Below the pieces are notes generated by a model, which saw nothing but the letters and a program-made list of their open reading frames with translations, had not been told where the DNA came from and ran no database searches. The position numbers and the translations under genes were made by a program. This document shows, in pieces, positions 1 to 64,000 of a stretch of DNA of 64,000 bases. Each line of letters opens with the position of its first letter. Within the stretch, counting starts at the first letter, position 1. Origin of the DNA: Chiloscyllium plagiosum (lineage: Eukaryota); the NCBI RefSeq assembly GCF_004010195.1, contig NC_057751.1, positions 19,492,535 through 19,556,534 on the forward strand, in the 5' to 3' direction.

Positions 1-1674
1 GTTTGAATGATGGATTATTAGATTCTTTCATGACGTCAGTGTTGCAGAAATACAAATAAGTTAAGTGAAATTTGACACACGCATTGCCAAATCAATTTCT
101 GTTAAATGATGGTCTTGTAGTTGATGGCTTATTTTGAATAAAATATGGAAAAAAAATCTATGGACATTATTTCAAATTTTGTGCCTCGACTGCTACCCTA
201 CCAAAGGGCTACCCAGCAAGAAACAATTTCAACCCTGCTCAAATTTAGTGATGTATTTATGTATTGAGTATCTTGCCATATTAAAAATTGTATGTGGTCC
301 TCATCACTGGTGTTAAATTTTATTGAAATTATTCAAGTTATTTTATTGTATGAAAGTAAATGTGGCCTAGTCTAATTGTTATGAATTCATCACCATTTTC
401 CTATTTCTTTCTGGCTGCTCTCAGTTGCTTCAAGTGGGGGGAGAAAATACAAAATCCATTCTAAACCTGTTCTAATATCCTTGTTTTAAACTCCCACTTG
501 CCTCCAGCAAAGGTTGATGATCTTGTCTCTTTGACTTGTGGCTGTCATTGAATTTGCAAATCTCCAGCTCTTCCCTTTTCCGAGGGAATTCCAATCAGCT
601 TGAGATCAGGGGTTTGAGCAGTTAGTGCTATTGCTGGACAACAAGGTAACCAATGGGGTAGCACCACTGAAAACAGACATAATGGCATGGCGCTGGCGGT
701 TTAAACTCCTGGTGTATCACTGTTGCATGCATTGAGTCAGAGTGGAAAATGGAAAACTGCTAAAGTCACAACATTGATACCAGACCAGCTGTAGGACTGC
801 AAGTACTGTACTGACTTGCAGGCTACCTGATCGACTAGGATATTGGTGCTAGAGACTTCAAGTGAGCAGGACTCGATCGGCAGAAATTTCCATGCCTCAA
901 AATCTTTATTTGTTGAGTCTCTGTACTTTAATATATTAGAGAATTTATTTTACTATCAGAATGCAACCTTTATTACTGTTTGTGAATTTGCAAGTTCTAT
1001 AAGTCTTTTATATGTTCACCATGCCAATTAATTCAGGAGTTGGTGATACAGAGTTATTTGCAGTCAGATGTTTTAGCATTTCAAATACCAGTGGGATTCC
1101 TTGCTGAACTATAGAAAGAGTGCTCCTCTCTCTGAGCAGGTAGCATTTCAACTTTCATTATGGTTCTTACAAGGTCTTGAACTAGAACAAATAGTTCTGG
1201 ACTTCTGTATAGTTCTTGTTTTGGTTATGGTTTTTAAGTTTATCATGGTGACACTTCACAGAGAAATACTCATTTTCTGGGCTTGCCTTGCTGTTCACAT
1301 AAACTTAACCAAAACAAGCCTGAATATATAGCTTTGATAAGTTCCAGTTTTTGAACAGAACTGGATTCTTAAAATTAATTGTTTTAGTTTCGGCCAAAGT
1401 GGGTCTTCTTTAACGTATTGCAAATGAGTTGCAAGCAGAGCTATTTATTATAAACCTGCGCCTGAATCTTCTCAATTTGTCATGTATAAAAGACAGTGTT
1501 GTAAATTGCAGTTTTTACCTGATTTAGCTCGCTTCAAATTAGGTTTAGTAACTTTTATCAAATATGCTTCATTTCCTCAGTGAATATTTTCAGGATGTAG
1601 AATTAACATCTTTTTTCAATTTCTATTCCCCCCCACCGAATTTTACTATCTCCTGTCCTGAATTGTTGGATAGT

Positions 1675-1845
1675 ACTGAAGAAACTCAGCAGGTCTGACC
1701 ATCTCTATGGAGAGAAAAAGAGTCAGTGTTTCAAGTTCAGAAACCTTTTGTCAGAACTAGGGTCGATGAAAGGTCAGTGGACTCGAAACATTAACTTGGT
1801 GTTTCTCTCAAAAGGTACTGGAGACCTGCTGAGTTTTCCCTCCAA
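1675..1845. mobile_element. Older palindromic Penelope-derived short element with degenerate hammerhead motifs
   Basis: Inverted arms gaaactcagcaggtc...gacctgctgagtttt around cgatgaaagg...ctcgaaacattaac. Relatives at about 12470-12570, 18400-18540, 39508-39645 and 63517-63630. Confidence 0.6.
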
Positions 1846-2384
1846 CACTTGTTGCATTTGTTTTAAGTGTCTGTTGCTTAGACATAGAAAATAGGAGCAG
1901 GAGTAGGTCATTTGGCTCATTCAGCCTACCCTGTAATTTAACACGATTGTGTCCGATCCTCGATCTCAACACTCATCTGCTCTCTCCCCTATGCCCCTCC
2001 ACACCTTCAGCCTCTAGAAATGTATCTTCTTTCGTAACTATATTCAGTGACTTGGCCTCCGCAGCCAAGAGTGTTCAGTATCCTCCTTCAAGCCAGGCAC
2101 CCAATGATGCAATTTGGGCTGAGCATCGGAACGTTTAATTTGGAAGATTTCCTGTGATGTGACTGATCACTGGAGGACTCTGATGTAATGACAGTGTGCC
2201 TACTGAGGATGATATGCTCCCATTTGAGTATCCTCCAAGGAAAAGGTACAATGTTAGGCTTCATTTGAATATGCCTGGTCTTGTCTTAGCATTCCAGTAT
2301 TTTAGTTGATAGAATTCTCTGTGTTGTCCTGTTGATTTATTACTTAGAATTAAATATTTATAACAAAGTATGCTCTTATTCCAG

Positions 2385-2522
2385 GTGTGATAAGCTTGCA
2401 GAAATGAACTGTCAGATTCAGCAAGAGCTTGGCCTGATTAGTACACAGGAAGACATTGCTAGTGACCAGATATCAGGAGTGCCTGAGAGACTCTCCTCTT
2501 TACTCAGTAACTTGGTCAGAAG
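2385..2522 (+). CDS. STAT6: STAT6 exon, end of coiled-coil domain ([15 protein letters not shown]...LSNLVRS)
   Basis: ttccag| acceptor, ag|gtaatt donor, phase 2-2. Resembles STAT6 CESLVDIYSQLQQEV and STAT5 CEKLAEI. Confidence 0.9.
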
Positions 2523-4972
2523 GTAATTCCATTATTACCATATTGCTTGTACCACCAAATGGTGGATAAGGTTCAAGGGGATGGTCTGGTCTATCACTGC
2601 TCAAATTCTTAAGTTGCATCAGTGCTGCATGTGCAAACTCTTTGATTTTCTACATTCAACACGTAGTGTCATAGCAATGTACAGCATAGAAACAGATGCT
2701 GTCCAACTCATCCATGCCGACCAAACATCCTAACCTAATCTAGTCCCATTTGCCAGCAATTGGCCTATATTCCTCGAAACCCTTCCTATTCATACACCCA
2801 TCCAGATGCCTTTTAAATGCTGTAATTGTACCAGCCTCCACCACTTCCTCTTTTTTTTATATCTTTCCCCTCTCACCCTAAACCTATACCCACTTAGTTC
2901 TGGATCCCCCTACCCCAGGGAAAAGACCTTGGCTACTTACCCTGTCCGTTCCCCTCATGACCTTTATAAACCTCTATAAGGTCACCTCTCGTCCTCCGAT
3001 GCTCCAGGGAAAACGGCCTATTCAGCCTCTCCTGTGAGCTCAAATCCTCCAACCCTGGCGATATCCTTGTAAATCTTTTTTTGAACCTTTTCAAGGCTCA
3101 CGTCCTGATATAAAGCAAATCCTTCACGTGGAATATGGTTCATGCTTGCCCTAATTCTGAGCTAGTACAATTTAAACTAGTGGCTTGATTCTTCTGTGAA
3201 TTAACTATCCTACCTTGTTCTGAACACAATTTGAAATATTTATGCAGAAACGACCCAAAATGCAGTCTTTTGGAATGTAGTGGTTTACCTCCGTTGAGAG
3301 CAAGGTGTGTGAATGGAGGAATGTTGCAAAACGTTGTATCGAACATTTGAATATCCATTTTGATAAGACTCTGTGATAAGGGAAAAAAAGTTAAGAACGA
3401 CTGACTGCCACTGTTGAACTGCTTCTGCCTCTCAGCCAGTATGTGCATCAATAGGTTTCCTTGCTGATAAGAGTGATTTTTCATTGAGTGAAAAAGGACG
3501 ATGTAAACATGAGCACCTTCATTTTCAGATCATTTGAATGTTAGTGAAATTTGCTATTAATCTTGTTTTCCCCACCCCAAACCCCAGGTAGATTCAAAAG
3601 TTTACAATGAAGCCGTTCATCTCATTGTGTCTGCACTGGTCAGCAAAGATCCTACGACACAAATCCCATGTCTTGAGGTGGGGCTAGTGGAAGTAGAAAC
3701 AGTTAACCCTGCTTAGAGGTCACTGTCACATGTCTCTTAGAGCCATCACTGGCCTGTGGGCCAGGAAGATTGACAGAGCTAATAAATGATGTTTGTTTTT
3801 TTTCTTGAAGCTTAAATGTTAAGTTTGACCTGTTTCCACAATTTTACAGTGCATTCCTTGTGGAAAAGCAGCCTCCACAGGTACTAAAGACTCAAAGTAA
3901 GTTTTCTTCAACTGTTCGCTTTTTGCTTGGCTTGAAGTTAAATGCCCCAACGAAGCCTCCTGTTGTGAAAGCCATAATCATTACGGAGCAACAGGCCAGA
4001 GTTATGAGACAACATGGGAGCATACACAAGTAAGATTGAATTCAGTGCTAATATATATATATGTATGTATGTATTATATGTATCTCTGTATCCAGTCTGC
4101 TTGTTGTTCAGTATGTACTAGGTCTCCTATTTCCTCTTATGATACATGAAGAGTATTCTACCGTTTGTGTTTTAGAAGGTTTGATGCTTCTGAGAACCAT
4201 CCATGAAAATAAAATCTGATTATTATGAGTCCAGCTGATGATGCGTCAGATGCCAAACTGAAATCTGGCTTGATGATCAAATTTTTAACAAATTTACCGA
4301 GTCAGTGTTTTACTGAAACACAACCATGTAATGCTGCAGATTTGGTTTTAACATTAAAACAAGTTTATTATTTGCCATGAAGCAAAGGTACAATAGATTA
4401 ACCAAAATATTTACATTTTACACCATTTGAAAGATTTAATGCACGATTTACTGGGTGGCACGGTGGCACAGTGGTTAGCACTGCTGCCTCACAGCGCCAG
4501 AGACCCGGGTTCAATTCCCGTTTCAGGCAACAGTCTGTGTGGAGTTTGCACATTCTCTCTATGTCTGCGTGGGTTTCCTCCAGGTGCTCCAGTTTCCTCC
4601 CACAGTCCAAACATGTGCAGGTTAGGTGAATTGGCCATGCTAAATTGCCCGTAGTATTAGGTGCATTAGTCGGAGGGAAATGGGTCTGGGTGGGTTGCTG
4701 TTTGGAGGGTCGGTGTGGACGTGTTGGGCCGAAGGGCCTGTTTCCACACTGTCAGTAATCTAATCTAAAATGCAACCTCCCTTTGACCAACACTGCCACT
4801 TCACAGCATTTGCACACGAGAGAGGATTCCATTCTCTATCAAATCTATAGGTGTGACTTGATTTGTTTCTTTCAATTCCCACTCCTGTGCAAACTGAAAA
4901 TGAGAGCTTTAAAGCTATGGTTCTTCTCTTCTTTTTTTCCCCCCTTTTCCTCTTTCTCGCTTTCTCTCTCCC

Positions 4973-5032
<60 letters not shown>

Positions 5033-8000
5033 AAACGTATTATCTCTCTTCTCATATTTCTATTTTCTGGAGCAGGGCAGACCATATAGATGATGGCCGA
5101 GATGAGATCAGCCACGATTGTGTTGCAAGGTGGCGAGGGCTTGAGCTGAATTGTCTACTCCTGCTCCTGGTCATTATGGTCTCTAAACTTCAAAATAAAT
5201 GATCATAATAAATCTCATACCTGCCATCACAATATAACCAAAGTTTTAATTTTTTTTTCAATAATAGTAAAAGTGCCAGCCTGTTATATTTTAATGCAGG
5301 ACTTGAGGTAAAATCTTAGAACTTGACCAAAATTTCTCAAGTTTCTAACACCTTAAATCAGGTTTAAGGTTAAGTACATCGGATTTAAGATTTTGCAATT
5401 AATAAATATAAAAAAAAATTGGGGGGATGAAATTCAAACGGTTTGTTTTTGTTTGTCTTTGTTTTTGTCTTTCCCTTCTGAAGATAGCAGTTCCCGTGGG
5501 CCCAATTCCACAGGTGCCAGCGAGCCCTCCATTGCCTTGCCCTGGGGTTAATATTATTCAAGTGTGAGGGCCCATTGAGAACACTGACAAAGTATTTGAA
5601 GTTAAATGGCTGCACAGCACTTAATCCATAGGCCTTGAGTGATCCAAGTGGATTCTCAACAAGGAAAGAAAGTGTTCAGTTTTTCAATTTATTCCATAGT
5701 CCTTTTGTGTGTTGAGGTAGAGCACAGTCTTGGTGTGGTCGCAGATTTTCTTTGTGTCCATTTTGAAAAGTTGAAATTAATTAATGCGTGTTAGCTATTT
5801 ATGATTTTGAAAAATGTGAAACTACTATATCTTTTTATTTTATTCCACCACCACCAGTGAAAACACAGGAGAGATCATGAACAATACCAGCTTATTGGAG
5901 TTCAGCAATGCCACAAAAACCACCAGTGCCAGCTTCAGGAGTATGGTGTGTATTAAAACTAAAAGCAAGTACTACCATCCCAGAGGGTTTTGTCTGCATA
6001 TTTTTATATGGATACTCTTGACATTCACCTTGGCTCTCTCAATTTTAGCCACAGAAGAGTATTTCACCTGCACTGTGCTGGTGGTGATACTGGATTAGTA
6101 ATTTAAGGGTCTGGGCTAATAATGTTCTTGTGTCAGTTCAAGAACCTGAATTCATAAAATACAGTATCGTACCATACAGCACAGAAGGAGAACATTAACC
6201 TATCATGTCTGTGAATGTTCTCTTCAAGAGTAACTCAGCTAATCCCACTCCCTGTTGTTTTGTTTCACCTGACAAATGTCATCTTTTCACCAGTGCCATC
6301 TAGTTCTCAGCTTTTCTGACGATGGGAATGGTTTCTTGGTATGTGTTCTGTGTGAACGTCTCATAATTTTTGTACACTTCTATCAAACCAGTTCTGTTCT
6401 TTCTCTTCAAAGGATAAAATTCCCAATGTCTCCAATCTATCCATGTAACTGCAGTCCCCCGTCTTAGAACCATTCTCTCAAATCATTTTTGTCCTCTCCC
6501 TAAGGTCACCACATAACATCCTAAAGCATGCTGTCCATAATTGGACATATTTCAGTTGTGGCTGAACTAGTATTCTATAAAAGTTCAACATGTATTCTAT
6601 GCTTGTCAAAGAAACTAAAAGCAATAAAGCCCAGGATCCTGTAATCCTTTTAATCTTTCTCTGCCGTATTGTATGTGCACATAATTCTCTAACTGTTCCA
6701 GTGTCCCTTTAGAATTATCTGCTTTAATGTCTTTCCTCACTTTAACTACCAAGATGTAGCTCTGCACATAAAATTTCATTTTTTATGTGTCTGCCCATTC
6801 TACCATCTTGTGTCTGTTCTCCTTGAAGACCATCATTTATCCTCTTGATAGTTTGCAGTACTCTTCAATATTTGGTATTGTCTGCAAATTTTGAAATTGT
6901 GCCTTGGACATGCAATACTTAAATTATTAATATACAGGTAGTCCACACCTAAATGTTATAGTTCCGTTCCTGAGAATTGATACTGGAGTGTGGGAGGCTG
7001 AGGGGTGACCTTTATAGAGGTTTATAAAATCATGAGAGGCATGGATAAGGTAAATAGACAAGGTCTTTTCCCTGGGGTGGGGAGTCCAGAACCAGAGGGC
7101 ATAGGTTTAAGGTGAGAGGGGGAAGATATAAAAGGGACTCAAGGGGCAACTTTTTCACACAGAGGGTGGTGCGTGTTTGGAATGAGCTGCCAGAGGATGT
7201 AGTGGAGGCTGATACAATTACAGCATTTAAAAGGCATCTGAATGGGTATATGAATAGGAAGGGTTTAGATTAATTTCTGATATCTGGTCGGCATGGACGA
7301 GTTGGACCGAAGGGTCTGTTTCCGTGCAATACGGCTCTATGACTCTAAGTGAATTGTGGGTCCCCATAGGAATTGGTTGGGCTCAAAGACCTTGACTTTT
7401 AGAAATTAAAAAAACATTAAAACATTTGCCCAGAGCTTCCAGTCTTTGATTTGTCTAAACCTGGACGTGTCCTGAATTGACTATGCAGCAATTGACTGTG
7501 CAGTTTAGATTTCCAATGAGCAATTGTCCTGTGCCTGGAACCCTCCAAGAAGTTCCCAGACTGAGTTGGAGTCATAGATTATGGTAGTTTCTGACTTTTT
7601 AACATTATTAAAACTCCTGGCTATCTATAAAACTGAATTATAAGTACCATCACCTTGAGAAGTCGTATTCAACAAACTAATAGAGCTAAAGACAAATACC
7701 CTGGCCGTGATGGTTTGCACCCTCAGATGCAATTCGGGATGGGAAATAAACGCTGGTCCAGCCAGTGATGGCCACATCCCATAACTGAATTTTTAAAAAT
7801 CCTAAAAGGTGTTTACAGAGATGGTGAATGTATTGGTTGTAATTTTCCAAAAATCCTTGGATTCTGGTGAAGTAGAGGATTGGACAACCACCAATTTGAC
7901 ACCCCTTCTCAAAACGTGAGGGAGGCAATCAGTGAGTAACTATAGGCTGATTAGCCTAACATCTCTTGTTTGCAAAGTATTGGAATCAATTGTTGGGGAA

Positions 8001-11000
8001 GTAATAGCAGAACATTTGGAAAATAATCATCCAATCAAGCAAAGTCAGCATTCTTTCCTGAAGAGGAAGTCTGGCTACTTTAGAGTTTTTCCAGGAAGTC
8101 TCAACCTGAGTGAATATTGGGGCACCAGTAGATTTATGTATTTGAACTTCCAGAAGACTTTTGACAAAAGTACCTCACAAAAGGTTAAGTCATGAGTTAA
8201 GCGCGCACGGTGTTGGAGATTAGTATATTGGAATGGATAGAGAATTGCTCATGGGCAGGAACCAGTGAGTGGGGTTAAGGGGTTCTTTTTCAGTTGGTGA
8301 CCTGTAACCAGTGGGGTTCCGCGGGGATCAGTGTTGGAACCGCAACAGTTTACAGTCTGTATGAATGACTTCGAGGAAGTGAATGCACTGTAGCCAAATT
8401 CACAAAAATAAGTGGAAAGGCAGGTTGTGAGAGGGATACAAACAGTTTAGAGAGATTGATAGGTGAAGTAGACAAAAAAAATTGGCAAATGGAGTATGAT
8501 AAAATGTGAAGTTCATTTTGGAACAAAGAAAAAACAGGATATTTAAATAGAGAAACACTGCAGGGAGCTGCAGCACAAAGGGATTTGGGGGGGGAACTTG
8601 TGCATCAAGCATAGAGCTAGCACACAGAGCAGCAGGTAATCAGGAAGGCGAATGGAATGTTGGCCCTGATTTCAAGGGGTTTGAAGTATGAGAGTAGGGA
8701 AGTCTGTCTGCGACTGTACAAGATGCTGATGAGACCAAATTTAGAATACTGAAAGCAGTTTTGGTCCTTTTTTATTAAGAAAAAAAGATCATTTCATTGG
8801 AGGCAATTCAGAGAAGGTTCATTTAAGATGATCTCCAGTAAGGAGGGGATTGTCTTATTAGCAAAGGTTAAACAGGTTGGGATTCTACCCACTAAGTTAG
8901 AAGAATGAAAGGTAATTTTATTGAAATGTGCTGGCGAGGTGAGGAATAGGGAGAGTGAGGAGTTGAACCCTGGGCTACAGGAATGGTGCGGGGGGGAGGG
9001 GGGGTGGGTTTGGATTCCTGGACGAGTGGGGCTCTTTCTGGGGAAAGTGGGGCCTCTACAAACAGGATGGTCTTCACCTGAACCAGAGGGGTACCAATAT
9101 TCTGGAGGGGAAATTTGCTTATGCTCTCTGGGTGGGTTTAAACTAATTCAGCAGGGGGATGGGAACCCAAATTGTAGTTTGATATACAGGGGTATACTAA
9201 GAGTAGAGAGGTCCAAAATGGGGTTTCAAGATTGCATGAGAGCACCGACAAGCAAGAAGTTGGTTTGACGTGTGCCTACTTCAATGCCAGGAGCATCCGG
9301 AATAAGGTGGGTGCACTTGCAGCATGGATTAGTACCTGGGACTTCGATGTTGTGGCCGTTTCGAAGACATGGGTAGAGTAGGGACAGGAATGGTTGTTGC
9401 AGGGTCCAGGAAAGGACATTTGAGGACTCGTCTACTGAGATAGTATGGGCTGAGGTTAGAAACAAGAAAGGAGAGGTCACCCTGTTGGGAGTTTTCTATA
9501 GGCCTCCAAATAGTTCCAGAGATGCAGATGAAAGGATAGCAAAGATGATTCTGGATAGGAGCAATAGCAACAGGGTAGTTGTTATGGGTGATGTTAACTT
9601 TCTAAATATTGACTGGGAATACTATATTTCAAGTATTTTAGATGGGTCAGTTTTTGTCCAGTGTGTGCAGGAGGGTTTCCTGACACAGTATGGGGACAAG
9701 CCAACATGGTGCGAGGCCACATTAGATTTGGTACAGGGTAATGAACCTGGCCAGGTGTTAGATTTGGAGGTAATAGTGACCACAATTCGGTTATGTTTAC
9801 TTTAATGATGGAAAGGGATAGGTATATACTGCACGGCAAGAGTTATTGCTGGGAGAAGGCAGTTATGATGCAATTAGGCAAGATTTAGGATGTGTAGAAT
9901 AGGGAAAGAAACTGCAAGGGATGGGCACATTTGAAATGTGGAGCTTATTCAAGGAACAACTGCTGTGGATCCTTGATAAGTATGTATCAGTCAAGCTGGG
10001 AGGAAGTTGTCAAACGTAGGAGCCGTGGTTTACTAAAGTTGAATCTCTTGTCAAGAAGATGAAGAAGGCTTATGTTAGGATGAGATGTGAAGGCTCAAGG
10101 CACCTGAGAGTTACAGGTGAGCTAAGAAGAGCCAGGAGGGGACATGAGAAGTCGTTGGTGAGTAGGATCAAGGAAACCCTAAGGCTTTCTATAGGTACAT
10201 CAGGAATAAAAAAAATGACTAGAGGAAGATTAGGCGAAAGTGAGGACTGCACATGCTGGAGATTAGAGTCAAGAATGTGGTGCTGGAAAAGCACAGCAGG
10301 TCAGGCAGCATCTGAGGATCAGGGGAATTTACGTTTTGGGCAAAAGCCCTTCATCAGGAGAGTACCACTAGAGTAAGGTTAGGACCAATCAAGGATAGTA
10401 GTGGGAAGTTGTGCGTGGAGTCCAAGTAGATGATGAAGCACTGAATATTTTTCGTCAGTATTCATACTAGAAAAAGACAATATTGGCAAGAAAGATACTG
10501 AGATACAGGCTACTAGACTAGATGGGATTGAGGTTCACAAGGAGGTGGTGTAACAATTCTGGAAAGTGTGAAAATAGATTAGTCCCCTGGGCTGGATGGG
10601 ATTTATCCCAAGGATTCTCTAGGAAGCCAGGGAGGAGATTGCCGAGCCTTTGACTTTGATCTTTATGTCATCATTGTCTATAGGAATAGTGCCAGAAGTC
10701 CGGAGGATGGCAAATGTTGTTCCCTTGTTCAAGAAGGGGAATAGAGACAACCCTGGTAATTATAGACCAATGAGCCTTACTTCAGTTGTGGCTAATGTCG
10801 GAAAGGGTTAGAAGAGATAGGATTTATAATCATGTAGAGGGGAATAAGTTGATTAGGGATAGTCAACATGGTTTTGTGAAGGGCAGATTGTGCCTCACAA
10901 ACCTTATTGAGTTCTTTTGAGAAGATGACCAAACCGTGGATGAGGGTAAAGCGGTTGCTGTGGTGTATATGGATTTCAGTAAGGCGTTTGATAAGATGCC

Positions 11001-14000
11001 CCAAGGTAGGCTACCGCACAAAATGCGGAGGCATGGGATTGAGGGTGATTTAACAGTTTGGATCAGAAATTGGCTAGCTGAAAGAAGACAGAGGGTGGTG
11101 GTTGATGGGAAATGTTCATCCTGGAGTTCAGTTACTAGTGGTGTACTGAAAGGATCTGTTTTGGGTCCACTGCTGTTTATCGTTTTTATAAACTAGCTGG
11201 TTGAGGGTATAGAAGGATGAGTTAACAAATTTGCGGATGACACCAAGTTCAGTAAAGTTGTGGACAGTGCCAAGGGATGTTGGGGGTTACAGAGGGACAT
11301 TGATAAGCTGCAGAGCTGGGCTAAGAAGTGGCAAATGGAGTTTAATGTGGAAAAGTGTGAGGTGATGCACTTTGGAAGGAGCAACAGGAATGCAGAGTAC
11401 TGGGCTAATGATAAGATTCTTGGTAGTGTAGATGAGCAGAGGGATCTGTGTCCATGTACATAGATCCCTGAAAGTTGTCACGCAGGTTAATAGGGTTGTT
11501 AAGACATACGGTGTGTTAGCTTTTATTAGTAGAGGGATTGAGTTGCGGAACCATGAGGTCATGCAACAATGCTGCAGCTGTACAAAACTCTGGTGCAGCG
11601 GCACGTGGAGTATTGTGTACCGTTCTGGTCACTGCATTATAGGAAGGATGTGGAAGCTTTGGAAAGGATTCAGAGAAGATTTACTAAGGTGTTGTCTGGT
11701 ATAGAGGGAAGGTCTTACGAGGAAAGGCTGAGGGACTTGAGGCTGTTTTTGTTAGAGAGAAGTTGAGAGGTGACTTAATTGAGACCTATAAGATAATCAG
11801 AGGATTAGATAGCTTGGACAGTGAGAGCGTTTTTACTCCGATGGTGATGGCTAGCATGAGGGGACATAGCTTTAAATTTTGACCTCTATGCCTAGCTGGT
11901 GTGCAAAAATAATCTCTTGCCCGATCGTATCCTTGTCAAAATGAAGGACTTGCATTTTTATCATGCCTTGGAAGATCCAAAATGTTTCGCAAACTACTAC
12001 GGCAATCCTGTTGGAGACTGTTAAAGTTTAGAGAAGAAATCTGAGCACCCGTCAATCAACCAATTGATTGAAGTAGGCCATAAACAAAAACAAACTTTAT
12101 TACAAATCAAAAGAAATCTTTAAAAAAGAAGCTTTGTTAATTTCACAGTATTATCTAGTTATATTTTATTTTCTCTTGCACATGCACTCGCGCTCTCCTT
12201 TCACTCCCCCTCCAAGTTCTCTAGCTTACTCGGGGTGCATTGCTTAGCCAAAAGTTAATGGAAGAACCTCCATGTAATCTAGCTTTTGGCAGTGAGCCAA
12301 ATAGAAATGCAAGTTAATTATTTTCGTTCAACAACTGTTTGATTCTGCAACCCATGGAAATGTATATTGTTAATGTACTTGTCCCTCCATCCAGACTCCT
12401 TGGCTCCATTAGAGGCTTAGAAGTGTTCAAAGCATATTTATTGATCAAGTTTTCATCATCAGTCCTGTTCGCTGGTGACTGGACTCGAAATGTTAACTGT
12501 TGTTCTCTTTACAGAAGCCGCCAGACCTGCTGTGTTTCTCCAGCATGCTCTTTTTGTTTTCATTGCAGGTTCCTTTGTGTTTATAATCTGAATTATAAGA
12601 GAGCTATCTGCAATCCAATTTCATACCTTTTTGTATTGTCAGAATATGGGGAGGAAATGGCCTTGTGGTATTATTGCTGGACTGTTAAACCAGAGACCCA
12701 GATAATGTTCTGGGGACCTGGGTTTGAATCCCATCACGACTGGTGGAATTTGAATTCAGTAAATATCTGGAATTCAGAATCTAATGATGACCATTAATCC
12801 ATTGTAGATTGTTGGCAAAACCCATCTGGTTCTCTAATGTTCTTTAGGGAAGGAAACTGCCATCCTTCCCTGATCTGGCCTACGTGTGACTCCAGACCCA
12901 CAGCCAATGGGGTTAACTGTTAACTGCCCAATTAGGGATGGGCAATAAATGCTGCCTAGCCAGTGATCCCCACATCCTGTGAATGAATAAAGAAAGAAAA
13001 AGAAACTAATCAACCACAGCCTCATTTCATTCTCCCAGTATTTTAATAATGCTACGATAGCTGATTTCCTCTGAAATTTCTTGTCTTACATCTTCTCAGT
13101 TCCAAATATACTTCCTCCTCCTAAATTATTATTTTCCAGAACCTCCCCTAGGTAATTATACTTCTCCCAAAAATCTAAAGGCTTTAAAGTCCAAGCTTGA
13201 TGACGTCTGTTCCCTACTTCCTGACTTGCTTTATTTTTTACTTGATTCCATCTTATTTGTATCCTGCACTTTGACCTTTGTCTAGCTACCTTAATAATAG
13301 GATGGCTGTACTTAAAATCCTCTTCTTCAATCAATTTTTTTTTCATGTTAGTCAGAAGGCAATTAAATGCAAGGCAACACACATTTCATTGGCTTTGTTC
13401 AAACATGTCATGTTCAGTAAAGGAGATTCAAAACTGCTGTAAGATCAAAACATATGTTGAGTAATCTCTTGAACTTGAATAACCAGAAAATGAAAGATAG
13501 AGCAGAAAGCTTGGTCTTCATTCACTTAAAAACATTTAGTTAGTTGTATACTGTGTATCTCTAACTGAACATTTTGTAGCCCTTCTAAGAATGATGATGA
13601 ATTGGCATCAGCAGCACTGTGCACTCCCTATACTTTTATGTGGAGTTGCTTTGGTTTTTGATTATGTTTGTACAAAAAGTATTTGCAGTTGCGATGAACA
13701 TTGTAATTTTGCAGCAAGGTTAATTCCTTTAAACTGCTCCTCTCAGCTGTCCTTAACTTTGTTGGCCACACAAGCTTTTAGTTGCTGCCTCAATCTTTTC
13801 CAGAAATTTGGAAATTTAATGAAAATTGTTCAAGTAATTTGTTCCCTGATTTTCTTTCCTGCCGCTTGCTTTAAAAAAAAGTGTTTGTTGGCCTGTGCTG
13901 AGCACTTCCTTCTATGTCACAGCCAAGATCAGGAAAGCTCCATGTGAAGAAGCCTGAATGAGGCCCCCGTACATTTAATATGACGGTTTCAGTCATTGGC

Positions 14001-17000
14001 CATAGATGTTGAATTTTTACTTTTTTGTGACTGTGCATGAAAGAAAGAAAATCACCTCAAACAACTTAATGCAAAATGGATTACTTTTACAAGGGTTGGG
14101 TGCAGGCACAGATACAATGCTTAAAAGATATTTGGATAAGCTCATGAATAGAAAAGGTTTTGAGGGAGCGGGGCCAAATGCAGGCAGGTGGGGCTAGTTT
14201 AGTGTGCGAACATGATCGATGTGGACTGGTTGAACCAAAGAGTCTGTTTCCATGTTGTATGACTCAATGATCAGTAACTGCTCCGGTGTAGCTAACTGAT
14301 TATTCATTCTATTGGTGGACGATTGTGTGAATGATATTAATGAGTGAAGTTGGAATACAGACATAACACAAGCAGTGATGGATGATCAATTAAGCATTTT
14401 GATGGTGTTGACTGTGGGAGAGGTTACTAAGAGAATTCCCTGCTTTTTTTTAATGGGATCTTTTGCATCCACCAAATTATTTGAAAAAGAGAGGCTATAC
14501 ATTGATGCAAAAATGTAATGAACAGGGTGTAGATGAAAAGTGAAGAGCAGTATATTTAGGGGGGAAATGAAAAATGTCTGTTGTACACTTATGAATAATC
14601 TGAGGTATATTTATACTTCTTAAAAAAACAAATTTTGTTTCTGTCTCTAAACTGTTGGTGTACTTTCCCATTTGAAAATATGTACTTTTAATCAAAAGCA
14701 TATTTTTCTTCTCCCAAACTTCAAGTCGTTAAAGAAAATCAAACGGTCGGACCGCAGGGGGACCGAGTCAGTGACTGAGGAAAAATTTGCTGTTCTATTT
14801 TCTTCTGAACTCAGCATCACAGGCAGTGAAGTGAAATATCACGTTCAGGTATTGGATCATTTGTCAGTAATCGTCATTTTGTAAGTAGTACGGAGAGACT
14901 TTTCAAGAGAATTCTGACAGCGTTAAAGCTGGCTTCTGTATATATTGTCATTTTAAGTACTTTCACATCCTGCACCAATTAAATTAGAGGACGCATGAAC
15001 AGGTTTGCCCTGAGCCATGTAAATACCACTCTAACTGCTATAATTGGTTGTTGGTGTTGCTAAATTGAACAGTTAACTATTCTGTTCCCTTGCATGAATG
15101 TGAACCTGGCATGTAAAGTAACATTTCACTGCATCAGTGCGCGCTGCCCCCAGCCTTAGCAGTTAAAAGGCAATTCATCTGCATTGTGCAGTAATCAAAT
15201 ATTTTGAGTAAATCTCTCAGTAGAAACTGAGGAAGGAGTTTAAAAAGTCAAATGCCAAAGTAAATGCAAATGGGCCAGGAATTTTGTTCCTGGGTCCTGA
15301 TCCCATCCTTGGGATAACATGTAGGTTGGGAACCACAAACACCGGTAGCAGGAATTTTGAAAGAAGTAAGCAATTAAGTGCCTCTCTCCAGAAGTCCATC
15401 CACTTAAAGACAGTGGGTGGGCTCCTGTCTCGTTATGGCCAGTTGGAGATTATCTTCCTGTTAGAGATGGTAGCTCTACTGTTAATGCTGAAGTGTGAAG
15501 GGAGGCATGAGGGGGCCTCCATTCCCAGTCACTAGGTACAAAGAATAAATATGAAGTTTCAAAAGGATTAGGGCACCCTTAGTAATAGCTGCTGCTATTC
15601 TGGCCAATCTTTAGAGGGACGCATATCATGTTGTCAGAATTGGAGGCTCCATTCATCTACCCAACCTGTCATTGGGCGACCATCACCATTTAGAGTCATA
15701 CAGCACAGAAACAGACCCTTGGTCCAACTTGTCCATGCTGACCAGACATCCCAATTTGTCTGAGTCCCATTTGCCAGCATTTGGCCCATGCTTCTCTAAG
15801 CCTTTCCTATTCACATATCCATCCAGATGTCTTTTAAATGTTATAACTGTATCAGCCTCCTCCACTTCCTCTGGCAGGTCATTCTAAACATGCATCACCC
15901 TCTGGGTGAAAAAGTTATCCCTCGGGTCCTTTTTAAATATTTTCCCTCTCACCTTAAATCTGTGCCCTCTAGTTTTGGACTGCCCTACCCTAAGGAAAAG
16001 ATCTTGGCTATTTACACTATCCATGCACCTCACGATTACAGAAACTTCTATAAGATCACTCCTTGGCCTCCAACACTCCATGGAACAAAGCCCTCCCTAT
16101 AACTCAAACCCTTCAGTTCTGGCAACATCCATGTAAATCTTTTCTGTGCCCAAAGCTTTCATAGCTAGCTTCCACGTGTAGCAGGTAACCTGTGCGCTCA
16201 GTCAGTATTAGGAGTGTGCCCAAGGGACTTTAATTGGTTACCTGCCACAGTTGGTGGAATAACCATTCCTTTTCATTATTACACTCCTGGATAATTCCGT
16301 GAAGGTAGGAGCATATTGTAGGGCTGTTTTGACAGGATTCCCTCCCACTTCCAAGCCGTATTTACTGAATGTTTAAATTTGATCTCAAAACGCTGATGAT
16401 GAATGTTGAGGTCCCAGTCCCAGAATGCTGTCATTATAATAATTGTAAGACAACTATTTTGACTGAAGAAAACTGGAGAATAGTTTCAAATGAGCTACCA
16501 AAAACCCAAAACTGTATTTGATTTTAAGCTTTAAATATGTGAAAGGCAAAATATAAAACTAGTTCACCCACATCAGCCTCCTTCTGTGATTATGCCGATA
16601 CCCAAGTAGTGACCATTTGATGCAGGATTCAAGGCAGTTCATCAAACAACACAGTCCTGTGACTTGGCTGTCCAACTTAGACTTGGAAACTACACAAAGC
16701 AACGTGGAATAAGATGAAAGTTGTAACATGTTGAAAGAACAATGATGCAAACAATTGGATGACCTACAAAATCACCCACCACTCCTAGTGACATTGAACC
16801 CAAGCCAAGTATAGAATTTGTTTGCAGATTGGTTCCAAATTTGCACCAACATATTGACACCATGATCCCACATTTAAAATGTGATTTCCTGCAACTTCGT
16901 TACCGAACACAGCTTGGTCAGTACAGAGACACCACCAAAGGTTGGATTTTGTCAGAGAAGTGTCAGCCCCAACTAGAAACTGCAAACCTAGGGTCAGTCC

Positions 17001-20000
17001 CTCCTTAGTTGTTTCAGGGAGCCCCAGCTCCATCAAGGCTCTTGTTTGGCTCCAGTTCCAAAAGCTGTCGGCCACTCGGAAGTTGAGCAGTTCCTGAGTC
17101 CCAGCAGAATGATTGGCCATGGTTGGGACTGCACCCAGCAGAGAGACTCATTGGTGGATGCCAGCCCAACTGCGGGGTAAATGGAGTCAGATAGGCATCA
17201 GTGAGTAAAGGAGCTGTTTTGCAATGGGGAGTAGAGAGAGGAGAGAAATTTGCTGTGAATACTTTACTAGGAAACACTGCATCCCATCTTCCTTGGAAGA
17301 AGGTTGCCAGGGTACTCCAGGCAGACTTCCTGAATAGCAGAAGAATCTCTTTTACTTAAAATGTGCAATTGTATATTTCAAAAAAACTTACGAATAAAGT
17401 ATATTATCCACAAGTAAATACAAGTACAAAACAGGTCTATGCAGAGTTTGCAGTGGGATTTTGACATTCCTTATTTAGAGCTTTGATCCATTGCAGCGAA
17501 AAAGCATTTCTTAATCATGAAAGGAAACTATTTGTATTCCTATTAAGCTGTCGAGGGTACCTCAAAACTTAGCAGACCCTTATTAAATTTTGGCAGAAAA
17601 CCCTTTTGGCTGTGATTTTTCCCAACTGTTTATATACGATTCTGCTATCGAAATAAGGGAGCAGGTTTTAGCAAGGTAAACATAGGGGAAGGTAGCACAC
17701 AATCTCCACTTGCCACAGTAAGGTAAGTAAGGAGAAGGTTAGCAACCCAGTCCTACCTGGCTCTCTTACTACCTTGCTTTAGATCCTGTTGGCATTGGTG
17801 CCTTGTCTTATTTTTACTGGCCCTTGTTTCAAACCAGCTGGAGTTTGGGCAAAAGGAAGTCCAGAGAATTCTAAATGAGGTTTGGGAGTTAAAATTCTAT
17901 CATGATTGGATCAAGGATCTAGAGTTCATATCAAGGTATGGGAGTGAGTTGTGACTTTTCCTGTGACCAAATAAAGTTCAGTAAACTGTTTCCTGTTATG
18001 TTGCAGGCTATATCACTGCCGATTGTCGTAATTGTTCATGGCAGTCAAGACAACAATGCTACTGCTACAATCTTGTGGGACAATGCATTCTCTGAGATTG
18101 TAAGTATGTTTAACTTGAAATATTTTACTTTCAATTTAGAGGTGCAGAGCACGATGAGTAATTGAAGTTTGGCTTTGACATATTCCGCTTATATCTCTTT
18201 AAGACTTCTTTTTAAAAAGTAGCTATGAAGTGCAATTCATGGTGTTGTCACTGAGTCGTGGTGTTAGGTTTAACATGCAAGCCTGGTCAATTCCTAAAGC
18301 TGCTTTTGCTAACTCCTGTCTTTCACCCTATTGCAAACCTTTTGTTCTTGTCTAGCGACCCTTTGATCAAAACCTATTATATTTCCAGCTTAACCTGGTT
18401 TTGATGTAAAGTCACAGCTTGAAAAGTTAATTTGGTTTCTATTCATGTGTGCTGCCGTAACCTTCTGGGTATTTCCAGCATTTTCTGTTTGTTTTTTCCT
18501 TCTTTCGGAATTCCATCATTGACAGTAGTCTGCCTTTTGATCTAGAATCCAGTGTTGTTTTTGTTTTGCAGGAAAGATTGCCATTCCACGTACCAGATCG
18601 AGTGTCATGGTCTCAAATGTGCGAAACCCTCAATATGAAGTTTATGGCAGAAGTACAGTCAACACAGGGCCTGTGCAAAGAGCATTTTGTCTTCCTGGCA
18701 CAGAAAATCTTTGATGAGCAGAGCTACAGCATGGAGGACTTTACCAATCGTATGGTCTCTTGGTCTCAGTTTAACAAGGTAACAACAACTTGTCTAAAAG
18801 TCTGAGTTGTCATGCAGCAATCCTGTTTTGATGTAGCCTGATGTGTTTGGAGTAGTATGATATGAATTGTTACACTAAATTATTATATTTTACTCTGCCA
18901 CATACCCCGAATTAGTTTATGGGGAAATTTTAACCATGGGAGGAAGATGAGATAAAATGACAGGATGTGGGTTTGCTTTGCAATCCCACCGCTTTTAATT
19001 ATCTGTCTTCAGCCTTGAAGGCTACCTGAGCCAGAGGAGTGCTTGTATTTAAGTGGCAGGGTCACATCTCAGTAACAACTTCGGCATGATTTTGGCATTT
19101 TGACTGCATGCCCCAACTACAGGCCACTCTGTTTCTAGCCCAGCAGCAAGGATCCAGGCTGAGGTTTTTGGCTTTCTTCTGTACCAGGAGAATCTCTCAC
19201 TTTGCCCCCATCTGCTGAATTTCCTCCCTGCAATTAAACTCATCCTTTCGATACTCCATGCCCCAGAGGCACTTCATACCCTTCAGGGCAAATAGGTGAT
19301 CTGCTTCCAAGCAGCAGCATTGTGAAACTTAGAAGTATATGACAAGTAACCTGGAATGGATTTTGATTAATTATATGAAAATATCCAGACCTGTAGTTAT
19401 AATCCTCATGTGTCTAGTGATTTTTCAATGACTATGACTCTGTTCTTGATTCCTGCAGGAAAACCTCCCTGGGAGAACCTTTACATTTTGGCAATGGTTT
19501 GATGGTGTGATGGAGCTCACAAAGAAACATCTGAAGGATTACTGGAATAATGGGTAGGAATTTTTAATTGGTATTAGTTGATTGAGCAGCATGTCTGTGT
19601 GGACTGGCAGATGTTAATTTTGGTGTTTGCCTCAAACACCTTTGTTGAAATATAGGTAGTCCTCACTTAAAGCTGTGGTTGTGTTCCTGAGAATCCTGTT
19701 TTTAAGTGAAATTAGTTTAAAGTGGATCATGGGTTCCCCTGGATTTGATGTTAAACTAGTGCTGGGTTTCAGTTGACACTTGCTTGGGAACTAAGTATAG
19801 ATGTTGAAATACTCGATCGTATGTGGGCAACACTGCATTACTGGCTGAAATAACTTGGAAAAAATAAAAACGTTGCCAAATATCACAAAAATGTTGTATT
19901 CATTTACATAACTCTCTCTCTGTTATCACTCCTGAAACTCAGCTCTGTCTGTCTCACTCGCTCTGTCTTTGGTTTGTGTTGAAAGTTCCTTTACAACATG

Positions 20001-23000
20001 GTGCTGAGTAGGTCCTAGCATCAAATGACTCAGACGTACATTGACATACAATGTACTTGAAGTGATGGTAATGAGCAATGACGACATAATCAAAAGAAAT
20101 AATCCTTCAAAATAAAACATTATTCTAATTCTGTGACAGTAAGTGAGGGCAACATTAAATAAGAACTTCCAAACATACAAATGTCATCTTTAGATTTAAC
20201 AAGTAGATTGGAGCATAATTCTGTACTGGTTTTCAAAACCAAATCCCTCGAAAGAGGTGAAGACATGCATTTGAATCTCACTCTGTATCTCTACTGATCA
20301 AATATGATCAGTTGGGCCAGATTGCAGTATAATCAGTCAGTCATTTTCTTGTTGAAGTATATAATTGCATTTTCACAATGAGTTGGACATCTTGTAATTT
20401 GCAGAGAGATGGTGACATTGTAGCTGTCTCATAAAGGTTCAGACTATTTTGGATGTTAAGAATGCTAAATGTGCCTGTTTTCAGCTGCTGATATTCAAAA
20501 TATTGAAGTATTAACAGTTAGAAAAATTCCACTTCCACATTGTCCTACCCAAATATAATGTTGCAAACTAGTATGGGTACAAGAGACTGAAGGATTGTCT
20601 GCCTTGGCTTCTTGCTGCTGTTCTGATCTCTGGGGAGGGATTTCCTGAAGAGTGCATTCACTATACTTGCCTTTTATTTGCAGGTTAATTCTTGGTTTTG
20701 TAAGTAAGCAGTATGCCAACAGACTGCTTAATCAACGAGTAAATGGGACCTTTTTGCTGCGCTTTAGTGACTCTGAGATTGGAGGCATTACAATAGCATG
20801 GATTGATGACACTGAGAAAGGTATCACTTTCTGCTTACAACACTTAAAGATTTATAAATTTTAAATATAATGTATCTATTGGAAAACCTTTGGATATATT
20901 TGCTCAGACATTTTGTTTATTTAACCTATTTTTCTAATCAATCTGTTAGGAGATGTTATTGCACATCTCTGGAGCGGGTGGGATTGAGTCCAGGGGTAAG
21001 GACAATACCACTGCGTCACAAGAGGGCCCATTCATTGATAATAATGGCCCCTCTATTTGATATACTGCAAATCAAAGTGCATTGTGGGGACTGTTTATGA
21101 TTTAGATAATTGGGACATTTTGAAATTTAAATTACAGGTCACAGGAATCCAGGAAGAACATGGACTTCCATAACCAAAAAAAAGTACAGAATGTTTAAGA
21201 GATGTTATTAAGCTGGAGGCAGAACTGAAACAAGCCCGCTAGTCCCTGCATCCTCAACTGACACCATGTCTCTGCATCAATTTCAAACTTGCCATATTTG
21301 AATTCTCCATGGCCTCATTCCCACCATTACTACTTCAAGCTCCTCTAGACCTGTCTCTCTGTTGTTCCAACTTTTCCGTCTGTATCCTTTTCTCTCCATT
21401 CTACTATTGGTGGTCGAACTTAAATGCATATGATCCTGCTGTTCATTCTTGCTACATCTCTCCACCTTCAGAAATAATCTTAAAAGCTACATTTCCAAAA
21501 AAGCCTTCAGTCATTTTCCCTAACTGTGAAGCACTTTGGAAGTGAATATTCCCAGTTAGCGGTTCCGTTCCTAAAAATAAGTGAATGAACGGTTTCCGTG
21601 GGAGTCGGCATGAAAGCTGGAGTTGGATTCTGTAGGTGTGTAAGTTGAAATACTTGGCTGAATGAAATTAAGATAAAATATACAAGAAAAATGTAACTTT
21701 GTACCTAGAGTACATCCTGTTTGCACTTACACAGCACTGTGCTCAAATGTTATTGCTCACGTTTCTGTCACCTCTGTGCTTGCTGAACTGTGAACCCTTT
21801 CTTCTCTACTACCAGCGTATTTTCTCTTTCCGATATCAATGGTTATCAATCGCTGCTCCTTCAGCCAACCTGCAGGGATTTGCTGGAATTCTCTCCCTCA
21901 GCACATCCATTCCTTTAATTGTTGAGTATGAATTCTGACGCTGTGAAAGCGCTGGGCCTTTTATAATTCATGATCTTTTTTTAAACCTGACAAAACTGAT
22001 CCTGACTCTTGCAGCTGATCTTCACTCATGTTGAAACTCTGGCATTAGATCAGGGAAGTCACTTGAAGTCTCGTGCAGCTGGATCCTTGCTATGTACAAA
22101 GATGTTGAGCCACATTGGCTCGAGGGTTGACGAAGCCACTCTGTGATCATGGTGGTAGAACTGCTTGCTGACAGGAGAGCCGCTTTGTGCTTGGTGCACT
22201 CACAGTGACCGAAACTTTGTGATTGATGCGGGTTGGCAGATCATGAAGGAAACATTAAAATGCACCTTGTTATGTTTGAAATTGCAGGTCTCATTAATTA
22301 GTGTTAAAAGAGAATAATGTTAAGTGGGGCAATGTCATATGAGGTCTACCTGTATTTTGTGTTGAAAATACAGCTTTGTGTTGTCATTGGAAACATTTAA
22401 GTGACTCAAGACTAACCAGGTTGCCTTCAGATGAGGTTCCTCCATATACAGTGCTCGGAAGTGAAGACCCATGCAAAAAATATTTTTGAACTAATTATTA
22501 ACTTTTTGTTTGAGCATGCATTCAAGTGTTGAACTGTACAGACAACAACTTGAAGATGTTTCCCATCCAATGTTATGCATTGTTTTGGCCTGATTGTGTT
22601 CTTTGTTATAGGTGGCAGACAGGTGTTCAATGTCCAGCCTTTCACAACAAAGGATTTAACTATTCGATCGCTGGGAGATCGTGTCCGAGATATTGAACGT
22701 TTGCTTCATCTGTATCCCAGCAGACCCAAAGATGAAGCCTTCAAAAAGTACTACACAAGTAGGTACAAAGAGTCTTGTGTTAAGCTGTGTACAATTGGGT
22801 TACAAATCGCTAATTAGTTTACAGTGTGGTTATACTGCAGGGGGATGAGGGCTGCTTTGATATTATTGATGGGAGAACAATGCACAGCTTGCAGCAAACT
22901 CAGCACCTCCTGCTCTACATTGTTCAAAGTGCTGCTTAACAAAGATCTGATGGTTACATTTTTGCTATTAAATTTTAAAGGGCAATTTTTGTTTGATGCA

Positions 23001-26000
23001 TTATTTGGGTGACAACAGGAATTGCAATTGCAGAACGTAATGCTGGCAGTTGGTACGAAGGATTTTTAACGTTGTTCTGGATATAACTTACATCCAGAGC
23101 CTCAACCTGAGCTACAAATCTTTTAATGTTGTACACGAGTTTAAATTGTGAAATATGCAGTTCAAATTGAAAAGTTCCCAGCCTTAAGCAAGATTTTAAC
23201 ACGGTGTGGATATTTTCTAATCAACCTGTTGGGCGATGTTCTTGCCCACCTCTGGAGCATGTGGAACTTGAACTGGGTCTCCTGCCTCAGAGTTAGAGAC
23301 ATTACCACTGCACCACAAGAACCTCATTTTGACAAGGTGTATACTGATGGGAAGTTGGAATTAGTTAAAGGAGCTGAAGCCAGTTCCCCTCTAACTGGGC
23401 CAGGTAGACTGTTAATGTTAGGAGTGTATGAAACTCGCCAACTTCATACTCAAGTGTGACTAGAAATACTGTGCTGGGGGGTTGGGGCAAGAAGGAGGAA
23501 AGATATTCTTTTGCTTTTACTTTTTCTAACAATATCGACCTTCAGGAATTGGCTCTTATAGTACTATAGGCAAAGTTAGTTGGTTATCTGGTAGGCGACT
23601 AAGATTTCTTTTCTCTTCCTAGGTTCAAAATTGTATAGGAACTAGGGTGATAAAATAAAATAGAAAAACTAAACACAACACATAATGGAATACGATAACG
23701 AAGTAGCTAGTTCAAACACAGAACAATAGGATTGCTGATGCTTCACAGCCACAACGTGCAGAAGCTCCTGGATATCCGTTTGATCCAGGACAAACATGTC
23801 CACCGGAAATGTTTGAAGTTTGAGCAGTTTCGGCTCAAGTTGAGTTGGAGGCTGAATATAAACCGGGAAGGGGCAGTTACCTAGATCCTTTGTAACAGGA
23901 GGCAGTTGCAATTCTTAACATGGGGTTTTCTGATTTTGGTCAGTGTCCAAAGAGCAGGAGAGTGTGACTGAGTGTGAGACAAGTAAGGGGATCCAGAGGG
24001 TGTGAATGCAGGAGCTGTGTCTTTGCAAGTGTCGAACCCATCCAAGGTTCTTTCTGCCTGTTTGAATGAGAGTGGGGACTGCACAGTAGATCAACTAACT
24101 GACAATGGAAAGTGGTATAGAAGCATTTAAGGGATGAATGTAGGGACAATATAGTCAGTGATTGATGTCACTCTCAGCAGCAAATAGCATGAGTCCAAAT
24201 GGTTGTATTGCTGCCCAGTGGAAGGCTTCAGGATATCTACTTCGGGCTGGAGAGGAACTTGGAGTGGAAGGGGAAGATTTAGTCATTGTGCTCCATGTAG
24301 GTATCAGTGATGTTGGCAGGACAAAGAATGATGTTCTGCATACTCCGTATGAGAGGCTAAGAACCAAATTAAGAATCTCGAGGTCTTAATCTTTGATTTT
24401 TTTTTCTCCCTGCATTATCAGCTGAGCCATGCTCAAATTAGCATCTGGCAAATCATTATAATCACTGAAACCTGAAACAAGGAGTACCACTCGGCAATTC
24501 AGCCCTTTTTATGCCTGCTCCACTGTCATTTTGATCATTGTTGATCCTCTATCTCAATGCCATATTCCCACTTTCTCTCCATTCCCCTTGATGCCTTTTA
24601 ATATCTTAAAAAGTGATCAATCTCTTTCTTGAATCTACTCAGTGACCGAATCACAGCCTTGTGTAGTAGCAAATTGTGCAGGTTGGCCACCCTCAGAGTG
24701 AAGAAACGTTTCCTCACCTCTGTCCTAAATTGCCTACCTTGTATCCTGAAACTGTGTCCCCTGGTTCTAAGCTCCCCACCCAGGGGGTTACATCCTTGCT
24801 GCATCTAGTCTGACAGCCCTATTAGAATTTTATACATTTCAATCAGATGCCCTCTCATCCTTCTAAACTGTAATGAATACAGGTCAAGTTAAACAAATCT
24901 CTCTTCATAAGACACTCCTACTATCCCTTGGATCAGCCCAGTGAACCTCCCATTGGCAAGTGTACCCTTTCTTAGGTAGAGAGACCAAAATTGCATTTAA
25001 CGCTCTGTGTGTGGTGTCACCAATGCCCTGTCCATCTGCAGTAAGACATCCCTACTTCTGAGAGAGATTAATGTGTGGCTAGTGCGGAAGTAGTAGTTCG
25101 AACATCAAGGGCTGAAGGGCCTGTACTGTGCTATAATGTTCTATGTTCTATGGTTTACAAGGCATTGGCACCAGTATTTGGGATCTGTATCACTGGGACA
25201 GTCTCTATTTGAACTCAGCTGAGCATGCGTTCTTGCGAGTCTTGTGACTAGGGAAGTAGAGATGATTTTAAACTGAGTAGTGGGAGCAAGGGATTGAATT
25301 TGGGAAGATGTGGTAAATCAGAGGGTTAGAGATTAGGCAAATGAGAAAGGTCTTAATACAGGAAATGAGAAACAGACCGTGACAGGAGGGATAAAGAGTA
25401 CAAACTTAAGAGTAAATCAACATTTTAAGGCTAAAGGGAAGCAAAGGGATGTAAGATTATTGGAGTGTGAAAGATTAGCTCATTGAAGCATAGAGGATTC
25501 TTAAGAGTCTTGACAGGGTTAATGCTGAGAGGAAGTTTCCTGTCATGGGAGCTTGTAGGACCAGAGCGCACATCCTCAAAGGGGCACCAGTTTAAGACTG
25601 AGATGGGGAGGAATTTCTTGAGTTGAGAGTCTTTGGATCTCCTTACCACAGAGAGCTGTGAAGCAGGGTCCTTGTATGTATTTAAGGATGAGATCAATTC
25701 CCCAACTGATCAAGAATCTAAGGTTGTGGGGAAAGGGTGGGAAAGTAGACATGAGAACTGTCGGATCAGCCACGATCCTGTTGAATGGAGGAGGGTGGAA
25801 TGGCCTACCCCTGTTCCTGTTTCTTACAGGTAGGTGGGAAGTTTGAATTTGTGGCTGTACTTCGACCAGTCAATTAAATCTTATGAAATAACAGGATAGA
25901 TTTGAGAGACCAAATGGCCTACTTCTCCTAGTCTATATATTCTGAGAGTTTCAAAGCTGGACCTGATTGGTGCACTCATTGGCTCCATGTGAATCAGACG

Positions 26001-29000
26001 TCCTTGCTGATTAGGGAGGATGGAAAGACCGCTAGCTCCTACACTGTGTTGGCTGATGGCTCAGTTATTGGAGGAAGTGGAAAGCGAAGTGTAAATAAAT
26101 GGCAAAATCTGCAGTGTTCCCTTTAAGGATACTGTTTAAGTCAAACCAAATTGTATGGGAGCAACAGGCAGAACAAGCATAGCACATGTTCTGTGTATTA
26201 AGTTCTTGAGGATCAATGATTACAGGGAGAATGGGGATGAGAAACTTATGAGCCAGGATTGAGTGGCGGAGCAGACTGTATGGGCTGAATGGCCTAATTT
26301 CTGCTCCTGTGTATTATGGTCTATTGGCTTATTGAAATTGGCTTGGAATGCCAATTTAAATATTGAAGTAAAGTTCCTGCCTATTTGTCAGGCCACTAAA
26401 TTCATGACCCACTCAAATTAAGTCAGTCATGTAAGGTGCCTCAGATGACCCATGGGTGACATTTGTTTCTTGAAGTATATTTGCTTCCTGCCCCATTTTC
26501 TAGCATAAATAAGCAGTAAGTACATGAAAATTGCCTCCTACGTTTCTCAAAATATTGATTCAATCTCCACTTGCAATATGGTGAATTTAAATCAGAAGTC
26601 AACCAAGTTCCACTGATTCACAAAGTAGGTTATTCATCATTTTTTTTCAGAAAAGAACTCAATACAAAATGAATGAAAATGTCAGCCATTTCTGGGCCTA
26701 CATGTATGGTGACAAATAGTTGATTTCTCACCCTGTTCATTTTCAGTATTTATTGCTTCTGACTTACTTTAAATTATCCTTGTGCCTGTACTGGGTCACA
26801 CTAAACATATGAATTAGGGGCAAGAGTGTGGTTTATAATTGCAATCAATGGCGATAGGACATGGCAGTCAAGACTTTAATCGATGTTGTCAGTTGTTTGG
26901 GGAATTATTTTTTGTAAGGATAAAAACATTGAGGAATTTGGTGCAAAGGCAGATAAATGGAGTTGAAATACAGATCAACCTTGTTCAAAATTGAATTACA
27001 GAGGGTGCAGAGGGCTGAGTGGGTTACTTGGGCTCCTATGTTTCAACATTAATTTGTGTGATTTTTAAATTGCACTCAGAAATTCAGTCAAATGTATGAA
27101 TATCATCCCTGTGTGATTTGATAATGTCTGGTTTACCATTTCAGTGATCAATAGTTTAAAAATCTTTGAAAGACTCTTGGTTTTTGTTGCTGAACATGTT
27201 CAGATTAAACCATCAAAGAATCTTGTTTTATTTTCCACAGAGGAAGTGAAGGGAAAAGATGGGTATCTCCATGCTGGAGTAAAAACTACAGTGAATGGGT
27301 AAGCAAACACAACCATGTGAGGCCTAATTTGTTGACCTTTGCTAATTTTAGTGAGTGAAGTGTACCTGCCCAGAAAATACTTGTAGACTATAAGTCCAAT
27401 TGTCTAAATGTGCACTCATGACAGGAAACCTCAAGTATGCTGCAGAATTATAGGTACACTTCCCATTTCCATCTCTCAAAGTTAACTAACGTTCAGGAAA
27501 TATCTACCTTCTCTGCCTCTTGCTGATATTGTCAGCCATCTCCTGAATCCTATGACTTCTGAAGGTATCAATCACTGACCCAGGGCATTTCTGACCACTT
27601 CCTACTATCACTCATTACCTACATCCATGTACTTCCTGTTTGCCCCCTGGAATAAATTCTTCTCCCTAAACCACTACTAACAGCCTAATCTTTTTGCCTT
27701 CCTTTTGTACTGTGATCCTGTTGCAGCTGTCCATTTGCTAAACCACACTGTCACCTTTATCCTTTGACATTACCTCTTATTTTTAAATAAAAATCTTCAT
27801 AGCTGCCATTCTTGTGGTTCACTCTGATAGGAACAGTAGACCATTTAGCCCGACAAGCCTGTTCTATCATACTAACTGATATCGTAAATCTATTCTTCTA
27901 CTTGAATACTATACCCTTCCCTTTCCAAACTGTTGTCGCCACCCCAGTCAAAAATCCCAATTCTCAACCATTTCTGTCCTTACAAACTAATGTCATGTTA
28001 CCAATGTCCCTTTTACCTCTAAAGTCTTTGCATGTGTTGTCAGCTCCCCAAATGCACATTTAAATCTTTGATTTCCAGCTCTTACCATATCATCAAAAAG
28101 CCTTTTAAGCAAAATTACCAACTACATTCTGTGTAATTGCATCTGTGTTCCTTCCCTCCCATGAACACTCTGCAGCTTTTGACACATTGACAGTGAATGG
28201 CAGGATTCAATGCTGCTTCTCCATAGGCGCTGGCTTTGTTTGATTGCCAGGCTTATTCATCCAAATGGCAGAGAATGATTTTACTTTTCCACTCCCAACG
28301 CCTTTAGACCTTTAGCTGCTACTGTTATCTTGCCTCCCAGGCGAAGACCATTGTGTCTGTTCCGCTACTCAATTAAATCACAGTTGATAAGGACCTCCAT
28401 TCCGTGTGCTCTACCTCTTCACCCCCCCCCCCCCCCAACTCCTATCTCTATCTCACTCTTCCTCCCACCAGTCTTTGCAGTCTTTTTTAATAAGACAGTT
28501 CCAAATTTCCATTATCCTTTGTGTGAAAAGATGCTTCCTGACATCAATCCTGAGTATCCTAAGCGTTAATTTTAAAATATGCTCCCTTGCTGTGGGCCAC
28601 CAAAGGTAATTATTTCTCCCAATCTGCTTTATTGAATCTTTTAACTACTGTAACATTTTGACTGCCTGACCCCCTCTGCTTTCTATGTAAGAAATGTTTC
28701 AAGTCTGTAATTTAACTCTGAGAGTTAAGTGACTGTTATAAATAACTATTAATAGCATCAGCTGAACTTTTCATTGAAATTACGACCCATAATCATTCCA
28801 AAGCTGTTAACTTATTCTTCAGTTGCAAGCCTGCAACAAGTGTAGTCAACAGCATGACTTGATTCATAAGGACATAAGAACCAGTAGTAGGCCATCTGGC
28901 CCATCGAACCTGCTCTGCCATTCAATAAGGTCATGGCTGATTTTTTTGTGGACTCCGCTCCATTTGCCTGCCTTCTCACCGTATCCCTTAATTCCTTTAC

Positions 29001-32000
29001 TGTTCAAAGAATTATCTACCTTAGCTTTAAAAACATTCAATGAGGAAGGCTCAGCTGCTTCACTGAGCAGGGAATTCCACAGATTCACAACCCTCTGGGT
29101 GAAGAAGTTCCTCCTCGATTCAGTCGGAAATCTGCTCCCCCTAATTTTGAGGCTATGCCTTCAGTTTCACCCGCCAGTGGGAACATCCTCTCTACTTGTA
29201 TCTTATCTATTCCGTTCATAACTTTATATGTTACTATAAGATCCCCACCTCATTCTTGTAAATGCCAATGAATATAATCCCAATCTACTTGGTCTCTCCT
29301 CATAAGCCAATCCCCTCAACTCTGGAATCTACCTAATGAACCTCCTCTGAACCCCCTTCACTGCCAGTACATCCTTTCTCAAGTAAGGAGACCAAAACTG
29401 CACACAGTACTCCAGGTGTGGTCTCACCAGCTATACAGCTGTAACATAACCTCCCTGCTTTTAAACTCAATCCCGTTAGCAATGAAAGACAAAATTCCAT
29501 TTGCCTTCTTAATTACCTGTTGCACCTGCAAACCAACCTTCTGTGATTCATGCACAAGGACACCCAGGTCCTTCTGCACAGCAGCATGCTGCAATTTCTT
29601 ACCATTCAAATAAATCCTTTTTACTGTTATTCCTACCAAAATGGATGACTTCACATTTATCAACATTGTACTCCATCTGCCAGACCTTTGCCCACTCACT
29701 TAAACTATCGATGTCCCACTGCAAAGTTTCAAAGTCCACTGCACACTTTGCTCTACCACTCATCTTAGTGTCTTCGGCAAACTTTGACACGCCACATGTG
29801 GTCCCAACACCAAATCATCTATGTAAATTGTGAATAATTGCAGTCCGAACACTGAGCCCTGAGGGACACCATTAGTCACTGATCACCAACCAGAAAAACA
29901 GTCATTTATCCCTATTCTATGCTTCCAGTTAGTTAAGCAATCCTCTATCCATGCTAATACATTGTCTGTAACGCCTTGCATCTTTATCTTGTGCAGCAGC
30001 CTTTTGTGTGGCACCTTGTCAAGTGCCTTTTGGAAATCTAGGTACCGCAACTATTGGGTCCCCGTTGTCTACTGTGCTCGTAATGTCTTCATAGAATTCC
30101 AGTGCATTAGTTGAGCATGACCTGCTTTTCATATTCATCTCACCCCTTGAGTCTCTCAATAACCTACTTACCATTTTCCTATGCATAAGTCTTTCCTGTG
30201 CCATCAGAGAGAGAGAGACGGCTAAATGCTCATCGTTTTTACGTGTTATTTCAGCGAACAAGCACAAGTGGTGGCACAACCCATGGTACCCTCACCAGTG
30301 TCACAGTCTTGTGTGGCGTGTACAATGCCTGAAATGCCAGGATGGTCACAGGTTCCATGCAATCCGGGTAACATCAGCTACGATAAGTAAGTATAGAAGT
30401 TGTTTATAAGAACTGGTGTTAACAAATTTAGTTGAATTTCCATTGTCGCCACACATGTTTTTTCGTAATTAGCAATTCTTTCCCCCTTTTCCACTAATTC
30501 TCTTCTCTTTCTTCTACTAGTTCTCTTTCTTTCACTCTAAGTAATTCTCTCCCATCGCTTGCACCGGTTTCTGTTTTCATTCCATAATTTTTAGGAGTTA
30601 TCTGAGGAGATACTTTTCCTGTTCCTGAGAGACAGCAGTCTTGCCTGCTGAAGGTTAACAGTCAGTTGGCCAGTAAATACTGCAGGGCAACTGTTCTTTC
30701 CCCTGTTTCCACCGTTCCCTAGTCAGTGAGGGGAAGGGAGGTGGGTTGTCTTTGGTGCCCTATTAAATCTAGCCCATCTACGAATTTGTCAATGTTGTTG
30801 TAAGTGTTTCAGATTCTGGATAAAATATGAACAAATTGTAGAAAGTCGATCACTTTTAGTAGAAGTGCAATTTGCGGTATAATGTTACACTCCAAAAAAT
30901 AACTATTTAAACAGAATTCAGAGAGCACTTAATTTCAGTTAGCTCCATTCCAGAAAACACACTTTCCACTAGTTCCTAGCTCCCCACATTTTAAATAACT
31001 AATTCTCACCCAGTCGGGGTCAGTTAGCTCAGTTTTAGCTCAGTTAGTTCAATGGCTGGTTTGAGATGCAGGGAACCACCTAGAGCGTAGGTTCAATTCC
31101 TATACTGCCTGAGGTTCCTAAGAAGGTCCTATCTTTTGAACCTCTCCGATCACCTCCCTTCTAATGAGAGCAGCCCTATAGTCTGATGGACTATGGCGAC
31201 TTTATCTTTTACTTTCCTCGCCCAGTTAATCTTCATGAGTATATCCAGCACATGTTCTTGCAATCCATTAGGACTCAGGTATTCTTTCAGATCATATCAG
31301 ATGATATTGTATAAAAGTTTAGGGTCTCCCATTACAATATGTAGTTAGTGTGGTTGCTCAGCAGAGGACTATTGTGATTTGACAGCAGCCTTTGCTTTTA
31401 AACTATCTACCTTATTAAGGCTTAATTAAATCAATACTGGATTAAATACAATTATTCTGTCATCTTTTAACAGGGGTGATGTTGCAGTTAACGCTTCCAT
31501 TTCATTACCTCCCAGTATGATTTTACCAACAAGCCAGAATGAAGACTTTACGAACGCAATTCAGGGGTCAGTCCTGTTTCTAAAGACTTTACTTTGGTTT
31601 GAGAAAGTGTTAGAGTTAGGTTTTTCACACTGTCAAGAATCTGAATTTTGTTTATGAACCTTTTGTAACTGCTCTGATATTAATGGAATGCTGAATTTTC
31701 CTCTGAAATCCTACCTCAAATGAGCAATGAGGCTATGCCTCTCCAACTTGAGCTCCATTTACTTCTGTGCAACTCACTTGAATTTAATAACCCTGATCTC
31801 TTTGGGTGCTCCAGTATTGCTGTTTAGTTTTTGTTGATCAATTAACAAGCGAGTCTCCTGACTTGTATGGATCAATATACAAAGTATTATTAATAGTCAC
31901 TTGGAAGTACAGAATTTAAGTACTGCTGTAAAGAAAAAAAGTGACGTTGCTGAAGCTTTTTGTCTTGTTGTCAGGACAGAATTGCAAGAATACCAAATTT

Positions 32001-33885
32001 CAATGGGAACAGCAATTACCATGCCTTTGAATCTAGCCACGCTTGCAAACTTAAATTTGGTATCCAATATTTGATGTGAATCTGCAATTGGACAGCACTT
32101 ACTAAACAATCTCAATAGTACTAACAGCCAAATTGAAATCATTTAATTGAGCTTGCAATGCGGCTCACTTCTACATGCTACATATTTATATGCAGGGTTC
32201 TGTCCTTCGAAAATAGAACATGTTCTAGTGTGGAGCCTTTACAACTAGCCAAAAGCTTTGGGAGACTGCCATCCCCAATGACGACCCTGCCTTAACTAAT
32301 TGGAGTCAATTTGCCAACTAATCAGTACCTCTTCTCACAGAGTGTAAACTGTTTCCTCTTGCATCTGTCCTGACAAGTCCAAGACAAAATGCTTGGACAG
32401 CATGTCTCTCTCAAGTGTTATTACTTCCTGAGCAAAAAGAAGTTAGTGCTGTTCTTTCACTGCTTTAAGGTACTTGTGCAGCTCCTAGATGTTTTCACAA
32501 GATCCCTTGTTAAAATAACTAACTTCTGTTGAAGCCTCCTCCGAATTGAACACCCAAGATCATGAATTCTGTGTGGGTAATCACAGCATTAGCCTATAGT
32601 TGATATACAGTGTCATAGTATTTTAAAGATTCAGTAACAAGTTAGACACTTTTTAAAGCTTTGCTTGCACACTCCAGGTTCTTGGAGTTCACAGCCATGT
32701 AGCAAGGCAAACATATTACATGACCTGACTAATACTTTGTCTTTCTTTGAAAAGCAACCATCTCGTTACTTCATTTGGAAGTGAGAATGACATGGACGTG
32801 AACTTTGATGACGATCAACAGTTTGTAAGAGGGTGAGCCAAATCAACATATTTAGATCCCTTTTGTTGCAGGTAAAATTTCCTCCGTCCACCACCTTTCA
32901 ACTTGAACTCCCTCCACCAGCAGCTCATGTTAGCCGCACTGTTTATAAAATGCACTGCAGCAACTTGCCAATGTTCCTTTGACAATACCTACCAGACCTC
33001 CACTACCTCAAAGAACAAGGTTCAGCAGATGCATGGCAACAGCATCCACCTGCGAGCTCCCCCTCCAAGACTCACTCTATCCTGAATGTCAGGCTCGCTC
33101 TTCAGTGCAGTGCTCAGGAATACTTGTATCTGATTTTATAGCTGCTTGTTTTGTTTTCTCCTGATGTCCTAGCCCTTCTCTCATCCAATCACAAAAAACT
33201 GATCCTTCATCCTTGTGTTGTTTGTAATATTTTGCTCCATGCAAAGCATATATCATGTCATTATATCGAAATAACTGCACAATATAATTTACAGTGTATG
33301 AAGCATTTTCAGATGTTTCTGAAATATACTGTGTTGTGCCAATGCAATTTTTAATACTGAAAATAAAGACCTTTCCATGTCTAGTTCAGCTAAAAGGTGA
33401 AAGGATTTATACAGTTGACAAGTTAGATTGGTTGACACATCCTATAAGCCCATTGGCCACCTGTTCATTCATAAATTATTTGCAGCTACCCATTGTTCAA
33501 AATCGATAAGCATGTTGAATTCATCTCACTCAACTTCTGACCTTAGCTGTCAGCTGAATCTCAGTCCTAACCCTATTTTTGTATAGTACCACATATGTTT
33601 AGGGTTCTGTATAGCAAATTATGATTCAATAACTTTATATAGCTTAGTAAAGCTAGAATATTAATCTCAATAGTAAATACAACATATAATTGGAATCAGT
33701 GAAAAAATTAATTGAAACTTTTACGACATGACTACACTTTTAGAAACAGTAATGTCAATCCTGACTTTTCTTTTCTTCCTTCTCTGCCCCCCAGTGTGGA
33801 AAACATTCCGGTGCCCTCGGAGTTTGAGCTGAATGCACTCCTGAATACAGTGGATATGTCTCTAATGAATTCAACTGAGTTTTAA
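2385..33885 (+). CDS. STAT6: STAT6 orthologue, 5'-incomplete spliced CDS: join(2385-2522,3850-4029,5858-5945,14726-14848,18007-18099,18572-18778,19459-19553,20684-20820,22612-22758,27241-27298,30255-30386,31474-31566,32755-32832,33795-33885)
   Basis: Fourteen AG/GT-bounded exons have compatible phases, totalling 1660 nt (1 + 553 codons incl. stop). STAT6-type motifs: [75 protein letters not shown]-terminal LxxLL. The neighbouring gene is NAB2-like, as at human STAT6. Upstream exons lie outside the window. Confidence 0.93.
2665..3100 (-). mobile_element. CR1 LINE 3' end fragment
   Basis: Reverse complement matches the CR1 ORF2 C-terminus and 3' UTR seen at 6985-7347 and 58613-59100. Confidence 0.9.
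3850..4029 (+). CDS. STAT6: STAT6 exon, start of DNA-binding domain ([50 protein letters not shown]...)
   Basis: ttttacag| acceptor, |gtaaga donor. Hallmark STAT5/6 motif [11 protein letters not shown]. Confidence 0.97.
4453..4768 (+). mobile_element. HE1-type V-SINE, full length
   Basis: tRNA-like head (A box tggcacagtgg, B box ggttcaattcc), V-domain gggtttcctcc...ctcccacagtccaaa, CR1-derived tail with (TAATC)n. Confidence 0.92.
4921..5031. repeat. Polypyrimidine tract with a (TC)n microsatellite (about 4979-5031)
   Basis: Read directly from the sequence. Confidence 0.97.
5858..5945 (+). CDS. STAT6: STAT6 exon, DBD ([29 protein letters not shown])
   Basis: caccag| acceptor, |gtgtgt donor, 88 nt phase 2-0. 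GEI.NN motif. Confidence 0.95.
6165..6930 (-). mobile_element. Old CR1 fragment
   Basis: Degenerate reverse-complement RT 3' region (e.g. ttggtattgtctgcaaattt, a KFADDTK remnant). Confidence 0.6.
6933..6984 (+). mobile_element. Tigger/TcMar-like DNA transposon left end, interrupted by a CR1 insertion
   Basis: TA + caggtagtcc terminal motif shared with 19651 and, inverted, with 22335-22354. Confidence 0.5.
6985..7347 (+). mobile_element. CR1 LINE 3' end
   Basis: Encodes [16 protein letters not shown]...[10 protein letters not shown]...FFTQRVV, followed by the CR1 3' UTR. Confidence 0.92.
7800..8925 (+). mobile_element. Old CR1 RT fragment
   Basis: [34 protein letters not shown] remnants with frameshifts. 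Confidence 0.85.
8930..11880 (+). mobile_element. Long degenerate CR1 LINE (ORF1 esterase end, APE endonuclease, RT)
   Basis: DGLHLN (SGNH block V), [53 protein letters not shown]. Many stops and frameshifts. Confidence 0.93.
10236..10359 (-). mobile_element. Penelope-derived short element with hammerhead motif, inserted in CR1
   Basis: Same family as the 3' end of the Penelope at 47221-47312. Imperfect ~17-bp TSD actagag(g/t)aag(a/g)ttagg at 10218-10234 and 10367-10383. Confidence 0.85.
12648..13005 (+). mobile_element. tRNA-derived SINE (second family) with LINE-like tail
   Basis: A/B-box-like head (tggccttgtgg, gggtttgaatccc) and tail gggcaataaatgctg...gaatgaataaa. Fragments also at about 6078-6160, 7720-7795, 37205-37860, 40660-40990 (-) and 41080-41150. 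Confidence 0.75.
14095..14270 (+). mobile_element. CR1 3' end fragment
   Basis: FKR.LD..MNRKG.EG.GPNAG.W remnant plus 3' UTR. Confidence 0.8.
14726..14848 (+). CDS. STAT6: STAT6 exon, DBD ([41 protein letters not shown])
   Basis: AAG acceptor, cag|gtattg donor, 123 nt. VTEE motif. Confidence 0.96.
15690..16150 (-). mobile_element. CR1 3' end fragment
   Basis: [26 protein letters not shown] on the minus strand. Confidence 0.9.
18007..18099 (+). CDS. STAT6: STAT6 exon, DBD end ([31 protein letters not shown])
   Basis: ttgcag| acceptor, |gtaagt donor, 93 nt. Confidence 0.97.
18572..18778 (+). CDS. STAT6: STAT6 exon, linker domain ([28 protein letters not shown]...VSWSQFNK)
   Basis: ttttgcag| acceptor, aag|gtaaca donor, 207 nt. 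Confidence 0.97.
19459..19553 (+). CDS. STAT6: STAT6 exon, linker ([32 protein letters not shown])
   Basis: cctgcag| acceptor, |gtagga donor. TFWQWFDG motif. Confidence 0.97.
19651..20475 (+). mobile_element. Tigger/TcMar-like non-autonomous DNA transposon remnant
   Basis: Starts TA-taggtagtcctcactta; the 5' internal sequence parallels 6933-6984/7348 and 21550. Right end uncertain. Confidence 0.45.
20684..20820 (+). CDS. STAT6: STAT6 exon, SH2 ([15 protein letters not shown]...[19 protein letters not shown]...)
   Basis: ttgcag| acceptor, ag|gtatca donor. [13 protein letters not shown]2 signature with the invariant Arg. Confidence 0.97.
20930..21030 (-). mobile_element. Short tRNA-derived SINE
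   Basis: Similar copies at about 23215-23320 (-), 42030-42120 (+), 44205-44285 (+) and 61930-62080 (+), with B-box-like ggttcaagtccc. Confidence 0.55.
21550..22354 (+). mobile_element. Tigger/TcMar-like remnant, second copy
   Basis: Right TIR gaggtctacctg-TA (22341-22354); 5' part similar to 19680-19820. Confidence 0.45.
22612..22758 (+). CDS. STAT6: STAT6 exon, SH2 ([48 protein letters not shown])
   Basis: ttatag| acceptor, |gtaggt donor, 147 nt. Confidence 0.97.
23700..25430 (+). mobile_element. Old CR1 5' part (ORF1, SGNH-esterase-like), split by a nested minus-strand CR1 at about 24465-25060
   Basis: [12 protein letters not shown] (compare SGNH block III VVHVGTND) before the insert, EINVWL after it. 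The insert encodes [18 protein letters not shown] on the minus strand. Confidence 0.7.
25480..25830 (+). mobile_element. CR1 3' end fragment
   Basis: [21 protein letters not shown] and FKDEI remnants plus 3' UTR. Confidence 0.8.
27241..27298 (+). CDS. STAT6: STAT6 exon with the activating tyrosine ([20 protein letters not shown]; Tyr codon 27264-27266)
   Basis: ttttccacag| acceptor, |gtaagc donor, phase 1-2. DGY motif directly after the SH2 domain. Confidence 0.92.
28862..30190 (-). mobile_element. CR1 LINE RT and 3' end
   Basis: [37 protein letters not shown] on the minus strand. Ends about 65 bp upstream of the exon at 30255. Confidence 0.93.
30255..30386 (+). CDS. STAT6: STAT6 transactivation-domain exon ([19 protein letters not shown]...NISYD)
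   Basis: atttcag| acceptor, |gtaagt donor, open phase 2-2, P/S/Q-rich. Little sequence homology to check against. Confidence 0.75.
31014..31215 (+). mobile_element. tRNA-derived SINE (third family)
   Basis: Duplicated A box (ttagctcagtt twice), B box ggttcaattcc, tail ggactatggcgacttta. Confidence 0.6.
31474..31566 (+). CDS. STAT6: STAT6 transactivation-domain exon ([31 protein letters not shown])
   Basis: ttttaacag| acceptor, |gtcagt donor, open phase 2-2. Confidence 0.7.
32755..32832 (+). CDS. STAT6: STAT6 transactivation-domain exon ([26 protein letters not shown])
   Basis: Branch-point-like ctgactaat plus pyrimidine tract, AAG acceptor, gg|gtgagc donor. Acidic, phase 2-2. Confidence 0.7.
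33795..33885 (+). CDS. STAT6: STAT6 terminal coding exon ([29 protein letters not shown])
   Basis: Very strong pyrimidine tract and ccag| acceptor, phase-2 entry. [13 protein letters not shown] aligns with the human STAT6 LLPPTEQDLTKLL LxxLL motif. Confidence 0.85.
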
Positions 33886-35169
33886 AATGCCTGTGAGTTT
33901 CAGAACGAGGATTCTCAAATGCCAAGTTATCCAGGTGGCTGTTTGTCACAAAAGGGATTAATTTTGTCAGTTGTGAACTCTGAATTAAGATTTCTGTTCA
34001 CCTTTTTTTATTGCATTTTCCTGTACAAACTGCAAAATAAGAGCAAACCCAATTTAACCAATGTTAATAGACAATTTTCTTCTCTTTCCCACTGAGGAAA
34101 GTATCTACCTCTTGTGGTGCCTGGGGTCATAGGAATGTTAATGCCACCTTCTCCATTTCAACAGGATTTTTGTGTGGAGATGCTGAGTAGAGGGCAGACA
34201 ATTTTGTTCATGGCTGAAGCAAAGCATGGGCACCTTGGATATTTAAAATGGAAATGAAATTGAACATAAATTTTTGTTAGTATAGGAAACTTGGTCGAGT
34301 CAAATCTGCTTAAATCCAATATATTAATGGATTCTGTTAGATGTCAGCAGAATTTAGTCCAGAGGGGAGTAAACAAGTTTGTAAAACTGAAAATTGACTC
34401 AATGTATTGAGAAGTTGTTGCAGGCTGAGAGCTTGAGATCTGTTAATTTTGTGGTCAAGTAGCTAACACAAGCTGATGTGTTTTATAAGATCGATCAAAT
34501 CTGCATAATAGTACTTATGTTTGTGCAAAAAAAATTGAATTAAGTAGTGCAGATAACACAACAAAGTGAAAATGTAGTACTTGATTGAAATTAACAAGAC
34601 AGTTCAAAGCATTGCAATTTTTCCTAGCCTGGAATAGTTCCCCATCTATTGACAATTACATTGTAGCGCAAATAAGCAGTTTTTCAAAGTAAATATTGAA
34701 AGAATATAGTAGTGTTTGCAATTAATCAAAAATCCAAAGTTTCGCATTACCCTGTGTATTTTTAAAAGTTAATCAAGTAAAATTGAGTGCACTAAATTTA
34801 CTGCCAATCTAGTTTGGGAAGCAGTTAGTAGAATGGGACGTTTAAGGAAATCGTCTGCAGAAGATTGAGGCAATGACCTGGGTCCTCCTTACAGTGATTT
34901 GTGATTTCAAATTTTGCAGGACCAGTGTTTTTAAGGAAATCTATTTAAGGGATGAAGGTACCTTTTATAAGATCCGTGGTAGTAAATGGGATCTTTCAGT
35001 AGAATTATGGCAATATTATATAATGCACATTCACTTTGCAGTGTTATTCAAATGGTCAATGTTAAAATTGGTACACCTGTATTAGAAATATTTTCAAGTG
35101 CCCTGTTGGAACAGGCTCCACTACAAGTTAGGATCCTTTTAGAGACTTAAAATGCCTCACAACAGGCTT

Positions 35170-36330
35170 GAGGGTTATCGTTGGGAAGGGTCTGACAGGG
35201 GTGCCTGAAACCAAATTGACCAAGTGAACAGGTGATGGTCATAGGTTAATGGAGAGAAGGTGTAATCAGTGTGGTTGCATTTTTGTGAAAGTTGAAAAAT
35301 AAAACTCTGACTAGAAAAATATGTACCTGGACGCTGATAACTAGCATTTAATGTCTAGTTTGTAACAGTGCAAAAGTAATAATTCATGGAATAAAGAGGA
35401 CGAGAGTGATATTGGATACAGAATTGACTGAGTGATAGGAAACGATAGTGGCAAATCAGTTTTTTTCAGACCAGAAAAAGGTTTGTACAAGAGGTCCCCT
35501 TGCTTGTCTTGATGTATATAAGTGATATAGACCTTGGGGTACAAGGCACAATTTCCAAATGTGACCATGATACAGAACCTGAAAGCATTGTAAACAAAGA
35601 TGAGGATAATGTAGCACTTCAAAAGGATGTAGACAAATTGGAATGGATGGAGAAGTGGTCGATGAAATTTAATGGCTGAGAAATGTGAAGTGATTTTTTT
35701 TGTTTGTTTTACATGGTGTCGCTGCATTCGTTTTACCAAAGGATACAGTTCTGAAGGGAATGCAGGAGCAGGTGGACCTGGGTGTGTATGTGCAGACGTT
35801 TTGGAAGATGAAGTTTTTCATTCAGTTCTAGGTGCCACACTTAAGGACAGATGTGATGGTATTAGGGAAAAGTGCGAAACAGTTTCTACAAATTGGTTCC
35901 AGGGATGAGGAACTTGATTTAACATAGATGGATGGGAGAGGTTGGCATTGGTTTTCCTTGGGGAAGAGAAGGTTGAGGAGCAGATGTATTCGTTATCATG
36001 AGGGGCCTGGACAGATTAAATAGAGAAAAAACATTCCCACGCTTGAAAGGAGTGAGAACCAGAGAGCATAGATTGAAGGTAACTAGCAAGAGGAGCAATG
36101 GCGATGTGAGAAACCTTTTCACACAGTGAACAGTTAGGATCTGAAATGTATTTCCTGTGTGTGTGGGGAGGCAGGTTCCATCAGGCACTCGAGGGAATCA
36201 AATTGTTTTCTGAAAAAGAAGAATATACGGGGTTATGAGGAGGAGCTATGAAAATGGCACTACATAAATGAGTCCTTCAGAGAACCACCGCAGACACAGT
36301 GGGCCAAAAGGCTGCTTGTGTTGTAATAAT
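35170..36330 (+). mobile_element. Old CR1 fragment, possibly within the STAT6 3' UTR
   Basis: MAEKCEVIF, RGLDRLNREK.FP, TREHRLKV remnants and CR1-type 3' UTR. Confidence 0.75.
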
Positions 36331-37092
36331 TCAATAAATAAGTTATTTGGTTAATGTAATTTACGCACAAATTGGAGCAAAAGGAAAAATCGATCATGAA
36401 ATTATAAATGGCTCATCAATACTACTCCAATACAGTGTATATTCTAGTCTACTCTACCATAAACTCTACCTGCCCGTTTAATCTTATTTCACACACCATG
36501 TACACTCTAACCTTACAAAGACAAACCCTTGAGATTAAATGGGTAGGTAATATTCTGTATAAATCCTTACTCATCCCCAAAGGTAATCCAATCCAGAATA
36601 GACATCTATTTTTAACATTTTAGTGATTGAAACTTGGCTTGCTGTCCTCCATGAGCTCTTCCCTTGGTTACCTTACTCCATATAAACAGAGTCTGATGCA
36701 AAAGCATGATCTTTAAATGTTTCTATTTGTGCTGTTACATTAGCTCTTATGAGTTAGTGTGTTTCAGTTTTGCTTTCTGGGATACTTGCCTTCTTTAGAC
36801 TTCATGGAAGTAATTCCTTGATTTGACTCTTTATTTTTCCTCTCGATATAGTATTACAGATTTTGAAATCCACTGTATATATGAAATTATAATCCGAAAT
36901 GGAACTTCATAGAGCTTAACTTTAAAAGTCATAAACTAGGTGCTTTTTCACTTTATTATTAATGCAGTTTGACTGTATCTTGTTTTCTGTACCAGCAACG
37001 TAACTCTTTCTGTTATGTTTTTTTCCATTTCCACTTGCTGTTTTAAGGCATAGGAATTAGAGTGAATGATGTTGGCGTGTATAAAAGCTGAG

Positions 37093-37098
37093 AATAAA
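37093..37098 (+). promoter_or_regulatory. Candidate STAT6 poly(A) signal AATAAA
   Basis: Ends an AT-rich, repeat-poor stretch and is followed by U/GU-rich sequence. Alternatives at 35298 and 36333. Confidence 0.35.
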
Positions 37099-37267
37099 AG
37101 CCTTAGCTTTTAGAAAATGCAACATGTCTGTCTTTAATTTTCCATCAAATTGACTTTGAAGAAATATTCCCATCCCTCTACTTGCCCCCTTGTTTTAATC
37201 CTGAAGGGGCACAGTAATGGGGAGACATGAGCAAAGTGGGAATGTCACTGTACCAGTCATTCAGAGA

Positions 37268-37515
37268 GAGAAAGTGAGGGCTGCAGATGCTGGAGATCAG
37301 AGCTGAAAATGTGTTGCTGGAAAAGCGCAGCAGGTCAGGCAGCATCAGTTCGAGGGATTTGACTGAGACAAGGTGGGGGGAGGGGAAATGAGGAAACTGT
37401 AGAAATCTGAGCTCATCCCTTGTGGTTGGAGGGTTCCCAGGCAGAAGATGAGGCGCTCTTCCTCCAACCGTCATGTTGCCATGGTCTGGCGATGGAGGAG
37501 TCCAAGGACCTGCAT
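37268..37515 (-). mobile_element. Penelope-like fragment (GIY-YIG C-terminus plus terminal repeat) inserted in a SINE
   Basis: Minus strand encodes MQVLGLLHRQT...LEEERLIFCLGTLQPQG, joined to the family terminal sequence. Confidence 0.85.
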
Positions 37516-37879
37516 TCAGAGACCCAGGTTATTGGGGAACATAAATTCCATGACTGCAGGTGGTAAAATTTGAGTTTAATTCCTAAATCTGGAATTTAAA
37601 CACTAGTCTAATGGTGACAGTGAAGCCATTATCGTAAGAACTCTTGAAGCTTTAGGGTAAGAAATCTGTCCTCCTCACCTGGTCTGACTACAGTAATGTG
37701 ATTGACTCCTAGCTGCCCTCTGAAATGGCCCAAGAAGCCACTTGTTGTATCAAACCACCATGAAGTTCAAACAAAATTAGGTCAATGCTGGATGGTCCAG
37801 CAGGTTGAAGTGCTGGAAATGACCATGATGAACCCTATTTTGTTGACCCTACAAAGCCTTCCTTCCTAACATGGGTAAA

Positions 37880-39720
37880 GGAGAATCCAAAGAGATTCTA
37901 CAAGAAGATGAAGAGTAACTAGGGAGAGAATAGGGCCCCTTAAAGCTCAACAAGGCTGTCTATGTGTGGAACTGCAGAGGATTGGTGAGATCCTAAATGA
38001 ATATTTTGTCGGTATATACTGTGGAGGCTAGGAACTCAAAAGAGTAATGTCTTGAAAAGAGCCCACATTACAGAAGAGGAAGTGCTGGAGATCTTAAAAA
38101 GCATACAGATAGATAAATTCCAAGGACCTGATCAAGTGTATCCCAGAATGTGGGAAGTCAGGGAAGAAATTGCCGGGCTGCTAGCAGAAATATTTATATC
38201 ATCAATAGGCATGGATGATATACCAGAAAACTGGAAGGTGGCTAATGTTGTGCTGTTAGTTAAGAAAGACCAGGGAACTACGGACCAGTGAGTCTAATGT
38301 CAGTGGTGGGTAAGTTATTAGAGGTGATTCTGAGAGACAGGACCTTCATGCTTTTCAAAAGGCAAGGACAGATTTGGGATAGTCAGCACAGCTTTGTGCA
38401 TGGGAAATCCTCTCCGTTTGATTGAGGTTTTTGAATAGGGGACCAAGAAGATGGATGAAGACAGGGCAGTAGACATTGTCTACATGGACTTTGGCAAGGC
38501 CTTTTTAACAAAGTTCCCCATGGTGGACTGGTTATTAAGATTTGATCGTGTGGGAGGGCTGGCCAATCAGATACAAAATTGGCTTGATGATAGGAGACGG
38601 GGAGGAGGTAGAGGGTTGCTGTTCAGACTGGTGGTCTGTGACCATGGTGTGTTGAAAGGACCAGTGCTGGCTCCACTGGTGTTCGTCATTTATATAAAAA
38701 CATTTGGATGAGAATATAGGAGGCATGGTCAGTAGTTTGCGGATAACACCAAAATCTTAGATAACCTTCACTATCCACTATAGCAAGATTATAAAGGGAT
38801 CTTGACCAACTGCGCCAGTGGGCTGAGGAATTAAACAAGGGGGCGTTTAATTTAGATAAATGCAAGGTGTTGCATTTTTATAAAACAAAGTAGGGCAAGA
38901 TTTACACTGTTAATGGGAGGGCCCTGAAGAGTGTTGTCAAAAAGAGACCTAGGGTTGCATGCATATAGTTCTTTGAAGGTGGCATCACAAGTAGACAGGG
39001 TAGTGAAGAAGGCATTTGGCATGCTAGCCTTCAGACAGAGCATTGAGTTGGGACATCATGTTACAACTGTACAAGACATTGAGGCCACATTTGGAGTACT
39101 GTGTATAATTCTGGGAATTATAGTGGAAAGGGTGCAGAAAACCTTTATCAGGATGTGACTGAGACTGGAGGGTTTGAACTCTAAGAGGAGGCTAGATAAG
39201 CTAGGACTTTTTTCCCTGGAGCATAAGAGGCTGAGGGGTGACCTTTCTTTGGGTTTATCAAATCATACGGAGCATGAATAACCAAGGCCTTCTCCCCAGG
39301 ATATTGGAGTCCAAAACTAGAGGGCATAGGTTTTAGGTGAGAGGAGGAAGATTTAAAAGGGAGCTGAGGAGCAATGTTTTTCCTCACAGGGTGGTACGCG
39401 TGTGGAACAAGCTGCCAGAGGAAGTGGTGGAGGCTGGTACAATTACAACATTTACAACGCATCTGGTTGGGTATATGAATAGGGTGCTGGCAAATGAGAC
39501 TAAATAAAAACTGGAAGAACTGTGGATGCTATAAATGGGAAACAAAAACAGAAATTGCTGGAAAAGCTCAGCAGGTCTGGCAGCATCTGTGGAGAGAAGT
39601 CCCATTTAAGATTTCAGGTCAAGTGGCCCTTCCTCAGAACTAGTTCAGTTCAGGAAACCTGGTTGGTTTGGATGAGTTGGGCTGAAGGGCCTGTTTCCAT
39701 GATGTATGATTCTAACTCTA
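37880..39720 (+). mobile_element. Degenerate CR1 LINE (RT to 3' UTR)
   Basis: GPDQVYPR, WKVANV, VYMDFGKAF, GPVLAPLVF. An older palindromic-family element is inserted at about 39508-39645. Confidence 0.92.
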
Positions 39721-39779
39721 TATATAAGGTTAGTGCTAAAATCGATATCTTAGACTAGTCAAGTAACAGCCTGATGTAG

Positions 39780-40620
39780 CCATACTCATGGAATCCTATC
39801 TTTATAATGTCCCGAACACCACCATCAACCTCCCTGGATATGTCCTGCCCAACCAGCAGGACAGACCCACCAGAGCTGAGACCATATCTGGGAGCTCTCA
39901 ACATTGACTCTAGACCCCATGAAGTCTCATGGTATGGGCAAGAAAACCTGCAGATTTACCACCAATCACTACACTCCCTGTCACGGTATGTCCTGTCAAC
40001 AAAAAGGAGGATTAATCGAACCCAGCCCCTCAGGTGAGGGCGACTGTACTTGACATCAAGGCATTTGACTGTGACATCAAGTTCCCTGGAAAAATTGGAA
40101 TCGAGGGGGGGGGAAGCTGTCTGTTGGTCAGTGATACCTAACGAAAAGGAAGATGGTTGTGGTTGTTGGAGATCTGTCATTGCAGTCACAGGGCAGCCCT
40201 GCGGGAAGTTTTCAGGGTGGATGTTTTCCGAGTCCACCTGTTCAGAGATGTTATACATCTCTAGAGCTGGGTGGGTTTGAAACAGTCTGTGTCCATATAC
40301 AGCAAGACATGGACAACATCCAGGTTTGGGCTGAGAAGTGGCTTGAATGTTATTTGTTATGTAAGTACCAGGCAATGACCATTTCCAACAAGCAAGTTTC
40401 CAACCACTGCCCCTTGGCATTCAATAGCATTATCATTGCTGAATCACCCACTATTCAACTTCCTGGGGATTATCATTGACCAGAAACTCAATAGACCAGT
40501 CTTATCCATACTGTGGCTACACATCAGGTGAGAGGCCAGGAATACTGTTGCAAAGGACTCTCTCACTGAAGCCTATCCACTGTCTACAAAGCACAAGTCA
40601 AGACTGTGACTACTGCTTGC
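39780..40620 (+). mobile_element. Very old CR1/L2-type LINE fragments
   Basis: LDIKAFD, IQQDMDNIQVWAEKW, KYQAMTISNK remnants. Confidence 0.65.
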
Positions 40621-41194
40621 AAGTTCCCCTCCAAGCCCCACACCATCCTGACTTGGAATTTTTTATTCACTAGTGGGACATGGGCATAGCAGGCTGGCCC
40701 AGTATTTATTGCCCATCCCTAGTTGCCCCTTGAAGGTGGGTGTGAGCCGCCATATTGAACCTCTGCAGTCCACCTGCTGTAGGTTGACCCACAATGCCCT
40801 TGGGGAGGGAATTCCAGGATTTTGACCCAGTGACACTGAAAGAACGATATATTTCCACGTCAGGCTGGTGAGTGGCTCAGAGGGGAACTTGCAGGGGGTG
40901 GTGTCCCCGTGTATCTGCTGCCCTCCTTCTGGATGGAAGTGGTTGTGAGTTTGGAAGGTGCTGTCTGAGGAGGCTTGGTGAATATATCTTTGTGTCGCTG
41001 AGTTAAAATCCTGTTGTTCTCTTCTGAGCTACACTGTGCGTGTCCCTACACCGCATGGAATGTAGTGGTTAAGTTGCCACCTCCAGGGAATTGGGGTTGG
41101 GTAATAAATGCTGACCTGATCAGTAGCACCTACATCCTATGAGCAACTTCTTAAAAATCCAATCATTCAAGTCCCCATTAGAAAGAAATTAGAA

Positions 41195-41600
41195 ATACCT
41201 TCTATTTATAGAGCACCTTTCACAACCTCCAGTTGTGAAATGTTTTTTTAAACAATTAATTGCACTTGAAATGTAGTCAGTTACAATGGAAATAAATGGC
41301 AACTCATTTTTGCACAGCAACTTCCAACAAGCAGCAATGTGTTAATGATCATGTAATCTATTTTAGTTAGTTGAGTGATAAGTATTTGCCCAGGATACTA
41401 AGGAGAATTCCCCAGCTTTTCTTCCAAGATAACTACAGAAGGACATTCATATTACCCTCGACAGATGGATCCTTAATGCAACATATCATTTGAAAAATGT
41501 GACCACCTTCAGTACAAAGTTAATGCAGTATTGCCTATCTGACAATGCACTGGTCAAACTGCCTTCTACTCCCTTCACATTGAAAGTCAGCCTAGGTGAG
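41195..41600 (-). mobile_element. Ancient Deu-domain-like SINE
   Basis: tatttatagagcacctttcacaacctc tail and degenerate core. Relatives at about 14330-14480, 42440-42620, 53700-53880, 57690-57900 and 60330-60490. Confidence 0.55.
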
Positions 41601-44089
41601 CCCAGATGTTGGTATCTACACCCTGTTTCCAGTAGGGGGTGTGGATAGCGATGGGGTTGAAGCTAACTCGGCCTATTTCTTTCCTGCCCCTTGTTGGAAT
41701 GGAACCTCTTTCCTTCCTGGTCTCTATAGTCTATTATAATAGATATATATAATATAATAGCCAACTGTGTCATTAGGATTGATTGGTTCTGTTTCTGGAA
41801 TGTTTGAGACTTCTCAGCTGCTGATGCCATTACTTGTTATGCTTTGATACTCTTATGACTTGGAGTTCATAATAGCAAATTTACTTTGAAATTATTTTCA
41901 GTTGAATTAGTGAAAACCCAGAACATAAAATATTGGATATCTGTTGGCTCATCTGGTACAGCAGAGGTCTGCTAACACTGGCATCCTTAGGTGGTTGGTT
42001 CAATCCTGACTTGAAGGGATATGAGTCTTGGGGCTCTGATGGTGTTGTGATAGTGTCCCTACCTGTGAGCCAGGAAGCCTGGATCCAAGTCCCACCTGTC
42101 CAGAAGTATATAATAAGGTAGAAAATTTAAAAATAGCTATTAAAAAAAATGATTATAGTGTAACTTACTACTATCGAATGCCAACAGTATACCTTAGGTT
42201 ATTCCTGAATTTTAACATGAACCACCTTTTCGTTTAAGAAATTGTTTTGTGTGTGTGTGTCTGCCTGCGAGACTGCTGTTAAGTCTGCAACACTTTCTCA
42301 GTGAAGCTCTCTCTGAATCCCATCACCCTTTAGTTCAGGACACATGCCATTTTAGACTCCCTGCTATTTCTACACCTCAATCCAGCTGTCTTTGCACATA
42401 CCATGTGTTGAATGTGGGAGCTTGCTTATGTGAATTTTCCAACTAAGCGTAGCCTTGAGCCATAATGTAGGTTGACACTTCTGGTGCAAATGTCAGTTGT
42501 GTCATCTTTCAGAAGAAACCAATCCCTGACTGCCCTCTTGGGGATGTAAAGTATTTAAAAGATGAGCAAGGGATTTCTGCCCATTTCCCAGTCAACATTC
42601 CTCGCTTGACCACACCACTCAAAATAGCAGGATGTTTCTGGCTTTTAATAAGTGCCATGTTTGAGGATCTAGGCTGGGGGAACTACCTGGAACTTTGAAG
42701 TGAGAGGTTTTGTTTGAAGCACTCTTCTTGTTTTTAAAAAAAATAAAATCTGTGTCTTCTACACATTCGGCCATGAAGGAAATAGGATGAGGTGGGGGAC
42801 AGGAAAATGCACTTGATGTGGTGTCTGCTTTTCTGTCACACGCTAATGAAAGCCTTACCATTGAGTCTGTGCTCTTTAACAGGGGTGAGCACCATTTCTG
42901 TGAAATGACCCAAAGACTGATGATACTATCATCTATTCATCCAAGTATGAATCCAGTTTCACCCACTGATTTTCTTCTGTTCTGGAGGTTTGTTATTTAC
43001 TATGATATTCCAGTAACTTGCCAAAGTGAACTGTCTTCATATTTTAAGCCTACCATAGCCTTACTTGATCTGTCCTTACTCAGACTTTCACCCAATCAGG
43101 TACGGACCTGATAGACTGAATAGTCATTTTTTTGTTTAGACGGTAGACCTTTGTGACTCTGGCAAATGCCAGCACATCAGAGGTTTGTAATCTAAACAGA
43201 AATGAAACAGTTTCTGTTTTGTCTTGCTTCAACAAGTGTTCAATTAAAAAGGCAAATGACTACTGCCTGACATGATGACTGGTTGTTGAGAAATTCCTAA
43301 CATTACCTGAAATGTATTTTGAAGGAGATATTAGCAGAAGGATACCTCTGGGCAAGTACAGTATTCAAACATTACTCTCAATATTCTGACAATGCTGACA
43401 ATTAAAGGGCTCCATTAGGGAAGGTGGGGGTCAGGGTTATTGTCAGCAAAACATCTGCTGAATCAGTTTGTTTGGCTAGTTGTATCTTGCCAAGTTGCAT
43501 AACATGAAATGGGAATGCAATATTAATCTTAATTGGACCAAATACGTTTTGTTTCGGAATTGAGCCGGAGGTATTTTCTGTTCTAGTTGAGAAGTGGAAG
43601 ATTGTAATAACTTCAGATCCCTGTCACACACAGAATTCGTTCTACTGCTCTTCCCAAGTAGCCCTTTGAAGATTGCTGGTAGCTAAGTTGACGTGGTCCT
43701 CATCACTTTCTCTCCAGTGCCATGCCATATTGATGTTTGTTTCACTTTACTATGTCTGTATTATTTGTTCATTTCCTGCCTCTCCATCCCCCTCCACAAA
43801 AAAACACCATAGCAGCTCTTGGTATGTGGGTGACTCATACTGAATGCAGTTTATTAACAAGATGACTGAATTTCCCACCTTCTACGAAGGCTTCTTTGTT
43901 AAAAGCTATTGTGTAAGAGCTTGATGTGTGTATTTGAGTACACTCACTTGGAAGTGAGCATTTTATGTCTTCAGGTGTACTAATTACCACCCACATCACA
44001 TTAAGCTAAGTGCCTTTTTTATTTTAACTGTTGTTCAGATGGTGACTATGCAGAAACAGAGAATATGTTAGTATATCTGAGCTATACCA

Positions 44090-45600
44090 AAATATGAAAA
44101 ATGCCATATTAGTCATACTGTCAAAGGGAAGATGTTAGAAGCTGCTATTAAAGAAATTATAGCTGAGAACACTGTGTTCAAGGACCTTTGGCAGAGTCAA
44201 TATGGCTTTGAGCCAGCAGGCCAGAGTTCAAGTCTAATGTCTATCAGATTGATACCATAACATGTCCGAGCAGGCTAATTACCTATTATCCTTTCTTGTT
44301 TATCAGTGCTCACTAACTTTATCGCTGTAACACAATTATTGTGAGTAAGACAGTCAGTGACCTACAAGCTTTTGTGGCAAACATTTCAGGGATATTCCAG
44401 AAAGTGCAGAATATGGGCGGCACGGTGGCACAGTGGTTAGCACTGCTGCTGCCTCACAGCGCCAGAGACCCGGGTTCAATTCCTGCCTCAGGTGACTGAC
44501 TGTGTGGAGTTTGCACGTTCTCCCTGTGTCTGTGTGGGTTTCCTCCGGGTGCTCCGGTTTCCTCCCACAGTCCAAAGATGTGCAGGTCAGGTGAATTGGC
44601 CATGCTAAATTGCCCGTAGTGTTAGGTAAGGGGTAAATGCAGGGGATGGGTGGGTTGCGCTTCGGCGGGGCGGTGTGGACTTGTTGGGCCGAAGGGCCTG
44701 TTTCCACACTAAGTAATCTAATCTAATCTAATAGATACATTACAACAAATAACAAAAATTCTAAGGGATGGACTTGCCACCTGTAGTCAACTGAAAATGT
44801 TAAAGGTAGCATCAAATTCAAAGAAAAAGTGCTTCTAATAGTGCAAAGATAGGTCAGAAGATTGGACAGAATATAAAAACCAGATTAAATAAGGAGGGAA
44901 AAATCTGAGTACGAGGGAAAGTTAGCCAAAAATATAAAAACAGGAAATGTTTCTTCAGATATTTAGAAAATAATTAACAAAGTAGTGTTGGTCCTACAGA
45001 AAATGAGTCTGGGAAATTATCAATGAACGGAGAGATGGCGGACAAATTGAACCAGTTATTTTGCATCAGTCTTTACTCGAGAGAATACAAGTAATGTTCC
45101 TGAAATAGTTGTAAATCAGGAATTGAAGGGGAAGAAGGAACTCAAGAATATTACAATTACCAGGGAAATAGTGCTGAATATGTTGTGAACTTGCAGTTCC
45201 AACAAGTCTTAGGGTCCTGATTGATAGATTTCATCTTAGTCATAAAAGAAGTAGCTAGTGAAATTATTAATGAGTTGAGTTTAGTTTACCAAACCACATT
45301 AGATGCAGGGAAAGTTCTTTTAGATTGGAAAATAGGTAATGTAACTCCTATATTCAAAAAAGGGGGAGACAAAAAGCAGGACACAATAGGCCAGTCAGTT
45401 TAATATCTGTCATAGGGAACATATTAGAAGCTATTATGAGGGATGTTATAACAAGGCACCTGGATAAATTCAAGGCAAGCAGACAGTGTCAACATGGTTT
45501 TGTTAAAGAGAATTAATTGATCCTTAACTAATTAATTGGAATTCTTGAACTAACTTGTACTGTAGATAAAGGAGAATGAGTGTATGTGCTAGAGTATCAG
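44090..45600 (+). mobile_element. Old CR1 fragments interrupted by an HE1 SINE
   Basis: EMADKLN.YFASVF, DWKIGNVTPIFKKG, QHGFVK remnants. Confidence 0.75.
44415..44732 (+). mobile_element. HE1-type V-SINE, full length
   Basis: Near-identical to 50320-50639. Confidence 0.93.
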
Positions 45601-46329
45601 GCAGATGCCTCAAGGTGCTGCAAGAACAGCGTGGGCCAATCTACCTTGTCCTCAACATACTGAGGGTTCAGAGAGAGGAAGCAGTCGTAGAATTTTGCAG
45701 CACTGAGGAAGCTATTTGGTACATTACCATGTCTACTTTTAAAAAGCTATTCAGTTATTTCTCGTGCCCTTTTAAGTTTGCTTTTTTTAAGTATTTACCT
45801 ACTTCCTTTGTTTTTAAAGCTTTATCAGAACGTGTTCCCACTTAAGACATCAATGCCCTATGAGAATCTTGTTATAAACAAAAATCTCCTAAATGCTCCT
45901 ACTCACCTCTCTTCCTCCTTTTGATGATGATTTTTAAATTGACATGTCTCGTTACCAAATCACCAGTGAAAATGGATTCCAGAGTTGTTTCAGCAAAAGC
46001 CCTCGTAAATTTGAACATCATCTTATTTAAGTCTCCTGCTGCCCTGTTCTATATATTTAAAAAATTGGTTTCTGAGATCTTTCCTAATAACCAAAGCTCC
46101 TTATTCCAGGCATCATTTTATTGAAATCCCTGATGTGCCCTTTCTATGGACAGTACTTAAATGTGTCCAAATCAGTGATTGGTACAGATCTGACATCACC
46201 TCAGAACTGTGACTCTTCCCACTCCTCCAAATCTGCCCCATCATTCAAAAAAATCATGGCTGGCCTCAACTCTTGTTTTGTACCAGCTCCTTAAAGCCCT
46301 CAACCTGATGGGTCAAAATCAGGAATCAG

Positions 46330-47312
46330 CCAACTGAATCTTGTTTGAACAGCCTCCAAGACCCTTGAACCCCACCCTTCCAACCACAACAAGGACAGAA
46401 CCCCCAAGTCCTCACCTTCCACCCCACCAACCTCTAGAAAAATCACATCATCCTCTGCCACTTCCACCAGCTACAAACAGACCCCACCTCCAGAGATAAT
46501 TTCCCTCCCCACCCCTATAAGCATTTTGGAAAGACTCCATTCCTGCTGCGACTCCCTTGTCAGATCCATGACCCCACCAGCCCTCATTCCACTCCCGGCA
46601 CCCTTCCCTGCCACCACAGAAAGTGCAACATCTGTGCCCACACCTACCCCCCTCACCTTCGTCCAAAGGATCCTTTCACATTCAACAGAAATTTACCTGT
46701 ACCTCCACTAATGTCATCTACTGTATTTGTCGCATCTGATGTGGTCTCCTCTACATTGGGGAGACAGGACTTCAACGTGTGGATCGTTTCAGAGAACATC
46801 TCTGGGACAGCCGCACCAACCAGCCTGACCACCCTGTGGCTGAACACTTTGACTCCCCCTTCCATTCCATCAAGTACATGCAGGTCCTGAGCCTCCTCCA
46901 TCGCCAAACACTAACCACCCGAAGCCTGGAGGAGGAACGCCTCATATTCCGCCTTGGGACCCCGCAACCACATGGAATCAATGTGGATTTCAACAGTTGC
47001 CTCATTCCCCCCCCATTCCCAGTTTCAAGCCTCCAACTCTACACCACTCTCTTGAGCTGTCCATCACCTTTCCCATCTATCCCCTCCACCCCTTCTCCAA
47101 CCTATCACCTTCTTCCTCACCTTCATCTACTTATTGCATTCTCAGCTACCTTCCCTCCAGCTCCACCCTGTCCCATTTATCTCTCAGCACCCACCTCCCA
47201 TCCCAACCCACAAGCCTCATTCCTGATGAAGGGTTTACGCCCGAAACATCGATTCTCCTGCTTTTCGGATGCTGCCTGACCTGCTGTTCTTTCCCAGCAC
47301 CACACTCTTGAC
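46330..47312 (+). mobile_element. Penelope-like retroelement 3' part: GIY-YIG endonuclease plus terminal repeat with hammerhead motif
   Basis: FTCTSTNVIYCIC..*CGLLYIGETG, RFREH, PVAEHF, LEEERLIFRLGT.QP.GIN. CTGATGA-A-GGG..CCC-GAAAC at 47223-47247. Confidence 0.92.
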
Positions 47313-47678
47313 TGGAATATTGTGTGCAGTTTTGGGCCCCATATCTCAGGAAGGGTGTATTGGCCCCAGAGCAGGTTCAGAGGAAGTTCACGAGAATATT
47401 GCCAGGAATGAAAAGCTTAACATATGAGGAATGTTTGAGAACTCTGGGTTTATACTCGACGGAGTTTATAAGGATAATTGAAACATGCAGAATACTGAAT
47501 GGCCGAGACAGAGTGGATGTGGGGAAGATGTTTCCATTGGTAGGAGAGACTAGGACCGAGGGTATAGCTTTAGAGTAAAGGTAAGGTCTTTTAGAATGGA
47601 GATAAAGAGAAACTTCTTCAGCCAGAGAGTGGTGAATCTATGGAATTCACTGCCACAGAAGGCTGTGGAGACCAGGTC
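47313..47678 (+). mobile_element. CR1 3' fragment
   Basis: [39 protein letters not shown]. Confidence 0.9.
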
Positions 47679-47812
47679 ATCAAACTCTCCCAGGGAAAGG
47701 TACAGAATGGGATTAGATACAGAGTAAAGCGCTCTCTACACTGTTCCCCCCCCAATCAAACACTCCCAGGGACAGCATGGGGTTAGATAAAGAGTAAAGC
47801 TCTCCGTATACT
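47679..47812. repeat. Two degenerate units (~76 bp) of an atcaaacactcccagg...ttagatacagagtaaagc minisatellite
   Basis: Unit starts at 47679 and 47755. Confidence 0.75.
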
Positions 47813-47878
47813 AACTCAGATTGCACCAAGATTTTCAAAGGTACTTTGGGAAAAAATCTGCCTGTTCTGATTAGATGA

Positions 47879-48515
47879 GATTAGATTACTTAGTGTGGAA
47901 ACGGGCCCTTCGGCCCAGCTAGTCCACACCGACCCTCCGAAGAGCAACCTACCCAGACCCATTCCTCTACATTTAGCCCTTCACCTAACACTACGGGCAA
48001 TTTAGCATGGCCAATTCACCTAACCTGCACATTTGTTTTTGGATTGTAGGAGGAAACCGGAGCACCCAGAGGAAACCCACGCAGACACGGGGAGAATGTG
48101 TAAACTCCACATAGACAGTCGCCTGAGGCGGGAATTGAACCTAGGTTTCTGGCGCTGTGAGGCAGCAGTGCTAACCACTGTGTCACCGTATCGCCCATTT
48201 AGATTAAATTCCCTACAGTGTGGAAACAGGCCCTTCGGCCCAACCAGTCCACACCGACTCTCTGAAGAGTAACCCAGACCCATTTCCCTCTGACTAATGC
48301 ACCTAACACTATGGACAATTTAGCATGGTTAATTCACCTAACCTGCACAATTGAAATGATAGGAAGGTAAAGAGCATAGGAAGGAAATTGGAACAGTGGT
48401 ATCGTGCATTAGTCAGAGGGAAATAGGACTGGGCGGGGTTACTCTTCGGAGGGTCGGTGTGGACTTGTTGGGCCGAAGGGCCTGTTTCCACACTCGGTAA
48501 TCTAATCTAATCTAA
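47879..48515. mobile_element. HE1 SINE cluster: full copy (-) 47879-48196, partial (-) 48198-48348, partial (+) 48404-48515
   Basis: Direct similarity to the other HE1 copies. Confidence 0.92.
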
Positions 48516-49944
48516 CAGGTGTATGTAAACTGTGCACATAATGATACATTTTAAGAATCAATTTTTTTTATTGTATCTGATCAGGCTCAACTGACCTGCA
48601 GCTAACATTTGCATATGTAATTGACTTAATAGAATGAAAGCTGTGTACATTGACTAATGCCAATAAGGGGTGGTTCATATATAAATTGGTTCTCCCAAGT
48701 GTTCCACTTGTCTCACTGAGCAGGATACCATCACGATGAGCATCATTGACAACCGCTGCATCTCTGTTTGGGGTTGAAGGCAATGTTCAGACAGCTGTCT
48801 TCCATCTGACGCTCCATGGGTGTTGGTCTTTCTTTGTCTCTCTGCCCCCATGCCTCCCTCCCCCTCCATGACAGCAGTGCTACTGCCTGTTGCTCTGACT
48901 CATTTCTGGATTGCGAGTCATCGTTCATACTAAAAATTGACTTGAATTGAGGAAACTTCCCTTTCTAACAGCTTTTTTTAAAAAAAATGTGTTATTTCTT
49001 GTGTGGTTTCAAATCCCTTTTGTCATCTTCATTTTCTTTCCTTCATAAATATTTCTAGGCTGCACATCTGCTATTGACATGCTGTCCCCTGTAATGCTGC
49101 TCAGAGGCTAGGTGTGAGCTATTGTACAAAATGCTGCCTGCTGTTTGGGGAGGGAGCTTGGCAATACCATTTGTCCTGTGACCAAGTACAGGAACTCTGC
49201 ATAACAAAGATTAAACCCTGTGCCCCACCTAAATTTCATGAACTAGAACTGGCCAGATCTACAAAGCACCATCATTCACAGACAATAAATGGAAAAGCCC
49301 ATATCTCATTTTGTATTTTAGTATTTGCTGAAGCAGTTTACCTGTAAGTACATCAACCTCATTAGCGCAGTGCCCTTATTGCACACACAAAAGGAATCCT
49401 ATCGTGCTCGTAATTTCCCCTCTCATTGGTTTTAATTTGCCTCTCTCGTCCTTGCTACCTTACTGTGCTTCCACCAATGGAGGGGGTTCACCAGCACCAT
49501 GAAAGATCCTTTTCAGTAGAAGTAATTCTGTATTCTATCTGTTTGTAAAAACCCCAGTTATGATTATCATCAGATCCTTCTGTGCTAAGATGCTAAGTTG
49601 TCTTGTTCCGACTACTGCAGGGCTCTATTAACAGCGAATGGTGGATTAAAAGGAGCAAGAGTTAGTTTTAGATTTATTAATATTGGCAGAGGTTGACTAG
49701 AGAGTATAGCTTTCCAATCGAAGCAGTATGCCATTACAGTATCCAAACTGTGTGATATCTCGGAATGTATTACAAAAGCTCACCTTTTTCGACATGACAG
49801 CAACGCTGTGTGTTTATTAACATCAACTGAGATGGGTTCCTGGCAGAAATGTGTGCTTCTGTATAAGGTACACTTCCTCCAACCTGTTTGCCGTTTTCTT
49901 TTGTATGTTAATGGTGGTCAAACCACTTGTCAAACAAAAACACA

Positions 49945-51085
49945 TGAATTATGAATTAGGAGCAGGAGTAGGCCGTTCGGCCTCTGAAGCCTGCTCTGCC
50001 ATTCAGTAAGATAATGGCTCATCTGTTTGTATCAAATTCCGCATTCCCATCTACATCCAATAACTCTTTGATTCCTCTGTTAGACAAGGGTCTGTCCATT
50101 TCCGCATTAAATGTATATTCAATGAACCACTTCCACTGCCTTCTGAGACAGAGTTCCAAAGTCTCTCAGCCCTCTGAGGAAACAAAAGTTCTCTTCATGC
50201 CCTGTCCTGAAAGGGTATCCCCTAATTTTAAGAGTACCCCCTTCTGGACTCACTCACAAGAGCCAACACTATTTCCACATCCATCTTGTCCAGACCAGGC
50301 AGCATCTGGCGGCAGTTGTGGGCGGCACGGTGGCACAGTGGTTAGCACTGCTGCCTCACAGCGCCAGAGACCCGGGTTCAATTCCCGCCTCAGGCGACTG
50401 ACTGTGTGGAGTTTGCACGTTCTCCCCGTGTCTGTGTGGGTTTCCTCCGGGTGCTCCGGTTTCCTCCCACAGTCCAAAGATGTGCAGGTCAGGTGAATTG
50501 GCCATGCTAAATTGCCTGTAGTGTTAGGTAAGGGGTAAATGTAGGGGTATGGGTGGGTTGCGCTTCGGCGGGGCGGTGTGGACTTGTTGGGCCGAAGGGC
50601 CTGTTTCCACACTGTAAGTAATCTAATCTAATCTAATCTTATACACTTAGTGAAGTCATCCATCACCCTTCAAAACTCCAGTGGAATCAAGTCCAGACTG
50701 TCCAACCTTTCCTTATAAGGCAACCTGCTAATTCCAGGGACCAATCCAGTAAACTTCCACTGAATCACCTCTAATACATTTCCATCCTTCCTTTTAAACA
50801 AGGCGACCAGAACTACGTGCACTATTCAGGATGTGTTCTCACCAAGGTTTTGTGTAACTGAAGCATAACATCCTCACTTTTATTTTCAATTCCTCTCTTA
50901 ATAAAAGCTAGCATCCCATTAGCCTTCCTGATTTTGTGTTGTCAGTGCAGATTAATTTCCTGTGACTCATGCACTAGGACACCTCAATCCCTCTGCCCCT
51001 GAGAATTCTGCACTCCTTCTCCATTTAAGTAATACTCTACTTTTTTTATTCTTCCTGCCAAAGTGAATACATTGGCCTTTTCCCA
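49945..51085 (-). mobile_element. Old CR1 3' fragment containing an HE1 insertion
   Basis: CR1 3' UTR (aggagcaggagtaggcc) and reverse RT-end remnants continue on both sides of the SINE. Confidence 0.8.
50320..50639 (+). mobile_element. HE1-type V-SINE, full length, CpG-rich (young)
   Basis: Intact head, V domain and (TAATC)n tail. Confidence 0.95.
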
Positions 51086-51089
51086 CTCC

Positions 51090-51560
51090 ATCGTGAGATT
51101 GCACAAAATGTTGGTGAGGCCTCGTCTGGCTTACTGTGTGTAATTCTGGTTGCCCTGTTATGTGGAGAGTGTTGAGAAGAGATTTACCACAATGTTTCTG
51201 GGATTGGGAGGTTTGAGATATAAGAATAGATGGAAAGGCTGGGACTTATTCATTGGAATGTAGGAGGTTGAGGGGTGACCTTAATGAGGTTTATAGAATC
51301 ATAAGGGGCATAGATAAGGTGAATGACAAGGGTCTTTTCCTGAGGGTGGCTGAGTTCAAAGCTAGAGAGGCATATTTTTAAAGATGAGCAGGATTTAAAA
51401 AGGACATGAGAGGCAACTTCTTTTACACAATGAGTGGTTCATGTGTGGAATGAACTGCCAGAGAAAGTGGTGGATGCAGGTACAGTTACAACTTTTAAAA
51501 AGCATTTGGATAAGTTCATGAATAGGCAAGGTTTGGTGGGATATGGGCCAGGAGCAGAAT
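51090..51560 (+). mobile_element. CR1 3' fragment
   Basis: RRLRGDLNEVYRIIRGIDKV and FKKHLDKFMNR remnants. Confidence 0.85.
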
Positions 51561-51619
51561 ACTTCCAACGGGCTTCAAGGCCTTTACCATCGTTCGCGTG
51601 CTGAAGAAATCTTCAGCGT

Positions 51620-52225
51620 CCTGCCTGAATGATTCCACCCTGTTATGCTAACACTCCTCATCTTGAAGTGTTTGGAGAAGCTTGAATTAGGCATATTAAG
51701 ACCCTGCTGCCCCTCCCCCCCCCCCCCCCCTCACTGGACACCCTACAGTTCGCATATCGTCCCAACCACTCAACCGATGATGCCATTTCCACCACCCTCC
51801 CTCTGGCCCTCACCCACCTGGAGAACAAGGACACTGTCCGATTACTGTTCAAAGTGTTGAATGCAGAGCTGAAATCTATCATTCCTCAGCAGAGTTGGCT
51901 GAGCTTGAATAGCTCCCTCTGTAACTGGCCCCTGGACTTCTTGACTGGGGGACCTGAGTCAGTCCGGATTGGGAACAGCATCTCCAACATCATCACACTG
52001 AGCACGCAGGCCTCCAGGGCTGTGTGCTCAGTCCACTACTGTTCACCCTGCTGACACATGACTGTGCAGTGATGCACAGCTCAAATCACATCATCAAGAT
52101 CGCTGATGATATGACGGTAGTGGGTCTCATCAGCATGAACAATGAGTCAGCATACAGAGAGGAGGTGCAGCAGCTAACGGACTGGTGGAGAGCCAACAAC
52201 CTGTCTCTGAACGTAGCTAAAACGC
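51620..52225 (+). mobile_element. Rex1/Babar-clade non-LTR RT fragment
   Basis: [88 protein letters not shown]. Confidence 0.88.
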
Positions 52226-52801
52226 TGTATGATTCTAAGGTTCTGTCAGACTTTGGCCCATTCACTTAACCTATCCCTAGCTCTCTGCATTCTTTCAATG
52301 TCATCCTCACAAAAACCTGACAAAGTTTCAATTATCAGGCCTCCTGTTTTCAATCTGAATCTGAGATCTGGTCTGAAAATCTTCTATCATCCTGTGACTG
52401 TCAGCAATCAGATCTTGTTGACAGGAAATTGAAGGAACTGTGAGAAGTCAACCTATTCTATCCGATGGATTTGAAACCTTGACCACCAGGAGTGTTTTAT
52501 TTTGCTTTTTTAGGAAGCCTGTGACATCTCTGCAGGGTTGTAGTATCTCATAGTCCGTGGAGAAATGTGTATATTGAGATTAAGTGGATTTGGTTCAAGT
52601 CGACACAGTAGTGTACTCTGCCACTTCTTTAAAGAATAAAAAAAAATTTGTATATAATAGACAAGTTGCTTTTGAGTATATTGAAATAACCTACTGAAGC
52701 TTTTTTCTAGATAAATAAAGATAAATAAATTGGCCATTTTGGACATTGCAACACGTACCAATAGTGTAAATGTTCCAGAGTAGTGGAGCTTCATTATCAG
52801 T

Positions 52802-52998
52802 CTAGATTAGTGTGGTGCTGGAAAAGCACAGCAGGGCAGGCAGCATCCGAGGAGCAGGAAAATTGACGTTTCGGGCAAAAGTCCTTCATCAGGCTTTTGC
52901 CCAAAACGTCGATATTCCTGCTCCTCGGATGCTTCCTGCTCTTCTGTGCTTTTCCAGCACCACTCTAATCTCAAGCATCTGCAGTCCCCACTTCTGCT
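52802..52998. mobile_element. Fold-back Penelope-derived element with hammerhead core; 16-bp TSD
   Basis: Perfect TSD gagcttcattatcagt at 52786-52801 and 52999-53014, inverted arms, minus-strand CTGATGA..GAAACGTC. Confidence 0.92.
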
Positions 52999-53453
52999 GA
53001 GCTTCATTATCAGTACACTCTTCCTGGCAGAATCAGAATACTAGTTACTTCTTGGCGATGACAACTGAAGCTGATAATGTCTTCACCCAATTACACACAT
53101 TCACCTTTCAGTAGAGATTTTGGTAACTTGTTAGGAGCTGTGCTGTGCTGGCTGTCAGTGCAGTCAAATCTATCCCATTTTTCTTACCTCTGCCTAAAAA
53201 TGCAGGGGTCAATTGTAACACGCTGCTTGAGATCAGCGAACCTGTATCTCAGAGTTTTGTGTGGTTTAGCCCCACACACAAGGCCTTTATCCATTCAGCC
53301 TCATGGACAGTTCAGTCTCTGTATGTTTTAATGCTCGCTATTTGAAAATGAACTGACTCAGACTCATGATCTCTGGTAACAGTGAATATATTTTAATGGA
53401 ATGAACCTTGCCCAGGCACAAGGAGACAACCAGAAATAAATTCTAAAATATAC

Positions 53454-56400
53454 TTTAATGCATAATATTTATTTTATGTGCAAATAGTGTACGTTATAAA
53501 ACTAATCTTCCACATACATACAGAGATTTGCACCTTATATAGACTAACAGAGATCCCTCACTACAGGGGTTGCAGGTATGATAGTCCACATTATAAGACT
53601 GCTGCCATTGACCCTTTATATTCCAAAGCAAATTCTGCATTTGGACGTTAAGCTAAATTCTATCAAAGCCATCATGTTTTTCTTTGGCTACAGTTATTGA
53701 CAGCTTGGCTAATATTTATGTGTGTATCAACATTGCTAAAATGATCTGGTCATTTTATCTCATTATTGTTTGTAGGAGCTTGCTGTATGCAAATTGGCAG
53801 CATGTCGTATGTTGCTATAATGACTACACTTCAATAATAATACTAGAGAATTCCAAGGGTTGTGAAGCTTTGGATTTCCCTCTCCCAGAGGATTGTGGCT
53901 ACTCCATTGTTGTCATGGATTCAGGGGAGAGAAAGTGGAGTTACGGCTGATGATCAGCCATCATTGTACCAAATGGTGAAGCAGTCCCAAGGAAAGTATG
54001 GACTGCTCTTGCTTCTATTTTTTTTATGCTCCTCAATCTCTACGAAGCACATTGGGATGTGCGGAGGTTCTGAAAGAAATGCCCATCTTTTTGATTTATT
54101 TTTAAATGCTTCTACTTGTGTTGATTGAGGGCTTATCTATCTTTCCTCACCTTAATGTTGTGCTTTTACAGTTGGTACCATTCATTGCTCTACCTCCAGT
54201 TAGGAATGTTAAATAGCAGCCAAACATCTTCAGGGGCATTCTGCTGTTTGATGATTCACTCTAGCCAAGCGTCAGTGGGGAATTGCAGGCATGAACCTTA
54301 ATCTTTTCCTCCTCTACTATACAATCAAATAGTAGAATGAAAAGCTGTGCTATAGAGGGCCAACAGCTTTCACTATATCCTTAACTCCCACACCTGCTTT
54401 GGGGACAGCTGGCTGGTCTATGTTGGCTAGCCTTAGTCTCAACTCACTGTTATCAAAACCTTTAACTACAAGCAGATCAAACAAATTACATGGAAAAGAA
54501 AAATAGGGTTTTGAACAAAATATATCATCCAAGTACTGAATACTCATATCACTGAAATAATGGTTCTCTCTTCTGGCAGACTTTGGCATGTTTGCTCTCC
54601 ATTCATGAAGCTTAAATGAGTATGTACATGGTAAAAACAAGTTATATTTAACACTGTGTTACAAAAATGAATCAATTCATGCAAACAATGAAACAATGCA
54701 TTTTAAGGAGGTATGAAATGAACCACATTGTGAACCAGTTCTACAGACTGCAAGCTCTCTCTGTATCCAGGCAACTCTCTCCTTTTCCCCCCCTCCTGCC
54801 ATATCTGACTGCAGCAGTGACTCCGTGAGAGTGGAGAGCAGAGTGCCTCACCACAGGCTGACGTTTCTATGCTTGGTGCTGTTAATTGCATCCGTTTATT
54901 GTTGATTACAGTTTATCTTCATATTGGGACCCACAATCTGGCAGTAAGAAGAAGATGGGATGTCAGTGCTATCCATGTTGTCAGTGCAACCAGATGCTGA
55001 ATTAACTCTAGTCATCCTTGTGCAGAGTCCTGATCCCTTGTTCCAAACCAGAAGCAATAACATCGTTCTTAAAAATGGCAGTAGTTCAGTGTAACAGCTG
55101 GCTTGGCTCTTTGCAGGTATGAATCAGGAGCTCCTACATTGTAGTTTTCTTTGGAAGTGCATGGACTTCATAAAAATATGTTTACAAAATTCCTATGTAT
55201 CAACATAGATACTCATCCCTCTTTCTCTGCCAAGAAAGTACTTTTGCAAAATACTTTTTCATCTGGACATAAGAGTACATTGGTTGTCCCAATGTGTCTG
55301 GCAGCACAGACTTTCTCAATACTTTCCCAGCCCCCAGGAGTTAGAATGTCCTTGTGGTAGCAAACATACACCATCTGCTCTCATTTGGCTTAGAAAATGC
55401 CACACTTAGCTTTCAACTTAGCCATGCCAAGGCATCAGTTCATCAAGTGCAGCTCAAGCAGCCAAACCCACATGATATAAGCTAAGGCCCCAGCTGATCT
55501 GAGACAATCCAGCAATGTACTTTTTATCCTGCTGGTCTGTTCAAATGTCTTGGCCTAAATACTCCCAACACATCACCTTTCCCCCATCCCTCCTCTGCAG
55601 GAACAAACAGTTGCAGTTGGGCATGTTCTGTCATTCATCATTTGTCACTGGCGGTTGGAATCTATCCTAATGGAAACACATTATGGAATCATTTCCAGTG
55701 TCATGTAAACATCACACTAGTCTCTCAGTAAACTCGATTGGGAGATTTAATAAACTACTGCTTCCCCACAATTAAAAAAGAAAGACAAGTTAGGATAAAG
55801 CAGAGGTTGAAACAGGTGGAGAATGCGATAGCTTTTTATTCTTTGTTTGAATACTGATTGAGTTACAGAGCTTTTGATTTCCACATTGTTAGCTTGGTAT
55901 CATCGGTAAACAAAAAGTCTCAATTTGTTTTTCACGAAATTAATTAATTCAAATAAGGATCTGGAATATTTGTAGACATAAAGCAAACTGAAATCAATGT
56001 TCAAGGACACTGAATAATTGCACTGTGTAAGCAAGAGACTTAAGTAGACAGGTGATAGTTTTATGTCACTCCATTGTCTGAGCAACAGGTCAACTCCCAC
56101 CTTTTGAGGGTTGTTTTTGTACAACTCACTGTAGTTTCAAACCCATCAGCATCTGTCGTGATTAGAACCAGGTGGACCTGGTTAACCATGAGGTTCTTGA
56201 TTGGGGTTAGAATCTCCTCAGTTGAGGACTGACTCTGAGTTGGCTGGCCACAGCTCGTGTACTGTGCTCTAGTAAAGAAAGGGTGACTTGGTGACAGGAC
56301 ACCGACCTTAGTACAGTTATTTCAGTATCACCCATACAATGCTCTGCGCCATGAATTCTGCTCTCTTAAATATTAATTAATTATCCTTCAACACAGGTTC

Positions 56401-56878
56401 AAGTTCCCCTCAAAGTACAGTCAGTAAACATACTGCGAAGTATGAAGTGAATCATACAGACCTATATCATCTCTGTTGGGTGTTGCAATACCCTATTGCT
56501 AACTTCAGTCTTACTGAAAATCCAGAACCAACTCTTTCTCCTTCCAATCACTTTCAGCTAACCATTAGCAGAGGGAAACTCTGTACAAGTCGACAGTAAT
56601 AAAGACCTGGCTTGTCAATGTGGAAGATAGTTGCATCTCAAACATCTCTGTACAAGAACAGCAATGGATAAATGTGAACTTGGAATGGAGCAGGATTCTT
56701 GCGGAATGGCCCAGATCCCATTTACAGAAGCACCTGATCTGTCCAATCCACAGTGCAGTGGCAACACAGGCCTCATTTGCCATTTTCCAAAAGTAGAATT
56801 AGACAAAAATCAAATTGAAGTGGAGGAGTTAACTTCCAATTTGCTTGACAGTGTAGGTCCATGCATTCCCTGAGAGAT
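53454..56878 (-). other. Candidate terminal exon / long 3' UTR of the NAB2-like gene
   Basis: Minus-strand acceptor cattttctcag| at 56878, a repeat-poor stretch, and tandem AATAAA (53473-53468) and ATTAAA (53459-53454) followed by GU-rich sequence. No clear protein homology. Confidence 0.35.
56130..56324 (+). mobile_element. Possible short solo LTR
   Basis: TG...CA ends with agtaaa/gggtgacttggtgac near the 3' end. No TSD recognisable. Confidence 0.3.
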
Positions 56879-57164
56879 CTGAGAAAATGGTGAGCATTAA
56901 ATCCTGATGTGGTCATGTTCATATCCGTTTGCTGCAGCTTTTAATTTTATGGTTTTATTACGTCCTTTGGTTTCATTATTTCACTGTCTTCAGTACCTTC
57001 TCAATGATAATAGAGGCTGAGTGGCAGTTAGTTACCTTTCAGATATTCCCCACTTTCTGCTTCTATAACAAGAAATGAAGTAAGACAATTAGATTCAGAA
57101 CATATTAAGAACTGATTAACCTTTGTTATTATCGCTGTATTCAATATCATAGGATTGGGAGGGA

Positions 57165-57453
57165 GATTAGATTACTTTAGATTAGATTACTTAGTGTGGA
57201 AACAGGCCCTTCGGCCCAACAAGTCCACACCGACCCACTGAAGCGCACCCACCCAGACCCTAACACTACGGGCAATTTAGCGTGGCCAATTCACCTAACA
57301 TTTTTGGACTGTGGGAGGAAACTGGAGCACCCGGACGAAACCCACGCAGACACGGGGAGAATGTGCAAACTCCACACAGGCAGTCACCTGAGGCGGGAAT
57401 TGACCCCGGGTCTCTGGCGCTGTGAGGCAGCAGTGCTAACCACTGTGCCACCC
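57165..57453 (-). mobile_element. HE1-type V-SINE
   Basis: Reverse complement of HE1 with a small internal deletion. Confidence 0.92.
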
Positions 57454-58612
57454 AAAATCATACAGAACAGGAAACTTCAGCCCATCGTGCCTCTGCTAGG
57501 TTATCCAAATAGTCATAATCCCCTGATTTTCCCCATAGCCCTACAACCCTTGCTACCTTCATCACTGAGTGGCTCCATTTATTTTGCCCTGACCTGTAAG
57601 AAAGCCACCTAACCATAGCACAGCAGATTAGGTGCTATGGCATACCACGTCAGGGATATATTCCCAACAGGTTAGGTGCCACAGATTGGATGAAGGGAGC
57701 TGCTCTGTGACATAGACAGCAATCATTATCACTCAAACAGATGGTCATGTGACTGTTGCAGGAACTTGCTGTGTGCAAGTTGCCTGCTGTGTTTCCAATA
57801 TTGAAACAGTGACTATATTACAAAAGAGATAATTGGCTACAAAGCACTTTGGTCATCCTGAGGTTATGAAAGGTGCTATGTGAATACGAGTGTTTCTTTA
57901 ACATCAGTTTAGTAAATCTGATGTATTCATAAATATGATTGAAGAGAGGAACTTGTGAGGGGCATTCTTGCTTCAAGCGTTCTGGGGATTACCTTTAGAT
58001 TGTTTTTGTGTTCAATTCAAGTGATACACACAGACCAAATGTCAACCCCCGCCCCTCGCCCTCAGAGATATACTCCTGCTTTTGGAAGTGGGTGTTTGGA
58101 TCAAGGTCTGATCTCACCCCCACAGTCCTCCTACCTGAAAACACACTCACTTCTTAGCTTACTGTCACCTCCTCTCTGGATACTCCCCTTGGCTGCAGGG
58201 GGTCAGTTTGCCTTGCCAGTTGTATGATACCACCTTAGCCAAACGAAGCCGATCTCAACTGTTAACACTTTAATCCCTTAATAGACGAGACTGGCAAAAA
58301 ACTTTGTCGATCACAGATTTTCAAACTGTGAATTCAGCTAACATCAACTGTAATACATGGGTTCAAATCCCACTCAACAATCACAGCAACTTATATTTAT
58401 TTAGCATTTTGAACACAGTAAAGGTGCTTCACAGGAATGTTATAAAACAAAATATGAGACAGTTGCACATGTTAGGGTAAATGCATAAATGCTTGGTCAA
58501 AGAGGTACGTTTTAAAGGAGGAAGGAGAGCCAGAGAGATTGAGGGGGGAGACTTCCACAGGTTTTGGTAGTTGAAAGCATTGCTGACAATTGTGGAACAA
58601 TTAAAGTGAGAG

Positions 58613-59845
58613 ATAGAGTTACAGAGATGTACAGCATGGAAACAGACCCTTCGGTCCAACTTGTCCATGCCGACCAGATATTCCAACCCAATCTAGTCCC
58701 CTTTGCCAACATTTGGCCCATATCCCTCTAAACCCTTCCTATTCATATACCCATAAATGCTGTAACTGTACCAGCCTCCACCACTTCCTCTGGCAACTCA
58801 TTCCATACACGCACCACCCTTTGCATGAAAAAGTTGACCCTTAGGTCCCTTTCACATCTTTCCCCTCTCACCCGAAACCTATGCCCTCTAGTTCTGGACT
58901 TCCCCACCCCAGGGAAAAGACTTTGTCTATTTACCCTATCCATGCCCCTCATGATTTTATAAACTTCTATAAGGTCACCCCTCAGCCTCTGATGCTCCAG
59001 GGAAAACAGCCCCAGTCTATTCAGCCTCTCCCTATAGCTCAAATCTTCCAACCCTGGCAACATCCTTGTAAATCTTTTCTGAACCCTTTCAAGTTTCACA
59101 GCATCTTTCCAACAGGAAGGAGACCAGAATTGCACACAATATTCCAACAGTGGCCTAACCAATGTCCTGTACAGCTGCAATATGACCTCACAACTCCTGT
59201 ACTCAATAGTCTGACCAATAAAGGAAAGCATACCAAACGCCGCCTTCACTATCCTATCTACCTGCGACTCCACTTTCAAGGAGCTATGAACCTGCACTCC
59301 AAGGTCTGTTTGCTCAGCAACACTCCCCAGGACCTTACCATTAAGTGTATAAGTCCTGCTCTGGTTTGCTTTCCCAAAATGCAGCACCTCGCATTTATCT
59401 GAATTAAATTCCACCTGTCACTCCTCAGCCCATTGGCCCATCTGATCAAGATCTCATTGTACTCTGAGGTAACCTTCTTCGCTGTCCACTACACCTCCAA
59501 TTTTGGTGTCATCTGCAAACTCACTAACTGTACCTCTGATGTGCACGTCAAAATCATTTATATAAATGACAAAAAGCAGTGGACCCAGCACCCGATCCTT
59601 GTGGCACACCATTGGTCACAGTCTGAAAAGCAACCCTCCACCACCACCCTCTGTCTTCCACCTTTGAGTCAGTTCTGTATCCAAATGCCTAGTTCTCCCT
59701 GTATTCCATGAGATTTAACCTTGCTAATCAGTCTCCCATGATGAACCTTGTCGAATGCCTTACTGAAGTCCATATAGATCACATCTACCGCTCTGCCCTC
59801 ATCAATCCTTTGTTACATCTTCAAAAAACTCAATCAAGTTATGAG
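58613..59845 (-). mobile_element. Relatively young CR1 (HER-like) RT and 3' end
   Basis: 223-aa uninterrupted ORF2 C-terminus (58743-59414: MEFNSDKCEVLHFG...[10 protein letters not shown]...[13 protein letters not shown]) plus 3' UTR related to the HE1 tail. Confidence 0.95.
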
Positions 59846-60005
59846 ACATGTGCAAGATGCCCCAATTAGAATAAAGACATTGCTTAACCACAGGTTAATA
59901 TAGGTCATTGGGCATAGAAAGTAATGGGTGGATGGGACTCGGAGCTGAAAAGGAGTACAGGTCGTAAAGTTTTGGAAGATCTCAGGTTGGTAGACAGTGG
60001 AAGAT

Positions 60006-60206
60006 GGGAAAAGTGAGGACTGCAGATGCTGGAAATCAGAGCTTAGAGTGGTGCTGGAAAAGCACAGCCGGTCAGGCAGCATCCGAGGAGCAGGAAAATC
60101 AACGTTTCGGGCAAAAGCCCTTCATCAGGACTTTTGCCCGAAACGTTGATTTTCCTGCTCCTCGGATGTTGCCTGACCGACTGTGCTTTTCCAGCACCAC
60201 TCTAAT
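60006..60206. mobile_element. Fold-back Penelope-derived element with hammerhead core; 16-bp TSD
   Basis: Perfect TSD gtagacagtggaagat at 59990-60005 and 60207-60222. 75-bp arms 60043-60117 and 60131-60205. Confidence 0.93.
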
Positions 60207-60276
60207 GTAGACAGTGGAAGATAGGAGGCTAGCCAGGATGCATTGGAACATTTGAATCTGGAGGCAACACATCAGA

Positions 60277-60323
60277 GACTTGACTAAATACCCTCGACTT
60301 GACTAAATACCCTCAACTTGACT
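60277..60323. repeat. 19-bp tandem duplication (gacttgactaaataccctc x2.5)
   Basis: Read directly from the sequence. Confidence 0.9.
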
Positions 60324-60719
60324 GTTTTTGAAGAAAAGCAGAGAGTTATCCTCATCAATAATTATCCTTCAAGCCAACATCACCAACACAAATTGGTCAA
60401 TCATGACATCACTGTTTATGGGATCTTGCTGTGTATAAAATATTGCCTCCTTGACAACAGTTGCTCCTTTTCCCAGTTATGTATTTTGTGATGTAATGTT
60501 GTTACGGTCGACAATGCTTCAATCAAATGATCTCTTCATTCTAACTGAAACTGTGCAGAACACTCCTTATACTGTTTTCTTAAAATCAATGCATTCAAAC
60601 TATTGGATAATTCAGACACTTCTACAGCAAAATTGACTTTGAGTTAACAGGAGTGGACTATCTATAGATTGAAGGTTCTCTACTTCTTTCCCTCTGTCGC
60701 ACATCCATTACTAACATAC

Positions 60720-60876
60720 AGAACACACAACAATCTAAGCCTGCTGATCCCAGTATGGATCTAGATTCCATCTTGGGGCAATTGTTTGCTGCAGAGTAAT
60801 AGCTAGCCACTGTGTCTGAACTCCTGAACTGATGCCGACCACCAAAAGGTTCTGAATGACCCCGATTCTGATCTAC
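60720..60876 (-). pseudogene. NAB2: Degenerate NAB2 exon 6 homologue
   Basis: ctctgcaacag| acceptor and |gtatgt donor. 157 nt, not 3n. The phase-1 frame stops after 23 codons. WLAITLQQTI (compare human WSRHILQQTL) is in another frame, and MDEGLRL is missing. Confidence 0.6.
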
Positions 60877-61124
60877 CTGTTGCAGAGAGTGGGGCAGTTG
60901 ACACTCGCCCCTAAAGCTGGCAAGGAAAGGGAAGCGTTTTGCAGACAAACTATCTGATTCCCGTAGGTAAGCTCTGAGGGATAACTAGGTAAATTTAGCC
61001 TCACCAGTCTTAGAAAAAGACACCCGAACCAGACCCTGAGAGATGTGTCTAGGACACAGTGGGATAGCAAAACAGCAGTAGCAGCTGGCCCAGAGCATGA
61101 AGACAGAGTCAAACCTCTGAAGGA

Positions 61125-61252
61125 CAAAGTGAAGAGTGCAGATGCTGGAGATCAGAGACGACAGTGCGATACTGGAAAAGCAGTCGGTCAGGCAGCATCT
61201 GAGGAACAGGAGAATCGACTGGCTGTGCTTTTCCAGCAGCACACTCTCGACT
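61125..61252. mobile_element. Internally deleted fold-back Penelope-derived element
   Basis: Family sequence with a short inverted arm. Imperfect TSD tcaa...tctgaagg(a/g)caa at about 61109-61127 and 61252-61270. Confidence 0.75.
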
Positions 61253-61608
61253 CAAGGTTCTGAAGGGCAAGATCAGCACAAGCATGATTCAGTCTTTCTT
61301 TACACAGAGGTGACAACCTCTGGAATTAGAAGGGTTTTTGAGGCCAGGAAACCTGATCCCACTCCCATTCGCATATCGGAGTGCCAAAAATGAAAGGCTG
61401 AAGGGTCAACTCGATCACAACTGATGTTCTGACAGAAAGGACTAGTCAATGGAATCACAGTGAGTATCATTTCTCCTCCTGACCAGTAAATACAGTGCAT
61501 GTTAACTTTATTATTTATCCACTGTTTTATTTTAATAAATAATAATAACCCTCCCCTACCCACCCAAAAGGCAATGAAAATCTAGAGTAGAACAAATGTT
61601 GTACATAC

Positions 61609-61762
61609 CTTCCATTTGTCCAGAGAGACTATCCCTGAATAGGCTGCCAGTATCCTCCTCTTTGTTGCATCTGGACCCTGCTGAAGCTTTCCTTTGGTGT
61701 TTGATCAATTCAGTTTGACTCTGTATCAGCATTGCGTGCTTCAAGTCAGATTCTAGCTGGTG
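61609..61762 (-). CDS. NAB2: NAB2-like exon 5 homologue (HQLESDLKHAML...EEDTGSLFRDSLSGQME)
   Basis: ttttccaaatag| acceptor, aag|gtatgt donor, only frame 0 open, phase 0-1. The end aligns with human EEDSASLSGESLDGHLQ. Confidence 0.85.
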
Positions 61763-61801
61763 CTATTTGGAAAATAAAAAGCTGAATAATTAAAAGTGTT
61801 A

Positions 61802-61928
61802 CTGGCATTGTACCATACCAGTGCTGGTACTGTATCACCTCAACAATGGCACTGTGCTGCCTGAGCCCTGGTACTGTACCACCTAGCCCCTGGAACTACC
61901 ACCTCAACCTGGCACTGTATCAGCCCAG
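61802..61928. repeat. Degenerate ~20-bp tandem repeat (ctggtactgtaccacct...)
   Basis: About 6 imperfect units just upstream (minus strand) of the NAB2-like exon 5 acceptor. Confidence 0.6.
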
Positions 61929-62252
61929 TTTGGAACAATTGTAACATCCCTACTACTGGACCAGAGATCCAGGTTCAAGTCCCACTTCAAGATTTAATGG
62001 AAGGTATGCCAACAGAATGACTAGCAATCTGTAAACCCTTCCAACACACTTACAACAGATAGTAAGAGCAGAAGTTTCAGAACCGTGTAGAAACTGCAAC
62101 ACTATAGCCTCCCCATGTTAAAAGACTCCACACACAAGTTTTTGTCATGAGCATTCTGATGGACTTTGAGACACACACCACCCAGTTCTGGCAATTGTAC
62201 CAACCCAGGCTGGCACAGTACTCCAATACGTAAACCCAAAGACTGGACATAC

Positions 62253-62304
62253 CTCAAGTTTCATATTCTTCACAGTGGGACCATGAACTTCATCGGAGTT
62301 TAAT
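62253..62304 (-). CDS. NAB2: NAB2-like exon 4 homologue (RLNSDEVHGPTVKNMKLE)
   Basis: ttttccctccag| acceptor, gag|gtatgt donor, 52 nt. Aligns with human RLHPEELGGPPLKKLKQE. Confidence 0.88.
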
Positions 62305-63019
62305 CTGGAGGGAAAATAATGATTTAAAAGATTATTTGAAGATTCCAAAGAAACTAGACTCTCATGAATGAATAACTTTGTTTTAAATTTGTCTTCCCCA
62401 ATCATAGAATCAGTCAGTCTTGGAATTTTAAAAACGAAGTAATTTAGCACATTATACATGGGCTTATTGAAGGAGAGCTATTTCCTTAGTCTGCATTCAA
62501 TTTTTTAAAAAACGTCTATTTCAAATATTTGTCCACATCCATTTTAATGTCATGTCTGAACGATCCTCTGTGTACAGATCTGTATTCTAAACATTCTATT
62601 AATGATAATCTTAAAATTATATTCACTAGTTACAGACTCACTAACTAGTTGAAATTGTGTTTCTTCCCCAGTTTATCATATCCCCTTCCAACGTTCAACA
62701 GCTCCCCTCTTTCCTTTGTTTGTTCCTAGCCACATACGCACACTTTCCAGCAGGGGTCAGTGTGTACTTATTAGGATCTGATTTCCAATTGAAAAGTCCG
62801 AACTCCCTCAAGAATCGACATCAACTGACTCGGGAAATACAGAGATTACATTTAGGGTCTGCTAGACAAGATCAGAGGCTTCGTTCGCAACAATGTCATA
62901 ATAACACTTAGAGGGCCACAGAAAAATTCTAGGTTGAAATAAATCAAAGGATTTGGAATCAACAAAAGCCTAGCTGCTCTGTGCACCCTGGTAAGGGTGG
63001 GGAACCTGCTCTGTCTTAC

Positions 63020-63129
63020 CGTGCTTGCCTCTGAGCCACCAGTCGAGCCAGTGAAAGAAAATCGACTCTCCCGATCAGTAAGTTGCTATCCACCCTGCAA
63101 AACGGAGCGGTCGCCTCATTGCTGGTCAA
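63020..63129 (-). CDS. NAB2: NAB2-like exon 3 homologue, NCD2 end (LTSNEATAPFCRVDSNLLIGRVDFLSLARLVAQRQAR)
   Basis: ctctttccag| acceptor, cg|gtaaga donor. Aligns with human [34 protein letters not shown], about 8 codons shorter. Confidence 0.85.
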
Positions 63130-63779
63130 CTGGAAAGAGGACAGCAGGAGTAAACAGTTTAAACATTTAAAAATATATAGGAAATCGAGTGTGCCTAACA
63201 GCCAAGTGCACAAATGAGAGCGTCGCTTAGTGTAAGCTTGAAGAATTGTGAGGAAATTACATTTTTAAGATTCGGACAACGAAATCACCATCAATGAGAA
63301 ATGTGCACACTCGCAAGCAACTTGATCAATACTGGTATGTGCCACAGTGCCAACTCTTTATTTATCCTTTATTTATCTCACCTGCAGTGCTAAAGAAACA
63401 CGATTCATTCTGAGAAATTTGCGTTTTAATAGTGAGGGATGGGGGACAGAGAAATTCTACTTCAATATATTTTCCATTGGGGTGTCCAGAGCCGGCTGGT
63501 GATTTCCTCAAATAAAAACAGCAAGTGCTGGAGAAGCTTCAGATTCGAAACGTTAACGCTGTTCGTCTCTCTCCACAGATTTCTTTTTTGTTCCGCTTGT
63601 TTCCGGTCTCCAGAGTCCGCAGGATTTTACTTTTATTTGGTGATTTAGTCATAGAGATGACCTCGCACTCGCTTTGCACTATCGTCTAAGATGACTTGCC
63701 CTTTATTCCCCCTCATAACTTACAAAAGGTTGAGTTAACAGAATGTCATAAAGCCCATATTTCCGTTTCTCATTCTGCC

Positions 63780-64000
63780 ATAGAATCTTGACAGTGCGGG
63801 AAGAGGCTATCAGGTCTGCACCGACCCTCCGAAGAGCATCCCACCCAACCCCTGTCCCTGTCCCAATCCCCAGAACCCTGCACTTCCCATGGCTAATCCA
63901 CCCTAACCTGCACATCCCCGGACACAATGGGACAATTTCCCATGGCAAACCCACCCTAACCTGCACATCCCCGGACACAATGGGACAATTTCCCATGGCA
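63780..64000 (-). repeat. HE1-related SINE 3' part with an internal 53-bp tandem amplification running off the window
   Basis: cccatggc unit starts at 63886, 63939 and 63992; the unit contains the HE1 segment cacc.taacctgcacatc. Confidence 0.85.

Follow-up and report, generated by a model that had tools for sequence, protein, structure and literature searches.

The 201-bp insert found in an intron of a NAB2-like gene of Chiloscyllium plagiosum is a real but ordinary Penelope-like stub, and the pattern that it shows has already been described. It is very probably an old, passive and very short insertion, for which a Penelope-like element (PLE) of the Neptune type supplied the RT/GIY-YIG protein in trans, and whose mirror arm was built during insertion. 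Taken alone, the locus carries little weight, being old, inert and one more stub of a class already known. Its value is that of one data point on how PLEs make inverted pLTRs and tails, a step which reviews, as far as the sections considered here go, call undefined (PMC8557442). All positions refer to the whole stretch of 64,000 nucleotides that was analysed, which is called the window.

Two perfect 16-bp direct repeats at 59990-60005 and 60207-60222 enclose the insert at 60006-60206 (chance approximately 6e-7, a rough estimate for repeats within 50 x 50 positions). Its inverted arms, 60043-60117 and 60131-60205, are 75 bp long and show two mismatches (60068/60180 and 60079/60169). An earlier note on this DNA had proposed the 201-bp insert, the perfect target-site duplication (TSD) and the 75-bp arms with two differences, all of which were reproduced by alignment. 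The 37 bases at 60006-60042 have no mirror partner. According to the alignments and to contig indels and loose ends they represent, on the minus strand, a one-sided tail that corresponds to the 3' end of a Penelope-like unit, with at least five family bases missing at 60041-60043. The long (sense) arm at 60043-60130, which is also on the minus strand, aligns as the 5'-truncated end of a pLTR and starts two bases ahead of a hammerhead core. The short inverted arm on the plus strand (60131-60206) consists of the 75 bp and a T at 60206, which alignment and the contig letters identify as a family base and which the long arm lacks. The first six bases of the right TSD match the next family bases, as taken from contig loose ends, at five of six positions, which amounts to a microhomology.

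The centre of the hairpin (60118-60130, from alignment and fold) is formed by a C.A mismatch, a CCT/AGG stem of 3 bp and a loop of 5 nt at 60122-60126, and through this one mismatch and the three additional pairs the stem grows to 79 bp. The fold-back junction had been placed at the stem-II palindrome. That placement was wrong: the core's GAUGA (60122-60126) forms the apex, and the strands switch at 60130/60131, just 5' of the core. Variants described as common to both arms and absent from other copies are indeed shared by the arms but not unique to them. They are minority variants of the family, whose majority letter accounts for 83-87% (60069) and 73-78% (60101) of the contig depth in three runs, and the C at 60069 is also found in the copy at 61 kb.

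The minimal type I hammerhead core is located on the minus strand at 60101-60128, with C3 at 60128, G12 at 60108 and a U as N17 at 60101. By descriptor and alignment all conserved positions are kept, as the earlier note had it, including the loopless stem III with palindromic positions 15.2/16.2; the triplet is GUU, stem II comprises 4 bp, and one extra A is present between positions 9 and 10.1. A descriptor of the minimal core finds two sites in the window (47223-47250 on the plus strand and 60101-60128 on the minus strand), and a mean of 0.015 sites was obtained in 200 block shuffles. A comparison with the Rfam hammerhead models, which had been suggested as a check, did not retrieve the motif: none of the nine matches for the whole window (E<=5) and neither of the two matches for 60080-60138 (E<=10) is a hammerhead. 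Rfam matches to miRNA precursors lay below the gathering score and were rejected, as they merely reflect the hairpin shape.

The minus strand of the insert folds with -161.9 kcal/mol (z-score -22), and none of 200 shuffled sequences was equally stable. To force the hammerhead fold on the insert is predicted to cost 42.5 kcal/mol, and the pair probability calculated for stem II is 9e-13. The suggestion that the long hairpin sequesters the ribozyme agrees with this predicted barrier, and the motif is thus predicted to be locked inside the hairpin. Since the inverted arm precedes the core in the pre-mRNA of the NAB2-like gene, hairpin formation is expected to be co-transcriptional; the inverted arm would be transcribed first and would capture the hammerhead in the 79-bp hairpin. 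We infer that the hammerhead is a passenger in this pre-mRNA. Counts of hammerhead motifs in shark genomes include many copies that are unable to fold. Among the 40 of 175 variants listed, changes at the invariant G12 make up 12-20% of the family contig depth, a level like that of a CpG outside the core (13%). Two non-CpG changes of the family inside the ribozyme (60124 and 60114, from the same 40 of 175) fall on N7 and loop II, which are free positions, and both are commoner in an RNA run than in the contigs.

The host gene is encoded on the minus strand. Its last four coding exons were mapped by tblastn to 63135-63019, 62309-62253, 61762-61610 and 57063-57031, its NCD2 exon was recognized with Pfam, and this exon gives a 93% match to a Chiloscyllium plagiosum protein. 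The insert is housed by the last coding intron (57064-61609, minus strand, delimited by tblastn of the homolog and the Pfam NCD2 exon). With exons mapped on both sides of the insert, the ribozyme strand is the sense strand of the NAB2-like pre-mRNA, as had been stated before. The NCD2 exon scores only at the Pfam cut-off, and the NAB2-like gene is divergent. Short NAB motifs gave no match in the window for that reason, and the gene was identified by the Pfam and homolog searches. A STAT linker-domain exon at 18461-18802 (plus strand) and the NAB2-like gene at 57031-63135 (minus strand) are arranged tail to tail.

One relative of the insert is a broken Penelope-like copy on the plus strand at 46330-47312, which was recognized from its translation, Pfam and homologs. 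It comprises a CX4CxxC linker, a CCHH GIY-YIG endonuclease and a pLTR with an intact hammerhead core; it has no tail and ends where the short arms of the fold-backs end. The insert corresponds to the pLTR end of this copy with 86% identity over 86 bp, and the Penelope origin claimed earlier is thereby confirmed. The remnant of the open reading frame is interrupted by a stop and frameshifts, with linker and GIY-YIG domain in shifted frames. It is 57-71% identical to three proteins with weak Pfam matches to GIY-YIG, one of which also matches RT, and the GIY-YIG match of the remnant itself is weak and below the cut-off (E 0.022). The CX4CxxC motif is found in one frame at approximately 46610-46640, and two cysteines precede LYIG. 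The Neptune/Nematis clade is defined, in the part of the source considered here, by a CX2-5CxxC linker upstream of a CCHH GIY-YIG domain (PMC8557442), and by its linker motif the copy appears to be of the Neptune/Nematis type. This very Penelope had been proposed to have mobilized the insert. The kind of helper stands, the actual helper does not: the copy is broken and differs from the long arm at 60 kb at 11 of 70 positions, so that it marks the kind of the helper and not the helper itself.

A BLAST search of the insert against the window revealed related pieces at 10.2, 12.5, 37.3, 39.6, 47.2, 52.8 and 61.1 kb, two of which are further fold-backs. The one at 52786-53014 (plus strand, by alignment) belongs to the same subfamily and has an exact 16-bp TSD and 78-bp arms at 91% identity; with respect to the tail its loop points the other way, and 12 bp are deleted at the base of its long arm. 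The length of the TSD and the A/T at the junction are common to this copy and the one at 60 kb. The third fold-back (61116-61266, minus strand, by alignment and descriptor) lies in the same NAB2-like intron and has short arms, no hammerhead core and an exact 8-bp flanking repeat. In this single case the start of the sense part coincides with the predicted cleavage site, and there is an overlap of three bases with the inverted arm. A plain 5'-truncated copy with a tail and a 7-bp flanking repeat but without inverted arm was found by BLAST and descriptor at 10228-10372 (minus strand), and it starts at the same 5' edge of the core. The Penelope-like piece at 37271-37515 has a 10-bp flanking repeat; in it the endonuclease end and a short 3' stretch are joined directly to the pLTR downstream of the hammerhead, and the core is absent. 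Decayed copies at 39540-39650 and 12450-12560 belong to a sister family, in which the hammerhead-like core is combined with a different stem II and a different stem I. In four of the five tailed copies examined a GAAG is found 3-8 bases outside the tail end (60000-60003, the region of 52789-52792, 61119-61122 and 10228-10231; not at 37.3 kb). It was noticed after the fact and is absent from the consensus of contig loose ends; it could reflect a target preference or pairing of primer and template.

The insert shows all hallmarks of an insertion unit of EN+ PLEs, namely pLTR sequence, an inverted 5'-truncated copy, a tail of 37 bp at one end and a TSD of 16 bp. Arkhipova et al. 2013 (PMC3846280), as far as considered here, describe inverted pLTRs that are 37 bp shorter than the direct ones, an optional 31-bp tail, TSDs of 8-10 bp, palindromes at the junction and solo pLTRs; self-priming on an antisense template is their proposal for the origin of the inverted pLTR. 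In the part of Craig et al. 2021 (PMC8557442) considered here, an inverted 5'-truncated adjacent copy and a tail of 30-40 bp are general PLE traits of undefined origin. Insert and published units have in common the head-to-head inverted copy at the 5' end, a short arm that is approximately 37 bp shorter, the one-sided tail, the palindrome at the junction, a TSD and the occurrence as solo pLTR units. They differ in that the insert is a 201-bp sequence without open reading frame, in its TSD of 16 bp (8-10 bp in the rotifer examples), in the helper, which is of the Neptune/Nematis type by its linker, and in their high frequency, with three such units within 64 kb.

The core itself has all sequence features of the minimal hammerheads (min-HHR) described by Cervera and de la Pena 2014 (PMC4209133). 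It shares with them the full core, the extra nucleotide between 9 and 10.1, the pair G10.1-C11.1, the palindromic 15.2-16.2 and the missing loop 3. It deviates from them in a stem II of 4 bp (7-8 bp in Schistosoma), in a GUU triplet that arose by CpG decay from the GUC of the family, in the inverted arm that takes the place of the 5' strand of stem I, and in the enclosure of the motif in a 79-bp hairpin. In the sections of that paper considered here, single motifs do not cleave and dimers cleave at a low level, and most cases are single motifs from truncated PLEs, pairs on opposite strands being noted as well. Non-LTR retrozymes are, in the parts of the sources considered, short, non-coding head-to-tail tandem units which yield circles and have a type I hammerhead, a TSD of more than 4 bp and a proposed PLE origin (PMC7229834; 10.64898/2026.07.22.740005). 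The insert agrees with them in its short non-coding sequence, type I hammerhead, TSD length and PLE origin, and differs in having a single core in a head-to-head hairpin. Head-to-tail units with at least two complete hammerheads were not found; there is one core with head-to-head arms.

The central question is whether the mirror arm was inherited or made on site. The earlier note had assigned the insert to a distinct non-coding retrozyme/SINE-like family, for which the hairpin RNA of a master locus would have to be retrotransposed as a unit by a Penelope protein. The two copies within 64 kb speak for such a fold-back family, as they agree in near-equal length, register of the centre, 16-bp TSD and junction A/T. 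The same is true for multi-copy contigs that bridge the centre without gap in two runs (among the pieces listed), which a master would also yield. Each of the three fold-backs in the window has a centre of its own, however, and the loop orientation differs between the two full copies, the third copy has another junction, and several other junction partners are present in the contigs. In the four arms of the two full fold-backs approximately ten columns vary, of which three are informative, and all three group by locus and none by side; the comparison covers two full fold-backs and three sites, has a chance of 1/27 if three outcomes are equally likely, and would be mimicked by gene conversion between arms. 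Furthermore, a head-to-head unit is not tandem, so that no dimer or circle as defined for retrozymes would arise, and the core is predicted to be locked. A distinct family of this kind therefore appears unlikely, and the assignment to it is not supported.

Of the public data, 4 of 24 listed runs were compared, namely three contig sets and one raw RNA run. The same fold-back centre recurs at other loci, which counts against a mirror arm made at each insertion: among 24 contig pieces listed of 186,880, 11 span it in this register and have at least 31 letters on either side, four of them free of gaps, and two centre-bridging pieces have approximately 10x the depth of unique flanks, with the reservation that contig depth does not equal copy number. 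Ten of the 15 joints listed of 246 in the contigs of three runs have one end at 60130, where the query stops resembling the family, so that this pile-up is partly due to construction; six of the ten are flagged as "between: not known". The four joints that connect opposite strands have partners at 60041, 60089, 60095 and 60098. Junctions scattered at random, the pattern that had been named as contrary to the fold-back family, are not seen, and one side of many junctions lies at the 5' edge of the hammerhead. A fixed 5' end of the RNA is expected to give this result, and a master fold-back is not needed. Likewise, a fixed 5' edge of the RNA together with the native CCT/AGG match would make the centre recur without a master. 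The different centres, the grouping of arms by locus and the one fixed junction side with variable partners indicate that the mirror arm was probably made at each insertion and not inherited from a fold-back master.

The arms also carry information about their common origin. The three short arms and the tail-less copy at 47 kb all terminate at one GACT site, give or take a few bases (4/4). In two of the three fold-backs the short arm keeps family bases at this site that are lost from the long arm (T at 60206; AG at 52802-52803; letters from contig loose ends), so that the long arm in its present state was not the template of the short one. Of the proposal that one arm was copied from the other, the common template thus remains, and a short arm derived from the present long arm does not.

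It was considered in addition that the fold-back arose only after insertion, by replication slippage, repair or reverse duplication of a plain stub, or that the shared variants stem from later gene conversion between the arms. Long hairpins can homogenize, and a CpG transition that reaches up to 22-27% of the family depth accounts for one of the two variants shared by the arms. Such a history is nevertheless very unlikely, as at two separate loci a single perfect 16-bp TSD encloses both arms, the short arms stop at a constant position of the family and have family bases that are missing from the long arms, and PLE insertion yields this very structure as its standard primary product. Even less probable is a co-opted function in which the intronic ribozyme or hairpin would cleave or regulate the NAB2-like pre-mRNA. 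The sense orientation in the intron, the full core, a junction that happens to give a 6-bp stem I and the retention in two species would fit this idea. Against it stand the predicted barrier of 42.5 kcal/mol and the loopless stem III, which needs a second copy, single minimal motifs showing no cleavage in vitro in the sections of PMC4209133 considered. Moreover, the other family copy in the intron (61 kb, the only one found) has no core, and the two species are close, with flanks differing by 2-3%, so that retention needs no selection.

For the preferred reading, a mirror arm built during insertion, a sequence of steps can be suggested, based on these three loci and on biochemical work published for another clade. 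The endonuclease would cut the two target strands 16 nt apart. One target 3' end would prime reverse transcription at a distal start site of an RNA containing the pLTR, giving rise to the tail and the long arm, and this first cDNA would run to the 5' edge of the RNA just ahead of the hammerhead core. The second arm would come from the same template lineage, either with the other target 3' end priming on the same RNA at a proximal start site 37 nt upstream, or with the first cDNA folding back on its own CCT/AGG hairpin and copying itself. The two halves would be sealed via the 3-bp CCT/AGG inverted match that flanks the GAUGA of the core. Double priming appears to be the most likely route, with only a slight preference over fold-back of the cDNA. 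In the latter case the first strand, ending in AGGA, would pair with its own CCT and copy itself, which would yield the centre at 60 kb exactly; later events would have to account for the flipped loop at 52.8 kb and for the losses from the long arms, and an additional cut would be required to set the end of the short arm. With double priming the cDNAs would anneal through CCT/AGG, and patchy repair could lead to either orientation of the loop. Fixed short-arm ends, bases lacking in the long arms and both loop orientations are, in these few copies, consistent with both target strands priming on one RNA. As the genome is rich in units of approximately 200 bp, the two routes should be separable by counting.

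Relevant biochemistry is available from in vitro work on the Poseidon element of Anolis (Frangieh et al. 2024, PMC11167929). In the parts of that study considered here a purified PLE protein cleaves both target strands and extends them, synthesis starts at two RNA sites on either side of the tail, mutation of the hammerhead leaves insertion unchanged, and the start sites lack homology to the cut DNA. The paired start sites, the extension of both strands and the dispensable hammerhead would together produce the anatomy of the insert. On the other hand, Poseidon belongs to another clade, and the same parts of the study do not explain inverted arms. The start sites without homology to the cut DNA stand in contrast to the 5/6 microhomology at the end of the short arm, which counts against the comparison.

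More tentatively, and with rather less than even confidence, we suggest that the stubs may record a symmetric double priming. A dimeric PLE protein would prime both cut strands on one RNA at two sites which bracket the tail, and both cDNAs would extend up to the 5' edge of the hammerhead and join via CCT/AGG into a mismatched centre that is patchily repaired. If true, this would explain the fixed end of the short arm, the one-sided tail, the shared private variants, the small deletions at the proximal site of the long arms, the A at the junction and both loop orientations, and it would replace antisense self-priming as the source of inverted pLTRs. No published statement of symmetric double priming was found in the literature searched, whose coverage leaves most subscription journals outside. 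The same search retrieved nothing relevant on twin priming with Penelope or on MITE-like palindromic Penelope derivatives, and no shark-specific description of such elements.

The insertion predates the split of two species. Both of its junctions are present in a second species (organism B), the left one in a piece of 173 bases with five differences and the right one in a piece of 153 bases with three differences and a 19-base gap, and each contig piece includes 20-27 diagnostic element bases beyond the TSD. An empty site was not seen in the three contig sets. We also considered a polymorphic insert, as the word shares are 0.92 in run X1 and 0.67-0.75 in 11 other runs of organism A. This was rejected for a second sample of that organism (run X2), where the left junction is present with 0 differences; the right junction of X2 is not among the pieces listed, which counts neither way, and X1 may be the source sample and thus not independent. 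A perfect 19-bp tandem duplication is located at 60277-60314, 55 bp to the right of the insert. The 19-base gap of organism B falls in the same stretch, and the duplication is therefore probably younger than the insertion.

In the raw RNA run, of which approximately 2 in 100 reads were examined, 3321 family reads were found in both orientations, 11 of them at >=99%. There were no reads on the flanks of the insert and no pile-up of ends, which counts neither way because the poly(A) single-cell library is blind to RNA 5' ends and circles. No RNA run is among those listed with words of the insert. In a metagenome scan with a 19-base stretch none of 20 loci extended past 26 bases, and all are chance matches.

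Inverted pairs in the window are not confined to this family. Another short repeat family forms one at 48199-48510, with arms of 64 bp (92%) and 30 bp (93%) separated by an unrelated spacer. Direct repeats of at least 7 bp were not found on the flanks of this pair, and a full copy of the same repeat adjoins it at 47870-48197.
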